This document shows positions 1 to 64,000 of a stretch of DNA of 64,000 bases, in pieces. Made by a program: the position numbers and the translations under genes. This DNA comes from Patescibacteria group bacterium (GTDB taxonomy: Bacteria > Patescibacteriota > Minisyncoccia > Phycocordibacterales > Phycocordibacteraceae). Below the pieces are notes generated by a model. That model made no database searches. It was not told where the DNA came from and saw only the letters and a program-made list of their open reading frames with translations. The stretch lies in NCBI GenBank assembly GCA_038064495.1, contig JBBTSZ010000002.1, positions 82,035 through 146,034 on the forward strand. The letters are read 5' to 3'. Within the stretch, counting starts at the first letter, position 1. Every line of letters begins with the position of its first letter.

Positions 1-12
1 ATTACTACCCGT

Positions 13-855
13 ATGAAAAGCTACAAGCCAACAACCAAGTCTCGTCGTCACATGACTACCGTCACGTATCGTGGCGTCTTGTCTGGTGACAAGCCAATGA
101 AGAGCTTGATGGCAAGCAAGAGTAATCGTGCAGGCCGCAACAATGCAGGACGCATCACCGTTCGTCACCAGGGTGGGGGTCACAAGCGTCGTCTTCGCGA
201 TGTGGATTTTAAGTACGACAAGAAGAACATTCCTGCACGCGTTGAGACCATTGAGTACGATCCGTATCGCACCGGCTTCATCGCTCGCGTGGTGTTCGCT
301 GATGGAGAGCGTCGCTACGTGCTTGCGCCAAAGACCATGAAAGTGGGCGACACATTCCAAGTTTCTGAGAATGCACCACTTACAGCAGGTAACCGTCTTC
401 CCCTTGGAAAGATTCCGTCTGGAACATTTGTCTACAACATTGAGATTCAAGCTGGAGCTGGAGCACGTCTTGCCCGCTCAGCTGGTAACTATGCTGAAGT
501 GGTGGCACATGACGCAGGCTATGCTCAGCTCAAAATGCCTTCAACAGAAATCCGAAAGATTTCCGAACTCGCTTGGGCCTCTATCGGTTCCGTAAGTAAC
601 GAGGAACAGCGTCTCCAGAACTACGGAAAGGCAGGTAAGAGTCGTTGGAAGGGTATTCGCCCTACGGTTCGTGGTACGGCAATGAACCCAGTAGACCATC
701 CACACGGAGGTGGTGAAGGTAAGCAGGGTCGTGGACTCCGTCGTGCAAAGAGCATGTGGGGTAAGCCAACCGGAAAGGGACAGAAGACCCGCACCCCGAA
801 GAAATACTCAAACAAGTTTATTGTTTCTCGTCGCAAAGTCGGCAAGAAGCGCTAA
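13..855 (+). CDS. rplB: 50S ribosomal protein L2
   Basis: 280 aa; KPTTKSRRH, RNxGRITVRHQGGGHKR and GTAMNPVDHPHGGGEG motifs typical of L2. Confidence 0.95.
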   Translation: MKSYKPTTKSRRHMTTVTYRGVLSGDKPMKSLMASKSNRAGRNNAGRITVRHQGGGHKRRLRDVDFKYDKKNIPARVETIEYDPYRTGFIARVVFADGERRYVLAPKTMKVGDTFQVSENAPLTAGNRLPLGKIPSGTFVYNIEIQAGAGARLARSAGNYAEVVAHDAGYAQLKMPSTEIRKISELAWASIGSVSNEEQRLQNYGKAGKSRWKGIRPTVRGTAMNPVDHPHGGGEGKQGRGLRRAKSMWGKPTGKGQKTRTPKKYSNKFIVSRRKVGKKR

Positions 856-869
856 TAGATTTCTCACTA

Positions 870-897
870 AAACCGCCCCATAAGGGCGGTTTTACAT
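870..897 (+). terminator. rho-independent terminator after rplB
   Basis: hairpin AAACCGCCC-ATAA-GGGCGGTTTT followed by T-run, seen in sequence. Confidence 0.6.
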
Positions 898-958
898 TTG
901 TCATATCAGCCCGTACTCTAATTCAGGATAGTTGTACGAAACACGAAAGGAGGGTGCA

Positions 959-1786
959 ATGTCACCATACACAAGTCGTAAGGCGCATATTGACTATGTG
1001 CCACTCGACGAACTTACTCGTGGATATTTAGAGCAAGCAGAGAAGGCGTGGACGAAAGTCTGTGCGCTTCCTGTTGAAACGTTGGAAACGTTTGGCTATG
1101 AGCCAGATGGACGACGAAGCGGTGTTGGATTTGAGGTGAAAACGTCTGGTACGAGTTTCGACCACAAGTACGATATGCACCTCACTTTGAAAACAATTCC
1201 GGATCAGCTTCTACAAGCGGACAAAGTGGATACAACCGGCACGTTCTTCAGGTTTATCTTGTTGGCTCAGTGTTTGCTTGAGTCCACGAAAGAGATGATT
1301 CATGCTTATGCAAAGTCTCTCGGCGATCCTCTCCTCGTTGAAGAAACGATGTGCTTGAAGGAGCGCTGGATGCTCAGATTTCTTTGGTATCCGCCAGGAC
1401 TGCCAAGTGGAGAGGTTCTGGCCATGCCACACGCAGATAAGGGAGGCTTTACGCTTGATCTTATCAACGGGAACGGCCGGTTTGAGTACCTTGAATCACG
1501 TGAACCGCTCGTGTGGAGAGAAATGGAAAAGCATGAACATATGCTTCCTGTGCTCGCTGGCATCGGACTGCAAGAACTCACGAAGAGCGAAACAACAGCG
1601 GTCGCCCACCGAGTGATTGCAGACACGATTTCATGCAAAGAGGGTAGGGTGGCAGCGGTTATCTTCGTTGATTACCTGACCCGGAAGCATTTCAACAAGG
1701 CGGTCTACGGGTCACAGCAACTTCAGCCCCTTGGTTGGAATTACACCTGCACCCCGCAAGAATTCAGTACCTTCTTTGTTGAGTAA
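959..1786 (+). CDS. 2-oxoglutarate/Fe(II)-dependent oxygenase family protein (isopenicillin N synthase-like fold)
   Basis: ORF 932..1786; likely start ATG 959 preceded by perfect SD AAGGAGG; LRFLWYPP motif, HxD (MPHADKGG) and distal His (AVAHRV), RVAA near C-term; typical 2OG oxygenase facial triad layout. Confidence 0.6.
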   Translation: MSPYTSRKAHIDYVPLDELTRGYLEQAEKAWTKVCALPVETLETFGYEPDGRRSGVGFEVKTSGTSFDHKYDMHLTLKTIPDQLLQADKVDTTGTFFRFILLAQCLLESTKEMIHAYAKSLGDPLLVEETMCLKERWMLRFLWYPPGLPSGEVLAMPHADKGGFTLDLINGNGRFEYLESREPLVWREMEKHEHMLPVLAGIGLQELTKSETTAVAHRVIADTISCKEGRVAAVIFVDYLTRKHFNKAVYGSQQLQPLGWNYTCTPQEFSTFFVE

Positions 1787-1792
1787 CCTTCG

Positions 1793-1820
1793 GTCCGGAC
1801 TTTTGTCCGGGCCATTTTTC
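1793..1820 (+). terminator. hairpin terminator between oxygenase and convergent NUDIX gene
   Basis: GGTCCGGAC-TTTTG-TCCGGGCC then ATTTTT. Confidence 0.5.
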
Positions 1821-2291
1821 TTAGTTCGTTTCAATATGTTTTGAAATAATCGTTTTGCCCGTTGCATCAAATACAAAATCTCCACGGACATTTTTACCCT
1901 TAAGAAAAAGTGGCAACCAGTGCGGGTCATCTATCCACATCTGCTTGTAGGGAATTGAGTCGGTTCGGTACCAAACGGGTTTCATTTCCTCACTTTCACT
2001 CGGTTCGCCCTTCCATATGTATGTTTCAAATATATGTACTTGAATATGGAGACCGCCTTCTCCTTTAAACTGAAACGTAAGTATTCCCCGCGGTGTGAGA
2101 TCTTCAGGGAGCACACTGACTCCGATTTCCTCCTCGGCTTCGCGGATTACCGCTTCCTCAATTGTTTCTTCGCCTTCTACCTTTCCACCAACACCATTCC
2201 ATTTCCCCTCACCAAACCCGCGTTTCTTCATCGCGAGCAGTAGTTCGTCAGGTTTGCTCCGGCGTAGAAAGAGAAGCGTCTGCTTCTTCAT
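1821..2291 (-). CDS. NUDIX hydrolase (MutT-like)
   Basis: Nudix box GGKVEGEETIEEAVIREAEEEIGV (Gx5Ex7REUxEExGU). Confidence 0.85.
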   Translation of the reverse strand: MKKQTLLFLRRSKPDELLLAMKKRGFGEGKWNGVGGKVEGEETIEEAVIREAEEEIGVSVLPEDLTPRGILTFQFKGEGGLHIQVHIFETYIWKGEPSESEEMKPVWYRTDSIPYKQMWIDDPHWLPLFLKGKNVRGDFVFDATGKTIISKHIETN

Positions 2292-2293
2292 GG

Positions 2294-3118
2294 TTAGCGA
2301 TAGCTCGCTCGTACGCTCGTACCGAGTTCTGAAAAGGGTATGGAGACCGTCTGCACACCGGCAGCGTAGGCAGCTACCTGGTAGGGAGGAAAGAGAAGCA
2401 CGAGTGAGGTTCCATCGATGTACCAGTTCTGGAAGTTATCGGCGTCAGGAGTCGTACCTCGGTTCATATAGTCAACATCCACTTCTACACCCTGCATACC
2501 TTCCGTTTTGGCGATAATGGTCGGTAACTTCTTTCGAGAAATTGTTGAAAGCAGTTTCAAGTAGTCGGTTCCAGGAGCAAATACGTCTGTTAAATCAAGA
2601 CCCTCACCCGTTTTTGAGTTGAAGGTGAAACTTCTAAAGTATGCATTTGGGTGAGCGCCAAGCGTGTCTTGATACATTGTGTAGAGGTAGGAAAGAGTAG
2701 TTCCACCACGTTTTAGCACATACGTAATTTCAAGAGATTCTTTCCGTCCTTGGTCAAATCCAAGCATGGATATGTCTTCAGCCGTGAGGTGGTCAAAATT
2801 ACCCTGCTCCTTAAAAGCGGAAATGGTGTTCAGTTCAAATTGCTTCATGACCTCAATGGCTTGTGCGTCTGCACGAGCGGATGCAGAAGCTTTCAGCGGA
2901 GTGACCGAGGGATAGACGGCGGTGATGTCGTAGTAGCGACCATTCTCACTCAAGGTTTTATCGGGAGCTGTGGGTGTGGTCGTTGCGGTTCCCGGAACTG
3001 CGCCGTCTGGGTTCCGTACGTAGGGGGCTGGGTGCTCGCTCATGTACCAGAGCACGAGACCGAGACTGATAACCCCGAGGATGATAACGCCGACAATACT
3101 CGTACTTTTGGTATCCAT
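2294..3118 (-). CDS. membrane-anchored DUF3298/DUF4163-like (RsiV-like) domain protein
   Basis: N-terminal TM helix, T/P-rich linker, then domain resembling DUF4163/DUF3298 family by composition; family assignment by recall only. Confidence 0.45.
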   Translation of the reverse strand: MDTKSTSIVGVIILGVISLGLVLWYMSEHPAPYVRNPDGAVPGTATTTPTAPDKTLSENGRYYDITAVYPSVTPLKASASARADAQAIEVMKQFELNTISAFKEQGNFDHLTAEDISMLGFDQGRKESLEITYVLKRGGTTLSYLYTMYQDTLGAHPNAYFRSFTFNSKTGEGLDLTDVFAPGTDYLKLLSTISRKKLPTIIAKTEGMQGVEVDVDYMNRGTTPDADNFQNWYIDGTSLVLLFPPYQVAAYAAGVQTVSIPFSELGTSVRASYR

Positions 3119-3227
3119 AGATTAGGTACTACTAGTATACGTCCTGCACCTCTAGACGATGGAGTCCAGTGTGTCTTACAAAAAGGGCCCGCCTGAGTGG
3201 GGTCCCTTATTTTCTTTCGTATGCACG

Positions 3228-3383
3228 CTAGAACAGTTTTTCGATCCAGGAGCGAAAGGCTTGAAACCTTTCGTACGAACGCGCACGCCGGCGGAGACGA
3301 TTATAGGCTCTATCTCCGCGTTCCCGTAGATCTTCAAGATCTGCTTGGAGCAAATGACCAGGCATTTTATTGAGTTTACTCAT
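3228..3383 (-). CDS. 51-aa arginine-rich micro-protein with canonical SD ([51 protein letters not shown])
   Basis: hand-translated; GAAGGAGAAAATC-ATG context, TAG stop; below ORF-track length cutoff. Confidence 0.4.
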
Positions 3384-3451
3384 GATTTTCTCCTTCCAGA
3401 ATGACTATACCACCTGTTTTTTGAGTCCCGGAAAGCCCACGTTCGTGTTTT

Positions 3452-3480
3452 CTTGCAAAAAAACACTAAATCATATAGAT
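3452..3480 (+). promoter_or_regulatory. candidate sigma70-like promoter upstream of rpsS (TTGCAA..TATAGA)
   Basis: -35/-10-like hexamers about 40-65 nt upstream of rpsS start; followed by small hairpin CCCGCTTCGCGGG in the 5-prime UTR. Confidence 0.3.
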
Positions 3481-3519
3481 TTTACCTATCCCGCTTCGCG
3501 GGCTTTCCATTGTCTATAC

Positions 3520-3867
3520 ATGTCACGATCACTTAAAAAGGGACCTTTTGTGGACGTAAAGCTCCTCAAGAAGATTTCAGATAAGAAACCAGCTTCTGCT
3601 GGGGTTATTAAGACATGGGCCCGCCGTTCCCAAATTGCTCCTGAATTCGTTGGATTTACCTTCGGAGTTCACAACGGTCAGAAACACGTAGACGTTCTCG
3701 TTACTGAGGATATGGTAGGGCACCGCCTTGGAGAGTTCTCGCCAACTAAGAAATTCGTCCGTCACGGAGGAAAGATGCAGAAGGAGCTTGAGCAGAAGCG
3801 AAAGGAAGCTGAAATCACCGCCGCTAAGGCTGCGAAGGCCGCTCCTGCAGCCGCAAAGAAGAAATAA
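3520..3867 (+). CDS. rpsS: 30S ribosomal protein S19 (with Ala/Lys-rich C-terminal tail)
   Basis: [12 protein letters not shown]...GHRLGEF motif; start chosen inside ORF 3370..3867. Confidence 0.93.
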
Positions 3868-3870
3868 TAT

Positions 3871-4260
3871 ATGGCTTCAATCGGAACACAGAAGAATAGG
3901 ATTGCTTCAGCTCGCAAGGTCACCACTGTTGCGAAGGCTGAGCTTTCTACCTACAACCAGTCACCTCGCAAGGTCCGCCTCGTGACCGATATGGTAAAAG
4001 GAAAGACCGTACAGGAGGCAATCAATGCACTCTCATTCCTCCCAAAGCGTGCCTCGCTCCCTATTTTGAAGCTTTTGAAGAGCGCTATTGCAAACGCAAA
4101 AGCAAAGGGTGAAGACGAGAAAGCCCTTCGTATTGCTGACATTCGTGTTGATTCTGCTGGTATGCTTGTGCGTTTCATGCCACGCGCCATGGGTCGTGCA
4201 GCACCTATACGAAAGCGCCGCAGCAAAGTGGTGCTTGAACTTTCATCTACTGCTTCCTAA
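3871..4260 (+). CDS. rplV: 50S ribosomal protein L22
   Basis: 129 aa; typical L22 N-terminus (KARRVTTVAKAEL style) and order after S19. Confidence 0.9.
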   Translation: MASIGTQKNRIASARKVTTVAKAELSTYNQSPRKVRLVTDMVKGKTVQEAINALSFLPKRASLPILKLLKSAIANAKAKGEDEKALRIADIRVDSAGMLVRFMPRAMGRAAPIRKRRSKVVLELSSTAS

Positions 4261-4266
4261 TTTACT

Positions 4267-4977
4267 ATGACTCATACCGTACACCCTTACGCACACCGCC
4301 TCGGCATCATCCGTGATTGGAAGAGCCGTTGGTTTGCTGGTGACAAGAAATCTTTCCGTGAAAACCTTGCGGTAGACGCTGCTATCCGCTCTTTCTTGAA
4401 GAAGCGTCTGCGTGGCATGCACGCAACTGATGCTGAAATTGAACGTTCACAGAGCGAGATTCGTGTCATCGTGCACACCGCTCGCCCAGGTCTCGTCATT
4501 GGACGCTCAGGAGAAAATGCGACCAAACTCCGCACTGAGCTCACGCGTGTCGTAGAGAAGATTGCACCAAGTCAGGGTCGTCTCTTGAAGCTCGATATTA
4601 TGGAAATCCGTCAGCCGGAGACCAATGCTGCGGTGGTTGCCTATATGGTGGCAGAAGGACTTGAGAAGCGCATGCCATTTCGCCGTGTCCTCAAGTCAAC
4701 CGTTGAAAAGGTGCTTGCGGTGCGTGAAGTCATTGGTGTTCGCATCGTGGTATCTGGACGACTCGGTGGTGCTGACATGAGCCGAACGGAGCAAATCAAG
4801 AAGGGTCGTATTCCGCTCCAGACTTTCCGCGCAAATATTGACTACGCGGTTGAGCGTGCCTACCTTCCGTACGGCGTTATCGGTATCAAGGTATGGATTT
4901 ACCTCGGTGAGACGTTCAATGAAAAGGAGCGCGCGGGCGCAACACGTCAAATGAATCCGTCTGGAGCACGCACCTAA
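4267..4977 (+). CDS. rpsC: 30S ribosomal protein S3
   Basis: 236 aa; HPYAHRLGI..W.SRWFA, KH domain, gene order. Confidence 0.95.
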   Translation: MTHTVHPYAHRLGIIRDWKSRWFAGDKKSFRENLAVDAAIRSFLKKRLRGMHATDAEIERSQSEIRVIVHTARPGLVIGRSGENATKLRTELTRVVEKIAPSQGRLLKLDIMEIRQPETNAAVVAYMVAEGLEKRMPFRRVLKSTVEKVLAVREVIGVRIVVSGRLGGADMSRTEQIKKGRIPLQTFRANIDYAVERAYLPYGVIGIKVWIYLGETFNEKERAGATRQMNPSGART

Positions 4978-4985
4978 ATTTTCAT

Positions 4986-5408
4986 ATGTTGTTTCCTAAA
5001 AAAGTAAAACACCGCAAGTGGCAGACCGGACGAAAGTCTGAAGCCAAGCTCGCACGTCCTGAGACGCGTGGCATTACCGTTGCCTTCGGTTCCTACGGCC
5101 TTAAGGCTACAACCGCTTCACGCGTGACCTCAAACCAAATTGAGGCAGCCCGTAAGGTACTTACCCGCGTAACCGGAAAGGGAGGCAAGCTCTGGATTCG
5201 CATTTTCCCGGACCGTCCTATCACCAACAAGCCGGCTGAAGTAGGCATGGGTAAGGGTAAGGGAGACCCGAAGCACTTTGTATTTGAGGTACGTCCCGGC
5301 CGCGTACTCTTTGAGCTTGATGGTGTACAGGACGCGATTGCACGTGATGCACTTCGCCGCGCTGGCGCAAAGCTTCCACTCAAAAGCAGTGTCGTAACCC
5401 GTGGCTAA
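4986..5408 (+). CDS. rplP: 50S ribosomal protein L16
   Basis: MLFPKKVKHRKWQTGR...GSYGLKA. Confidence 0.95.
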   Translation: MLFPKKVKHRKWQTGRKSEAKLARPETRGITVAFGSYGLKATTASRVTSNQIEAARKVLTRVTGKGGKLWIRIFPDRPITNKPAEVGMGKGKGDPKHFVFEVRPGRVLFELDGVQDAIARDALRRAGAKLPLKSSVVTRG

Positions 5409-5415
5409 TTTTCGT

Positions 5416-5616
5416 ATGGCAACCAAGAAACCACAGTACAAGGATAAGAGCGAAGCTGAGCTCGTAAAGACGCTCAAAGAAAAGCGTGAAGAGCTTCGCA
5501 CGCTTCGCTTTTCAGCTGCGGGTGCTCGCGCAAAGGACAGCAATGCTCCCAAGAAGGCACGTAAGGAAATCGCTCGCGTGTTGACCGAACAGGGTAATCG
5601 TGCGAAGAAGGCATAA
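5416..5616 (+). CDS. rpmC: 50S ribosomal protein L29
   Basis: ATG at 5416 in TAATTTTCGTATG context (ORF track starts at GTG 5401); ELRxLRF-type L29 helix-hairpin. Confidence 0.85.
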   Translation: MATKKPQYKDKSEAELVKTLKEKREELRTLRFSAAGARAKDSNAPKKARKEIARVLTEQGNRAKKA

Positions 5617-5620
5617 CACT

Positions 5621-5872
5621 ATGGAATCTACTACTACCAAACCACAGAGCTTTGAGGGCGTCGTCGTAAAGACGGCGATGAAAGACACGGCCACCGTGGA
5701 GGTGTCTCGCTATGTAAAGCATCCGAAGTACAAGAAGTACCAGACCAAGACCAAAAAGTACTTGGTGCACGACCCAGGCAACACGGTTGAAGTGGGACAG
5801 AAGGTAACCATCGTTGGCTGCCGTCCTATTTCAAAACTGAAGCGCTTCAAGATAGCGGGAGCCGTCTCATAA
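5621..5872 (+). CDS. rpsQ: 30S ribosomal protein S17
   Basis: [18 protein letters not shown]...[21 protein letters not shown]; start ATG 5621 right after rpmC stop. Confidence 0.92.
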
Positions 5873-5879
5873 TTTACGT

Positions 5880-6257
5880 ATGGTACAGCCACAATCAATC
5901 GTCACCGTTGCAGACAACTCAGGAGCTAAAGTAGCTCGTGTCTTCAAGGTGCTTGGGGGGTCTAAGCGTCGCTACGCTGAAATTGGCGACGTCGTGGTGG
6001 TATCTATTCAGACCGCAGAGCCCCGCAAGGCCGTGAAGAAGAAGGATATCTACAAGGCCGTCGTCGTCCGTCAGCGTAAGGCCTTCCGTCGTGCAAGTGG
6101 TATTTATGTGCGTTTTGATGACAACGCGGTCGTGCTTATTGAGAAGCAGGGTAAGGAAATGGGTCCTAAAGGAAACCGCGTATTCGGACCGGTGCCACGT
6201 GATTTGGTCGAAAAGGGATGGCAGAACATTGCGTCACTCGCACCTGAAGTCGTTTAA
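5880..6257 (+). CDS. rplN: 50S ribosomal protein L14
   Basis: [17 protein letters not shown]; 125 aa. Confidence 0.95.
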
Positions 6258-6266
6258 TTTTTTCGT

Positions 6267-6611
6267 ATGAGTAAAGCAACCAGCGGCAAGCAGACCGCAA
6301 AATTCAAAATAAAGAAGGGTGACCAGGTCATGGTGATTTCTGGTAAGGACAAGGGCAAGCAGGGTCCGGTACTTGAGGTGCTTCCTCAGGACGCAATGGT
6401 CGTGGTTGAAGGAGTCGCTATTGTAAAGCGCCATTTGAAGAATCCAGTTCGCGGTCGCGTCGGACGCATCGCTGAGCGTCCTCGCGCCATCCACATTTCA
6501 AACGTCATGGTCGTAGATCCTGAGCAAAAGAAGCCAACCCGTGTGAAGCGTGAACTACGTGAGGGTAAGCTCGTTCGCATTGCCGTTAAGAGCGCTACCA
6601 AACTCGGTTAA
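6267..6611 (+). CDS. rplX: 50S ribosomal protein L24
   Basis: KIKKGDQVMVISGKDKGKQG (KOW motif). Confidence 0.93.
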   Translation: MSKATSGKQTAKFKIKKGDQVMVISGKDKGKQGPVLEVLPQDAMVVVEGVAIVKRHLKNPVRGRVGRIAERPRAIHISNVMVVDPEQKKPTRVKRELREGKLVRIAVKSATKLG

Positions 6612-6622
6612 TTTTCACGACT

Positions 6623-7159
6623 ATGATGCTTTCAAAACAAAAGGTACAAACCAGCTTCGAGGCACTCTCTGAGAAGTTTGGCTACACGAATCGTCTTCGC
6701 GCTCCACGTATTGTTAAGGTCGTGGTGTCTTCTGGTGTTGGTTCTGCAAAAGACAAAAACCGTCTCCAGATTGTAGAGACCCGTCTCGCTCGTATCACGG
6801 GACAGAAGCCTTCTCCCCGCCCGGCAAAGGCTTCCATCGCACAATTCAAGATGCGCGAAGGGGATGTCGTCGGCTATCAGGTCACGCTTCGCGGCGCACG
6901 CATGTACGACTTTATTGATAAGCTCATCAATATCGCCCTTCCTCGTACGCGCGACTTCCGCGGCTTGTCTGCTGGAGCTATTGATGACATGGGCAACCTC
7001 ACCATCGGCATTAAGGAACACACGATTTTCCCTGAAGCAGCTGACGAAGACCTCAAAGACGTCTTTGGTATCGCTATTACTTTCGTCACCACGGCAAAAA
7101 CTAAGGAAGAAGCCGACGCGTTTTTCCGTCATCTCGGCATCCCGTTTAAGAAGCAGTAA
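6623..7159 (+). CDS. rplE: 50S ribosomal protein L5
   Basis: 178 aa; PRTRDFRGLS, GNLTIGIKEHTIFPE. Confidence 0.95.
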   Translation: MMLSKQKVQTSFEALSEKFGYTNRLRAPRIVKVVVSSGVGSAKDKNRLQIVETRLARITGQKPSPRPAKASIAQFKMREGDVVGYQVTLRGARMYDFIDKLINIALPRTRDFRGLSAGAIDDMGNLTIGIKEHTIFPEAADEDLKDVFGIAITFVTTAKTKEEADAFFRHLGIPFKKQ

Positions 7160-7183
7160 GGACCGCTTTTAGGCAGTAGCAAG

Positions 7184-7208
7184 AAACGCCGTAGATACGG
7201 CGTTTTTT
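7184..7208 (+). terminator. rho-independent terminator after rplE
   Basis: AACGCCGTA-GAT-ACGGCGTTTTTT. Confidence 0.6.
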
Positions 7209-7258
7209 GTTTGCCCTACTATAAAAAGCAAACTTCTGAAAAAGACCCTACGCGTATT

Positions 7259-7287
7259 TGACAGCGTAAATGCTAGCTGATAGAGTA
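7259..7287 (+). promoter_or_regulatory. candidate promoter for rpsN-rpsH-rplF... (TTGACA-17 nt-TAGAGT)
   Basis: perfect -35 TTGACA, 17-nt spacer, -10-like TAGAGT, about 30 nt upstream of rpsN. Confidence 0.4.
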
Positions 7288-7316
7288 CCTCCACGCTCTC
7301 CGGAGCTATTTTTCGT

Positions 7317-7586
7317 ATGGCTAAAACATCACAACTCGCCCGTAACCGCAAAAAGGTGGCTCTCACCGCTCGTTTTGCTGTTAAGCGCGCAGCCCTCAAA
7401 GCTGCGGGTGATTCTGATGGCCTACAAAAGCTCCCTCGGAACTCCTCCCCGGTTCGTATCAAGAACCGTTGTGCCGTTACTGGTCGCTCTCGTGGTTACA
7501 TGCGTGATTTCGGCCTTTCCCGCATCGCGTTTCGTGAACTTGCACGTGAAGGAAAGATTCCTGGCGTAAAGAAAGCATCATGGTAA
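7317..7586 (+). CDS. rpsN: 30S ribosomal protein S14
   Basis: 89 aa; ...[28 protein letters not shown]...W C-terminus. Confidence 0.93.
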
Positions 7587-7969
7587 CCGACCGCGTTGGA
7601 GATTTCATCATTCGCTTGAAGAATGCCGGTGCTATCGGTAAGCCAAAGGTGATGGTTCCTGCGTCTAAGCACGTGGAAGAAATTGCACACAAGCTGAAGA
7701 GTCTCGGCTTCGTTGCTGATGTACAGAAGTCAAAAGTCCCGTACCACTTTGAGGTAACGCTTGCGTACGACGAGCGTGGTGACCACAAGATTCATGGAGT
7801 GAAGCGTGTAAGCAAACCGGGCCGTCGTTTGTACGCTCCAACTCACGAAGCTCATTCCGTGAAGAATGGCATTGGTGCTCGCCTCCTTTCAACACCAAAA
7901 GGTGTGCTTTCAGATAGCGAGGCACGTAAGGCTCATGTCGGTGGTGAGAATCTTTTTGAAGTCTGGTAA
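7580..7969 (+). CDS. rpsH: 30S ribosomal protein S8
   Basis: [16 protein letters not shown]; overlaps rpsN stop by 7 nt. Confidence 0.93.
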
Positions 7970-7979
7970 TTGATTTTGT

Positions 7980-8516
7980 ATGCCATCACGCCTAGCAAAA
8001 AAACCGATACCGGTACCCGCTAAAGTCGAAGTCACGGCTGGAAATGGGAGTCTTTCTGTAAAGGGAAGTAAGGCAACGCTCTCACGTGCGGTGCACTCTT
8101 CTATTGATATCAAGGTTACTCCTGAAGGTGTGGTCATTACGCCAAACAACTCTTCACGTCTCGCACACGCCCTCACGGGTACGTTTGCTGCTCACCTCAT
8201 CGCAATGATGCACGGTGTTGAAACTCCTTTTAAGAAGGTGCTTATCTTGAACGGCGTGGGCTACAAGGTAGAACTCAAAGGAAATGACCTCGTGCTTGCC
8301 GTTGGCTTCTCTCACCTCGTCAGCCTTCCGGTCCCGGAGGGCATTACGGTTACCGTCGTAAAGAACACCATCACGATTGAAGGGCCTGACAAGCAGCAGG
8401 TTGGACAGTTTGCTGCTGAGGTTCGTCAGGTGAAGAAGCCAGAGCCGTATCTTGGTAAGGGTATCAAGTACGATACGGAGGTTATTCGTCGTAAGCAGGG
8501 CAAGAAAGCCGCGTAA
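7980..8516 (+). CDS. rplF: 50S ribosomal protein L6
   Basis: 178 aa; SRLAKKPIPVP..V.V, two repeated alpha/beta domains. Confidence 0.93.
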   Translation: MPSRLAKKPIPVPAKVEVTAGNGSLSVKGSKATLSRAVHSSIDIKVTPEGVVITPNNSSRLAHALTGTFAAHLIAMMHGVETPFKKVLILNGVGYKVELKGNDLVLAVGFSHLVSLPVPEGITVTVVKNTITIEGPDKQQVGQFAAEVRQVKKPEPYLGKGIKYDTEVIRRKQGKKAA

Positions 8517-8522
8517 TCTTTT

Positions 8523-8873
8523 ATGGCTACTTCAATTCTCACCAAGCAGGAACAACGTGATCGTCGTCACCGACGTGTGCGTTCTCGCATTTCTGGGACC
8601 GAGGCACGGCCTCGTCTTGCCGTTTTCAAAAGTAATCGGTTTGTATCGGTACAGCTTATTGATGACGAAGCTGGCGTAACTATGTTGAGCGCCCATGGCC
8701 GCTCCTTCCCGGGTTCACTTTCTGTACAGTCCGTTGCCGTCGGCAAAGCTATTGCTGAAGCCGCAAAGAAAAAGGGTATCACCACCGTCGTCTTTGACCG
8801 TGGTGGATACGAATACGGAGGCCAGGTGAAGGCACTAGCTGACGCCGCACGGGACGGCGGCCTTACTTTCTAA
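8523..8873 (+). CDS. rplR: 50S ribosomal protein L18
   Basis: [24 protein letters not shown]. Confidence 0.93.
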
Positions 8874-8877
8874 TACT

Positions 8878-9498
8878 ATGAGCGACACCACCATTATGAA
8901 TGAAACAGAAACAACGGAAGTCGTACCTGAGGTAGAAGTACTTCCGGTTGTTGAAGTTGCTCCAGAAGCAGAGGTTGCAGCTCCAGCACGCACCGCACTT
9001 CGTGGTCGCGGACGTCAGGGTGGGGGTGGTCGTGGTCCTCGTCGTGACCGAGCTCCTCGCGAACGGAGCGAGTTTGAGCAGACGACCATTGATGTTCGTC
9101 GTGTCGCTCGTGTAATGGCTGGAGGTCGTCGTTTCTCCTTCAGCGTTACCGTGGTGATTGGTGACAAGAAGGGACGTGTTGGTGTGGGTATCGGTAAGGG
9201 TGCTGACACCGCGCTTGCTATTGATAAGGCTGTTCGTGATGCGAAGAAGCATCTCATCACCGTGAAGATGACGAACGACAACTCCATCGCACATGATGTT
9301 TCCGTAAAATACGCTTCATCTATTGTTTCCATCATCCCGTCTCCAGGTCGCGGTCTCGTTGCTGGTTCTGCGATGCGTACGGTGCTTGAGTACGCTGGTG
9401 TCACGAACGTCATCGCAAAGATTTTGACTCGTACCAAAAACAAGCTCACGATTGCACGCGCAACGGTAGCTGCGCTTGGCCAAGCAGCCGCAAAATAA
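8878..9498 (+). CDS. rpsE: 30S ribosomal protein S5 (with acidic/Arg-Gly-rich N-terminal extension)
   Basis: VIGDKKGRVGVGIGKG, S5 dsRBD and C-terminal domain. Confidence 0.93.
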   Translation: MSDTTIMNETETTEVVPEVEVLPVVEVAPEAEVAAPARTALRGRGRQGGGGRGPRRDRAPRERSEFEQTTIDVRRVARVMAGGRRFSFSVTVVIGDKKGRVGVGIGKGADTALAIDKAVRDAKKHLITVKMTNDNSIAHDVSVKYASSIVSIIPSPGRGLVAGSAMRTVLEYAGVTNVIAKILTRTKNKLTIARATVAALGQAAAK

Positions 9499-9502
9499 GC
9501 AT

Positions 9503-9976
9503 ATGCAACTCAATACTCTCGCCGCAAAAACTCCCCGCATAACGACTACTCGTGTAGGTCGTGGTGGCAAGCGTGGTAAGACCTCCGGTCGTGGTACCAA
9601 AGGTCAGAACGCACGTGCTGGTCACCGCAAGCGTCCAGAGATGCGTGACCTCATTAAGAAGCTTCCAAAGCTTCGTGGTCACGGAAAAAATCGTTCTCGT
9701 ACAGTACGCATTGACCGCACGAACTATGTTCCGGTAAATCTCGCAACACTTGAGGCAACCTTTAGTGCAGGCGACGCTATCACTCCAGCAATCTTGTTCA
9801 AGAAGGGTATTGTTTCTAAACGTGCTGGACGTGTGCTTCCGGTGAAGCTTCTTGGTACTGGTACACTCACTAAGGCGCTTTCAATTTCAGGTGTGACGGC
9901 TTCAACAGCCGCACGCGCTGCTGTTGAAAAAGCTGGCGGATCTCTTACGACATCCGTTCCTTCCAATGCTCGCTAA
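9503..9976 (+). CDS. rplO: 50S ribosomal protein L15 (no L30 gene precedes it)
   Basis: MQLNTLAAKTPRITTTRVGRGGKRGKTSGRGTKGQ; start ATG 9503 inside ORF 9476..9976. Confidence 0.9.
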   Translation: MQLNTLAAKTPRITTTRVGRGGKRGKTSGRGTKGQNARAGHRKRPEMRDLIKKLPKLRGHGKNRSRTVRIDRTNYVPVNLATLEATFSAGDAITPAILFKKGIVSKRAGRVLPVKLLGTGTLTKALSISGVTASTAARAAVEKAGGSLTTSVPSNAR

Positions 9977-11240
9977 ATTTCTACACAAACTACGACTTGC
10001 TCTAAGCGACAAAGCGCTCCGTAATCGCATACTCTTTCTACTCGCCGCACTCGTACTGTTCCGCGTGCTCGCCGCGATTCCGATTACGGGTATTGACCGT
10101 GTTCGTCTTGAACAGTTTTTCCAAAATAACCAGTTTTTTGGTCTCCTCTCTGTATTCTCGGGAGGTGGATTTTCAACTCTTTCTATCGTGATGCTTGGTG
10201 TTGGTCCGTACATTACTGCAAGCATCATTATGCAGCTTGCAACGGTTGTCTTTCCGCAGGTAAAGGCGATGTATACGGATGAGGGCGAGACAGGTCGTAC
10301 CCGTTTCGTTACCTTGAGTCGTCTCCTTACGGTGCCGCTTGCGGTGCTTCAAGGTGTCGCATATCTCTCACTTCTGACCAACCAGGGCATTTTGGTGGGC
10401 CTTACCCCAACCCTGTTTGTTATTGACGTACTGCTTGTCGCAGCTGGTTCCATGCTCCTTATGTGGATTGGAGAACTCATCACCGAATTCGGTATTGGGA
10501 ATGGTGTATCGCTCATCATCTTTGCGGGCATCATTGCTAGTGTGCCTACGGGCATCTCCCAAGCACTCTTTTCTGCTACCGCGGCAAACATCCCCGCCTA
10601 CGTTGGGTTCTTTTTAATTGCACTAGCTGCAATCTTCTTTGTGGTGATGGTGTCAGAGGCTGAGCGTTCTATTCCTATTGCGTACGCTCGTCAAGTGCGC
10701 GGCGCAGCGATGCAAGGAGGTGCGGCGACCTATCTGCCCATACGTCTTCTTCAGGCGGGAGTAATTCCAATCATTTTTGCTCTTTCTCTCCTCCTACTTC
10801 CACAAATGATTATTAATGGCTTGGCTGCAGTTGGCGTAAAGGGTCTAGCCGGTGCAAGTGCCTGGTACAGTGCCTTTGCCGCAAACCCATTTGAATACGG
10901 TTTGGTCTACTTCATTCTCGTTGTTGCGTTTACCTTCCTCTATACCTCCATCACCTTTGAACCACACCGCGTTGCCGACAACCTTCAGAAGTCTGGCGCC
11001 TTCGTTCCGGGTGTTCGCCCAGGAAAAGAGACCGAGAAATACATTGGGTCTGTGGTAAACCGAGTCACCCTTCCAGGTGCTGCATTCCTTGGATTTATTG
11101 CGGTCGTTCCGTTTATTGTGCAAGGATTGACCGGCATCACCGCTATTCTTATTGGCGGCACCGCGCTTCTCATTGCAGTTACGGTACTGCTCGACCTTAT
11201 CCGAAAGGTTGATGCGCAGATCTCCCTCCGCGAATATTAG
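9966..11240 (+). CDS. secY: preprotein translocase subunit SecY
   Basis: 10 predicted TM helices, SecY-type sequence; probable start MLAKFLH overlapping rplO end (ORF from 9924). Confidence 0.9.
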   Translation: MLAKFLHKLRLALSDKALRNRILFLLAALVLFRVLAAIPITGIDRVRLEQFFQNNQFFGLLSVFSGGGFSTLSIVMLGVGPYITASIIMQLATVVFPQVKAMYTDEGETGRTRFVTLSRLLTVPLAVLQGVAYLSLLTNQGILVGLTPTLFVIDVLLVAAGSMLLMWIGELITEFGIGNGVSLIIFAGIIASVPTGISQALFSATAANIPAYVGFFLIALAAIFFVVMVSEAERSIPIAYARQVRGAAMQGGAATYLPIRLLQAGVIPIIFALSLLLLPQMIINGLAAVGVKGLAGASAWYSAFAANPFEYGLVYFILVVAFTFLYTSITFEPHRVADNLQKSGAFVPGVRPGKETEKYIGSVVNRVTLPGAAFLGFIAVVPFIVQGLTGITAILIGGTALLIAVTVLLDLIRKVDAQISLREY

Positions 11241-11293
11241 AAGCCGGCACAAGCCGGCTTCTCTCGTGATACATTTTAGAAATACTTTCATTT

Positions 11294-11866
11294 ATGACTC
11301 AACCAACAACCGTTTTCTTTATTGGCAAGCCAGGCTGCGGTAAGGGCACGCAGGCAAGACTTCTCGCGGAGAAGACTGGATGGACCATCCTTGCGTCAGG
11401 AGATCAGTTCCGAGCCATTGCTAAGGAAGACAATATTGTTGGCAGCAAAGTAAAGGAGGAAATAGATAACGGCCTTCTTGCGCCACACTGGTTTGCCATG
11501 TATCTCTATCTACGCGCCCTCTTTTCTCTCAAGAGTGACGAAAGCGTTGTGTTTGACGGATTCAATCGTAAACAAGCTGAAGCAGAACTCGTTACGGACT
11601 CTCTTGATTGGGTCGGGCGTCCCTATACCGTACTTGAGATCAACATCTCGGATGAAGAGGTGCATCGTCGTCTCGAAGGTCGCAAGGGTGTTGAGGGCCG
11701 GGCTGACGATCATGCGGTTACGAAGCGTCTAGAAGAATATGACGCATACACTACCAAAGCACTCACACTGTTCCGCGATCGTGGAAACCTGACAGTAATA
11801 AATGGTGAACAGACACCAGAACAAGTGGCGAAAGACATTGCGACAGCGCTTAATCTTCCTGCATAG
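11294..11866 (+). CDS. adk: adenylate kinase (short form, no zinc LID)
   Basis: P-loop FIGKPGCGKGTQA at N-terminus, 190 aa. Confidence 0.85.
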   Translation: MTQPTTVFFIGKPGCGKGTQARLLAEKTGWTILASGDQFRAIAKEDNIVGSKVKEEIDNGLLAPHWFAMYLYLRALFSLKSDESVVFDGFNRKQAEAELVTDSLDWVGRPYTVLEINISDEEVHRRLEGRKGVEGRADDHAVTKRLEEYDAYTTKALTLFRDRGNLTVINGEQTPEQVAKDIATALNLPA

Positions 11867-11869
11867 GCA

Positions 11870-12649
11870 ATGATTGCTAAGTCACCAGAGAGCAGAGAAA
11901 AGATTACTGAGGCGGGACGTCGTCTCGGCGTAATTCTTGAGAAACTCGCGGGTCAGGTTGCCCCGGGTGTCTCTACAAAGGGACTTGAAGACGAAGCGCT
12001 TCGGCTCATCCTTGAGGGAGGTGACAAGCCAGCCTTTCTTGATTACATCCCGGAAGGTGCCCCGCGCCCATATCCAGCAGCACTATGTGTTTCCGTGAAT
12101 GATGAAGTGGTGCATGGTATTCCAAATGAAAACCCACGTACGTTGAAAGTGGGCGATATCGTCGCACTTGATCTCGGTCTCATTCACGAAGGGTATGTCG
12201 TAGACTCAGCACTCACCGTGCCAGTCGGGAAGGTAGACCCAGTGGCATATTCTCTCATGGACGCCACCCGAGCATCCCTTGAACGAGCCATAGAAGCAGC
12301 AAAGGTAGGTAACCGCATTGGTGACATTTCACACGCAACTGGCGAGGCATTCCGCGATACCGGCTTTTCTGTCGTGCGAGTGCTTGGTGGTCATGGTGTT
12401 GGTTCGGCAGTACATGAGGAACCGTTTATTGCGAACTTCGGCCACCCTGGAACGGGTCCTGAGATAGTGGAGGGCATGGTGCTTGCTCTAGAGCCAATCG
12501 CAAACGAAGGCAAAGCATCCGTCATTCTTGCAAGTGACGGCTACACGTATAGAACCAAGGACGGCTCTCGTAGTGCTCACTTTGAGCACACTATTATTGT
12601 TGAGAAAGAAGGCGCTCGCGTGATTACGCGCCGTCCAAGCGAGCAGTAG
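11870..12649 (+). CDS. map: methionine aminopeptidase type I
   Basis: HGIP, D..LD, GHGVG..HE, EP metal-binding motifs. Confidence 0.9.
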   Translation: MIAKSPESREKITEAGRRLGVILEKLAGQVAPGVSTKGLEDEALRLILEGGDKPAFLDYIPEGAPRPYPAALCVSVNDEVVHGIPNENPRTLKVGDIVALDLGLIHEGYVVDSALTVPVGKVDPVAYSLMDATRASLERAIEAAKVGNRIGDISHATGEAFRDTGFSVVRVLGGHGVGSAVHEEPFIANFGHPGTGPEIVEGMVLALEPIANEGKASVILASDGYTYRTKDGSRSAHFEHTIIVEKEGARVITRRPSEQ

Positions 12650-12714
12650 CGCGACCGCTTCTTTTCCTCTATACTCCAGTTATATAAGCGCCACAGGGCG
12701 ATTTTTTACAACGT

Positions 12715-13323
12715 ATGGCAATTCCTCATCCCAAGAAAGAACGCAGTTTTGTGATTATCAAACCGGACGGCGTACAACGCTCTCTTATTGGAGAAGTCAT
12801 TAAACGTTTTGAACGAACTGGTCTCAAACTAGTAGGACTCAAACTCACCGTGCTTGATAGCGACCGTATCTGGAAGCACTACAACAAGGACGACGAATGG
12901 TACACGAAAAAGGGTGCAAAGATTGCAGAGGACCGTGCTGCTGCAGGACTCTCAGCCGAAAAAGAACCGATTGAATACGGAAAAGATATCATTCGTGCAC
13001 TTGAAAAGTACATGACGACCGGACCAGTGGTGATGATGGTATGGGAGGGAACGTCTGCTGTTGGTGTCATCACCAAGCTCGTTGGGGGAACTGAACCAGC
13101 AACATCTGACGTCGGTACGATTCGTGGAGACTTCACCATAGATTCCTACAATATCGCTGCTATTGATGATCGAGCTGTACGTAACCTCATTCACTGCTCT
13201 GATACGCCAGAAAATGCTGAGACCGAAATCAAGCTCTGGTTCCCTGAGAATGAGTTGATTGGCTATAGACTCATTGGCGACGAGATTCTCTATGATATTA
13301 ATCTCGACGGCATCTTGGAATAA
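12715..13323 (+). CDS. ndk: nucleoside diphosphate kinase (with about 50-aa internal insertion)
   Basis: FVIIKPDGVQR, GTIRGDF, NLIHCSD (active His) ; 202 aa vs about 140 typical. Confidence 0.85.
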   Translation: MAIPHPKKERSFVIIKPDGVQRSLIGEVIKRFERTGLKLVGLKLTVLDSDRIWKHYNKDDEWYTKKGAKIAEDRAAAGLSAEKEPIEYGKDIIRALEKYMTTGPVVMMVWEGTSAVGVITKLVGGTEPATSDVGTIRGDFTIDSYNIAAIDDRAVRNLIHCSDTPENAETEIKLWFPENELIGYRLIGDEILYDINLDGILE

Positions 13324-13513
13324 AAAACGTTCGAGACTTGTGACACCAGAAAGCCTGGAGGTATACTAGCGACAGGCCATCTCCAAAAACGCAACTTGCT
13401 CATTTCTCGGGAGCCCAATATTCACGTGTCACTCTGAGCATTCTACGTTCAAACCGATGCGATGAGGGCACCCACGTGGCATCAAAAAGTTGCCACACGG
13501 GGATGGCGTACAG

Positions 13514-13545
13514 AAAAACCAGTCTCGAAAGAGACTGGTTTTTCT
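13514..13545 (+). terminator. rho-independent terminator
   Basis: ACCAGTCTC-GAAA-GAGACTGGTTTTT; followed by second perfect 12-bp hairpin 13548-13581. Confidence 0.55.
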
Positions 13546-13596
13546 CGCGCCACCACACCACCATGTGTTGGTGTGGTGGCGTGATAGCATAGAAAA

Positions 13597-14982
13597 ATGT
13601 TGAAACTCACGTTTGTCGGTGGTGCAAACACCGTCACTGGTTCTAATTTCTTAGTGGAGAATGAGAAAGGAAGAATACTGGTGGATTGCGGACTTGAACA
13701 GGGAAGGGACTTTGTAGAGGAGGAAATGTACGCACCCTTTCCGTACGATGTGCCCTCCATTGACGCACTCGTCATCACGCACGCACATCTGGACCATATC
13801 GGTCGGTGTCCGAAACTCATGCGGGAAGGGTTCAAAGGGAAGGTCTACGCCACACCACCTACAAAAGACCTCATGGACGTCATGCTCTATGACAGTGTGA
13901 ACATTCTGACGCAGGAGGCAAAGAAGCACGGTCTTGCTCCGATGTATGACGAGGACGATATTAGAGCCTTCATGGCCCGCGTGGAGCCACTGGATTACCA
14001 CACCGAAAAAGAAGTCGCTCCTGGTCTCTCCATCTTCCTCCGGCATACCGGCCACATTCTCGGTTCCTGTAGCGTGCGCGTACGTGATGAAGATGGCGCA
14101 TCCGTCGCACTCACGGGAGATATTGGCGCGAAGTCCCCGTACCTTGAGCCGTGGGAACCGATTCCTGACGCAGATGTGCTCGTTATGGAGAGTGTCTATG
14201 GAGACCGACTGCACCCGCATTTAGATAATCGGATTCCACAACTGCGCGACACGCTGAGGCGTGCCATAGCACGTGGGGGAGTCATTCTGATGCCGGCGTT
14301 TTCTCTTGAGCGCTCCCAACTCATGCTCTATGAGATTTCAAACCTCATGAGTGCGGGCGAGATTCCGAAGATTCCCGTATTCCTGGATTCTCCACTCGCG
14401 ATTTCTGCCACGCGTGTGTATGAGAAGTGGGGAGACGAGTATTTTAATAAGGACGCACAGGCAGAGATACAACGTGAGCACAGTATTTTCAAATTCCCGT
14501 TTCTTACCATGACCGAGTCTCGTGATGAGTCTCGTGAAATTGAAAGTACGCAAAATCCAAAGATGATTATGGCAGGCGCCGGCATGAGTCATGGCGGACG
14601 CATCGGGCGCTGGGAGCAGGCATTTCTTCCTGATAGGAACACGACGCTCCTGATTGTGGGCTATCAAGCACCAGGAAGCCCCGGCAGGCGTCTTCAGGAC
14701 GGGTCACCGAGCGTAAAGATTGATGGACGTGACGTCTCAGTTCGCGCGACGGTAGAGACTCTTTCATCCTGGTCAGCGCATGCAGACCGTGATGAACTCC
14801 TCAACTTTGCGCAGAGTGCTCTGCCACACACAAAGACTATCTTCACCGCGCTCGGTGAACCCTCAAGTCAGCGTTTTCTTGCCCAGCGTATCCACGACTA
14901 TCTCGGCGGGAATGCCGTTGTGCCTTCGGCAGGGCAGGTGTGGGAAATTACGAAGGAAGGCGCTCGAAAGCCCAAGTATTGA
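13597..14982 (+). CDS. MBL-fold beta-CASP ribonuclease (CPSF/Ysh1-like)
   Basis: HAHLDHIG motif, beta-CASP middle region, C-terminal SAHADRDEL motif. Confidence 0.8.
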   Translation: MLKLTFVGGANTVTGSNFLVENEKGRILVDCGLEQGRDFVEEEMYAPFPYDVPSIDALVITHAHLDHIGRCPKLMREGFKGKVYATPPTKDLMDVMLYDSVNILTQEAKKHGLAPMYDEDDIRAFMARVEPLDYHTEKEVAPGLSIFLRHTGHILGSCSVRVRDEDGASVALTGDIGAKSPYLEPWEPIPDADVLVMESVYGDRLHPHLDNRIPQLRDTLRRAIARGGVILMPAFSLERSQLMLYEISNLMSAGEIPKIPVFLDSPLAISATRVYEKWGDEYFNKDAQAEIQREHSIFKFPFLTMTESRDESREIESTQNPKMIMAGAGMSHGGRIGRWEQAFLPDRNTTLLIVGYQAPGSPGRRLQDGSPSVKIDGRDVSVRATVETLSSWSAHADRDELLNFAQSALPHTKTIFTALGEPSSQRFLAQRIHDYLGGNAVVPSAGQVWEITKEGARKPKY

Positions 14983-15042
14983 CAGATACTCAGATTTTAA
15001 GTATAAAGCCCTCCAGGTACAACCTGTACATGGGAGGAATGA

Positions 15043-15534
15043 ATGCTCAAACACATCCTTATTACGACAGTGCTTGCTGTCGTAGCGTTTGCAACACCGT
15101 CACACGCAGCTGAAAATCAGCCAGCGGAGACTATTCTGGCACTCGACTACAGCCTTCAGCCGGGCAATGAAAATCAGGTGGGAGAAGCCACAGTGCCAAC
15201 CACGGAAACCCAGCCCTTGAAGGTAAAACACAAGGAGCCGAGCTGGAAGGAAATCAAACGGCTTGAAATCATATATCAGGTTCTGAACGCGATTGATGCG
15301 GTACAGACGGTCCATTGTCTCTCAATGAGCACCTGCCACGAGGCCAACCCGCTTCTCGGTCGGCATCCAAGCACATTCAAGCTCATCGCCATCAAGGCCG
15401 GTGGAGGCGCACTTCACTATCTGGCGATGCGTCGGACGTTCAAGCAAAATCCGCGAACAGCCAGGCTCGCTGAATACATCTCAATTGGGTTTCAAGGGGC
15501 CGTCGTAGGTGCAAACATGCGCATCTTCTTCTGA
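15043..15534 (+). CDS. secreted hypothetical protein (signal peptide, SD-led)
   Basis: N-terminal signal peptide ...AFATPSHAAEN; GGGAGG SD 5 nt upstream. Confidence 0.5.
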   Translation: MLKHILITTVLAVVAFATPSHAAENQPAETILALDYSLQPGNENQVGEATVPTTETQPLKVKHKEPSWKEIKRLEIIYQVLNAIDAVQTVHCLSMSTCHEANPLLGRHPSTFKLIAIKAGGGALHYLAMRRTFKQNPRTARLAEYISIGFQGAVVGANMRIFF

Positions 15535-15560
15535 AGCCGTCATGACAAAACAATCTACTC

Positions 15561-15591
15561 ATCCCGCGCCTATGGCGCGGGATTCTTTTTT
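15561..15591 (+). terminator. rho-independent terminator
   Basis: ATCCCGCGCC-TATG-GCGCGGGAT then TTTTTT. Confidence 0.6.
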
Positions 15592-15610
15592 GTATATAGC
15601 CTTATATAAG

Positions 15611-15638
15611 AAAAGCCCCGCTGATGCGGGGCTTTTCT
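15611..15638 (-). terminator. terminator for rplT operon (bidirectional hairpin)
   Basis: AAAAGCCCCG-CTGAT-GCGGGGCTTTT. Confidence 0.6.
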
Positions 15639-15989
15639 TTACTTTGCGACTTGCTCAGCAATCCGGGTGAAAATCTCAGGGTGCTCACTTGCAAACTCAG
15701 AGAGGACTTTGCGATCAAGCTGGATATCCTTCTTCTTCATGAGAGCGATGAAGGTGCTGTAGGACTTCATGCCACCCTCACGGATAGCTGCGTTCAAGCG
15801 GATAATCCACATTGAGCGGTAGTCATTCTTCTTGTCACGACGATGCGCAAAAGCATTCTTACCAGCGTGGACGAGAGACTCCTTTGCAAGACGGACCTTC
15901 GTGGAGCGTCCATGACGAAAGCCCTTCGCGCGAACCAAAATGTTGCGACGGCGTTTTGCTGATGTGACTCCTCCTTTTACTCGTGACAT
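15639..15989 (-). CDS. rplT: 50S ribosomal protein L20
   Basis: MSRVKGGVTSAKRRRNIL..AKGFRG. Confidence 0.93.
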   Translation of the reverse strand: MSRVKGGVTSAKRRRNILVRAKGFRHGRSTKVRLAKESLVHAGKNAFAHRRDKKNDYRSMWIIRLNAAIREGGMKSYSTFIALMKKKDIQLDRKVLSEFASEHPEIFTRIAEQVAK

Positions 15990-16017
15990 ACCGGTTTAAT
16001 TACGTACTGAAATAAAG

Positions 16018-16224
16018 TTACCCGTTGTGAGGCGCTGCAGGAGAGCCTGGAAGGAAGCGGCGACGTACATCGTTGGTGACGATGAGTGACTGCGCGCGAC
16101 CCTTCACGGTCTTGGTGCGTCCACGCTCTTTCGCATTGAAATGGTCCTGGCCGCTCTTGCGTACGACAAGCTTCCCCGTACGGGTTACACGAATTCTTTT
16201 GCTGAATGATTTATTTGTTTTCAT
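16018..16224 (-). CDS. rpmI: 50S ribosomal protein L35
   Basis: MKTNKSFSKRIRVTRTGKL..; start chosen within ORF 16018..16257. Confidence 0.85.
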   Translation of the reverse strand: MKTNKSFSKRIRVTRTGKLVVRKSGQDHFNAKERGRTKTVKGRAQSLIVTNDVRRRFLPGSPAAPHNG

Positions 16225-16783
16225 CTTGTGTTGGTTCGGAATCGACTTTCTTTGCACCTGGTGCTGCTTTCGGATCGCGCTCGAGGATGCCGGCGAAGCC
16301 CTTTGGAGACCTCGTAACCGGTTCTGCGATGCGATACGCGTACGGTATGAGCATGATGAACTTCTCGAGCCGGGTTTTGAGGAAGGCTTCTTCCATGCCC
16401 TTATACCGGCCTTTGAGGAAGAGTTCGGCGCGTACTCGGTGGCCTTCAGCGAGCCATTCGGCTGCTTTCTTGGCTTTGAGCCGCATATCGTTCTCTCCAG
16501 TACCCACCTTTATCTGGACTTCTTTGGTCTCTGAGACCTTAGCCTTCGATCGGGCGACACTTTCTCTCTTCTTCTGCTCGTACTGAAACTTACCATAATC
16601 CATCACTTTCGCAACCGGCGGGACCGCATTCGGCGAGATCTCAATAAGGTCTAAACCGGCCGTTTCTGCGGCTTTCAAGGCCTCAGATAAGGAAATAACG
16701 CCCAGGTTTCCACCATCGGCGCCTATGACACGGAGTTCGCGTGCAGTTATCTCACGGTTTATGCGGGTTCGTTCAGTACTCAA
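16211..16783 (-). CDS. infC: translation initiation factor IF-3 (apparent TTG start)
   Basis: INREITARELRVIGADG, IF3 N and C domains; first codon of ORF is TTG. Confidence 0.9.
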   Translation of the reverse strand: MSTERTRINREITARELRVIGADGGNLGVISLSEALKAAETAGLDLIEISPNAVPPVAKVMDYGKFQYEQKKRESVARSKAKVSETKEVQIKVGTGENDMRLKAKKAAEWLAEGHRVRAELFLKGRYKGMEEAFLKTRLEKFIMLIPYAYRIAEPVTRSPKGFAGILERDPKAAPGAKKVDSEPTQDENK

Positions 16784-16870
16784 GGGTTTATCAGGTTATT
16801 TTACCAGTAAATCTAGAAAAAGCGAGCAAAAGCTCGCTTTTTCACTACTATCCACTCTGGCTCGGTTTCT

Positions 16871-17494
16871 CTAGAATCCGAGGTCCTCTTCCACAAAGAG
16901 GACGTGCACCTTGCGACCCATGCCAGGGTTCTCCTTATGCAGTATCAGGGTTTTTGCGTGGGTAGTACCGAATCCATACACCTCCTTCATGCGTACCTCT
17001 TCAAGGGGAACGATGTGAGAATCAATCCGGTCAAATGCCTCGGTAAGCGTCGGGACCAGTTTCTTCGTAGAAACAACGAGTACGAGATTAGGTGACGTAA
17101 AGGCAAGATGGGGAAGCTGACTACCTGTGTTTGAAGCAACGACAACTTCACCTTTCTCAGTAATGACGTGTGCACTGCCGATATAAAAATCAGATACGAC
17201 AGAATATTTTCGCAATTCAGCCTGCTTTTCAGTATCGGTCTCTTTCAAAATCTCCTCATGCAGATTCTTCCAGCCATGGTCTCCGGCTTTCAGATACTCA
17301 ATGTAGCCAATTTGTTCAAGCGTCTTTGACGCACCATTCATTACCGAGGAACCAGCGGGAATAAGCTCCTTCACACGAGCAAGCGCAGCTTCCTTGGTGG
17401 CGAGTACCTCAGGAAGGAAATTATTGTTGGTAAGTGCCGTTACAGTGGTAGCCAATTCTTCCTTGGTGGCGAGTGCTGTATGGTCTGTAGTCAT
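16871..17494 (-). CDS. LUD domain (LutC/YkgG-like, DUF162) protein
   Basis: 207 aa with LUD-domain-like pattern; family by recall. Confidence 0.55.
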   Translation of the reverse strand: MTTDHTALATKEELATTVTALTNNNFLPEVLATKEAALARVKELIPAGSSVMNGASKTLEQIGYIEYLKAGDHGWKNLHEEILKETDTEKQAELRKYSVVSDFYIGSAHVITEKGEVVVASNTGSQLPHLAFTSPNLVLVVSTKKLVPTLTEAFDRIDSHIVPLEEVRMKEVYGFGTTHAKTLILHKENPGMGRKVHVLFVEEDLGF

Positions 17495-17530
17495 AGATAT
17501 ATACGGTTAGCGAGATATGACTACAGTATA

Positions 17531-17560
17531 ATGTAAAGTACTTTACTTTGTAAAGTACAC
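17531..17560. promoter_or_regulatory. palindromic operator candidate GTAAAGTACTTTAC plus repeat TGTAAAGTAC
   Basis: perfect 14-nt palindrome and overlapping direct repeats in divergent intergenic region. Confidence 0.4.
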
Positions 17561-17591
17561 AGAAGGCCGAGCGCGGTGTAGAATAGGGGGT

Positions 17592-17885
17592 ATGAAGCCT
17601 GATATGAAATCATGCGACGCCATGGAGCGTACAGCGCAGATTCTCTCTGATACGTGGACGATGCTTATCATGCATGCCTTAAACGAAGGCGAGAAGCGAT
17701 TTTGTGAGCTTGAGCGGGAACTTTCAGGGATTTCCACTCGTACGCTCATCAATAAACTTCGCAAACTTGAAGAGGAAAAGTTAGTTAAGAAGACACTGGA
17801 AGGTCACTATCAAGCAACCGAAAAAGGGAAGGGACTCAAAGTGATAGAGAAGGCGATGCGTACCTACGGAGAAAAGTACTTGTAA
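17592..17885 (+). CDS. HxlR-family winged-helix transcriptional regulator
   Basis: 97 aa; MERTAQILSDTWTMLIMHAL..GEKRFCELEREL..ISTRTL.NKLRKLEEEKLV pattern of HxlR/MarR-like HTH. Confidence 0.7.
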   Translation: MKPDMKSCDAMERTAQILSDTWTMLIMHALNEGEKRFCELERELSGISTRTLINKLRKLEEEKLVKKTLEGHYQATEKGKGLKVIEKAMRTYGEKYL

Positions 17886-17933
17886 CGTTCGTATCGCACA
17901 AAAGTAGAGAAACTAAATGCTAGACTGAAGTGT

Positions 17934-20216
17934 ATGTTCGGAATGTCGTCGCATCGAAAGCCGTTTTCAGTCCGTTCAAAAATCCTTCTCACCATTGGGA
18001 TTACCATTGCGATCCTTTCTGTTGTCGTCTATCTCATATCAACACGTGTGCTCCTGACGAGCTACAAGCAGATTGAAGAAGCAGGCGTAGTGCAAGATCT
18101 TGGTCGTGCACACGACACCTTTGATAACTTTGCTCAGCAGCAGCAGATTAAAGTAAATGACTGGTCACAATGGGATGATGCGTACGATTATGCACAGACG
18201 CATGATGAAGATTGGTTTGAACGCACGGCTTTCCCAGCAGGTATGGCCAATGCGGACATCAGCTACGTCATTTTTTCAGACAATACAGACCATATATACC
18301 GACTGAGAGTCATTGATATTGATGGAAGCGTTGAAATTGCTTCCACCTCAGAAAAGGAATTTTTCGTACAGAATCACGAGTTATTACATAATCCCGATTT
18401 TGAAACTGGACACACGGGGCTCGTGATTATAGATGGAAAACCAAGCATGTTTTCTTCACTTCCCATTGTTCGTGGAGATGGTACCGGTCCTATTCGAGGG
18501 TCACTGTCATTTGGTCGAGCGGTCGATGTAGAGAAAGTAAAGAATTTTGCTGAATTTATTCATCTCAATCTTACGGCCTACGTATATGATGACCCGGAGT
18601 TGCCTGCCGATGTCGTTGACGCAAAACAGCATCTCAGCACCGAACAGGATCACTATGTGCGAGCACTCACAGACCGTACGATTGTCGGGTACGTTGTATA
18701 CAAAGATATTTTCGGTAACCCGGGACTGATTCTTCGTGTAGAGGAACCACGGCCGATTTATACTCAGGGTCTAGGGACTATTTATATTTTCCTTGCAATT
18801 GCAGGGGTATCACTTTGGTTGTTTGGCATTGCAATAATCTGGTTACTTGAGCGGCTCGTCATCGCACGCTTTGTTCGACTGACACGGGATGTGGAGCATA
18901 TAAATAGAGATCAGGATCTAACCGTCCACGTTGAAGGGGGTGTCATGGATGATATCGGTACGCTCGCTGGACGCATCAACCAAATGCTCGCGTGGCTTTC
19001 GAGTGCGCAGGAGGCAGAAGCTAAATCCAAGAAAGAAATTGTGAGTCTCTTGGATACGATTAAACATGGTAAAGAAGAAGCTGAGAAAATGGTGATTCAA
19101 CGCACGCACGAACTGAGTAATGAAAAGGCTCGTCTCCTCGCTTCCATTAACAGTCTCTCCTTCGGCTTCGTCATTGCTTCCGTGGACGACACCATTATCG
19201 TTCGCAATCCAGCACTCACCGCGATTCTAGAGACTGAAATAATTCCAAAGTCCATCAGCGACATATCAGCAGCACTCAAGAATGTAGATACTATAAAAAC
19301 AACCTTTGATCCGGTTACGCTTGCGCATGATGTCGTGAAAGAAAAGCGAACAATGGAAAAAAGCGGCGTTTCATTTGGGAAGAAATTCCTCCGTTTCTTG
19401 TGTGCTCCAATTTTTGCCGACGAAGGAAGTGACACTGCGGTTTCAACAGAGGTCATTGGCTACGTGTTTATCGTTGAGGATATTACTGACTCCAAGAATA
19501 TGGAGCGGAGTCGTGAAGAGTTCTTCTCTATTGCGTCTCATGAACTGCGCACCCCGCTCACGGCCATTCGCTGGAATACCGACATGCTCCTCAATATGAA
19601 GAAGAACGCCTCCACGAAGAAAGACGAGGAAGAAATGCTTCATGATATTCACAATTCCAGTATCCGTCTGATAGATATCGTTGCCGATTTCCTTGAGGTC
19701 TCACGTCTTGAACAAGGAAAAGTACGAGTGGACAAGAAACTCTTTGATGTGGGCGCGCTCGTGGAGAAGACCGTGCACTCCATGCAGGAGATGGCTGACA
19801 AACGCGCACTCACACTTACCTACGAGCAACCAAAAGCTGGAGAATCAACGGAAGTCTATGCCGATGTAAACAATACGGAGCAGGTACTTGAGAATCTGCT
19901 TGGCAACGCACTTAAATTTACCCAGAAGGGAACGATTACGATTCGCACTGAACACAATGGACCCTTCCTCAAGGTTTCGGTAACGGATACCGGTGCCGGT
20001 ATTTCTGAACACAACCAAACGAGGCTCTTTAAGAAATTCCAGCAGGCAGGAGAGGATATGCTTGCGCGTGATGTGAACCAAAGTACCGGTCTCGGGCTCT
20101 ATATCTCAAAACTGCTCGTGACAGCCATGGGAGGAACGATTGGCCTTGAAAAGAGCGTGCTCGGGAAGGGCAGCACCTTTGCTTTCATGCTTCCAACCGA
20201 GGCCCCAAAAGCGTAA
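17934..20216 (+). CDS. sensor histidine kinase (extracytoplasmic sensor domain, HAMP, PAS, HisKA, HATPase)
   Basis: two TM segments flanking about 250-aa domain; H-box FFSIASHELRTPLTAI; G-box GTGLGLYISK. Confidence 0.85.
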   Translation: MFGMSSHRKPFSVRSKILLTIGITIAILSVVVYLISTRVLLTSYKQIEEAGVVQDLGRAHDTFDNFAQQQQIKVNDWSQWDDAYDYAQTHDEDWFERTAFPAGMANADISYVIFSDNTDHIYRLRVIDIDGSVEIASTSEKEFFVQNHELLHNPDFETGHTGLVIIDGKPSMFSSLPIVRGDGTGPIRGSLSFGRAVDVEKVKNFAEFIHLNLTAYVYDDPELPADVVDAKQHLSTEQDHYVRALTDRTIVGYVVYKDIFGNPGLILRVEEPRPIYTQGLGTIYIFLAIAGVSLWLFGIAIIWLLERLVIARFVRLTRDVEHINRDQDLTVHVEGGVMDDIGTLAGRINQMLAWLSSAQEAEAKSKKEIVSLLDTIKHGKEEAEKMVIQRTHELSNEKARLLASINSLSFGFVIASVDDTIIVRNPALTAILETEIIPKSISDISAALKNVDTIKTTFDPVTLAHDVVKEKRTMEKSGVSFGKKFLRFLCAPIFADEGSDTAVSTEVIGYVFIVEDITDSKNMERSREEFFSIASHELRTPLTAIRWNTDMLLNMKKNASTKKDEEEMLHDIHNSSIRLIDIVADFLEVSRLEQGKVRVDKKLFDVGALVEKTVHSMQEMADKRALTLTYEQPKAGESTEVYADVNNTEQVLENLLGNALKFTQKGTITIRTEHNGPFLKVSVTDTGAGISEHNQTRLFKKFQQAGEDMLARDVNQSTGLGLYISKLLVTAMGGTIGLEKSVLGKGSTFAFMLPTEAPKA

Positions 20217-20266
20217 TCCACGGGACTTAGACGACGACTAGGTGGTAGGCTATACTACGTACACGT

Positions 20267-20662
20267 ATGAAAACATTTCTTGCCGTCGAAGACGATGAAC
20301 TAATCCGCCACCTCTATGAACGTTCCTTCCGTGTTGCAGGACACGAGATTGAAGTAGCAAATGATGGAGAAGAGGCCTTAGACAAACTTTCTAAAATGGA
20401 GGTGAAACCCGCAGTTATTCTCCTGGATATCATGATGCCGAAAATGAACGGCTTTGATGTATTGCAAGCAATAAAAGCAGATGAGAAGTTGAAAAATATC
20501 CCGGTCATCATGCTCACGAATTTGGGAAGTGAAGAAGACCGACAGAAAGGCCTTGCGCTTGGTGCACTGGATTATCTCGTGAAGAGTGATTACAACCCCG
20601 GACAGGTAGTAGAGAAAGTCATTGAACTCACTGAGAAAGGCGCACCACCTGCGGCGGCCTGA
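20267..20662 (+). CDS. single-domain response regulator (CheY-like receiver)
   Basis: DD..D57-like LLDIMMP, T, K motifs; no output domain. Confidence 0.8.
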   Translation: MKTFLAVEDDELIRHLYERSFRVAGHEIEVANDGEEALDKLSKMEVKPAVILLDIMMPKMNGFDVLQAIKADEKLKNIPVIMLTNLGSEEDRQKGLALGALDYLVKSDYNPGQVVEKVIELTEKGAPPAAA

Positions 20663-20674
20663 GTAGGGAATACT

Positions 20675-20704
20675 AAAGCCCGGCGCGCATGCGCCGGGCT
20701 TTTC
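20675..20704. terminator. bidirectional terminator hairpin
   Basis: AAAGCCCGGCGC-GCAT-GCGCCGGGCTTT. Confidence 0.6.
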
Positions 20705-20707
20705 ACT

Positions 20708-21100
20708 TCATGATGGTGTGTATGAAAGAACCCGTATAACCCGAAGACCTTTTCCGTTTGGATTTTCTTGAACCTTGGCTTGTACCTTCCAGCCCAGGTC
20801 AATCATGCTCCTTCCCGTGTGCTTACAGAAGAGCTTGTAATTCATTAGGACCTTCTCTCCTTGACTCGACTCGAGAAAGAGAATGCCTTTCCCCACGAAG
20901 AAATTTGTCACGGTGAGGTCCAGAATACGTACTTCAGTAGTATGAACGGGTGCTGCTGGTTCTGGTTTTCTCTCTTCCGTAACCAGCTGCTTGGAAGCCT
21001 TAAATTCAAAGTCCGGAACGATGCCTTGTGCACGTCCCGACACTTTCTGTGCATATTTCGAAACGCGCGGACCGTTCTCAGTACCTACGTGATTTCCCAT
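20708..21100 (-). CDS. hypothetical protein (SD-led; possible PilZ-like beta-barrel, weak)
   Basis: 130 aa; perfect AGGAGG 5 nt upstream of ATG at 21100. Confidence 0.4.
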   Translation of the reverse strand: MGNHVGTENGPRVSKYAQKVSGRAQGIVPDFEFKASKQLVTEERKPEPAAPVHTTEVRILDLTVTNFFVGKGILFLESSQGEKVLMNYKLFCKHTGRSMIDLGWKVQAKVQENPNGKGLRVIRVLSYTPS

Positions 21101-21343
21101 GTGCTCCTCCTTTCTATATCCAGTCTCTTTCTAGCGTTCTACGCCTCTTACGTCAACGGCATTTCCTACATACCAACACCACCCAGAGGATAGCGATCGT
21201 CGGAGACGGCGTGAACGAGGCCCTCTCAAGCAGTATCGGCGCTGGCTGGATTGCTGGATTCGTCTTCGGTTGGATATACAACAAGAAGGTTGCATGGTTC
21301 GAACGCTACTCGCGAAAGGCATACGAATTGACTTCGTCGGTGC

Positions 21344-21730
21344 GTGTTAGATAATAGTTCTATGTCAACACGAATTCTCACTCGTCTCCTCCTCCTTACG
21401 TTCGCGACAGTGACGCTTTTCGGCCTTACATTCACTGCCTCCAGTCCTGCACACCACGACAGTCATTGTCCGCTCATGGGCTCTGAGATGTCTCTCTGTG
21501 CGACAGCACTGGACCATATAGAGCATTGGCAGATTGCGTTTGCCGCAGCGCTACCCGTAATAGTCGTATTTACCGCGCTCTTGCTGGTTACCGTACTGCT
21601 CTATTTCCCATTCCTTCCTCGCGGTAACAGAGTACGGCTCAAATGGAAGTCAGAGATACGATTGGAAAATCACCCCACACTCTACCAAGAGCTCTTCGCG
21701 CAAGGACTGCTAAATCCGAGGATTCCATAA
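21344..21730 (+). CDS. membrane protein with HHDSHCPLMG metal-binding-like motif
   Basis: 2-3 TM helices; His/Cys/Met cluster after first TM. Confidence 0.45.
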   Translation: MLDNSSMSTRILTRLLLLTFATVTLFGLTFTASSPAHHDSHCPLMGSEMSLCATALDHIEHWQIAFAAALPVIVVFTALLLVTVLLYFPFLPRGNRVRLKWKSEIRLENHPTLYQELFAQGLLNPRIP

Positions 21731-21766
21731 CGTACTAACTTCGCCTATTTAACTAACTACAAAACT

Positions 21767-22150
21767 ATGGAAACAAAAACAATCGCAACTATAGCCGTTG
21801 CTCTCATTATCGGGCTGGGTGGCGGATACATACTTGCCGGGAATAGGTCTCCGGACACGGATGAGCACATGATGAGCAACGGCATGATGATGCATAACGA
21901 TTCAATGGGAATGGGTGGGGCTATGGATGAGATGATGCAGGGACTTTCGGGGAAGACTGGCGACGCGTTCGATAAGGCGTTCCTTTCGGAAATGATTATG
22001 CATCATGAAGGAGCGGTGGTTATGGCAGAAGCCGCTCTACAAAACGCCAAACACGAGGAGATAAAGACTATGGCGAACGCTATCATCTCAGCGCAAACTA
22101 TAGAGATACAGCAAATGAAGGATTGGCAGAAGTCCTGGTACGGAAATTAG
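21767..22150 (+). CDS. DUF305 family protein with Met-rich segment (putative copper-binding)
   Basis: FDKAFLSEMIMHHEGAVVMAEA (DUF305 signature by recall); MMSNGMMMHNDSMGMGGAMDEMM Met-rich tract; N-terminal TM. Confidence 0.55.
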   Translation: METKTIATIAVALIIGLGGGYILAGNRSPDTDEHMMSNGMMMHNDSMGMGGAMDEMMQGLSGKTGDAFDKAFLSEMIMHHEGAVVMAEAALQNAKHEEIKTMANAIISAQTIEIQQMKDWQKSWYGN

Positions 22151-22167
22151 AGCGCTCCTTGCAATAG

Positions 22168-22196
22168 AAAAAACCGCCACGCAGGCGGTTTTTTCT
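22168..22196. terminator. bidirectional terminator (DUF305 gene / tmRNA 3-prime end)
   Basis: AAAAAACCGCC-ACGCA-GGCGGTTTTTT. Confidence 0.6.
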
Positions 22197-22209
22197 ATTG
22201 TTCTCTATC

Positions 22210-22618
22210 GGTGGAGGTGCGGGGGATTGAACCCCGGTCCGAATCTCTCTTTGAGAACGAGTCTACGACGCATAGTTAGCATTGAAGTTTCAGCAGAAGC
22301 ATAAGAACGCTAACAAAAACGCTTCTACCTAGTCCTTAGTTTTCAGTCGTTCGTGTAGGAGCACGAGAACCTATTCCGTAGAATATTCCGCCCAGCTCAT
22401 CCGCTACGAAAACCGGAGTGAGTGAACGTCGCTTTGGCGAAAGCGCGGGGCTTTTACGCGAAAGCGAACGCAAAGTCCTTGCTACCGAAGTATGGGGACT
22501 TTACGCTTGCAACAGTTGTGTTGGCAAGTTTAGGTGTATGCCAGATTTAGGTGGTGAGCATACTTCCACCGCGTCGCACGTTTCTCAAAGAACGAGACCG
22601 TCAAAGCCAGTCACCCCC
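22210..22618 (-). ncRNA. ssrA: tmRNA (SsrA)
   Basis: 5-prime GGGGGTGACTGGCTTTGACGG resembles canonical GGGGCUGAUUCUGGAUUCGACGG; 3-prime T-arm GGGGTTCAATCCCCC + acceptor CACCTCC-A-CC; 7-bp acceptor with G3:U70 alanine determinant; candidate tag ORF GSKDFAFAFA-stop (about 22454..22486). Confidence 0.85.
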
Positions 22619-22717
22619 AGTCCCGACTCTATCAGGAGATGGAGTCGGGACGGGGAACGGCTCGCAGAATGAATATCTGAAAGTGTGGGCAACCGAAGTT
22701 GCCCGAGTGGTTGAAGA

Positions 22718-22942
22718 TTAACGGAAAAGCTTGTCGAGTGGAATAGGATCGCCATCATCGGAAGCTTCTTCGTCAGCGAAACGTGCTTCATCATCGTCGA
22801 GCCCGTTATCGGCAGGATCATCATCAAGATCCCGAGATTCAAGTCCGTGTTGACGGACTATCCGCTCCCGTACGCTTACCTGGTCTTCGTCAACGATACG
22901 CAACTCCTCGTTCACTGGCTGACTGTGCTGGTTTCGTCTCAT
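22718..22942 (-). CDS. small highly acidic hypothetical protein between smpB and ssrA
   Basis: 74 aa, D/E-rich; AAGGAG upstream; same strand as smpB. Confidence 0.35.
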   Translation of the reverse strand: MRRNQHSQPVNEELRIVDEDQVSVRERIVRQHGLESRDLDDDPADNGLDDDEARFADEEASDDGDPIPLDKLFR

Positions 22943-22984
22943 TCCTGTTCTCCTTCGTTACCACTTTCAGATATTCATTCTCAA

Positions 22985-23437
22985 TTAACGTTTCTGTTTT
23001 AGCGCACGGTCTATCTCCCGCTTGGCATCTTTCAACTTCAAGTCTTCTCGCTTGTCAGCCTTATTCTTACCTTGCACGATAGCAATACGCGCCTTCAGAT
23101 ATCTCCCAGCATTATACAACTCAAGTGGCACTACAGTCAAGCCCTTCTTAGATTCTGCATCAGCAAGCTGGGCAATTTCTTTTTTATTCAACAAAAGACG
23201 CCGGGTTTTTTCGGGATCATATCCCTTCTCCGTATTTGCCATTTGGTAGGGGGGAATGGTGGCACCGACGAGATAGGCCTCGCCAGCGCGAACCACCACA
23301 CGAGCACCCTCAAGACTCCCAAGTTTTGCTCGGAGTGCCTTTACCTCACCACCAGAAAGCTCAAGGCCAGCAGAAAAGGTTTCCAGTATGGAAAAGCGCA
23401 GCGTCACTTTTTTGTTTTCAATCAATGTCGCAGACAT
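22985..23437 (-). CDS. smpB: SsrA-binding protein SmpB
   Basis: 150 aa; NKKA..Y.ILE..EAGL.L.G.EVKS-like N-term and basic C-tail. Confidence 0.9.
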   Translation of the reverse strand: MSATLIENKKVTLRFSILETFSAGLELSGGEVKALRAKLGSLEGARVVVRAGEAYLVGATIPPYQMANTEKGYDPEKTRRLLLNKKEIAQLADAESKKGLTVVPLELYNAGRYLKARIAIVQGKNKADKREDLKLKDAKREIDRALKQKR

Positions 23438-23506
23438 ATAAAAAGACTAGCAAAGTTTTGCATATTTAGCGCATCAGAACGATATATTGTATAGTCTGAA
23501 CACACT

Positions 23507-25477
23507 ATGGCTCACAATACGACACCACCAAAGAAGGAGCAGAAGACGCCCGTAAAAGGCCCACAGAAGGGAAAACAGGCGAATAAAAGTAAGGGCCTCA
23601 TGCCAGGAGGTCCGGGCTTTATGGGCAATCTCTTGTCCACCATTCTCATGCTTCTCTTGGTAATTAGTCTGTATTCACTCATTACGACTGCGAGCGAAAA
23701 TAAGACGACGATACCACTTTCGCAGATAGCGCAGGACGTCAAAGCAGGAACCATTTCCACCATTACAATTTCCGGAAACGAACTCACGCTTACGTACACG
23801 GACGGTGCAAAGAAAACATCCGTGAAAGATGCGGCAACCGGACTACCAGAAACACTCGCGACCTACGGCGTGACCCCCGAACAGTTAAGCTTCGTAGCCA
23901 TCTCCATAGAAGGAGAGACCGGATTTAAATTCTGGTTCCTTTCACTTGCTCCAATCATTCTTCCGATTATCTTCCTCGCGTTTTTGTTCTGGTTCCTCAC
24001 CCGCCAGGTGCGTGGTGCTGGTATGCAGGCCTTTACCTTTGGCCAGTCCAAAGCACGAATGACGGACCCTGCAGACACTTCACAGCGCGTTACCTTCGGG
24101 GATGTTGCTGGAGCAAAGGAAGCAAAGGAAGAGCTCATGGAGATTGTGGACTTCCTTAAAAATCCGAAGAAGTTTTTGGATATCGGTGCACGCATTCCGA
24201 AGGGCATTCTGCTGATGGGCGCGCCCGGAACGGGAAAGACACTCCTCGCACGTGCGGTTGCAGGAGAGGCAGGCGTTCCGTTCTTCTCTATTAGTGGCTC
24301 CGAGTTTGTGGAAATGTTTGTGGGCGTGGGTGCATCACGTGTACGTGACCTTTTCCAACTCGCGAAGCGTTCCGCTCCGGCCATCATCTTTGTGGACGAG
24401 ATTGACGCGGTGGGACGCGTGCGTGGTACGGGTGTGGGTGGTGGAAATGATGAACGTGAGCAAACGTTGAACCAAATTCTCGTTGAGATGGATGGGTTTG
24501 ACCCAACCGAAAAAGTGATTGTGATGGCAGCAACAAACCGTCCTGACGTGCTTGACCCAGCACTTCTTCGTCCTGGTCGTTTTGACCGCCGCGTGACGAT
24601 TGACCTGCCGGACCGTAAAGACCGTCTTGAGATTCTTGCCGTACATGCTCGTAAGAAGCCGTTTGGACCTGACGTAGACCTTGAGGTGATTGCAGAGCGC
24701 ACCCCAGGATTTTCCGGCGCTGAACTCTACTCACTTATGAACGAAGGAGCGATTCTTGCTGCTCGTGAAAACCGAAAGGAAATTACCCAGTACGACCTCA
24801 TCCGCTCTATTGAGAAAGTGATGCTTGGACCGGAACGTAAGAGTCACCTGTTCTCAAAGAAAGAGAAAGAACTCACCGCGTATCACGAAGGTGGCCACGC
24901 ACTCGTCTCATCCATTCTTCCGGATGCTGACCCCGTGCATAAGATTTCTATCATCAGCCGCGGACGCGCTGGTGGTTATACGCTCAAGCTCCCGTTTGAG
25001 GATAAAAAAATGCACACAAGGAAGTCATTCCTTGATGACATCGCAGCTACGCTCGGTGGTTACGTTGCGGAGGAAATGGTGTATGGCGACATCACCACTG
25101 GTCCAAGTAATGACCTTGCGGTCGTCACCGCACTCGCTCAAGACATGGTGGCTCGTTACGGTATGTCAGACGTGATTGGTCCCGTCGCGTTTTCTGCCGA
25201 CCGTGGACTTGGTCACGAGGCCTATTCTCCAGCCATTGCAGGAAAGATTGATACAGAAGTGACGCGCATCATCGAAGAGGCACGAGTACGAGCCCGTGAA
25301 GTGCTTGAAAAGCATCGCGGTGCCCTTAACGCCATTGCAAAGAAACTCGTAGAAGTGGAGACGCTCGAGCGCGAAGAATTTGAGAAACTCTTGATTGCAA
25401 ACGGCATCACGCCGAAATCAAAAGAAGTGGAAGGAGTTGATATCGTAAACAACCTCATCCCACCTACAGAGGGATAG
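23507..25477 (+). CDS. ftsH: ATP-dependent zinc metalloprotease FtsH
   Basis: two TM, AAA Walker [19 protein letters not shown] zinc site. Confidence 0.95.
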
Positions 25478-25499
25478 TTCCAAAATCTTGAGTGCTAGA

Positions 25500-25531
25500 G
25501 CACGCGCCAGGAGAAATCCTGGCGCGTGCTC
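25500..25531 (+). terminator. terminator after ftsH
   Basis: AGCACGCGCCAGG-AGAAAT-CCTGGCGCGTGCT 13-bp stem. Confidence 0.55.
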
Positions 25532-25560
25532 GTTAGGATAAAAAAGTGTAAATTGTGAGG

Positions 25561-25637
25561 GCATCCATAGCTCAGTTGGTTAGAGCACGGAGCTTATACC
25601 TCCGCGGTCCCTGGTTCGAGTCCAGGTGGATGCACCA
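25561..25637 (+). tRNA. tRNA-Ile (anticodon UAU)
   Basis: cloverleaf by hand: acceptor GCATCCA/TGGATGC, D-arm TAGCTCAGTTGGTTAGAGC, anticodon stem CGGAG/CTCCG loop CTTATAC, T-arm CCTGG-TTCGAGT-CCAGG, CCA encoded. Confidence 0.8.
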
Positions 25638-25670
25638 ATACAAAAATCCCGACGCCGAAGCGCCGGGACG

Positions 25671-26144
25671 TTATGAAAACCTCTGCGTGATATTTCTAAT
25701 GTCTTGAACGAGACGTGCAAAAACTGGTTCAGGGATTTCTCCCAGTTCACTTGCATATGCACGCGCCTGGGCATGCATATGTTTCGTCTCAGCTTCCCGT
25801 TCGGGAGGTACGACGCAGCGTGGGTCCTGTAGGAATCTATCGGCAAGATCCGATACCCATGTTGCCGTACCCTTCTCCGGTACGGGGAACTCCTTTCGAT
25901 ACGTATACGCCAGTGACACTGTTCCAATGAATTGAGCACCGACATACGAACTAACATCATACGGATGACGCATAAGTTCTACAGCAGTGGAAGGACACCA
26001 AACAGCAACACTTAGGTTTGTGAACAATTCATTGCCCTTACTGGCTACACTTACCGTCAATGCTTGAACTGAAGAATTGTATCCAACACCATGTTCGAAT
26101 AATTCTTCACGGTCTCGGAAGAAATCAGGACCTATGCCTAGCAT
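25671..26144 (-). CDS. hypothetical protein (SD-led)
   Basis: 157 aa; AGGAGG 6 nt upstream of ATG at 26144; no confident family. Confidence 0.4.
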   Translation of the reverse strand: MLGIGPDFFRDREELFEHGVGYNSSVQALTVSVASKGNELFTNLSVAVWCPSTAVELMRHPYDVSSYVGAQFIGTVSLAYTYRKEFPVPEKGTATWVSDLADRFLQDPRCVVPPEREAETKHMHAQARAYASELGEIPEPVFARLVQDIRNITQRFS

Positions 26145-26233
26145 CTGAACCTCCTTATGGTTGCTTCTGGCCGGACTGTAGCACGCTCACGAAGTAAAAG
26201 AAAACGGACGGCCCTAGGGCCGCCCGCGTCGCT

Positions 26234-27091
26234 TCAATTGGTGAGATTGACTGCTTCCTCAAGTACTCTGGTAAAAATACCTGCATCGGATTCACCGTAC
26301 GCCGTGCCAATCTGTACGCCACATGCGCCAGCTTTGTGCATGGCAGCGAGTCGGTACCCAGAATCAATACCACCTACGCCTGTAACTTTGATACCGGTAC
26401 TCGCAAGCGCATCAACGAACTGAGAGACTTGACCAAGTGCGATGTGATGAAGCGCATTTCCGCCCACGCCCCCGTATCCGTGCGGCGTATCAATAGTGCC
26501 AACACCATTTGGAAATGTATTTGAAGTCACGATTGCATGGGGGTTGTAGCGCTTTATGACTTCAGCTACCTCTTTAAGGAAGTTGGGATCACTATAGGGC
26601 GATACCTTTAGCGTAATCGTTGTTCCTCGAACGACCGAATCCATGACATACCTTAAAATTGCCTCCATGGTTTGAATCTTGAAACCTGCAATAGGTTTTT
26701 GCTCTCCATCACCCCAGACGTTTGGACAGCCGAGATTCACTTCAACGTCTCCAAACGGCGAGAGCGCATGGGCGAGGGCTGCGTAGTGGGGTGGAATTTG
26801 TCCTGCGATAGACCAACTAATCCGCTTACCCAGAGCTCCAGCGCGTCGTCCCATTTCTTGGGCGTGGGTCAGTATTTCATCTAACCCTGGATTTGGAAGA
26901 CCGAGCGCATTGATACTCGTTCCGTCGGGATACCTTTCGTAGGTTGTTCCAGGATTACCCTCTCCCCGGTGTCTCGTGATTGAACCAATAACAATATGTG
27001 TTGCAGCTGAGCGAAGCATATCGTCAAAGAGCTTGCCGGGCCCCTTAATGAACCCGGCAGCGTTGCCAATTGAAAAGGAACTCAAATCCAT
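26234..27091 (-). CDS. pyrD: dihydroorotate dehydrogenase-like FMN oxidoreductase (DHOD/DHPD family, class 1-like)
   Basis: SFSIGNAAGF, NALGLPNPG, VNLGCPN, GGVGG, IGTA motifs of DHOD TIM barrel; SD AGGAGG upstream. Confidence 0.6.
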   Translation of the reverse strand: MDLSSFSIGNAAGFIKGPGKLFDDMLRSAATHIVIGSITRHRGEGNPGTTYERYPDGTSINALGLPNPGLDEILTHAQEMGRRAGALGKRISWSIAGQIPPHYAALAHALSPFGDVEVNLGCPNVWGDGEQKPIAGFKIQTMEAILRYVMDSVVRGTTITLKVSPYSDPNFLKEVAEVIKRYNPHAIVTSNTFPNGVGTIDTPHGYGGVGGNALHHIALGQVSQFVDALASTGIKVTGVGGIDSGYRLAAMHKAGACGVQIGTAYGESDAGIFTRVLEEAVNLTN

Positions 27092-27136
27092 CTTTTCCTC
27101 CTTTGGATTCTAATCTTGGCGCACTCTATCAGCCTT

Positions 27137-29356
27137 CTACTCTGGATGCACGCTCTCCTCAGCCCGCGCCGCAGCCATCTTCAGAAGTGGACACGAAGAA
27201 AGGGAAGGGTCTTTTTGAATGAGATTCTTTGCTTCCGTGCGCGCCGCTTCTACCATGCGGATATTTTGAATCGCTTCCATCGCGATGTCTGAAATACCCC
27301 ACTGGCGTGCTCCGGTGAGTTCGCCGGCACCACGGAGTGCAAGGTCATACTCCGCGAGTTCAAACCCGTCTTTTGCGGTCATCAGTGCTTTCAGGCGGTC
27401 ACGGGTGGCTGGACCGTAGGATTCCGGAAGGGCGAAGCAATACGCCTGGTGCGTGGAGCGAATCACACGACCACGAAGCTGATGAAGTTGGGAGAGACCA
27501 AAACGCTCGGCGCCTTCAATCAGAATCACGGTTGCGTTCGGCACATTCACGCCCACCTCAACCACGGAAGTCGCAACAAGAATATCCACGGAACCATTTT
27601 CAAACTTGGCCATAGATTCTTCTTTCTCCTTCGGTGTCATCTTGCTGTGAAGAATACCGATGGTGGCGTCAGGAAAGACTTCTCGCCTTAGTCGCTCAGC
27701 TTCTGCTTTTACAGAGCGGGCCTGTACTGCAAGTTCCTTCGTCGGGTCGGGTTCATCAATACGCGGACAAATCACATAGGCCTGACGACCGATCGCAAGT
27801 TCACTACGTACGCGCGTGTACGCCTGCTCACGTTTTTCTGGTCCGAGTACTTCCGTAATAACCGGTTTACGACCAAGTGGCATCTGGTCAAGGAGCGACA
27901 AGTCTAAATCACCGTAGATGGTAAGCGCGAGCGTGCGTGGAATGGGAGTTGCCGTCATGGAAAGTAAATGAGGTGACACGGTATCTTTGCGAACCAATTT
28001 TTGGCGGTGCACTTTTCCAAATCGATGTTGTTCGTCAATGATGGCGTAGGCAAGATTCTGAAATTGAAGGGATTTGTATACCAGCGCGTGGGTTCCAATG
28101 ACAATCGGAATCTCTCCATTAGCCACCCATTTAGAAAATTGTGCGCGAGATATTTTCGTTGATTCCTCACGACGTATCTTGGAAGGGAACTTTCGGCATT
28201 CACTTCCCGTGATGAGGCCAATCGGAATGGGATGATCTTTAAAATACGAAACAAACGTAGAGAAGTGTTGCTTCGCGAGGATTTCCGTTGGACACATGTA
28301 GGCCACTTGAAGTGTTCCGCTTTTTCTGCCGGGCGGTCGTGAGACCGCTACCATATAGCTCGTTGCCGCAGCCACTGCAGTTTTCCCACTACCCACGTCG
28401 CCCTCAAGCAAGCGACGCATAGGATGGCCCTGCTCAAAGTCGAGAATGATACTTTCAATCGCACGGTGCTGGGCTTCGGTGGGTGGAAACGGAAACGATG
28501 CGACGAATTCATTTAGTGTTCCTCGGTCCACTTCCACGGGAAGCGCTTTCTCAGAAAGCGCTGCTGCACGTTGCATCTGACTTGCGAGCTGTATCGCAAA
28601 GACTTCTTCAAACGCGAAGCGTTTACGCGCGACCTGTGCATCAGGCAGTGCGCGGGGTGCGTGCATCCACACGAGTGCAGTGGAAAGACTCGGGAGGTTA
28701 TACCGCTCGAGAATCTCATTCGGGAGCGGGTCAGCAATTGTTTCATGCACCTTTGCTTCAAAGACTTTTCGTACCGCATGGAGCAGCCACAAGGACGAGA
28801 CCCCCTTACTTTCAGGATAAATAGCAAAGAGCTCTTTGCTCTCGGGCATATCTCCCTCTTTAAATAAATTGTCGTGCACGTCTTCGGGAGTAACCGGTGT
28901 ACGGTCTATCTCCGGGTTTGCGATATACACCGAGGAATCGGTTCCGGTTACTTTTCCGGTAGCACGTACGACCATGCCGTCGGCGAGCATCTTTGCAATG
29001 TAGGGCTGACTAAACCACCTCAACTTTATTTTTCCGGAAGCGTCCTCAAGCCATGCTTCGGCCATTGGGCGTCTGGTTTTCCACGACTTCTTCGCTTCGG
29101 GTTTGCGAATCGTTCCATAGAGCGTTACCTCAGTACCAAACTTCGCGCCACTGATGGTCCCGGTTGGCCCTTGTGCTTCGTAGCGGGCAGGGAAGTGATA
29201 CAGGAGGTCGCGAATCGTATGAATGCCAAGCTTCCCAAGCGCTTTTTTCTGGTCGGGTTTGAGGCGGGTGAAATGCTGTGAAAGGAGGTCGCTTGGCTGC
29301 ATGTACTGAGTATAGCGAAGGAATAGCCATGGGCTATACTGGCACGACAATGACAC
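27137..29356 (-). CDS. recG: ATP-dependent DNA helicase RecG
   Basis: 739 aa; wedge domain, Walker A GDVGSGKT, DEQHRFG, helicase C. Confidence 0.9.
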   Translation of the reverse strand: MSLSCQYSPWLFLRYTQYMQPSDLLSQHFTRLKPDQKKALGKLGIHTIRDLLYHFPARYEAQGPTGTISGAKFGTEVTLYGTIRKPEAKKSWKTRRPMAEAWLEDASGKIKLRWFSQPYIAKMLADGMVVRATGKVTGTDSSVYIANPEIDRTPVTPEDVHDNLFKEGDMPESKELFAIYPESKGVSSLWLLHAVRKVFEAKVHETIADPLPNEILERYNLPSLSTALVWMHAPRALPDAQVARKRFAFEEVFAIQLASQMQRAAALSEKALPVEVDRGTLNEFVASFPFPPTEAQHRAIESIILDFEQGHPMRRLLEGDVGSGKTAVAAATSYMVAVSRPPGRKSGTLQVAYMCPTEILAKQHFSTFVSYFKDHPIPIGLITGSECRKFPSKIRREESTKISRAQFSKWVANGEIPIVIGTHALVYKSLQFQNLAYAIIDEQHRFGKVHRQKLVRKDTVSPHLLSMTATPIPRTLALTIYGDLDLSLLDQMPLGRKPVITEVLGPEKREQAYTRVRSELAIGRQAYVICPRIDEPDPTKELAVQARSVKAEAERLRREVFPDATIGILHSKMTPKEKEESMAKFENGSVDILVATSVVEVGVNVPNATVILIEGAERFGLSQLHQLRGRVIRSTHQAYCFALPESYGPATRDRLKALMTAKDGFELAEYDLALRGAGELTGARQWGISDIAMEAIQNIRMVEAARTEAKNLIQKDPSLSSCPLLKMAAARAEESVHPE

Positions 29357-30489
29357 CCAAAGACGAGAAAATACTCAAAGCCTTTAAGAAAACAGGTGCA
29401 CGTGTTGCAACTACTGCTCGAGTTCATCTGAGGAACAAGCAGGATCTTGCTCTCTACTACACCCCTGGTGTAGGTGTCGCTTCACTTCATCTTTCAAAAC
29501 ATCCAAAAGATGCACGCGACCTTTCCGTGAAGAAAAATAGCGTGGCGGTTATCTCGGATGGGTCTGCAGTACTCGGTCTTGGAAACATCGGACCCTATGG
29601 GGCACTTCCCGTGATGGAAGGGAAGGCACTTATCTTTAAAGAACTCGCAGGGATAGACGCGTGGCCGATTGTGCTTGATACGCAGGACCCCGACGAAATC
29701 GTGAAGACTATTATGGCAATTGCTCCGGCGTGGGGAGGCATCAATCTTGAAGATATCGCCGCTCCGCAGTGTTTTGAAATAGAACAAAAACTCATCAAAG
29801 CACTTTCTATTCCGGTCATGCATGACGACCAACACGGCACGGCTATCGTGGTACTTGCAGGCCTCATTAACGCATCGAAGGTGGTGAAGAAGAAATTAAC
29901 CTCACTCAAGATTGTCATTTCAGGAGCAGGAGCTGCTGGCTCGGGAACCACCGAACTACTTTTATCCGCTGGCATCACTGACATCATTCTGACCGACCGT
30001 ACCGGTACGCTCTATGTCGGACGAAAGGAAGGAATGACGAAACATAAGAAGGAGCTCGCGCGACGTACGAACCCTCGCAACGTGAAAGGTGACCTCGCGA
30101 GCGCAATGCGAGGAGCAGATGTGTTCATCGGTCTGTCCGGAAAAGGACTGCTTCACAGCGCCGAGATTAAAAGCATGGCTCCACGCTCCATCGTCTTTGC
30201 ACTTGCTAATCCAAACCCGGAGATTATGCCAGACGAAGCAAAAAAAGCGGGAGCAGTCGTTATTGCAACGGGTCGTTCAGATTTTCCAAACCAAATTAAC
30301 AACGCTCTGGTGTTTCCGGGCGTATTTCGAGGTGCGCTTGATAACCGAGTGGAAGCCATCACGACGACTATGCAGTTGAAAGCTGCAAAGGCACTCGCGA
30401 GTCTCGTTACCAAGCCCCATGCGACGCATATTGTTCCTGAAACACTTGATAAACGAGTTGTCCCCGCTATAGCGAAATCCATCCGGTAA
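29329..30489 (+). CDS. NAD(P)-dependent malic enzyme (small type)
   Basis: YTPGVG, DGSAVLGLGNIGP, NAD-binding GAGAAG; ORF from 29278, start chosen after recG start overlap. Confidence 0.8.
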   Translation: MGYTGTTMTPKDEKILKAFKKTGARVATTARVHLRNKQDLALYYTPGVGVASLHLSKHPKDARDLSVKKNSVAVISDGSAVLGLGNIGPYGALPVMEGKALIFKELAGIDAWPIVLDTQDPDEIVKTIMAIAPAWGGINLEDIAAPQCFEIEQKLIKALSIPVMHDDQHGTAIVVLAGLINASKVVKKKLTSLKIVISGAGAAGSGTTELLLSAGITDIILTDRTGTLYVGRKEGMTKHKKELARRTNPRNVKGDLASAMRGADVFIGLSGKGLLHSAEIKSMAPRSIVFALANPNPEIMPDEAKKAGAVVIATGRSDFPNQINNALVFPGVFRGALDNRVEAITTTMQLKAAKALASLVTKPHATHIVPETLDKRVVPAIAKSIR

Positions 30490-30511
30490 TCCGCTATACT
30501 GTCTCTATCGT

Positions 30512-30940
30512 ATGAACGTACCTTCTTGGTGCCTCCGTTTCTATAACTTTTGCGTTACCATTCCCGACCGTCTCTATCCCTTTAGCGAGGAGATTGAAGG
30601 CCAAAAGGTGCGGTTTCGTGCTGCCTATGACCAGGCGCTTTCTCGCTATCAGGAAGAGAAGGGTTATGGGAGATACGGTGCATGGCTCATCACCTACCGA
30701 GGTGCCTGTCACGTCGTCGGGGCTACCTTGTTTATTGGTTTCTCTGCTCTCGTATCAAAAGACCTCTTTGGGAGTGAGACTGCCATCTATGTCATCCTCG
30801 TGATGGCAACGATCGCACTCGTGTTTCAGGAGTTTTACCTACAACCCCGCACGCACGGACAAATGAAGATGCATAGCCTCATAGACCTGCTTTCATGGGT
30901 GGTGCCGTTTGGTGTGTACATCATGCGTCACCTTCCTTAG
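30512..30940 (+). CDS. hypothetical membrane protein
   Basis: 142 aa, 2-3 hydrophobic helices. Confidence 0.4.
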   Translation: MNVPSWCLRFYNFCVTIPDRLYPFSEEIEGQKVRFRAAYDQALSRYQEEKGYGRYGAWLITYRGACHVVGATLFIGFSALVSKDLFGSETAIYVILVMATIALVFQEFYLQPRTHGQMKMHSLIDLLSWVVPFGVYIMRHLP

Positions 30941-31020
30941 TGGGTACTTTAGTACTTGCAATACTGTATAGGTGACGTACCCTCTGGCAAGAGGTTCACT
31001 ATTCAGTAGGAGGTGGGACA

Positions 31021-31497
31021 ATGAAGTTCAATCAGATTTCTCAGCGATTCAGTCGAGCTGAGGTAAATCGGCTTTTACGCCTGTATTTCTATGACGGCAT
31101 GTTCTACGGAGACGTCCGGTCTGCCGCGCTCAAGTTTCTTTCAGAGTATTATCCAGATCTTCCAGAGGATACCTGGATAGTTATTCAGACTATGCATAAC
31201 GGTAATGGAGGTCAGTGGGGAATCCTACTTATCCGAATACCACGCGAGTCTGGCTGGCATATGGTGGGCGAGTTTGGACACGCTCTCCCAGATGCTCAAA
31301 AAGAACGCCTAGTTCTGGCAGGCTTTCTTCCGCAAAAAGATTGTCCAGACAGCGATAGACTGATGGGCATTTGTAAACGGGATGTCCAACAACTTGTTGA
31401 GTGCTTCGCTGAATTCGATCCAATGAAGGAATTCTTTGGTCGAGCCAGGATTCAACTTGCTGATCTTCAGTACAAATACATTCCTGAAACAGTATAG
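31021..31497 (+). CDS. hypothetical protein (SD-led)
   Basis: 158 aa; AGGAGGTG 6 nt upstream; terminator hairpin 31509-31543 downstream. Confidence 0.45.
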   Translation: MKFNQISQRFSRAEVNRLLRLYFYDGMFYGDVRSAALKFLSEYYPDLPEDTWIVIQTMHNGNGGQWGILLIRIPRESGWHMVGEFGHALPDAQKERLVLAGFLPQKDCPDSDRLMGICKRDVQQLVECFAEFDPMKEFFGRARIQLADLQYKYIPETV

Positions 31498-31589
31498 AAG
31501 ATAACCTATATCCGCTCGGTCATGACCGAGCGGATTCTTTTATTCCGATCAGGACAACACTTCAGACCTTGCGACTGCTGTGTGAAATT

Positions 31590-32033
31590 CTAGTCTCGTT
31601 GGACCGCGTGTCGCACCCTCTCAAAGACCGTCGCAAACCATGCACGGTCTTTTGCATCTTCTAGTTTCTCGGCGAGGTGCGAGAGTGAGACCCATGAAGC
31701 GTCCGTTATTTCATGCGCAGGATGTAGCTCCGCGTGAGGTTCTGCTGCAAAGAGAAACATATGAATCTCTTTCATTTCGTTTTCATCATACGAGCCATCT
31801 ACGAGAATCTTTGGGCGCGCATACGAACCAAGTGTATCGAGAAGTTCAAGATTTGTAAGTCCGGTTTCTTCTGATATCTCACGACGAGCACCGTCCTCAT
31901 GGGTTTCTCCACCCTCAAGATGTCCTTTCGGAAAAAACCATAGTGTGTCAGGACGTCTGCGCACAAGCGCAACGGTACCTGAATCTCCGAGCACAATACC
32001 TCCTCCACACGGCCTGTTGCTCGTACTCATCAC
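31590..32033 (-). CDS. NUDIX hydrolase
   Basis: GHLEGGETHEDGARREISEETGL Nudix box. Confidence 0.8.
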   Translation of the reverse strand: MMSTSNRPCGGGIVLGDSGTVALVRRRPDTLWFFPKGHLEGGETHEDGARREISEETGLTNLELLDTLGSYARPKILVDGSYDENEMKEIHMFLFAAEPHAELHPAHEITDASWVSLSHLAEKLEDAKDRAWFATVFERVRHAVQRD

Positions 32034-32034
32034 C

Positions 32035-32427
32035 CTAGGAGTGTTCTGGCCTCAAAAGACCAAGCGCGAGTGCTGCACACGCGATAGAGATATCCCGAAA
32101 GAGTACCGAGAAATTTGAAGCATCAAGATTCAAGAGCACAATCGCAAACAGAATACCGCCCATCACAAAGGCAGGGAGGCGAACTCGTTTTCCAAACAGA
32201 ATCCAGAGCGCAAGAACTATCTCAAGAATCCCGAACGAGTGAAGGAGAACTACGTCACTTAACTTGAGCGGAATAGCAATGACGTCAAACGCACGCGTTA
32301 CAAACTGAGGGAAGTACCCGAGCCAGGTTGTTGGGTCAAAGAATGCGTTGACTGCTGGGTAGAGAAACGCAAACGCAAGACCGGCGCGCAGTAGTGCTTC
32401 AGGAGGAGTAACGCGTGGGAATCTCAT
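32035..32427 (-). CDS. DoxX-family membrane protein
   Basis: probable start MRFPRV.. within ORF 32035..32490; 4 TM, DoxX-like pattern. Confidence 0.55.
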   Translation of the reverse strand: MRFPRVTPPEALLRAGLAFAFLYPAVNAFFDPTTWLGYFPQFVTRAFDVIAIPLKLSDVVLLHSFGILEIVLALWILFGKRVRLPAFVMGGILFAIVLLNLDASNFSVLFRDISIACAALALGLLRPEHS

Positions 32428-32429
32428 AC

Positions 32430-32930
32430 TTATTGACTCACGGAAACGGTTCCGACGGCGCTCGCACTTGCGTGGTTGTGATATTTCCATGAACCAGTTT
32501 TTCCGAAGGTGAAGGTATAGGAGCTACCAACGCTACATTGGTCAAATGCGGTGCCGGTCGTATCAGGACAGTGCTGACTCTTTGAGGTTCCGCTATACCC
32601 GGTGTGTGCAGGGTGTACATCTGAAGCGACCCACATTGGCTGATTAGAACTGTTCACAAAAGTAACTGTATCTCCAACTTTGATAGATACAGAAGTTGGA
32701 GAGAAGTTGGTTCCGTCATAGGTGACGGTCACTGGTTTTCCCGCTGCTGGTGTTGTAGCTTCTCCTGAAACATCACTCCCCGTAGCCGGGCTCGTTGTTT
32801 CAAGGGGTGCGGAGGTTGTTTCACCTCCGAGTGCAGGGTTGGTCACGGGAGCTTCTGTCTTTTGAGCAAAGAGAAAGTATCCTCCTGCAACAACCAGAAC
32901 GACCACGATGACGGAGATAGCAGTTTTCAT
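32430..32930 (-). CDS. membrane-anchored cupredoxin-like domain protein
   Basis: N-term TM, T/P-rich linker, beta-rich domain with H..C..H..YHNH; fold call tentative. Confidence 0.4.
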   Translation of the reverse strand: MKTAISVIVVVLVVAGGYFLFAQKTEAPVTNPALGGETTSAPLETTSPATGSDVSGEATTPAAGKPVTVTYDGTNFSPTSVSIKVGDTVTFVNSSNQPMWVASDVHPAHTGYSGTSKSQHCPDTTGTAFDQCSVGSSYTFTFGKTGSWKYHNHASASAVGTVSVSQ

Positions 32931-33011
32931 AGCGTGTATATCTTAGGCTTATAAAGCTCAGTATATACCTGGTAGAAAAGTAACCAAGAGTGCTAGGCTA
33001 GGTGTATGGAT

Positions 33012-33182
33012 ATGAAAACGTTTATCTGGGGAGGAATGTTCGTCGGTTCTGGTATCGGGAGCTTTCTGCCCGTTCTGTGGGGTGAAGATGTTTTATCACT
33101 TTCCTCCGTATTCCTGACCTTCCTCGGCGGCGTCCTCGGTATCTGGGCCGGTCACCACATTGGCAAATACCTCGGTGCGTAG
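33012..33182 (+). CDS. small Gly-rich two-TM membrane protein (GlsB/YeaQ/YmgE-like, 56 aa)
   Basis: hand-found ORF MKTFIWGGMFVGSGIGSFLPVLWGEDVL...GGVLGIWAGHHIGKYLGA; below ORF-track cutoff. Confidence 0.4.
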   Translation: MKTFIWGGMFVGSGIGSFLPVLWGEDVLSLSSVFLTFLGGVLGIWAGHHIGKYLGA

Positions 33183-33312
33183 AGGCGCGACTTCAAGGAA
33201 TACGCGAGGCGTGCTAGGTTATCGTAGTGCTTTATATATGGAGACGTGGCTATGAATTGAGATGGGGTCTCAATTCATCCGCAGGGGTGGGTGTTGAACA
33301 ACGTGAAAATAT

Positions 33313-33402
33313 GGAGACGTGGCTGAGTGGTCGAAAGTACCTCACTGCTAACGAGGCGAGCTGTAAAAGGCTCCGAGGGTTCGAATCCCTCCGTCTCCGC
33401 CA
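33313..33402 (+). tRNA. tRNA-Ser (anticodon GCU)
   Basis: acceptor GGAGACG/CGTCTCC, loop CTGCTAA, long variable arm, T-arm GAGGG-TTCGAAT-CCCTC, G73, CCA encoded. Confidence 0.85.
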
Positions 33403-33448
33403 GATTACCAAGTTTGAACCGAAGCAAAATAACAACATTTTGAAATAT

Positions 33449-33946
33449 ATGGAAAAGAAAAATCTCATTATTGGCATACTCATACTCTCACTGGGTATTT
33501 CTCTGTATTTAGCTTTTCAAAATAGAGGAGAGGTTCAAACGACAACTGAAATCATCCCGCCCAGCGAATCATTGAGACTTGCCTATGAAGAATCTTCACA
33601 ACATTCCGCAATGGCAGATATCGCGGAGCTTTCTTGTTTCCCGACAAGTCGGTTTGATTGTGGTGGAGGAAGTTGTACCGCTTCTGCGCCAGCAACTTAC
33701 TATTTCGTAGATTATGGAACAGAGAAAGGAACCTATTTTAGGTGTGATGCTAAAGGATGCTATCCATACCCAGTTGAAGTAACCACTTCTGGAGAATTTA
33801 CGCAATTTACTCCATCGCAAGGTCAAGCAATGATGTTCAAAGTCGCCACCGGAGATATTTTAGACAACAAAGGAGAGTTTATTGATGTCGCGACACTCGG
33901 AACGGGGGCGATAGTATCTTCTGGTAAATGCGAGTTTAGGAAATAA
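33449..33946 (+). CDS. Cys-rich secreted/membrane-anchored hypothetical protein
   Basis: start MEKKNLIIGILIL.. downstream of tRNA (ORF track extends through tRNA); 8 Cys in C-terminal half. Confidence 0.5.
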   Translation: MEKKNLIIGILILSLGISLYLAFQNRGEVQTTTEIIPPSESLRLAYEESSQHSAMADIAELSCFPTSRFDCGGGSCTASAPATYYFVDYGTEKGTYFRCDAKGCYPYPVEVTTSGEFTQFTPSQGQAMMFKVATGDILDNKGEFIDVATLGTGAIVSSGKCEFRK

Positions 33947-33982
33947 TCATGGCAATAAAAATTACTTATTTCGTACACGGCA

Positions 33983-34741
33983 CTAATAACTGAGGGCAAG
34001 CAGGTGCACGTCTTTCGCTCCCGTATCGCGAAGTGCCTGTTCAGCTGCTCGTAGCGTCGCTCCCGTCGTTACGACATCGTCAATAAGGATATACGTAACA
34101 TGCGCATCAAGCGGACCGTTCGCTCGGAAGGCACCTTCCATGTTCACTAACCGCTCTGCTCGGTTGAGGCGCGTCTGGGGTTTAGTGTCCCGGACTCGCT
34201 CAAGCACGCCATACTTGATAGGTACCGGAAGGCTATTCTGTTTTTCAAATAACCGCTCTACTTGGTTGTATCCACGCTCTCGCTCTCGCAGGGCGGAAAG
34301 CGGAATTGGTAATAGAACATAGGAGTTTGTTTCAAAACCACTCTCGTCCTCAACCAACCCTTCAAGATAATCGTGAAGGACTTGAGCGAGTAACACTCGT
34401 GCTCGCTCACTATCCTTAAATTTCAGCTCAGTAATCAGTGCACGCACAAGACTATGACGGTAGGGGAGGAGTGCAGTTATGTGAGAAGAATCTACTGAAA
34501 CGATGCGTGGCGAGACCAATTGAGAAAGTTGCTCCAAGGTTGCTTTCTCAACCAAAGCCTCATGGCTCTTTGGTGGGAACACCAGACGAATAAGCTGTGT
34601 GAGTAGGAATCGGAGGACATCCATACCATTCATACTATCGCGTCGTCCCTGCGCCCGTACTTCTTGAGATGTGGGGTGATACAATGACGCTATGAGTTTA
34701 TTCGAGACACTCTTCGGCAAGAAGAAGAGCAAGAGCGTCAT
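33983..34741 (-). CDS. comFC: ComF family protein (ComFC, phosphoribosyltransferase domain)
   Basis: C-terminal PRTase motif LIDDVVTTGATL. Confidence 0.7.
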   Translation of the reverse strand: MTLLLFFLPKSVSNKLIASLYHPTSQEVRAQGRRDSMNGMDVLRFLLTQLIRLVFPPKSHEALVEKATLEQLSQLVSPRIVSVDSSHITALLPYRHSLVRALITELKFKDSERARVLLAQVLHDYLEGLVEDESGFETNSYVLLPIPLSALRERERGYNQVERLFEKQNSLPVPIKYGVLERVRDTKPQTRLNRAERLVNMEGAFRANGPLDAHVTYILIDDVVTTGATLRAAEQALRDTGAKDVHLLALSY

Positions 34742-35780
34742 CGGTGTTGATGTCGGTTCGTCATCACTGAAAGTCGTTCAAATTCGGGAGGAGGACGGTA
34801 CTGCGGTGCTTGAAACATATGGAGAACTTGCCCTCGGACCCTATGCAGGTGCAGAAGTGGGGCAGGCAACAAATCTTCCAGCTGCAAAGATTGCAGAAAC
34901 CCTCACTGACCTACTTCGTGAAGCTTCCGTCACTACCACAGAGGCAGGGGTCTCTATTCCGTTCTCTCGCTCCCTCCTCACTCTGGTAGAACTTCCGCGC
35001 AGAGACGATGCGAATGAACAAAAAACCGTTATTGAACTAGAAGCTCGCAAGTATATTCCCGTGCCGGTCTCTGAGGTCCAACTAGACTGGTTCATTTTGC
35101 CGGAGGCTTTACCTGAGAATGCCGAACCACCTCAAAAAGTGAAGGTACTTCTTGTTGCGGTGCATAATGACGAACTCGCACTTCTTGAAAACGTGGTGAA
35201 AGGAGCCGGTCTTGCTGCAAGTTTTTATGAAATAGAGATATTTAGCACGATTCGTTCCGTCGTGGATGAGCCCGTGAAGCCAGTACTCGTACTTGATATC
35301 GGAGCTTCTGCCACAAAAGTGTATGTTGTAGAACGAGGTGTGGTTGCACTTTCTCACAATATTCCCGAGGGAGGACAAGACGTTACACGCACCATTTCAA
35401 CCGCGCATAATCTTTCGATAAAGAAGGCTGAATCCCTCAAGAAAGAGCACGGGTTTCAGAATCAACCTGCTAATGGCTACACACTTGCAACTATTGAACT
35501 CGTTTTCTCACGTATTTTTCAAGAAGCGAAACGAGCTATTACTCAGTACGAAACCGCGCACCAAAAGACTATCTCTGAGATTATTCTCACCGGAGGTGGG
35601 GGAGTCACGAAAGAGCTGGTGACCTATGCACAGTCCTTCTTCTCCATTGACGTAAAAGTTGCCGATCCATTTGGTAAGACACAAGCACCTGAATTCATGC
35701 GCCCAGTACTTGCAGAAATTGGCCCGGAATTTGCGGTTGCGGTAGGACTTGCACTCCGCAAGCTCCAAGAGCTTGAGTAG
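34692..35780 (+). CDS. pilM: type IV pilus assembly protein PilM
   Basis: actin-like ATPase fold pattern, VIGVDVGSSSLKVV N-term. Confidence 0.8.
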   Translation: MSLFETLFGKKKSKSVIGVDVGSSSLKVVQIREEDGTAVLETYGELALGPYAGAEVGQATNLPAAKIAETLTDLLREASVTTTEAGVSIPFSRSLLTLVELPRRDDANEQKTVIELEARKYIPVPVSEVQLDWFILPEALPENAEPPQKVKVLLVAVHNDELALLENVVKGAGLAASFYEIEIFSTIRSVVDEPVKPVLVLDIGASATKVYVVERGVVALSHNIPEGGQDVTRTISTAHNLSIKKAESLKKEHGFQNQPANGYTLATIELVFSRIFQEAKRAITQYETAHQKTISEIILTGGGGVTKELVTYAQSFFSIDVKVADPFGKTQAPEFMRPVLAEIGPEFAVAVGLALRKLQELE

Positions 35781-35841
35781 CACACTCATCTCATGTGTAT
35801 AAACCTCATGTTTCTCTAAAGTCTTTCGGTATACTTCATTT

Positions 35842-36495
35842 GTGGCACTTCCTCCTACTATTCCGACATCGTTTGTACCAAAGATGCCTGTTTCGCCAAC
35901 TGCGCGCAGGAAATCTTCGGGTCCAAACCCATTTCTTACACTTGCTTCCGTTGTGCTTGCTATTTCCCTTCTCGGCGCTGCCGGCATGTTCGCCTACCAG
36001 TATTACCTTGAAGGCGTCGCAAAGAGCAAGGGAGCACAGTTAGTAAAGGCACAAAACGATATTGACCAAGCAACGGTAACCGGGTTCATTCGTTTGCGCG
36101 ATCGCTTTACCGTCTCACAACAAATATTAAGTAATCACGTGACTTTGTCAGCTTTTTTTGATGTTCTTGAATCACTCACCCTTGCAACGGTTAAGTTCTC
36201 TTCACTCAAAGTCACCCTATCTGAAAGTCATGTGGCAACCATAGAAATGAACGGTGTCGCAAGAAGTTTTAATGCACTCGCTGCACAGTCAAACGCTTTT
36301 TCAGATGAAAAACGCATTAAGCGTGCTATTTTCTCAGGGATCACGCTTGATCAAAAATCTGGGAACGTATCCTTCAGTTTGAAGGCAGAACTTGATCCTG
36401 CACTTATCGTCAATAATGCCAACCCTGTTGCGGGCACGGTACTGGTACCGCAAACACAACCACAAATCCCCCTTGCTACCTCCACCACACCATGA
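35842..36495 (+). CDS. pilN: PilN-like pilus assembly protein
   Basis: single TM then coiled coil; position after pilM. Confidence 0.6.
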   Translation: MALPPTIPTSFVPKMPVSPTARRKSSGPNPFLTLASVVLAISLLGAAGMFAYQYYLEGVAKSKGAQLVKAQNDIDQATVTGFIRLRDRFTVSQQILSNHVTLSAFFDVLESLTLATVKFSSLKVTLSESHVATIEMNGVARSFNALAAQSNAFSDEKRIKRAIFSGITLDQKSGNVSFSLKAELDPALIVNNANPVAGTVLVPQTQPQIPLATSTTP

Positions 36496-37055
36496 TTAAT
36501 CGACTCTTACCGGTTATAGTACTCATTATCGCGATTGCCATCTTCGTTGGATATACGAATCCGTTGTATACGCGAGAGATTCTCCCGCTCCAAGCGCAAG
36601 TTCGAGAGTATGATGGTGCACTTGCGGCAGCAGCTGACTTCAATAGAAAGGAGGCACAACTCGCGACCGAGCGAGCCGCTATTCCAGCAGAAAGCATTCA
36701 GAAGATTGAAACCTTCCTACCGGATGGCGTGGACAATGTGCAGTTGATTCTTGACTTGAATGCACTGGCGGCACGCTCAGGAGTACAGCTCTCAAACTTT
36801 GATGTTAAAGAAAATGGTGTTGTAGCTCAAAATGAGCCACAAAGTGGAGGCATTGCCCTTGAGCAGGGAGGTAAGCAAACAGACTCACTAGATCTTTCTG
36901 TAAAAGCAACGGCTTCGTATTCAGCATTTCGGACCTTCCTTGCGGGAGCCGAACAAAGCCTGCGTATTCTTGACGTGACTCAGCTTGATGTGAGCGATTC
37001 ACCGACCGGTGTTTACAGCTATGCTATTACTTTTAGAATCTATTGGCTCCACTAA
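36492..37055 (+). CDS. pilO: PilO-like pilus assembly protein
   Basis: N-term TM + coiled coil + alpha/beta domain; synteny. Confidence 0.55.
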   Translation: MINRLLPVIVLIIAIAIFVGYTNPLYTREILPLQAQVREYDGALAAAADFNRKEAQLATERAAIPAESIQKIETFLPDGVDNVQLILDLNALAARSGVQLSNFDVKENGVVAQNEPQSGGIALEQGGKQTDSLDLSVKATASYSAFRTFLAGAEQSLRILDVTQLDVSDSPTGVYSYAITFRIYWLH

Positions 37056-37059
37056 TTGT

Positions 37060-37344
37060 ATGAGTAAAAACACCATCATCTCCATCATCATCGGCGTCGC
37101 CATTTTGCTTGTCGCTGGCTACATGCTTTTTTTTCAGCAGCCAGCCTCCTCAGCTGTAACAGCAACCGAAGCTTCAAGTGAAGCCGAAGTGACGTTTGTT
37201 AACCTCGCCGCACAACTTGAACCCCTTGGATTTGATACGAGCATTCTTGCTATCCCTCGTTTCCTAGAACTTGTGGACATCCATACCATCGTTCTTCCTG
37301 AGGTAAGTGGTCGTAAAGACCCCTTTGCTCCACTTCCAAAATAA
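37060..37344 (+). CDS. small membrane-anchored protein (PilP-like position)
   Basis: MSKNTIISIIIGVAILLVAGY TM; synteny only. Confidence 0.4.
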   Translation: MSKNTIISIIIGVAILLVAGYMLFFQQPASSAVTATEASSEAEVTFVNLAAQLEPLGFDTSILAIPRFLELVDIHTIVLPEVSGRKDPFAPLPK

Positions 37345-37437
37345 ATAATTTATCCCGTGCAAACTATCGCACGAATACGCACTGAGGGAGTATCATACAT
37401 ACATGATGCCTGCGGTTAGAAATCGCACCACGAGTCT

Positions 37438-39216
37438 ATGAATATACTTTCTCTCCTTATTGAGAAGGGTCTCATTAAAGCTGAGGATGTAGCAGCAATT
37501 CAGGCTGAGGCTGAACAAAAGAAGCTTCCACTCGAAAGCGTACTTGAAAGTAAGGGTGTTACACGCGACGTACAACTCTCAACTGCAAGTGAGCACTATG
37601 GGATTCCATCTCGAGTGCTTCCGCAAAACAAAGATATTGAACAAGCGGCACTTGAGTTTATTCCTCAGGAATCAGCTGAACACTATCGGTTTGTGCCACT
37701 TGGCATTGTAGACGGGGCACTTGAAGTGGGTATTACTGACCCCGATAACATAGAGGCGCGTGACGCACTTCAATTTATCTCAACACGTGCGGGCATGCCC
37801 TATAAGTTGTTCCTTATTAGTGAAAATGACTTCTCACACGTGATTGAAGAGTATCAAAACCTCTCGGGAGTTGTGGGTGAAGCACTTTCAGAATTTGAAG
37901 GTTCAGCCGCTGAGTCTGAAGAGTCTAAGAAGATGGAGGCTGAGGTTGAGTCAGCAGCCATAGGTGCGCCAGCAGCGGTAGGTGCTGATGGAAAGATTAA
38001 AGCCGACTCGCCGGTAACAAAGATTGTCGCAACCGCCTTGCGATATGCGGTAGAGGGTGGTGCATCCGACATCCACATAGAACCATCTCCTGGAAAGACG
38101 CGCGTACGTTTCCGCATGGATGGTGAGTTACACACCTCACTCGAACTTCCGGCTAAAGTACATGCTGCCGTTGTGGCTCGTATTAAAATCATGGCGCAGC
38201 TTAGGCTTGATGAAAAACGTAAGCCACAGGACGGACGGTTCTCTTCAAAAGTAGATAATCGGCTCATAGACTTCCGTGTCTCCACATTTCCAACGCAACA
38301 CGGCGAGAAAGTGGTAATGCGTATTCTGGACCGCACCCGCTCGGTAGCAAATATTGAAGCCATTGGTTTTACCGAAGACCAGCTTGCCATGGTGAAAGAA
38401 ATATTGAAGGTACCGTACGGTATTGTGCTCATCTGTGGTCCAACTGGTTCAGGTAAGTCAACCACTCTCTTCGGTATGTTGTCGGAGATTGATAGTGAAA
38501 AACAAAACGTAGTTTCCATTGAAGACCCCGTTGAGTACGAGATTCCAGGTATCGCACAGTCGCAAGTACACCCAGAGATTGGTTATGACTTCGCAAACGG
38601 GCTCCGTTCCATTTTGCGTCAGGACCCCGACGTCATCATGGTTGGCGAGATTCGTGATAAAGAAACAGCCCAGCTTGCAATTCAGGCTGCGCTCACGGGT
38701 CACCTCGTGTTCTCTACGATTCACACCAACAACACCGCGGGCGTCATTCCACGCCTCATTGATATGGGCGTGGACCCGTATTTGATTGCACCAACTCTCG
38801 TGGCCGCCATCGGCCAGCGTCTGGTGCGTAAGCTCTGTCCAGGCGCTGGGCAGAAAATCGCGGTCACCGACAGTATCAAGGGTCTTCTTGAGCGAGAATT
38901 TGCGGACCTTCCTCCTGACGCAATGAAAAGGATACCTGCATTTGAGTCAATGTATCGTGCTCAGGCGACTCCAGACTGTCCAAATGGTACTCGTGGACGT
39001 ATTGGCGTGTTTGAGTTCATGCGCATGGATAAGGACCTAGAACACACGGTACTAACGAATCCCGTGGAAGAGGCGGTATACGCGGTTGCTCGTAAAAAGG
39101 GTATGTTTACGATGCGCGAGGATGCTATCATGAAAGCGCTGGCGGGGGAGATTCCGTTTGAAGAAGTGAATACGCTTGGCGGTGAATTGTTCCCCGAGGA
39201 AGAAGAATCAATCTAA
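37438..39216 (+). CDS. pilB: type IV pilus assembly ATPase PilB (GspE family)
   Basis: GSPII_E N domain, Walker A GPTGSGKST, Asp/His boxes, CxxC...CPxC-like zinc motif. Confidence 0.9.
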   Translation: MNILSLLIEKGLIKAEDVAAIQAEAEQKKLPLESVLESKGVTRDVQLSTASEHYGIPSRVLPQNKDIEQAALEFIPQESAEHYRFVPLGIVDGALEVGITDPDNIEARDALQFISTRAGMPYKLFLISENDFSHVIEEYQNLSGVVGEALSEFEGSAAESEESKKMEAEVESAAIGAPAAVGADGKIKADSPVTKIVATALRYAVEGGASDIHIEPSPGKTRVRFRMDGELHTSLELPAKVHAAVVARIKIMAQLRLDEKRKPQDGRFSSKVDNRLIDFRVSTFPTQHGEKVVMRILDRTRSVANIEAIGFTEDQLAMVKEILKVPYGIVLICGPTGSGKSTTLFGMLSEIDSEKQNVVSIEDPVEYEIPGIAQSQVHPEIGYDFANGLRSILRQDPDVIMVGEIRDKETAQLAIQAALTGHLVFSTIHTNNTAGVIPRLIDMGVDPYLIAPTLVAAIGQRLVRKLCPGAGQKIAVTDSIKGLLEREFADLPPDAMKRIPAFESMYRAQATPDCPNGTRGRIGVFEFMRMDKDLEHTVLTNPVEEAVYAVARKKGMFTMREDAIMKALAGEIPFEEVNTLGGELFPEEEESI

Positions 39217-39222
39217 CACTTT

Positions 39223-39606
39223 ATGGCTACGTACCGCTTATACCTTGTCGACGATGACCGCTTCTTACTGGATATGTATGCTGTTAAATTCAAGACAGCA
39301 GGTCATGAAGTAACTGCATTTCAAAATGGCGAAGAGTTACTGGAGTCTCTCAAGAAAGATCCAGCTCCTGACGCACTTCTTCTGGATATCGTTATGCCAA
39401 ATCTCGACGGATTTGAGATTCTTGAGCGTATCCGGAAAGACGCTCTTGCCCAAACGACAAAAGTTATCGTGCTCTCAAACCAAGGTCAACAATCAGATAT
39501 CGAGCGCGCACAAAAGCTTGGTGCTGCAGGGTATATTATTAAAGCATCCGCAATTCCAAGTGAAGTATTTGCAGAGACTATTCGCATTATTGAAGCAAAA
39601 GCATGA
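39223..39606 (+). CDS. single-domain response regulator (PilH-like position)
   Basis: receiver domain DD..D..T..K pattern. Confidence 0.75.
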   Translation: MATYRLYLVDDDRFLLDMYAVKFKTAGHEVTAFQNGEELLESLKKDPAPDALLLDIVMPNLDGFEILERIRKDALAQTTKVIVLSNQGQQSDIERAQKLGAAGYIIKASAIPSEVFAETIRIIEAKA

Positions 39607-40667
39607 GCACCTCTTCCAAAAGCGTAAAACCACTTCTCTCAACTGTTGTTGCAGAGGGTGGGTCTGACCTCCACCTGTCGGTAGGGAGCCACCCCATTAT
39701 TCGCGTGTCTGGTTCGCTCGTGCCTTTGGTGCAGGAGCCTATTTTGACACTGGCTGACACGGAAGCAATGCTGAAAGAAATCCTTCCTGAAGGGAGGTGG
39801 GAAGTGTTTGTGCGTGACCAGGCAGTGGACTTTTCGTATGCTCACGACGACAATAACCGTTTTCGTATCAACGGGTACATTGTGCAGGGAGCAGTCACTG
39901 TTGCCATGCGTCTCATCCCACACGCAATTCGTACCTTTACTGATTTGAATCTTCCGCCGGTACTTGAAATCTTTACTCAGAAGACCCAGGGCTTCTTCCT
40001 CGTGGTAGGTCCTGTGGGACAAGGAAAGTCAACGACGCTTGCTACCATCATTGACCGTATTAACGAGACGCGCGCCGAGCATATCGTCACGATTGAAGAT
40101 CCGGTTGAGTACCTCTTTGAACAAAAGAAGTCCCTCATTCATCAGCGTGAAGTACACATTGATACCCCTGACTTCCATGCGGCTCTCCAGTCAGCCTTTC
40201 GTGAGGATGTGAACGTCATTATGGTGGGTGAAATGCGTGATCAAGAGACCATTTCAAGTGCGGTGACTGCTGCTGAGACAGGACACCTTGTGCTCTCTAC
40301 CCTGCACACGAACAATGCGGCCCAGACCATTGACCGTATTATTGATATGTTCCCACCGAATCAACAGAGCCAGGTACGCGTACAGCTTGCCGGTTCTCTT
40401 GCGGGAATCTTCTCTCAACGACTTGTGCCACGAATTGCCGGTGGTCTCATCCCTGCATACGAATTGTTAATCAACAACAGCGCCATCGCAAACCTTATTC
40501 GTGAAGGACGCACGCATGAAATTTCCACAGTCGTACAAACGAGTTCTCAAGAAGGCATGATTGACATGGACCGTTCTCTCGCAGAGCTCGTTCGTCGCGG
40601 TGAAGTCACGATTGAACATGCATACGAACGTTCGGTAGACCCCAAGACCTTTGAGCGTTACCTCTAA
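39603..40667 (+). CDS. pilT: twitching motility ATPase PilT
   Basis: Walker A GPVGQGKST, 354 aa, AIRNLIRE motif. Confidence 0.9.
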   Translation: MSTSSKSVKPLLSTVVAEGGSDLHLSVGSHPIIRVSGSLVPLVQEPILTLADTEAMLKEILPEGRWEVFVRDQAVDFSYAHDDNNRFRINGYIVQGAVTVAMRLIPHAIRTFTDLNLPPVLEIFTQKTQGFFLVVGPVGQGKSTTLATIIDRINETRAEHIVTIEDPVEYLFEQKKSLIHQREVHIDTPDFHAALQSAFREDVNVIMVGEMRDQETISSAVTAAETGHLVLSTLHTNNAAQTIDRIIDMFPPNQQSQVRVQLAGSLAGIFSQRLVPRIAGGLIPAYELLINNSAIANLIREGRTHEISTVVQTSSQEGMIDMDRSLAELVRRGEVTIEHAYERSVDPKTFERYL

Positions 40668-40670
40668 CCC

Positions 40671-41879
40671 ATGCTATTCAAATACAACGCACTGGATACA
40701 GACGGACACGAGCGGCAAGGAAGTGTCGAGGCACTCTCTATGGATGTTGCAGTTTCAACCCTGCAACGACGGAACCTCATCGTTTCCTCCATAGAGCCCA
40801 TGGAGAAGAAGTCAAAACTGGAAATAGAGTTTAGTTTTCTTAAAGGAGTCTCAAACAAGGAAATCGTTATTCTTTCACGCCAGATTGCAACGCTGTTTGA
40901 AGCCCAAGTCTCGGCACTTCGTGTATTTCGTCTCCTTTCTGCAGAAGTTGAGAACAAGTATTTAAGTGAGATATTGACGCAAGTCTCAGACGATCTCCAG
41001 GGAGGTAGCCCTATCTCAAAAGCGCTCTCACGCCACCCGAAAGCTTTTCAAGCCTTTTACGTAAATATGGTAAAGGCAGGTGAGGAGTCAGGAAAACTCT
41101 CTGAAACCTTCGGCTATCTTGCCGACTATCTTGACCGTAACTACGAGGTAGCAAGCAAAGCCCAGAGTGCCCTTATTTATCCAGCGTTCGTTATTGGCGT
41201 CTTTATTACGGTCATGAGCTTGATGCTCACGCTCGTTATCCCGAAGATTAGTGCTATTCTCATCGACTCAGGCCAAAAGATTCCGCTCTATACTCAAATT
41301 GTAGTGAGTCTCTCTGACTTCATAGTCCATTATGGTGGATTTATCCTTATTGCTTTTGTTATCTTTGGCTTCTACTGCTATCGAGCAATGCAAACAGAGT
41401 CAGGTCGTCTCATGTTCGACAGTATCAAACTAGATACACCCTACATTGGAGACCTGTATCAAAAACTCTATCTTTCTCGTATTTCGGATAACTTTGCCAC
41501 GATGCTTGTATCTGGCGTGCCGGTAGTTGAAGCAGTAGAAATTACCGCAGCCGTTGTTGACAGCCCTATTTATGAAGGAATTTTGCGACAGGTGGGAGAA
41601 GACGTGAAAGGAGGAGCATCTATCTCTGACGCGCTTGCTCGGCACAAGGAGATTCCCGGTATTATGAGTGCCATGGTTCGTGTGGGGGAGGAAACGGGAG
41701 AGCTTGGTAAAATCCTTGCAACACTCGCTCACTTCTACCAGCGTGAAGTAACAAACGCCGTGGACACACTCGTGGACTTGATTGAACCACTCATGATTGT
41801 CATTCTCGGACTTGGTGTTGGTATCTTGCTTGCGGCAGTTCTCGTGCCTATCTATAATCTCGCCGGTTCTATCTCCTAA
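40671..41879 (+). CDS. pilC: type IV pilus platform protein PilC (GspF family)
   Basis: two T2SSF repeats, 3 TM. Confidence 0.9.
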   Translation: MLFKYNALDTDGHERQGSVEALSMDVAVSTLQRRNLIVSSIEPMEKKSKLEIEFSFLKGVSNKEIVILSRQIATLFEAQVSALRVFRLLSAEVENKYLSEILTQVSDDLQGGSPISKALSRHPKAFQAFYVNMVKAGEESGKLSETFGYLADYLDRNYEVASKAQSALIYPAFVIGVFITVMSLMLTLVIPKISAILIDSGQKIPLYTQIVVSLSDFIVHYGGFILIAFVIFGFYCYRAMQTESGRLMFDSIKLDTPYIGDLYQKLYLSRISDNFATMLVSGVPVVEAVEITAAVVDSPIYEGILRQVGEDVKGGASISDALARHKEIPGIMSAMVRVGEETGELGKILATLAHFYQREVTNAVDTLVDLIEPLMIVILGLGVGILLAAVLVPIYNLAGSIS

Positions 41880-41889
41880 CGAAGGCGCG

Positions 41890-41936
41890 CTGGGTATTTT
41901 TCTGCGTGTTATCCACACGCAGAAAAATACCCAGCA
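41890..41936 (+). terminator. long 19-bp hairpin (terminator/attenuator) between pilC and pilins
   Basis: CTGGGTATTTTTCTGCGTG-TTATCCAC-ACGCAGAAAAATACCCAG. Confidence 0.5.
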
Positions 41937-42001
41937 GTTTCTCTCGTACAATGAGACATAGCGGATATTTACTCGTAACCCGCATCCATACAATCGATTA
42001 T

Positions 42002-42424
42002 ATGAATTTCGTATCTACAAGCGCGCGACAGGGCCAGAAGGGTTTCACCCTCATTGAACTCCTCGTCGTTATCGCTATCATCGGCATTCTCTCGTCGGTC
42101 GTGCTTGCCTCTCTCAACACAGCTCGAAACAAGGGTGCTGATGCGGCAATCAAGGCAGACATTGACAGTGCACGTGCTCAAGCAGAACTGTTCTACGATA
42201 CTGCACAGACCTACTTGAACGTTTGTACCACAGCGAACACCGGTATTCTAAACATGAAGACGGGTGCATCATCAGCTGGCTCTGCAACGGTTACGTGTCT
42301 CGACAGTGCAACAGCATGGGCTATGTCAGCTCAGCTTAAAGCTAATACGGCACAGTACTGGTGCGCAGACTCAACGGGTACTACCACCATTCGTTCTGCA
42401 GTCATCTCAACGACAAACTGCTAA
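42002..42424 (+). CDS. type IV major pilin 1
   Basis: leader MNFVSTSARQGQKG then FTLIELLVVIAIIGIL (class III signal / N-methylation motif). Confidence 0.85.
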   Translation: MNFVSTSARQGQKGFTLIELLVVIAIIGILSSVVLASLNTARNKGADAAIKADIDSARAQAELFYDTAQTYLNVCTTANTGILNMKTGASSAGSATVTCLDSATAWAMSAQLKANTAQYWCADSTGTTTIRSAVISTTNC

Positions 42425-42445
42425 TACCGTAGTCTAAGGTTCAAT

Positions 42446-42471
42446 CAAAAACCGCCTTCGGGCGGTTTTTG
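42446..42471 (+). terminator. terminator after pilin 1
   Basis: AAAACCGCC-TTCG-GGCGGTTTTT. Confidence 0.6.
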
Positions 42472-42551
42472 TATCCACGGGGATACCTTTATTGTGAGCG
42501 AGGTGCAAGTATACTGAAAGCATGCGTTATTTCATCACTGCTACTACTTGT

Positions 42552-43091
42552 ATGAATCCTCTTGTATCTCAGAAAACTAGACGTGGTTTCACCCTCATTG
42601 AACTCCTCGTCGTTATCGCTATCATCGGCATACTTTCAGCCGTTGTTCTTGGCTCACTCGCCCTTGGTCGTCAAAAAGCCTACGATGCGGCTATAAAGTC
42701 AGATGTACACACCATCCAGTCACAAATGGAAATCTATTTCTCAAATAACAACACCTACGGCACCACGCTTGCCGCAAACGCAAACCCGACGAACAGCGTT
42801 CCTGGTCTCGGAACCTCTGCGTATATCGTAGACGCTAGCATTAATGGTGCACTCAAAGCAGCTCTCGCTCAAACAGCTCCCGTCGTACTGAACAATGCTT
42901 CTTGTGGTGGCGCCACGTCAGGAGGCGGTACCTGGGCAACAGGCGTAAATGGTGCCACCTGGGCCGTGAATATATCTCTCAAAGCGAACAAGTGTCAGTA
43001 TTGGTGTGTTGACTCCACCGGCTCCTCTAAAACCTACACCAATAGTTTCCCGGCAATCGGTGGTGGTGGCGCCGCAGCTACTTGCCCGTAA
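42552..43091 (+). CDS. type IV major pilin 2
   Basis: leader MNPLVSQKTRRG then FTLIELLVVIAIIGIL. Confidence 0.85.
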   Translation: MNPLVSQKTRRGFTLIELLVVIAIIGILSAVVLGSLALGRQKAYDAAIKSDVHTIQSQMEIYFSNNNTYGTTLAANANPTNSVPGLGTSAYIVDASINGALKAALAQTAPVVLNNASCGGATSGGGTWATGVNGATWAVNISLKANKCQYWCVDSTGSSKTYTNSFPAIGGGGAAATCP

Positions 43092-43101
43092 TCTTTTAAG
43101 C

Positions 43102-43581
43102 ATGCCCGATTATTTTAGTCGCCGTATGAGTAGAACAGGTAAGGGTTTCACCCTCATTGAACTCCTCGTCGTTATCGCTATCATCGGCATTCTCTCGTCG
43201 GTCGTGCTTGCTTCACTTAATTCTGCTCGTACCAAGGCGCGAGATTCAGCTATTCTTGCAAACATGGACGCCGTCTCCCCCCAAGCAGTTCTCTTTGAAG
43301 ACAGTAACAATACCTACGGAACGAGTGTGAATGACTGTACGGCTGGGGTATTTAGCGATACTAAGATTCAGTCAGTCTTTACCGCTATTGACGCAGCGAA
43401 TAACAACGCGCCAAGGGAATGTTATGCGAATGATACAAGCTACGCACTTGCCGTAACGCGCGCAAGTTCTGCCGACTACACACCCGCAACCGTATATTGG
43501 TGCGCAGACTCTACCGGAAAGAAGTGCGGTATTGATGATATTTCAGGCCTTGCAACTTCAGGACTTTGCGGATGTCCATAA
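43102..43581 (+). CDS. type IV major pilin 3
   Basis: leader ...MSRTGKG then FTLIELLVVIAIIGIL; alternative start 43126. Confidence 0.85.
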   Translation: MPDYFSRRMSRTGKGFTLIELLVVIAIIGILSSVVLASLNSARTKARDSAILANMDAVSPQAVLFEDSNNTYGTSVNDCTAGVFSDTKIQSVFTAIDAANNNAPRECYANDTSYALAVTRASSADYTPATVYWCADSTGKKCGIDDISGLATSGLCGCP

Positions 43582-43582
43582 C

Positions 43583-44344
43583 ATGACGAGTCTGTCTGCT
43601 GTGCTCGCCATACTCTCCTTTATTGTTGGAGGTTTGTTTGCAAGCTTTGCGGGAGTAATCAGTGAACGACTGAATACAGGTGAGTCATGGAGCCGAGGGC
43701 GCTCACGCTGTAACTCCTGCAGTGAAGTCTTGTCAGTTGTTGACCTCATCCCCGTTCTTTCTTGGATTACGACACGTGGGGCTTGCAGAAGATGTCGTGC
43801 CCGCGTACCGTACCTCTATCCACTCACGGAACTTGTTGTTGGGACACTCTTCTTCGCAACCTCCACAGTGTACGGACTTTCCTACGAATCAATCACCCTC
43901 GCAGCTTTTTATTTTGTGCTTACCATTATCGTTTTGTATGACCTCCGACACACTGTGGTGCCATTTCCACTCTCCTTGCTCCTTATCGGCCTCGCGCTCT
44001 TGTTTACCATCGTGAATTCACCAGACCTCCATACACTTGGAGTCAGCTGCGTTACCGCTGGAATTATAGCTCTTGGATTCTTTCTCATGCACGTGCTGTC
44101 CGGTGGCCGTCTTATGGGACTCGGCGACGCACCCATTGCACTCGCACTTTCGCTTGTGGCGGGCTCTGTTGCCTTCACTGGTCTCCTCTTTTCGTTTTGG
44201 ATTGGTGCAGCTATCGGCATAGGCATCTTGGCGACTGCGGAAAGAGGGCATAGAATGGGAATTGAGGTACCGTTCGTACCTTTCCTTGCGGCAGGATATT
44301 TGCTTGCTTTTTTTACCCAATGGAACCTTTTCAGTTTGCTGTAG
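43583..44344 (+). CDS. pilD: prepilin peptidase PilD (A24 family)
   Basis: CNSC...CRRC zinc finger, multiple TM, catalytic Asp-containing loops. Confidence 0.85.
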   Translation: MTSLSAVLAILSFIVGGLFASFAGVISERLNTGESWSRGRSRCNSCSEVLSVVDLIPVLSWITTRGACRRCRARVPYLYPLTELVVGTLFFATSTVYGLSYESITLAAFYFVLTIIVLYDLRHTVVPFPLSLLLIGLALLFTIVNSPDLHTLGVSCVTAGIIALGFFLMHVLSGGRLMGLGDAPIALALSLVAGSVAFTGLLFSFWIGAAIGIGILATAERGHRMGIEVPFVPFLAAGYLLAFFTQWNLFSLL

Positions 44345-45021
44345 CTCACGAGCGTTCGGTACACGTACGTGGCTTCACTCTTGTTGAGATGATTGTCGTC
44401 CTCGGCATCATTGGCATAATCACCGCTGTTGTACTCAATAATCAGCAAGATTTTAATAAATCATTGGTCATCACCGATACTGGGTACACGATTGCTCTCT
44501 CACTAAGGCAGGTACAGACATTTGGGCTTTCAAGTAGAACATTTACCGGACAAACAACCGCTAACTATGGTTACGGTGCTCATTTTGAAGCTGCAAAACC
44601 AATATCCTATACAACTTTTGCCGATGTAAATAAGAGCACCTACAGCGTCCCGTCCTACTGTCCAGTCGGAACTGCTGGTAGCCCTGATGCAAAGCCAGGG
44701 AACTGCAGGTTTGATACATCGGCAGAGACACTTCAAAATTATAAGATTGGACGTGGTCTTAAGGTCGCTGCACTCTGTGGTCGCGACACGGGAGGTGTAC
44801 TCAGGTGTTCAACGGACCAAACAAACCCAATCACCAGTATTGATATTGTGTTTCTTCGTCCGAATACCGACACCGTAGTGACTGCGAGCAGGTCAGGAGC
44901 GGGCGATATCCAGCTCAAGGATTTAAGTATTACACTTTCTACTCCTGATAATGCAGCTCAACGCCTCGTTTGTGTTTCATATGCAGGACAGATTTCCGTG
45001 ACCCCTACCGCTTGCCCATGA
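44320..45021 (+). CDS. minor pilin / pseudopilin
   Basis: leader ..HVRG then FTLVEMIVVLGIIGII. Confidence 0.75.
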   Translation: MEPFQFAVAHERSVHVRGFTLVEMIVVLGIIGIITAVVLNNQQDFNKSLVITDTGYTIALSLRQVQTFGLSSRTFTGQTTANYGYGAHFEAAKPISYTTFADVNKSTYSVPSYCPVGTAGSPDAKPGNCRFDTSAETLQNYKIGRGLKVAALCGRDTGGVLRCSTDQTNPITSIDIVFLRPNTDTVVTASRSGAGDIQLKDLSITLSTPDNAAQRLVCVSYAGQISVTPTACP

Positions 45022-45029
45022 TTTACCGT

Positions 45030-45623
45030 ATGAAATATCTTTCTCATCCAGAGTCTAAAACGCTTCGAGCGTTTACGCTCGTGGAAATGATAGTGTCTCT
45101 GGGACTTTTCTCAGTGGTTATGTTGGTTGCGACAAGTGCCTACCTCACACTCATCAGTCTTGATAGACAGGCTCACGCAACGAATCAAATCGTCGATAAC
45201 CTCTCGTTTGCAGTAGATACCATGGTTCGTGGTATTCGCACGGGAACTAACTTCCAATGTTTGAACGGTAGTCCAGATGCAGACGGTAATTCAACTTCTG
45301 GAGCCTGTACTTCATTCAAATATACGGATACGAACCTCACCACTCCCGTTACCTATATTCTAAAAAGTAATGGCACTATCGGTAGATGCGAAGGAAACGG
45401 AGTGTGTATCGACAGCACGGCGTCATCACTTACCGATCCACAAATAACCATTCAAACACTCGCGTTTTACGTACGAGGAGCAGGTACCGTTACGGCAGGA
45501 GTGCGAGACCAACAACCCCAAGTATTGTTTGTAGTGAAGGGGACGATGCCAAGCGATTCTAAAGGAGGGACGGTTCCATTTGCTATCCAGGAAGGAGCAA
45601 CCCAACGACTCATCGACTTATAA
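45030..45623 (+). CDS. minor pilin / pseudopilin
   Basis: ..KTLRA then FTLVEMIVSLGLFSVV. Confidence 0.75.
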   Translation: MKYLSHPESKTLRAFTLVEMIVSLGLFSVVMLVATSAYLTLISLDRQAHATNQIVDNLSFAVDTMVRGIRTGTNFQCLNGSPDADGNSTSGACTSFKYTDTNLTTPVTYILKSNGTIGRCEGNGVCIDSTASSLTDPQITIQTLAFYVRGAGTVTAGVRDQQPQVLFVVKGTMPSDSKGGTVPFAIQEGATQRLIDL

Positions 45624-45626
45624 CCT

Positions 45627-46204
45627 ATGAAAAGACTTGATTTACTTGTAAAAGGAACGCCAACCGTTACGGCTTTTACTTTGGTTGAAACATTGGTGGC
45701 TATCATGGTCCTTACTATTTGTGTGGTGGGGCCGTTTCAAGTCGCCCAGGGTGTACTTGCGACTGCTTACGTCTCTCGTGATAAACTCATCGCCTCTGCT
45801 ATTGCTCAGGAAGGTATGGAATATCTCCGTGCTATTCGTGATAGTAACTATTTGTACAATATACATACTAGCTCGACGCTCAGCTGGCTCTCTGGATTTG
45901 ACGGAAATAATGGACCAAATTGTTATTCAAACACGTGCGTTATCGATACCTCCCAATACCCAGCAGCGGTACCATTTCAAGCAGGAAACTCTATTATCGC
46001 CTGTAGTGACTCAACGTGTTCAACACGACCACTCTATCTTTCATCAAGCAATATATATAATCAGCAGACGAGTGGGGTGAGAACCAGATTCACGCGAACC
46101 ATAAAATTGGTTCAAATAAGTGCGACCGAGACACAGGTAACCGTAACGGTATCGTGGGTCGGTCACGCAAACTACAGCGTGACCTTGGTTGAGAATATCC
46201 AAAA

Positions 46205-46214
<10 letters not shown>
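45627..46214 (+). CDS. minor pilin / pseudopilin
   Basis: ..PTVTA then FTLVETLVAIMVLTI. Confidence 0.75.
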
Positions 46215-48683
<2,469 letters not shown>

Positions 48684-48702
48684 GTGTGATAGATTCCTAT
48701 AT

Positions 48703-48996
48703 ATGGCATCAGCCGAAGACGTACAGAAGCTTGCGGCCCTCTCAAGACTTTCCATACCTGAAGCAGACCTCGCTCATACCGCGAAGGAGTTTGATGCAAT
48801 TCTTGCCTATGTGGGTAAACTTGAGCAACTAACGCTTCCCGCAAAGTACGCCGGGACGGCTGGAGCTGTCCGAAATGTCTTTCGCATTGACGGCGAGCCT
48901 CATGCAAAAGGGAAACACACCAAAGCTCTCGTAGCACAATTTCCAGATAAGGAAGGGAATTATCTCAAAGTGAAGCAAATATTGTCTCATGACTAA
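48703..48996 (+). CDS. gatC: Asp/Glu-tRNA amidotransferase subunit C
   Basis: 97 aa; KLA.LSRL...E..L..IL.YV..L. Confidence 0.8.
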   Translation: MASAEDVQKLAALSRLSIPEADLAHTAKEFDAILAYVGKLEQLTLPAKYAGTAGAVRNVFRIDGEPHAKGKHTKALVAQFPDKEGNYLKVKQILSHD

Positions 48997-50428
48997 ACCA
49001 GCTAACGAGCTCAGCATGGTCGAAGCAGGAAAGATGCTTCGCGACCACACTCTTACGGTCCAAGAATTATGGGACGCCTGTAGTAGTAGAGCGCATGCAC
49101 GGAACCCCGAACTCAATGCCTACCTTGAGCTCTTCCCGGCTGATGGGCCCGCGATACAGGCAGCTCAAAAGAGAATAGACACTGAGCGAGACACCGCTCC
49201 CGCACTCTGTGGGATTCCGCTTGCGATAAAAGACAATATCTTGATAGAGGGACATCTTGCGAGTGCTGCAAGCCAGATTCTTTCAAATTACACGGCGACG
49301 TACGACGCCACCGTTATTACTAAACTCAAGGCTGATGGCGCGCTCTTTCTTGGGAGAGCGAATATGGATGAGTTTGCTATGGGTTCATCAACTGAAAACT
49401 CGGCATTCGGTCCTTCAAAAAATCCACACGATACCTCGAGAGTCCCGGGAGGTTCGTCCGGTGGTTCCGCGAGCGCAGTTGCAGGACACCTTGCGCTCGC
49501 CGCTCTTGGTACGGACACGGGAGGCTCCATTCGTCAGCCAGCAGCTCACTGCGGACTCGTAGGGCTGAAACCGACCTACGGGCGTGTGTCGCGTAGCGGC
49601 GCAATTGCACTCGGTTCTTCACTTGATCAAATTGGCCCACTTACAAAGTCGGTTGCGGACGCGCAACTACTCTATGATGTACTCAAAGGGCACGATCCTC
49701 TAGATGCAACGACGATAACGGATGCTACCTACCCAGCACCAAAGATAAAAGAAAAGCTCATCATTGGTGTTCCCTATGACCTTCTTTCAGATGGTATTGA
49801 TGAAGATGTGCGAGCAACCTTTGATGCTACGCTTGCACGTCTTGCAGAAGCGGGACATACCCTTGTTTCGGTATCTCTTCCAACCAGTGAGTACGCACTC
49901 CCGACGTACTACGTCATTATGCCGGCAGAAGCCTCAACCAATCTTGCTCGGTATGACGGTATGCGTTACGGAAAAAGCACAACCGGAAAGAATTTGCTCG
50001 ACGAATATCTTGGTGCGCGTACCGAAGGGTTTGGTCCCGAGACAATCAGGCGTATTCTACTTGGCACCTTTGTTCTTTCTTCAGGTTACATTGATGCGTA
50101 CTATCGAAAAGCAGACGCAGCACGTGAAGTACTTACAAACGAGTATGACGAAGCATTCAAGACCTGTGACGTGATTGCATTTCCAACAACTCCAGCACCA
50201 GCATTTGCCTTTGGTGAAAAAACAGGAAACCCTGTTTCCATGTACCTTGAGGACGTGTTCACCGTGACCGCATGCTTAACCGGCATGCCTGCCATTTCAG
50301 TCCCGATGGGTATGGTTGAACGTGGTGGAAAACAGTTACCTATTGGTATGCATTTCACCGCACCAAAAGGGGCGGAGTCTATTCTCTTTACGGCAGGCGC
50401 ACTCATTACAGGCGAGGCGTTATACTAG
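48989..50428 (+). CDS. gatA: Asp/Glu-tRNA amidotransferase subunit A
   Basis: amidase signature GGSSGGSASAVA, Ser-cisSer-Lys triad region. Confidence 0.9.
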   Translation: MTKPANELSMVEAGKMLRDHTLTVQELWDACSSRAHARNPELNAYLELFPADGPAIQAAQKRIDTERDTAPALCGIPLAIKDNILIEGHLASAASQILSNYTATYDATVITKLKADGALFLGRANMDEFAMGSSTENSAFGPSKNPHDTSRVPGGSSGGSASAVAGHLALAALGTDTGGSIRQPAAHCGLVGLKPTYGRVSRSGAIALGSSLDQIGPLTKSVADAQLLYDVLKGHDPLDATTITDATYPAPKIKEKLIIGVPYDLLSDGIDEDVRATFDATLARLAEAGHTLVSVSLPTSEYALPTYYVIMPAEASTNLARYDGMRYGKSTTGKNLLDEYLGARTEGFGPETIRRILLGTFVLSSGYIDAYYRKADAAREVLTNEYDEAFKTCDVIAFPTTPAPAFAFGEKTGNPVSMYLEDVFTVTACLTGMPAISVPMGMVERGGKQLPIGMHFTAPKGAESILFTAGALITGEALY

Positions 50429-50434
50429 AGCGTA

Positions 50435-51073
50435 ATGGATCCGACTATCGTAGCAAGCGCCCCGGCGACTCAGGGAGGTGTTCACTTTTTGAATATTGAA
50501 TACCTCTTCTATCAACTGTACCTACTTTTTCATGGGGGAGGTGGTGTCGTTGGTGTGAGTCAGCAAGGGTTTACGGTTGCCTCACTTGCACCGTTATTTA
50601 CTACACTCTGGATTATCATCACAATTGTTGCATACCTGTTCTGCGTAGGGTTTTTCGCACTCTTTCTCTATTCGAGAACCCGCATTCATCAGGTTGAATC
50701 TGAAGAAGCCCTACGATATACGACCTTTACTGATGTACACGCAGCAGAACTAGAGACTGAACATCATCGGTGGAATCATATACGAACCCTCATCGAAAGC
50801 ACCTCATCAAATGACTGGCGTCAGGCGATTCTGGAGGCAGATATCATACTTGATGACATGTTGACCAGCCTTGGGTATCCGGGAGCGTCGGTAGGAGAGA
50901 AGCTTAAGGTAGTAGACCCGGCGAAGTTCCGTACACTGCAAGAGGCATGGGAAGCGCACAAAGTCAGGAACGAAATAGCTCACCAGGGTTCAGAATATCC
51001 GCTCACCGATCACATCGCGTATCGAACCATCCTGCATTACGAAAACGTCTTCAGGGAACACGGCGAGATATAG
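50435..51073 (+). CDS. membrane-anchored hypothetical protein with HEPN-like Rx4H motif
   Basis: two N-terminal TM helices; C-terminal helical domain ending ...KVRNEIAHQGSEY. Confidence 0.4.
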   Translation: MDPTIVASAPATQGGVHFLNIEYLFYQLYLLFHGGGGVVGVSQQGFTVASLAPLFTTLWIIITIVAYLFCVGFFALFLYSRTRIHQVESEEALRYTTFTDVHAAELETEHHRWNHIRTLIESTSSNDWRQAILEADIILDDMLTSLGYPGASVGEKLKVVDPAKFRTLQEAWEAHKVRNEIAHQGSEYPLTDHIAYRTILHYENVFREHGEI

Positions 51074-51081
51074 CTCAGCCG

Positions 51082-51109
51082 TTGCTTTTTCAAGAAAAGA
51101 GCCTATTAT
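51082..51109 (+). promoter_or_regulatory. candidate promoter TTGCTT-16-TATTAT upstream of tRNA
   Basis: hexamers and spacing seen directly. Confidence 0.35.
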
Positions 51110-51206
51110 ATAGGTTCCGCTCATACGGAGCGGGGTAGAGGATTGAGGTCATTCCCATGACGGGAGGGCAAATGCGAAGCCAGGCTTGGTTCAGTAGAAT
51201 ATACAT

Positions 51207-51277
51207 AGCGGGGTAGAGGAGAGGTACCTCGAGAGGCTCATAACCTCTAGACGCCGGTTCGATTCCGGCCCCCGCAA
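51207..51277 (+). tRNA. tRNA-Met (anticodon CAU), initiator-like
   Basis: loop CTCATAA; A1:A72 mismatch at acceptor end and A11:U24 in D-stem (initiator hallmarks); T-arm GCCGG-TTCGATT-CCGGC; CCA not encoded. Confidence 0.7.
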
Positions 51278-51287
51278 CAAGCAAAGA

Positions 51288-51318
51288 AAAACACTCGTCT
51301 CGTACGAGTGTTTTTCTT
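51288..51318 (+). terminator. terminator after tRNA
   Basis: AAACACTCGT-CTCGT-ACGAGTGTTTTTC. Confidence 0.55.
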
Positions 51319-51385
51319 TACGATGCGAGGAAGTAAGAAATTTTTCATACACTTCGTTTTGAGAAAAACAAAACGCATCCAAGTG

Positions 51386-51889
51386 TTACGTAGCCGGATT
51401 CGGATAAATTGGAGAAAGTATTTCGTTAGTAGTATGACCCTGTGTAAAGTTACCCCAACGAATCCACTTTGGAATAAGTCTATAGAATCTGAGTGTGCTT
51501 GAATCAAAACGAGTGAGTGGCGCCCCGTATGTCGCATTGGACATGAGAGTATCTACTAACTTGACGAGTGTAGGCTCTATCGTTGCTGTTTCAGTAAGAT
51601 CAGTGATATCACCTTCAATCTGAAGGGTACGAGGTACGTCACTCTCAGCTATAACGAACGAAGCACTCGAATTATTTGCAAGATCAGATACTTTACGAGT
51701 ATTCGCCAACGTTATGAAGTAAAGAGAGAATGTATCATCGGAGGCGTAGTAAACAAAACGAGAACGAGACTTATGTTCTGTAGATACGGTGGATAATACA
51801 CCGGTTGTGTGGGACATAAGAAATGAAAGAGCCTCTTCGCGCTTGTCTGTGGGTGGCATTTCCATAATCTCAATTCTATCACCCCCCAA
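51386..51889 (-). CDS. pyridoxamine 5-phosphate oxidase-like FMN-binding protein
   Basis: split-barrel family pattern (LSTVS..G.P....VYY); family by recall. Confidence 0.5.
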   Translation of the reverse strand: MGGDRIEIMEMPPTDKREEALSFLMSHTTGVLSTVSTEHKSRSRFVYYASDDTFSLYFITLANTRKVSDLANNSSASFVIAESDVPRTLQIEGDITDLTETATIEPTLVKLVDTLMSNATYGAPLTRFDSSTLRFYRLIPKWIRWGNFTQGHTTNEILSPIYPNPAT

Positions 51890-51943
51890 AAACGATAAAG
51901 ACCTGGCTCCTAGCCAGGTCTTTATCGTTAGTGATTGGAATTC

Positions 51944-52168
51944 CTACATCACACTGCACATTCTGCAGTCTTTCTTGTGACCAAGAACGAGATACACCGC
52001 TGAAACACCGACAAGTACATAGACCAACCACTCAACGGTAGGCCAACTGCCGAGAACCATATGCACCACGTTCCAGTCTGAGCCCATGAATCCTCCAAGA
52101 CCGATAAGACCCCAGTTAAGAGCTCCTATGATTGCGAGAAGGAAGGTGACTATGTGAAGTCCTTTCAT
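51944..52168 (-). CDS. DUF378 family small membrane protein
   Basis: ALNWGLIGL motif; start MKGLHIV.. within ORF 51944..52204. Confidence 0.55.
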   Translation of the reverse strand: MKGLHIVTFLLAIIGALNWGLIGLGGFMGSDWNVVHMVLGSWPTVEWLVYVLVGVSAVYLVLGHKKDCRMCSVM

Positions 52169-52257
52169 GAAAGTTCGTTTAGTTACTAAAAAGCCCTCTA
52201 CCACCTATAAGTATGAGGTCTTTTTGAAGTAAGAAAGTACGTGAAGGGGATAATGTA

Positions 52258-52779
52258 TTATGCAATGTTCGTGCCTTGGTGACGTAGTACAATACGCCAC
52301 TCGCGATAGATGAAGTACATAACAATCAAGTCAAAGATTGTAATCCCAACAATAATGACAGAACTATCTTTCACAATCTGAACAAGCTGATAGAGCACAA
52401 ACAAACTTAAGATTCCGAGCGAAAGTGGGTACGACCACATCTTATTGTGTAAGAGACCCCATATCATACCGACCTTAATCAGACCGCGAGATAGTAGATA
52501 TAGTGCTAGGAAGGTGACGGCACCAGTGGTGTATGCCGATACCTCACCCATGAGTGCATTTTGAAGTGCGGGTATTGGGATAAACTGAAGAAAAAACGTC
52601 CCAAACATAACAATGACTGTGGGCGGAATAAAAAATACCACGCACCCCGCAATCACTTCAGCGAGAGAAATTGCGCCTTTCAACATAACGCTCCATTTAA
52701 AAAACTGATATATTTCTCGCTCCTCTTTCCGGGATTCCATGTCCGTAGGGTAGCACAGTGAGTTAGACGTAGCTGACAC
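52258..52779 (-). CDS. hypothetical integral membrane protein
   Basis: 4-5 TM helices. Confidence 0.4.
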   Translation of the reverse strand: MSATSNSLCYPTDMESRKEEREIYQFFKWSVMLKGAISLAEVIAGCVVFFIPPTVIVMFGTFFLQFIPIPALQNALMGEVSAYTTGAVTFLALYLLSRGLIKVGMIWGLLHNKMWSYPLSLGILSLFVLYQLVQIVKDSSVIIVGITIFDLIVMYFIYREWRIVLRHQGTNIA

Positions 52780-52790
52780 TTTTATATAGT

Positions 52791-53495
52791 ATGCAGTGCA
52801 TGCAAGCAGTCATACTCGCAGCAGGTGTAGGCAAGCGTATGCTTCCACTAACGCTCGACCTTCCAAAGCCCTTGGTGAGGGTCGCGGGGAGAACTATTAT
52901 TGAGTACGTTCTTACTGCACTCCCCTCTGAGATTGATGAGATCATACTTATCGTCGGCTATAAGGCGGAAATGATTAAGGATTTTCTTGGTGAGGTATAC
53001 AAAGGGCGCGTGATTCGCTACGTGCATCAGGAGAAACCAGAGGGAACTGCTCGAGCACTCGCTCTCGCTCAACCGTATATTTCAGGAAGGTTCATCCTTA
53101 TGAATGCAGACGATATTCATGGTGCTGAAGCACTCAAAGAAGCACTACAGTATCCGCTTGCCGTCCTCGTTGCTCCCTACCGTGACCCTTCACGCATGGG
53201 AGTCGTGAGTTGTCGGGAAGATGGAACACTTGAGTCAATTATTGAAAAACCCGAACATCCGGAAAGTAACGTGGTATCAACTGGAGCCATGATTCTTGAT
53301 GAGCAAATCTTCATGTACGAGACACCTCAAAATGAAAATGGGGAGTACTATATCAACGAACCGCTCAAAATGCTTGCAGCGGACAAACCTATAACCGTTG
53401 TTACTCAACCACTATGGATTCCAGTAGGTTGTCCGGAGGACATATCTCTTGCTGAGGAGAGACTCAAAGACATTGAAGAGAGAGGCGATACATAG
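52791..53495 (+). CDS. sugar-phosphate nucleotidyltransferase
   Basis: AVILAAGVGKRMLPLT...KPLV..AG glycine-rich NTP_transferase motif. Confidence 0.75.
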   Translation: MQCMQAVILAAGVGKRMLPLTLDLPKPLVRVAGRTIIEYVLTALPSEIDEIILIVGYKAEMIKDFLGEVYKGRVIRYVHQEKPEGTARALALAQPYISGRFILMNADDIHGAEALKEALQYPLAVLVAPYRDPSRMGVVSCREDGTLESIIEKPEHPESNVVSTGAMILDEQIFMYETPQNENGEYYINEPLKMLAADKPITVVTQPLWIPVGCPEDISLAEERLKDIEERGDT

Positions 53496-53541
53496 TAAGC
53501 TCGCTCATATATACGGTCTACACCTTATATACCCAACACCT

Positions 53542-53617
53542 GCTGGTGTAGCTCAGGTAGTTAGAGCATGGGACTCATAAACCCAAGGTCGAAGGTGCAA
53601 GTCCTTCCACCAGCACC
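53542..53617 (+). tRNA. tRNA-Met (anticodon CAU), elongator-type
   Basis: acceptor GCTGGTG/CACCAGC, D-arm TAGCTCAGGTAGTTAGAGC, loop CTCATAA, unusual T-loop TGCAAGT. Confidence 0.7.
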
Positions 53618-53677
53618 CGAAGACACCGGTTATTGAACATAGCGCCTAAAAAAGCTATATTCGGTAAGTTCGCTATT

Positions 53678-53753
53678 GCGGCCATAGCTCAACTGGTTAG
53701 AGCACCCGCCTGTCACGCGGGAGGTTGCCGGTTCAAGTCCGGTTGGCCGCGCC
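53678..53753 (+). tRNA. tRNA-Asp (anticodon GUC)
   Basis: acceptor GCGGCCA/TGGCCGC, loop CTGTCAC, G73. Confidence 0.85.
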
Positions 53754-53801
53754 GAGATAATTGTAGATTGGTTTAGTGCAAGTTTGATAGAATCATAGTG
53801 T

Positions 53802-54410
53802 ATGAGGAAAATCATTACCACCACATTCATTACGCTCGACGGTGTGATGCAGGCGCCGGGTGGACCTGAGGAAGATACCTCAGGCGGATTTGCGTATGGC
53901 GGCTGGCAAAGGTCTTTTCCCCAGGACGAGGAACTGATTTCGATTTTGAGTGGGTTCTTTAGCATCTCATTTGAGCTGCTCCTCGGAAAAACTACCTACG
54001 AAATCTTTGCAACATATTGGCCGAGCGCAACGACCGATCTCGAGGTAGCGAGTCCCTTTAATAGAACAAAGAAATACGTCGTATCACATGAATCATTCGA
54101 GCCTTCGTGGGAGAACTCAGTTTGTATTACCGGGGATGTCGTGGCGCAACTGGAGGAACTGAAGAAACAAGACGGTCCAGATTTGTGGGTCTGGGGCAGC
54201 GGGAATCTCATCCAAACACTGCTCAACGAGCATTTGATTGATCAGATGCATTTGTGGATACATCCTATTACCCTGGGCACTGGCAAGCGGCTGTTCGCAA
54301 AAGGAACACAAGCAGAAGGCTTTACACTTGTTGATTCTAAAATCGGAACAACTGGCCTTATTTTCGCCACCTACGAGCCAGCAGGAGAGATTAAGACCGG
54401 CTCTAGTTGA
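53802..54410 (+). CDS. dihydrofolate reductase-like (RibD C-terminal domain) family protein
   Basis: MRKIITTTFITLDGV..., WVWGSGNL motif. Confidence 0.6.
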   Translation: MRKIITTTFITLDGVMQAPGGPEEDTSGGFAYGGWQRSFPQDEELISILSGFFSISFELLLGKTTYEIFATYWPSATTDLEVASPFNRTKKYVVSHESFEPSWENSVCITGDVVAQLEELKKQDGPDLWVWGSGNLIQTLLNEHLIDQMHLWIHPITLGTGKRLFAKGTQAEGFTLVDSKIGTTGLIFATYEPAGEIKTGSS

Positions 54411-54441
54411 GGTCTTTCTCTGACCATATATACTGACGCAT

Positions 54442-54930
54442 ATGAATACGAATGTTGCACTTGGGATTGTGGGAGGGATTATCCTTGCCGTTGTCGGATT
54501 TTTTATTGCTAACCATCCACAGTCGCCCGAGATTGTGAATACTGCGCCTGCAATGACTGGAACTTCAAGCCAATCTGGGGTTATTGGAGCTCCAGCAGAA
54601 CTTGGAGCCATGGTGCCCGAGCCTACAAAACGCTACACGAGCAGGCCGGCGATTACCGTTACCTCCCAAGCCAAGACTACAAGTTTTGACAACCCGGACT
54701 CAACAACAACCGAATCACATCCAACACTCACTGGAAAAGCAAATATAAAGAGCATTTCCGTCATTATTGTGAACAGCGACCGGGTCGGTATCTGTGCCGG
54801 ATGGGATATCGCGGTCGAGAATGGCGTTTGGAATTACACCGCACCGATTGAACTCAAACCAGGAGCATATACACTTCAACTTCTTGGCGGAGATACCGTT
54901 ATTGAGACTTCGCTTACGGTAAAGTCCTAA
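54442..54930 (+). CDS. membrane-anchored extracytoplasmic hypothetical protein
   Basis: N-terminal TM, T/S-rich linker. Confidence 0.4.
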   Translation: MNTNVALGIVGGIILAVVGFFIANHPQSPEIVNTAPAMTGTSSQSGVIGAPAELGAMVPEPTKRYTSRPAITVTSQAKTTSFDNPDSTTTESHPTLTGKANIKSISVIIVNSDRVGICAGWDIAVENGVWNYTAPIELKPGAYTLQLLGGDTVIETSLTVKS

Positions 54931-54950
54931 CATACATACGCCTTTCTACT

Positions 54951-55550
54951 ATGAAAAACCACCTTACCGTCCTGCTCGGTACCGTTCTCATTCTCGGCGG
55001 AGTCGTTTTCGTATTTTTTAGTCAAAAGACAGCAAATACGGGAAGTCTTGAAAGCATCAGTACGAGCGAAGCACCGTGGCCAGCTGAGGTCGCTCACTTG
55101 CGTGAACGTTTGAACGCTATACATCTACCTGCACTCACAAGCGAGGGACAGGCGCTCCACACTCACCAACACCTGGATATTTTCATTCACGGACAGTCCG
55201 TTCCGGTACCTGCAGATATTGGAGTTAACGAGGGCCCAGGAGGTTTTATCTCAAGCATCCACACCCACGATACAACGGCCATGATTCATGTTGAATCTCC
55301 GACCATAGAAAAGTTCTATGTAGGTCAGTTTTTCGATATTTGGGGTGTGAGACTTTCACAAACCTGCATCGGCGGATATTGCGCTGACGATAAGAATACA
55401 CTGACTCTGTATGTGAATGGAACAAAGTATGAAGGAGACCCACGTACTTTGGAACTTACGGCGCACGAGCAGATTACGATTGTGTATGGAACTCTCGAAG
55501 AAGCACCAACAACACTTCCTAGTAGCTACATCTTCCCAGAAGGTTCGTAA
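54951..55550 (+). CDS. membrane-anchored extracytoplasmic hypothetical protein
   Basis: N-terminal TM; His-rich HTHQHLDIFIHGQ and HTHDTTAMIH segments. Confidence 0.4.
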   Translation: MKNHLTVLLGTVLILGGVVFVFFSQKTANTGSLESISTSEAPWPAEVAHLRERLNAIHLPALTSEGQALHTHQHLDIFIHGQSVPVPADIGVNEGPGGFISSIHTHDTTAMIHVESPTIEKFYVGQFFDIWGVRLSQTCIGGYCADDKNTLTLYVNGTKYEGDPRTLELTAHEQITIVYGTLEEAPTTLPSSYIFPEGS

Positions 55551-55647
55551 TTTCAGAATCTACGAAACGACTTATTAAAACTCGACGCAAGTCTCAGTAG
55601 AATTGAGAAATTACAGCCTTCACGGTAGGATACGATAGTTCTGCCCA

Positions 55648-55922
55648 GCCGTTGTAGCTCAGGGGTAGAGCAACTCCATGGTGGGTCGTCTGATTCCTGC
55701 CCACCGTTTTCGTGAGAAAACGGTGAATCCCGAATAACGGTTAATAGCTCCACAAGCCAAGACCGTGGCACGAGATTTCTCGGGCCCGAACGACTGACAA
55801 GGGCCCCTCTTCCAGCATATAAGCTGGAAGAGGGGAAGATACAGTCTAGTCCTTCTCCAAGTGGTTTGGAGAGAAGGTGTAAACGAAGGAGTAGGTCGGC
55901 AGTTCAATTCTGCCCAACGGCT
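55648..55922 (+). tRNA. tRNA-Thr (anticodon GGU) interrupted by a 203-nt group I-like intron between positions 36 and 37
   Basis: exon 1 55648-55682: GCCGTTG-TA-GCTC-AGGGGTA-GAGC-A-ACTCC-ATGGT; exon 2 55886-55922: AA-GGAGT-AGGTC-GGCAG-TTCAATT-CTGCC-CAACGGC-T; exons join into a perfect cloverleaf; intron 55683-55885 ends with G and contains 10-13 bp perfect helices. Confidence 0.7.
55683..55885 (+). other. putative group I self-splicing intron in tRNA-Thr anticodon loop
   Basis: preceded by U, ends with G; helices CACCGTTTTC/GAAAACGGTG, CCCCTCTTCCAGC/GCTGGAAGAGGGG, CCTTCTCCAA/TTGGAGAGAAGG. Confidence 0.55.
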
Positions 55923-55988
55923 CACACATACACATCTATCGGACGAAGGCTTGATAGAGAGCCCTCTTGTAGGGTAGATTAGCAACAC

Positions 55989-56064
55989 GCCACCTTAGCT
56001 CAGTTGGTAGAGCATTTCACTCGTAACGAAAAGGTCCGCAGTTCGATCCTGCGAGGTGGCTCCA
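55989..56064 (+). tRNA. tRNA-Thr (anticodon CGU)
   Basis: acceptor GCCACCT/AGGTGGC, loop CTCGTAA, T-arm CGCAG-TTCGATC-CTGCG, CCA encoded. Confidence 0.8.
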
Positions 56065-56100
56065 AAAAGTGAACGCCCGGGATTTTGCTATACTCGCTCC

Positions 56101-56988
56101 ATGACTGATACGCCTCCCTCACGGCTCGAAGAAATAGAGGCGCTCATGGCGAGTCCAGATTTCTGGGCTGATAAAGACACTGCGCAAGCGGTGGTACGTG
56201 AGTATCAATCCCTCAAGGATGGGGGAGAGGTAGGAGATGATCCGCATGACGCAGGCGGTTCCACTCTTGCGGTCTTAGCAGGTGCAGGCGGAGACGATGC
56301 TGAAGATTTTGCTCGCATGCTCCGTCGTATGTATGAAGGATATGCGGGAAAGAAAGGATGGGGCGTTCGTGAACTCCACGCAAACGAAAACGACCATGGA
56401 GGATTTAGAAATGTACTACTTGAAATTACCGGGAGGGGTGTCTACGGAACACTCAAGCGAGAGTCCGGTGTGCACCGCCTAGTACGCATCTCACCCTTTA
56501 ATGCAAACGCGAAGCGCCAGACTTCCTTTGCGCTCGTGGAAGTGCTCCCCATGCTCGTGCCTGGAGAGAAAATAGTTCTCAAAGACGACGAGCTTGATAT
56601 GCAGTTTGCAAAATCGGGTGGGGCTGGTGGACAAAACGTAAATAAGCGAGAAACAGCAGTGCGAATTGTGCATACGCCCACCGGCACCTCCGTCCATGTT
56701 TCAAGCGAGCGGTCTCAGCAAGCGAACCGTGAAAAGGCGCTAGAACTCCTCCAAGCCAAGCTCTACACCAAACAAAAAGAGCGCGAGGAATTAGAGGCAA
56801 AGGGACGCTCTATTGCGGCTAATTCTTCAAATGAATGGGGCAGCCAAATGCGTTCCTATGTACTGCATCCCTACAAAATGGTGAAAGATCACGAGACAGG
56901 ACATGAGTCACATGATCCGGAATCAGTGCTCGAAGGAGATCTGGATGGCTTTATAGAAGCAGCTCGAACGTTCGTCCCGGAAAACTAA
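56101..56988 (+). CDS. prfB: peptide chain release factor 2 (short, no programmed frameshift)
   Basis: SPF and GGQ motifs (RISPFNANAKRQTSF; SGGAGGQNVNK); starts right after tRNA, about 295 aa. Confidence 0.8.
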   Translation: MTDTPPSRLEEIEALMASPDFWADKDTAQAVVREYQSLKDGGEVGDDPHDAGGSTLAVLAGAGGDDAEDFARMLRRMYEGYAGKKGWGVRELHANENDHGGFRNVLLEITGRGVYGTLKRESGVHRLVRISPFNANAKRQTSFALVEVLPMLVPGEKIVLKDDELDMQFAKSGGAGGQNVNKRETAVRIVHTPTGTSVHVSSERSQQANREKALELLQAKLYTKQKEREELEAKGRSIAANSSNEWGSQMRSYVLHPYKMVKDHETGHESHDPESVLEGDLDGFIEAARTFVPEN

Positions 56989-57074
56989 CTTATCCCCAGC
57001 AAACGCCCTGAAAGTAAGGAAAAGGTAGCTGTTCATAGACGAGTAACTTTGAAGTAGGGTACAATGGCTCCGTC

Positions 57075-57755
57075 ATGATCTATTTTGATAAAGTTACGAA
57101 AACCTACCGAGACGGAACACCAGCACTAGAAGACGTCACCATCTCCATCGCCCCGAAAGAATTTGTTTCCATCGTCGGTCACTCCGGTGCTGGAAAAACG
57201 ACCTTATTAAAAATGCTTCTCGCAGAAGAGAGACCGACCACCGGTTCGGTCTTTTTTGAGTCAGTTGACGTGCATGCGCTTCCAACAAACACCTTGCATC
57301 ACTACCGCAGGAAGCTCGGCATGGTCTTCCAAGACTTCCGTCTCATCCCGAACAAAACCGCCTACGAAAACATAGCCTTTGCGATGGAGGCAGCAGGGAG
57401 GCCCGATGATGAGATTGCGAGCGACGTACCGCATATCTTGGATCTCGTTGACCTCACGGGGAAGTCACACCATTTTCCGAGCCAGCTCTCAGGCGGGGAG
57501 CAGCAGCGTGTTGCGATTGGTCGGGCTATTGTGAACCAGCCCGATGTTATTGTTGCGGACGAGCCAACGGGGAATCTTGATCCTATTAATACCTATGAAG
57601 TTATTGAAATCCTGAAGAAGATTAATCAGCTCGGTACCACGGTACTCATCACCACACACAACAAAGGAGTCGTGGACGCACTTGGTAAGCGAGTAGTCAC
57701 GATGGACCGTGGTCGGGTCGTACGTGACGATCAGCGTGGTCAGTACGTACTGTAG
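57075..57755 (+). CDS. ftsE: cell division ATP-binding protein FtsE
   Basis: ABC ATPase Walker [10 protein letters not shown], signature LSGGEQQR. Confidence 0.85.
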
Positions 57756-57765
57756 TATCTAATTC

Positions 57766-58683
57766 ATGTCACTTACTTTTCTAAAACGAGTCATACGAGC
57801 TGGAGCAACAAATTTTGCTCGTAGTGGCCTGGTCTCCTTTGCTACCGTGCTCATCATGACCGTGACCCTTTTCATCATTGGTTGTTTGATATTTCTTTCA
57901 GCTGTTCTCACGAATACCCTCACGACGATTGAGGACAAGGTTGATGTAAATGTATATTTCGTTGTTACTGCTCCAGAAAATGAGATTCTTGCTTTGAAGT
58001 CAAAACTTGAAGAACTTCCGTCAGTTGCACAAGTTTCCTATACTACGCGTGAACAAGCTTTGGTAAGTTTCAAAGAGCGTCATGCAAATGATCAACTCAC
58101 ACTCCAGGCACTTGAGGAACTCGGAGATAATCCGCTCGAGGCATCGCTTTCCGTAAAAGCTCAGAATCCCTCTCTATACGCCGGGATTGTTGATTTTCTG
58201 AGCGGGAGCTCGGCTACCAGCGCCGGCATTATTGATCGGGTGAATTACTTCCAAAACAAGACGGTGATTGATCGCCTATCTGCCGCCATCACAGCGACCC
58301 AGCAAGTGGGGCTTGCCATCGTTATTCTATTTGCTGCAGCTTCTACGATTATCGCGCTTGCAACCATCCGACTCGCTATTTATACGTCGCGTGACGAAAT
58401 AGCTGTTATGCGCCTTGTGGGAGCTTCGGACATGTATATTCGGGGGCCATTCATTGTTGCTGGCATTATTGCGGGCGGACTTGCGGCACTTATCGCTCTT
58501 ATTTTGTTCTATCCAATAAGCTGGTATGCGGGTGGCGCGCTTTCCTCGTGGCTCGGTGGTTTCAATCTCTTTTCCTATTATATTGGTCACTTTGCAAAAA
58601 TCTTCGGAATTCTTGTTGGTTCGGGTGTGTTCCTTGGAGCATTTGCCTCATGGATTGCGGTACGAAGGTATCTAACAGTATAA
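57766..58683 (+). CDS. ftsX: cell division permease FtsX
   Basis: 4 TM with large first periplasmic loop; follows ftsE. Confidence 0.8.
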   Translation: MSLTFLKRVIRAGATNFARSGLVSFATVLIMTVTLFIIGCLIFLSAVLTNTLTTIEDKVDVNVYFVVTAPENEILALKSKLEELPSVAQVSYTTREQALVSFKERHANDQLTLQALEELGDNPLEASLSVKAQNPSLYAGIVDFLSGSSATSAGIIDRVNYFQNKTVIDRLSAAITATQQVGLAIVILFAAASTIIALATIRLAIYTSRDEIAVMRLVGASDMYIRGPFIVAGIIAGGLAALIALILFYPISWYAGGALSSWLGGFNLFSYYIGHFAKIFGILVGSGVFLGAFASWIAVRRYLTV

Positions 58684-58689
58684 GAGTGT

Positions 58690-60351
58690 ATGGCAACTGA
58701 AGGACACAAGTACATCTTTGTATTAGGAGGAGTTATGTCCGGAGTAGGAAAGGGTGTTGCTACCTCTTCTATGGGTCTGATTTTGAACCAACGTGGATAC
58801 AAGGTGAACTTGGTGAAAATAGACCCCTACCTCAATGTGGATGCCGGTACGATGAATCCAACCGAGCATGGGGAGGTTTTTGTCTTGAGGAGTGGTCTTG
58901 AGACCGATCAGGATATGGGTAACTACGAGCGTTTCCTCGGACGTGATCTTGGTCCCGAGGACTACATGACGTCCGGTATGGTGTATCAAACCGTGATTGA
59001 ACGTGAACGCGCACTTGAGTACGGTGGTAAGTGCATTGAAGCTATCCCGCACGTGCGCGACGAGATTCTCCGGAGGATTGAGAAAGCTGCCGCTAACAAC
59101 GGTAGTCGAGTGAGTGTTATTGAGATTGGTGGCACAGTTGGAGATTTTCAGAATGCACTTTTTATTGAAGCGGCTCGTGTGATGCGCTTGAAACATCCAG
59201 ACGATGTCTTGTTCGTGATTGTTTCGTACCTCCCGGTTCCCGGCACCCTCGGCGAGATGAAAACAAAGCCAACCCAGACAGCAGTTCGTGAACTTAACTC
59301 GTATGGTGTTCAGCCGGACTTCATCATAGCAAGGAGCAAGGGCCCGATGGATGAGAAAAGAAAGGAAAAGCTCGCAATCTGGTGCAATGTTCGTCCTGAT
59401 CACATCATTTCTGCACCGGACGTAGAAAGTATTTATGACGTTCCGCTTAACCTTGAGAAAGACCATATTGGTGATCTCATCCTTGATGCACTCAAATTAG
59501 AGAAGAAAACGGCTGAAGCGGACCTCGATGAGTGGAGAGACTTTGTGGAACGAACACGCTCAGAAGGAAAGCAAGAAGTAGTTATTGGAATTGTCGGAAA
59601 ATACTTTGATACGGGAGACTTCGTACTTTCCGATGCCTATCTTTCCGTAATTGAGGCACTCAAATTCTCTGCAGCAGCGGTTGGGGTCAAGGCAAAGATA
59701 GAGTGGGTGAACGCCAAAGACTTTGAGAAAGGAACACCAGTAACGATGCTTGAAAAGTATGACGGTGTGATTGTCCCGGGCGGATTTGGTGAAACAGGTA
59801 TTGAAGGGAAGATTCTTGCGGCGAATTTTTGTCGCACACACAAGATCCCGTATTTCGGACTTTGCTACGGCATGCACATGCTCGTCATTGAGTACGCACG
59901 AAACATGCTCAAACTTGAAGACGCACACACGGTTGAGATTGATGCACAGACGCCCCATCCGGTAATTGACGTTATGCCGGACCAAAAGCAACTTATTGCT
60001 GACGGAAAATACGGTGGCACTATGCGCCTGGGCTCATATCCAGCGCAACTTAAAAAAGGAACGATTGCACACACCGCGTACGGAACAGATGTGGTTGAGG
60101 AACGTCATCGCCATCGCTACGAAGTGAATCCGGACTACATAGAGCGTCTTGAGAAGGCTGGTATCGTATTTTCCGGTACGAGCCCAGATGGTGTGTTGAT
60201 GGAGATTGCAGAACTCCCAACTAAAGAGCACCCGTTTTACCTTGGCTGTCAGTTTCACCCAGAGCTTCAGGCTCGTCCACTTACTCCGCATCCTTTGTTT
60301 ACCAAGTTTCTAGAAGCTGTTCAGGAGCGAGCGCTCTACAAAGAGGGATAA
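58690..60351 (+). CDS. pyrG: CTP synthase
   Basis: KYIFVLGGVMSGVGKG N-term, GATase C-terminal domain with Cys in GLCYGMH. Confidence 0.93.
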   Translation: MATEGHKYIFVLGGVMSGVGKGVATSSMGLILNQRGYKVNLVKIDPYLNVDAGTMNPTEHGEVFVLRSGLETDQDMGNYERFLGRDLGPEDYMTSGMVYQTVIERERALEYGGKCIEAIPHVRDEILRRIEKAAANNGSRVSVIEIGGTVGDFQNALFIEAARVMRLKHPDDVLFVIVSYLPVPGTLGEMKTKPTQTAVRELNSYGVQPDFIIARSKGPMDEKRKEKLAIWCNVRPDHIISAPDVESIYDVPLNLEKDHIGDLILDALKLEKKTAEADLDEWRDFVERTRSEGKQEVVIGIVGKYFDTGDFVLSDAYLSVIEALKFSAAAVGVKAKIEWVNAKDFEKGTPVTMLEKYDGVIVPGGFGETGIEGKILAANFCRTHKIPYFGLCYGMHMLVIEYARNMLKLEDAHTVEIDAQTPHPVIDVMPDQKQLIADGKYGGTMRLGSYPAQLKKGTIAHTAYGTDVVEERHRHRYEVNPDYIERLEKAGIVFSGTSPDGVLMEIAELPTKEHPFYLGCQFHPELQARPLTPHPLFTKFLEAVQERALYKEG

Positions 60352-60457
60352 AATCGGGTTCTTGTAATTTACACACCCCCGGTTTTCCGGCCGGTAAGAG
60401 CGGTATACTTAGAACGTCTTAGATATTTAGTAGCTGATCTTTCCTTATCATTACCCT

Positions 60458-60715
60458 ATGTCAAAAAATACAAAAATAGTGCTTGGAATTCTGGCAGCCG
60501 TCGTCATTCTTGGTGGTTGCTACGCTTACTGGCAGTACCGTGAGAGTACACGAAGTGGAGCTGAACAGACTGAAGTGACAACACTTCCGTCTGGAACCGA
60601 CCAGTCTGATACTGCACTTGAAAGTGACCTCGGCTCCATTGATGCTCAAATTAATGCCGTCGGAAGCGACAATGCCGACGCGAAGGCGAGCATTCAAGAT
60701 GTCGTTGCCCAGTAG
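60458..60715 (+). CDS. small membrane-anchored hypothetical protein
   Basis: 85 aa, N-terminal TM. Confidence 0.4.
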   Translation: MSKNTKIVLGILAAVVILGGCYAYWQYRESTRSGAEQTEVTTLPSGTDQSDTALESDLGSIDAQINAVGSDNADAKASIQDVVAQ

Positions 60716-60738
60716 TATTCCAACACCGTAACTTTCCT

Positions 60739-61674
60739 ATGAAATATTCACCACTTATTACCGCTACACTCAGTCTCGTACTTATTCTTGGAATAGCAGT
60801 ACCTGCATTTGCCGAAGACAGAGGCGGAGACGATGCAACAAGCATCAATACCACTAACACCATTCAGATTAAGGTTGACGACGACAATACAGATTCAGAT
60901 CTTCACGATAAGCGCGAACGTCGAGATGGATTGCTAGCCTCTACCACTCTCCGTATTCGCAGTGAGCGCGAAGAGGAACGCGAGCGCGAACACGCAAGCT
61001 CAACGGAAGAGCGTATCCAAAAGAGAGTTGAAAAGGTTCAGGAACACGCCGGAGATGCTATTGATAAGCGCATTGAGAGTCTACGAAAGCTCTCTGAGCG
61101 CCTAGCGCATATGAAACTCCTTTCAGCCGATACCCTCGCAAGCATCAAGGCTTCTCTTGACGCTGAGATTAAAAGCTTGATTGAGCTCAAGGCAAAGATT
61201 GGAAGCGATACTTCAACTTCAACCGTGAAAGCTGATGCTTCTGAAATCACGAAGGCACACCGCGTGTACCTCCTCGTTGAACCAAAGGCACGTATTGCAG
61301 CCTCTGCATCACGCATCAATGCGGTGGTAACACAGATGCAACTTCTCGTTACGAAGCTCGAGGCACGCATTGCTGCGGCACAGACTGCTGGCGCGGACGT
61401 TATCGAAGCACAAGCTGCTCTTACTGACCTCAAGGCAAAGATTGCTGACGCCAAGGTACAGGCTGATGCAGCCGTAGCGCTTACCGTTAACCTCCAGCCT
61501 GACAACGGTGACGCAACCGTTAAAGCTTCTAACCTTGCAGCCCTCAAGGATGCGCGTACGAAGCTAGAGCTCGCACACAAGGATCTTGCAGCGGCTCGGG
61601 AAGACGCTGGAAAAATCTTCGGTGTCGTAAAGGGTAAGGAAGGAAAGGGCGAGGGAGTAGAACACTCTAACTAA
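60739..61674 (+). CDS. secreted alpha-helical coiled-coil hypothetical protein
   Basis: signal peptide ..AVPAFAEDR; Ala/Lys/Glu-rich heptad-like repeats. Confidence 0.5.
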   Translation: MKYSPLITATLSLVLILGIAVPAFAEDRGGDDATSINTTNTIQIKVDDDNTDSDLHDKRERRDGLLASTTLRIRSEREEEREREHASSTEERIQKRVEKVQEHAGDAIDKRIESLRKLSERLAHMKLLSADTLASIKASLDAEIKSLIELKAKIGSDTSTSTVKADASEITKAHRVYLLVEPKARIAASASRINAVVTQMQLLVTKLEARIAAAQTAGADVIEAQAALTDLKAKIADAKVQADAAVALTVNLQPDNGDATVKASNLAALKDARTKLELAHKDLAAAREDAGKIFGVVKGKEGKGEGVEHSN

Positions 61675-61973
61675 TCGTTATCCACACCCGTGGTTGGAGC
61701 CACTCCAACCACATCCCTCCGGGTGTATAGTATTCGGACTAGCTCCTGACTTTGTCAGGAGCTAGTACTTTATATAGGGAGCTAGTTGCAAAGTCCCCAC
61801 ATGCTTCGTTACGGTTCGGTTTCGCTTCCTCACCGTACTTCAAGTACGCCTGCATTCGGAACCTTCCCACGCCTTGCCTCTGGAGCCTTTTCAACCAGCT
61901 CACAATCCAGTTGAACCCGCGGGCTTTTTCGAGTATTGTGCCTACATCAAGCGGCTGTTAGCCGCTTCGATAT

Positions 61974-62047
61974 TGCGGGATCGTCTAATGGTAGGACAAC
62001 GGAATCTGGATCCGTTTATCTAGGTTCGAGTCCTAGTCCCGCAGCCA
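61974..62047 (+). tRNA. tRNA-Gln (anticodon CUG)
   Basis: acceptor TGCGGGA/TCCCGCA, loop ATCTGGA, T-arm CTAGG-TTCGAGT-CCTAG, G73, CCA encoded. Confidence 0.8.
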
Positions 62048-62076
62048 ATACTTTTGGTGAGGTAAGATGGTAGTAA

Positions 62077-62631
62077 GTGAAAAAATCCCGAAGAAAAAGA
62101 TGGGCATATAAAAATACAACCCTCCTTATGCTGAGTGTCATAGTATTCGCATTGCTGGCTGATACTTCAATTGTTCATTCTCTTATTGCACATATAGGGT
62201 CGTATGGATATCTGGGCTCTTTTATTACCGGTATCTTTTTTGTATCTACCTTTACTATTGCTCCCGCATCACTCGTATTGTTCCACCTCGCGCAAGATTA
62301 CAATGCACTTGAGATAGCACTTACTGCTGGGTTTGGTGCTGTCATAGGAGACCTATTGATTTTCCGATTCTTCAAAGATCAGATATTTACAGAATTTGCT
62401 CCGCTTGCAAAGAAACTAAGAAAAAGTCATATCTTTGAACTCTTCAAAAGTCCCTACTTCGGATGGCTCACCCCTGTAGTTGGTGCGGTTATTATCGCAT
62501 CACCATTTCCCGACGAAGTAGGTATTGGAATGATGGGCTTAAGTAAAATTAAAGAATGGCAATTTATTATTCTGACGTTCATTTTGAATACGACCGGAAT
62601 ATTAATTATCGTTCTGCTGGCTCAATCATAG
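62077..62631 (+). CDS. hypothetical integral membrane protein (GTG start in ORF track)
   Basis: 5-6 TM helices. Confidence 0.4.
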   Translation: MKKSRRKRWAYKNTTLLMLSVIVFALLADTSIVHSLIAHIGSYGYLGSFITGIFFVSTFTIAPASLVLFHLAQDYNALEIALTAGFGAVIGDLLIFRFFKDQIFTEFAPLAKKLRKSHIFELFKSPYFGWLTPVVGAVIIASPFPDEVGIGMMGLSKIKEWQFIILTFILNTTGILIIVLLAQS

Positions 62632-62735
62632 AGGTTCCCACGTCGTACCACACTGCCAGCCATCATAAAAGCTCCTAGGTAGTAGGTTTTGTGGGGGGAG
62701 GATGTTTGAGGTTAGAACTTTGCTAGACTGAAGGC

Positions 62736-63479
62736 ATGGAAAAGGCTTTAAACTTCAAAACGAAAGACGGACATATCATATACGGAACACTCAATACTCC
62801 ATCAAAAGAGAACAGTTCAGTTATTGTGTTTGTACATGGACTGACTGGTCATCAGAATGAGCATTATTATTACAATGCCGCTCGGTTTTTTCCGAAGAAG
62901 GGATTTACAACCTATCGATTCGATCTATACAGTGGAGAGAAAAAAGGAAGGGCTCTATCCAACTGCACTGTCCGAACTCATGCCTCGGACCTGTCCACAG
63001 TTTTGAATCAGCTCAAAAAGAAATATAAAAGCATTCATATTGTGGGGCATAGTCTTGGTGGGCCGACTATTGTGCTTGCCGACATATCTACTGTCTCATC
63101 AGTCGTGCTTTGGGATCCCTCAGACATGCAAGGTCTTGCTGACATCACTGAAGGCCAAGAACGTTCATTGAAGGAGAATAAAATATCCGGAAGCTACATC
63201 GTGGATTGGGGCACTGAGTACATTCTTGGTAAAGAGATGGCTCAGGAGTTTAAGATTCTTCGACCCGCAACACTTACAGGTAGAATCAATAAACCGATCA
63301 AGATACTCGCAGCCGAAAAAGGAAATCCGCGGGGGAGTAAGGAGTATTTAAAGTATGCAAATGAACCCAAGCAACTGGTCATCATTAAGAAAGCAGGACA
63401 TACATTTAATGAGGAGAGTACAGAAGAGGAGTTATTTAATGAGACCCTGATATGGGTAAGGAAGTGGAATAAGAAATAA
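62736..63479 (+). CDS. alpha/beta hydrolase
   Basis: nucleophile elbow VGHSLGG. Confidence 0.75.
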   Translation: MEKALNFKTKDGHIIYGTLNTPSKENSSVIVFVHGLTGHQNEHYYYNAARFFPKKGFTTYRFDLYSGEKKGRALSNCTVRTHASDLSTVLNQLKKKYKSIHIVGHSLGGPTIVLADISTVSSVVLWDPSDMQGLADITEGQERSLKENKISGSYIVDWGTEYILGKEMAQEFKILRPATLTGRINKPIKILAAEKGNPRGSKEYLKYANEPKQLVIIKKAGHTFNEESTEEELFNETLIWVRKWNKK

Positions 63480-63481
63480 GT

Positions 63482-64000
63482 ATGACAAAGTACATACTTC
63501 ACGGTGGGTTTGAACGTCAAAATAACGAACCTAATAACTCATTTTACCGAGAACTAGTGAGAGATCTTCCGACCGGCGCAACATTGTTGCTGGTATATTT
63601 CGCCTCTGAATACGAAGAAGTAAGAGAAGCCTTCACTGAACAGACTAATAGAGTCCACGAGATTACAGGAAAAGACCTGCGTTTTGTCCTCGCAACAGAA
63701 GAAGACTTTATGAGTCAGGTCAGACAAGCAGACGGGGTCCACTTCAGAGGAGGGAACACGACAAAACTCCTTTCAATACTTAGAGGATATCCTGAACTAG
63801 TAACTGTATTGAAAGAGAAAAAGGTCATATCCGGCTCCTCTGCAGGTGCATACGCACTTGCTAAGTACGGCACTGCTCATACGGAACAGCATGTCCGAGA
63901 AGGACTGGGACTCGTGCCTGTCCGAGTAGTTTGTCACTATGGAAGCAGTGAGTTGCCTCCGAGCCAGCAGTCACATGAGGAGCTCTTAGCTATGGCTCCA
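63482..64000 (+). CDS. peptidase S51-like (dipeptidase E / cyanophycinase family), partial at window end
   Basis: ATG 63482, open to end of window; GGN..L, ISGSSAG motifs. Confidence 0.55.
   Translation, partial: MTKYILHGGFERQNNEPNNSFYRELVRDLPTGATLLLVYFASEYEEVREAFTEQTNRVHEITGKDLRFVLATEEDFMSQVRQADGVHFRGGNTTKLLSILRGYPELVTVLKEKKVISGSSAGAYALAKYGTAHTEQHVREGLGLVPVRVVCHYGSSELPPSQQSHEELLAMAP

Follow-up and report, generated by a model that had tools for sequence, protein, structure and literature searches.

A group I-type intron of a described class in the tRNA-Thr(GGU) gene of a Patescibacteria group bacterium

The interrupted gene and its neighbourhood

We found an interrupted tRNA-Thr(GGU) gene on the forward strand of a 64,000-nucleotide stretch of contig JBBTSZ010000002.1 (the window), assembled from a Patescibacteria group bacterium. 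The 5' exon (35 nt, 55648-55682) comprises the acceptor strand, the D arm, the 5' strand of the anticodon stem, the loop nucleotides AU and the anticodon GGU, corresponding to tRNA positions 1-36 (GCCGTTG TA GCTC AGGGGTA GAGC A ACTCC AT GGT). The 3' exon (37 nt, 55886-55922) starts with A37 and A38, followed by the 3' strand of the anticodon stem, the variable loop, the T arm, the acceptor strand and a discriminator U (AA GGAGT AGGTC GGCAG TTCAATT CTGCC CAACGGC T). The CCA end is not encoded in the gene. The two exons are separated by a 203-nt group I-type intron (55683-55885, forward strand) that belongs to the 'divergent group I' tRNA-Thr(GGU) class, contains no ORF of its own and is the sole match in the window (200 bits) to R1, the covariance model that we built for the family. 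A preliminary description, made from the letters of this DNA, had recognised two tRNA halves of 35 and 37 nt lying 203 nt apart, and these coordinates were verified in the sequence.

The joined 72-mer folds into a perfect cloverleaf (-29.3 kcal/mol), as that description had proposed, and matches at 72 of 72 positions the tRNA-Thr(GGU) gene that is uninterrupted in a related metagenome-assembled genome (MAG) locus, L030, where the gene has the same position upstream of tRNA-Thr(CGU) and prfB. Since the spliced product equals the L030 gene, the intron spans exactly 55683-55885, between tRNA positions 36 and 37, and a one-base slide of either junction alters the joined product. Both the sequence and the L030 comparison thus agree with the earlier placement of the insertion, which follows a U and ends in G. 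ARAGORN with the intron option (-i) reports tRNA-Thr(ggt) i(36,203) at 55648-55923; over the whole window, the gene is missed by ARAGORN without this option and by Rfam with default settings. A separate intact tRNA-Thr(GGU) had been named as an observation that would speak against an intron. ARAGORN found none in the 64-kb window, where the interrupted gene is the only tRNA-Thr(GGU).

The intron-bearing gene is followed by an uninterrupted tRNA-Thr(CGU) gene (55989-56064, forward strand), which belongs to the conserved synteny Thr(GGU)-Thr(CGU)-prfB by which we found the orthologues. Downstream of it lie a short gene for release factor RF2, then ftsE and ftsX. The RF2 product has a 100% identical counterpart in an NCBI 'Patescibacteria group bacterium' MAG, and the 80 related loci that we fetched via the RF2 gene all come from Paceibacteria, Parcubacteria or Kaiserbacteria MAGs, in agreement with the CPR-like host genome suggested earlier. 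The RF2 homologue itself (56101-56988) has only 295 aa, and as its PCRF-domain match begins at profile position 94 of 194, the N-terminal part usually present is missing. It needs no frameshift, and its close homologues are all about 290 aa long.

Several other RNA genes of the window were recorded. A tRNA-Asp gene (53678-53753) is uninterrupted. A tRNA-Ile gene with the anticodon UAU (25561-25637) represents an uncommon bacterial means of reading AUA, a codon that is read in most bacteria by a lysidine-modified CAU tRNA. On the reverse strand, Rfam detects a 410-nt tmRNA (22209-22618; 105 bits, full model) that has large insertions relative to the model in the Rfam alignment and is unreported by ARAGORN -m.

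Homologous introns in related genomes and metagenomes

The gene order tRNA-Thr(GGU), tRNA-Thr(CGU), prfB is common to the related loci. A homologous intron of 178-235 nt occupies the same site in 12 of the 80 relatives, and the tRNA-Thr(GGU) gene is uninterrupted in 46. To collect further members we used a core pattern (GACTGACAARGG and AAGATACAGTC, separated by a gap of 14-44), which matched at least 120 metagenome contigs. The same pattern gave 0 matches in viral contigs, and thus there is no sign of phage carriage. Stretches outside P7 (GAATCCYGAATAACGGT ... AAGACCGTGG) were noted as a possible anchor pattern.

Every complete copy among the matches listed lies within a tRNA-Thr body, with (A/U)UGGU directly before the intron, a G at the intron end and AA directly after it. 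Judged from these sequences, this uniform context argues that the family is common and, among the matches listed in the sample collected, exclusive to position 36/37 of tRNA-Thr(GGU). Different host genes had been considered for metagenome matches that fail a strict exon motif; this was rejected because the motif was too narrow. The collection comprises about 130 copies; among the matches listed, the introns measure 169-254 nt (median 194 nt). No other copy collected here (among the matches listed) shares more than 76% identity with that of the window. The shortest members among these matches, L095:4723-4907 and L102:477-661, have introns of 169 nt and keep all core elements. The window intron had been described as a minimal one; with members down to 169 nt among the matches listed, 203 nt is not minimal. 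The 169-nt members are shorter than the Azoarcus intron of about 205 nt, which is commonly named as the smallest tRNA intron that splices itself.

Against a set of 68 intronless or other loci, among them L061 with its tRNA-Asp intron, the best E value obtained with R1 was 0.4, indicating that the model does not bridge to canonical introns. The L061 gene (L061:195-480) is a tRNA-Asp(GUC) with a 211-nt canonical group I intron. ARAGORN places this intron at position 37; the sequence, with exon CUGU before the intron and an intron-terminal G followed by exon CAC, fits the 35/36 site of Nakagawa et al. 2026. A second group I-like element was seen at a contig end on the reverse strand of L162 (L162:2-330), downstream of an intron-bearing Thr(GGU) and a Thr(CGU) gene. 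It is Azoarcus-intron-like (GCCGAGCCAAGC...GAAGGTGTAGAGACTAGACGG...CATAGTCC) and scores 18 bits with the Thr-intron model, and its host gene is cut off.

No homing endonuclease was found in the window intron: the overlapping ORFs are all antisense and run across the tRNA exons, and 203 nt leaves no room for such a gene. On a single-gene RF2 tree, presence and absence of the intron form a very patchy pattern, with 13 carriers and 12 Fitch changes. Identity between introns correlates with identity between the RF2 proteins (Mantel r = 0.55, p = 0.0006). As intron divergence follows host divergence, vertical descent with repeated loss is favoured over frequent transfer. Descent thus appears to have been mostly vertical with many independent losses, a tentative statement because it is drawn from one protein and a neighbour-joining tree.

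Fold of the intron and covariation across the family

The intron is predicted to be far more stable (-84.1 kcal/mol) than its shuffled versions (-58.4 +/- 4.8 kcal/mol; z = -5.3), none of 200 shuffles being equally stable. Three perfect helices of 10-13 bp had been described in it. Two are indeed perfect (55702-55725 with 10 bp and 55804-55835 with 13 bp); the third (55851-55877) has 10 bp with a 2-nt bulge. Some pairings of the single-sequence minimum-free-energy fold (intron bases 1-5 with 101-105, and 16-19 with 85-88) were dropped for the covariation-supported P1, P3 and P6.

The covariance model R1 was built from the 13 synteny-found sequences and used to align 99 full-length copies; P3 was added as a pseudoknot, and the structure was counted on 96 distinct sequences. 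From P1 to P9 (with P9.0), 91.2% of the cells are paired, compared with 73.4% in column shuffles (0/500 reached this value), and 50 of the 62 pairs show changes on both sides, all over the 96 distinct sequences. Controls in which the structure was slid are 27-46% paired. The sequences of this large alignment were gathered with a pattern in which P7 is fixed, and they were fitted to the model structure, which favours that structure. From the 13 sequences found by synteny, aligned with MAFFT and unfitted, RNAalifold independently recovers P1, P2 and P4-P9.

The structure begins with P1 (55680-55701), in which the exon nucleotides GGU (55680-55682) pair with a guide GCC (55699-55701) and form a U.G wobble at the 5' splice site. 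Across the family these three pairs are GC in 95, GC in 94 (plus one CG) and UG in 95 sequences, so that the splice-site U.G is kept in 95 of 95. The nucleotide at -1 is U in 99 of 99 aligned members. P1 is extended by the intron start GGGUC (55683-55687), which pairs with GAUUCC (55692-55697), and this extension covaries. After displacement of the intron 5' end, the adjoining part of the guide, AUUCCU (55693-55698), could pair with the 3' exon AGGAGU (55887-55892) as P10. This putative helix, read from the sequences by eye, would comprise 6 bp in the window, and most relatives offer only 2-3 bp for it. P2 (55702-55725) is a 10-bp hairpin with a GUGA tetraloop and compensatory changes at all 10 pairs; its loop is of the GNRA type in 94 of 99 members.

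The core is formed by P3 to P8. The 5' strand of P3, CCC (55729-55731), pairs with GGG (55801-55803), as seen by covariation and also by eye, and this 3' strand forms the core pseudoknot with P7. P3 is unusually short, with 3 bp that are 98.9% paired; its variable pair is CG in 85, UA in 6 and UG in 2 sequences. P4 (55737-55742 with 55761-55766) is 100% paired, has a closing pair that is UG in 80 and CG in 14, and encloses A-rich J4/5 and J5/4 and a short P5 hairpin (55747-55757). The P6 hairpin (55767-55786), seen by RNAalifold, and P5 show compensatory changes at every pair. P8 (55804-55835), the perfect 13-bp hairpin, is nested in P7 and shows covariation at all 8 modelled pairs. The hairpins P5, P6, P8 and P9 all vary in length among relatives with compensatory changes. 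By eye there is no P7.1 or P7.2, since P8 directly follows the 3' strand of P3.

The 5' strand of P7 (55790-55796) reads A, a bulged C and GACUG, and its 3' strand CAGUCU is preceded by J8/7, AAGAUA (together 55836-55847). A55790 pairs with U55847, C55791 is bulged, and the following G55792-C55846 pair, beside which an A-U pair stands, is the presumed guanosine-binding pair and is invariant. We take the bulged C beside a G-C pair and the J8/7 sequence to resemble the canonical core, for example that of Tetrahymena. P7 is 100% paired. Neither P7 nor J8/7 varies among the 13 sequences found by synteny; in the metagenome set they were fixed by the search pattern. Because of this invariance, the pairing of P7 comes without covariation support. 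A search for P1, P7 and the guanosine-binding site had been recommended earlier: P1 with its U.G is found in 95 of 95 sequences and draws support from the comparison, and P7 with the bulge beside the presumed guanosine-binding G-C pair is present, invariant in the 13 sequences found by synteny.

At its 3' end, the intron is built from P9.0 (G55849-C55884 and U55850-A55883; 55849-55884), which surrounds the P9 hairpin (55851-55877). P9.0 shows strong covariation (GC 58, AU 34 and UA 3 at one position; CG 55, UA 36 and UG 4 at the other), and the window pair U55850-A55883 is one of the compensated variants. The terminal guanosine at 55885 (omega-G), which marks the 3' splice site, is a G in 99 of 99 aligned members. 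The homologue comparison, the covariation and the conserved splice-site nucleotides together support the group I reading of the insertion with which the preliminary description had started.

This architecture also bears on a reading in which the insertion would be an intron spliced by proteins, of the archaeal or eukaryal bulge-helix-bulge type, or a structured element that is no intron at all, such as a small mobile repeat. The long near-perfect hairpins and the ambiguous ARAGORN placement of the intron in relatives would be compatible with it. The site is 36/37 and not the canonical 37/38 of bulge-helix-bulge introns, and the junctions sit in P1 and beside P9.0, as read from the model structure. 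A repeat is opposed by the single copy in the window and by the restriction to tRNA-Thr(GGU) across all loci collected (among the matches listed). We regard this reading as the least probable of those considered here.

The anticodon stem formed between the two exons is recovered by RNAalifold as well, and it covaries (CG 6, GC 5 and AU 1 at one pair; UA 8 and GC 5 at another). Thus, the interrupted genes remain under selection as tRNAs. This covariation across intron-bearing genes disagrees with the idea that the locus is a pseudogene, split by an inserted element and never spliced, with another gene supplying tRNA-Thr(GGU). The exons match a functional orthologue at every position, the interrupted gene stands at the orthologous, syntenic place, the roughly 130 collected copies have intact exons and precise junction nucleotides, and the window holds no second tRNA-Thr(GGU). 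Furthermore, a genome seldom contains both an intron-bearing and an intronless copy for one anticodon (PMC13011429). A dead gene would be compatible with the absence of an Rfam match, and the part of the genome inspected amounts to 64 kb; on balance, we judge it very improbable. A group I intron in a living tRNA-Thr(GGU) gene is the reading that we follow below.

Relation to known introns, detection and splicing

According to the summary in 10.1101/2025.07.03.662931, Castelle et al. 2018 (Nat Rev Microbiol) described 15 'divergent group I' introns in CPR, in tRNA-Thr(GGT) only. The same summary states that these have a group I-like size and structure, are undetected by Rfam, terminate in G and are spliced immediately behind the anticodon. 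Three further Thr introns from complete Paceibacteria genomes, detected with tFind's gpI_bact_tRNA.cm, are listed by Nakagawa et al. 2026; in the tree of that paper, the Thr introns group with the Asn and Asp introns, and their long branch falls within the IA clade, not IC (PMC13011429, Table 1 and tree). The text of Williams 2020 does not mention the class. The window intron shares the host gene tRNA-Thr(GGU), the 36/37 site, the G end, the group I-like size and fold, the lack of an Rfam (RF00028) match and the host group (Patescibacteria, Paceibacteria) with these introns, and the tendency of ARAGORN to mislabel as tRNA-Arg(GCG) 34/35 recurs among its relatives. Compared by published description, there is no difference of substance. 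The window intron is therefore an ordinary member of an already described class and is not new.

Other known introns are more distant. The group I intron that Reinhold-Hurek and Shub are said to have described in 1992 from the tRNA-Ile(CAU) of Azoarcus sp. BH72 is reportedly of subgroup IC3 and about 205 nt long. Like the window intron, it is small and ORF-less; its exon-guide P1 has 3 bp and ends in U.G, P2 carries a GNRA loop, P5abc is absent, and P9.0 and P9 precede the terminal G. Azoarcus-type introns are recognised by RF00028, whereas the window intron is not and has a P3 of only 3 bp. Patescibacterial introns of tRNA-Asn(GUU) and of tRNA-Asp(GUC) have in common with it the phylum, the insertion in the anticodon loop and, mostly, the lack of an endonuclease gene; they differ in their host tRNAs, in their 35/36 site, in being detected by RF00028 and in their demonstrated self-splicing in vitro, and the Thr model misses the one in L061. 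The cyanobacterial and proteobacterial tRNA-Arg(CCU) group I introns share position 36/37 (PMC13011429) but interrupt another tRNA, are IC-type, in some cases carry LAGLIDADG endonucleases and are detected by standard models.

The check with the group I covariance model RF00028 that had been recommended earlier gave no match, either at the gathering threshold on the whole window or at E<=10 on 55600-55970 (371 nt) with Rfam 15; at E<=10, Rfam returned only chance miRNA and sRNA matches to the intron hairpins. At the gathering threshold, 13 related loci gave tRNAs only, and RF00028 was absent in the 12 homologues. Under the same conditions, the control tRNA-Asp intron of the relative L061 was detected by RF00028 (31.6 bits, E = 1.9e-6). 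Since RF00028 is known to overlook this intron class as a whole (PMC13011429), the miss is uninformative; with the control intron detected and the blind spot described in the literature, it does not refute a group I intron.

In 11 of the 12 relatives, ARAGORN reports the interrupted gene as tRNA-Arg(gcg) i(35); the Arg(GCG) 34/35 mislabel has been noted before (Nakagawa et al. 2026, PMC13011429). Across L018, L021, L026, L040, L054, L056, L058, L059, L062, L065, L073 and the metagenome loci L081-L200, the choice of a shifted splice site leads ARAGORN -i to label most family members as Arg(gcg), His, Pro, Leu or Gln. As host genes, Arg, His, Pro, Leu and Gln were rejected as boundary artefacts, the complete copies having a tRNA-Thr context.

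We consider it highly probable that the insertion is a group I intron of the published class at 36/37 of tRNA-Thr(GGU), and that standard two-step splicing yields the mature tRNA. The complete anatomy of a small group I intron makes the guanosine-initiated two-step pathway the best explanation, and from this anatomy we infer the chemistry and the autonomy from proteins. The gene would be transcribed as a precursor of about 275 nt, in which the intron would fold into P1-P2, P4-P6 and P3-P7-P8-P9. With the guide GCC paired to the anticodon GGU, U36 would form the U.G wobble at the 5' splice site, and a free guanosine bound at the P7 G-C pair would attack after U36. The guide would then hold the 3' exon through P10, and P9.0 would put the terminal G55885 into the same pocket. 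The freed 3' OH of U36 would attack after G55885, joining U36 to A37. The product would be the mature 72-nt tRNA, which must then receive its CCA.

Alternatively, the intron may derive from group I while having lost autonomous splicing, so that a host protein (a chaperone or maturase-like factor) or special conditions would be needed for the same junctions. Small bacterial tRNA group I introns such as that of Azoarcus self-splice well, which counts against such a loss, as do the strict conservation of the catalytic-core junctions and splice-site nucleotides, the retention in 94 of 99 members of a GNRA loop suited to tertiary docking, and the lack of any linked cofactor gene in the neighbourhood of the intron. 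On the other side stand a P3 reduced to 3 bp, the missing stabilising extensions of the P5abc type and a core diverged enough to escape RF00028. Moreover, splicing has been validated only for the Asn and Asp 35/36 introns, which self-splice in vitro, and not for the Thr class (PMC13011429); we found no report of Thr-class self-splicing in the literature searched. A loss of autonomy seems improbable to us, though less so than a pseudogene.

The finding of a group I intron in this gene carries little weight as a discovery, because its class, host gene, site and taxonomic home are already published. Its practical value lies in the annotation of tRNA-Thr(GGU) in CPR genomes. As default tRNA finders and Rfam miss the gene, tRNA-Thr(GGU) seems absent from such genomes, and automated annotation miscounts tRNA-Thr and tRNA-Arg. 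The missed gene and the wrong labels together distort tRNA counts and the CPR completeness estimates that draw on them. The data set of about 130 copies of 169-254 nt from one gene provides a working covariance model together with a secondary structure that is backed by covariation, and these comparative data could guide the first splicing assay of a very small ribozyme class. A bolder proposal, which we think unlikely, is that the Thr clade is either a structurally distinct, ultra-compact group I branch (169-254 nt, with a P3 of 3 bp, P2 and P9 as its only peripheral domains, and missed by the standard model) or a group with lost autonomy that may act as a protein- or condition-dependent checkpoint on the supply of tRNA-Thr(GGU) in genome-reduced CPR bacteria. 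If the ultra-compact branch is real, the 169-nt members L095 and L102 would be the shortest natural self-splicing group I introns.
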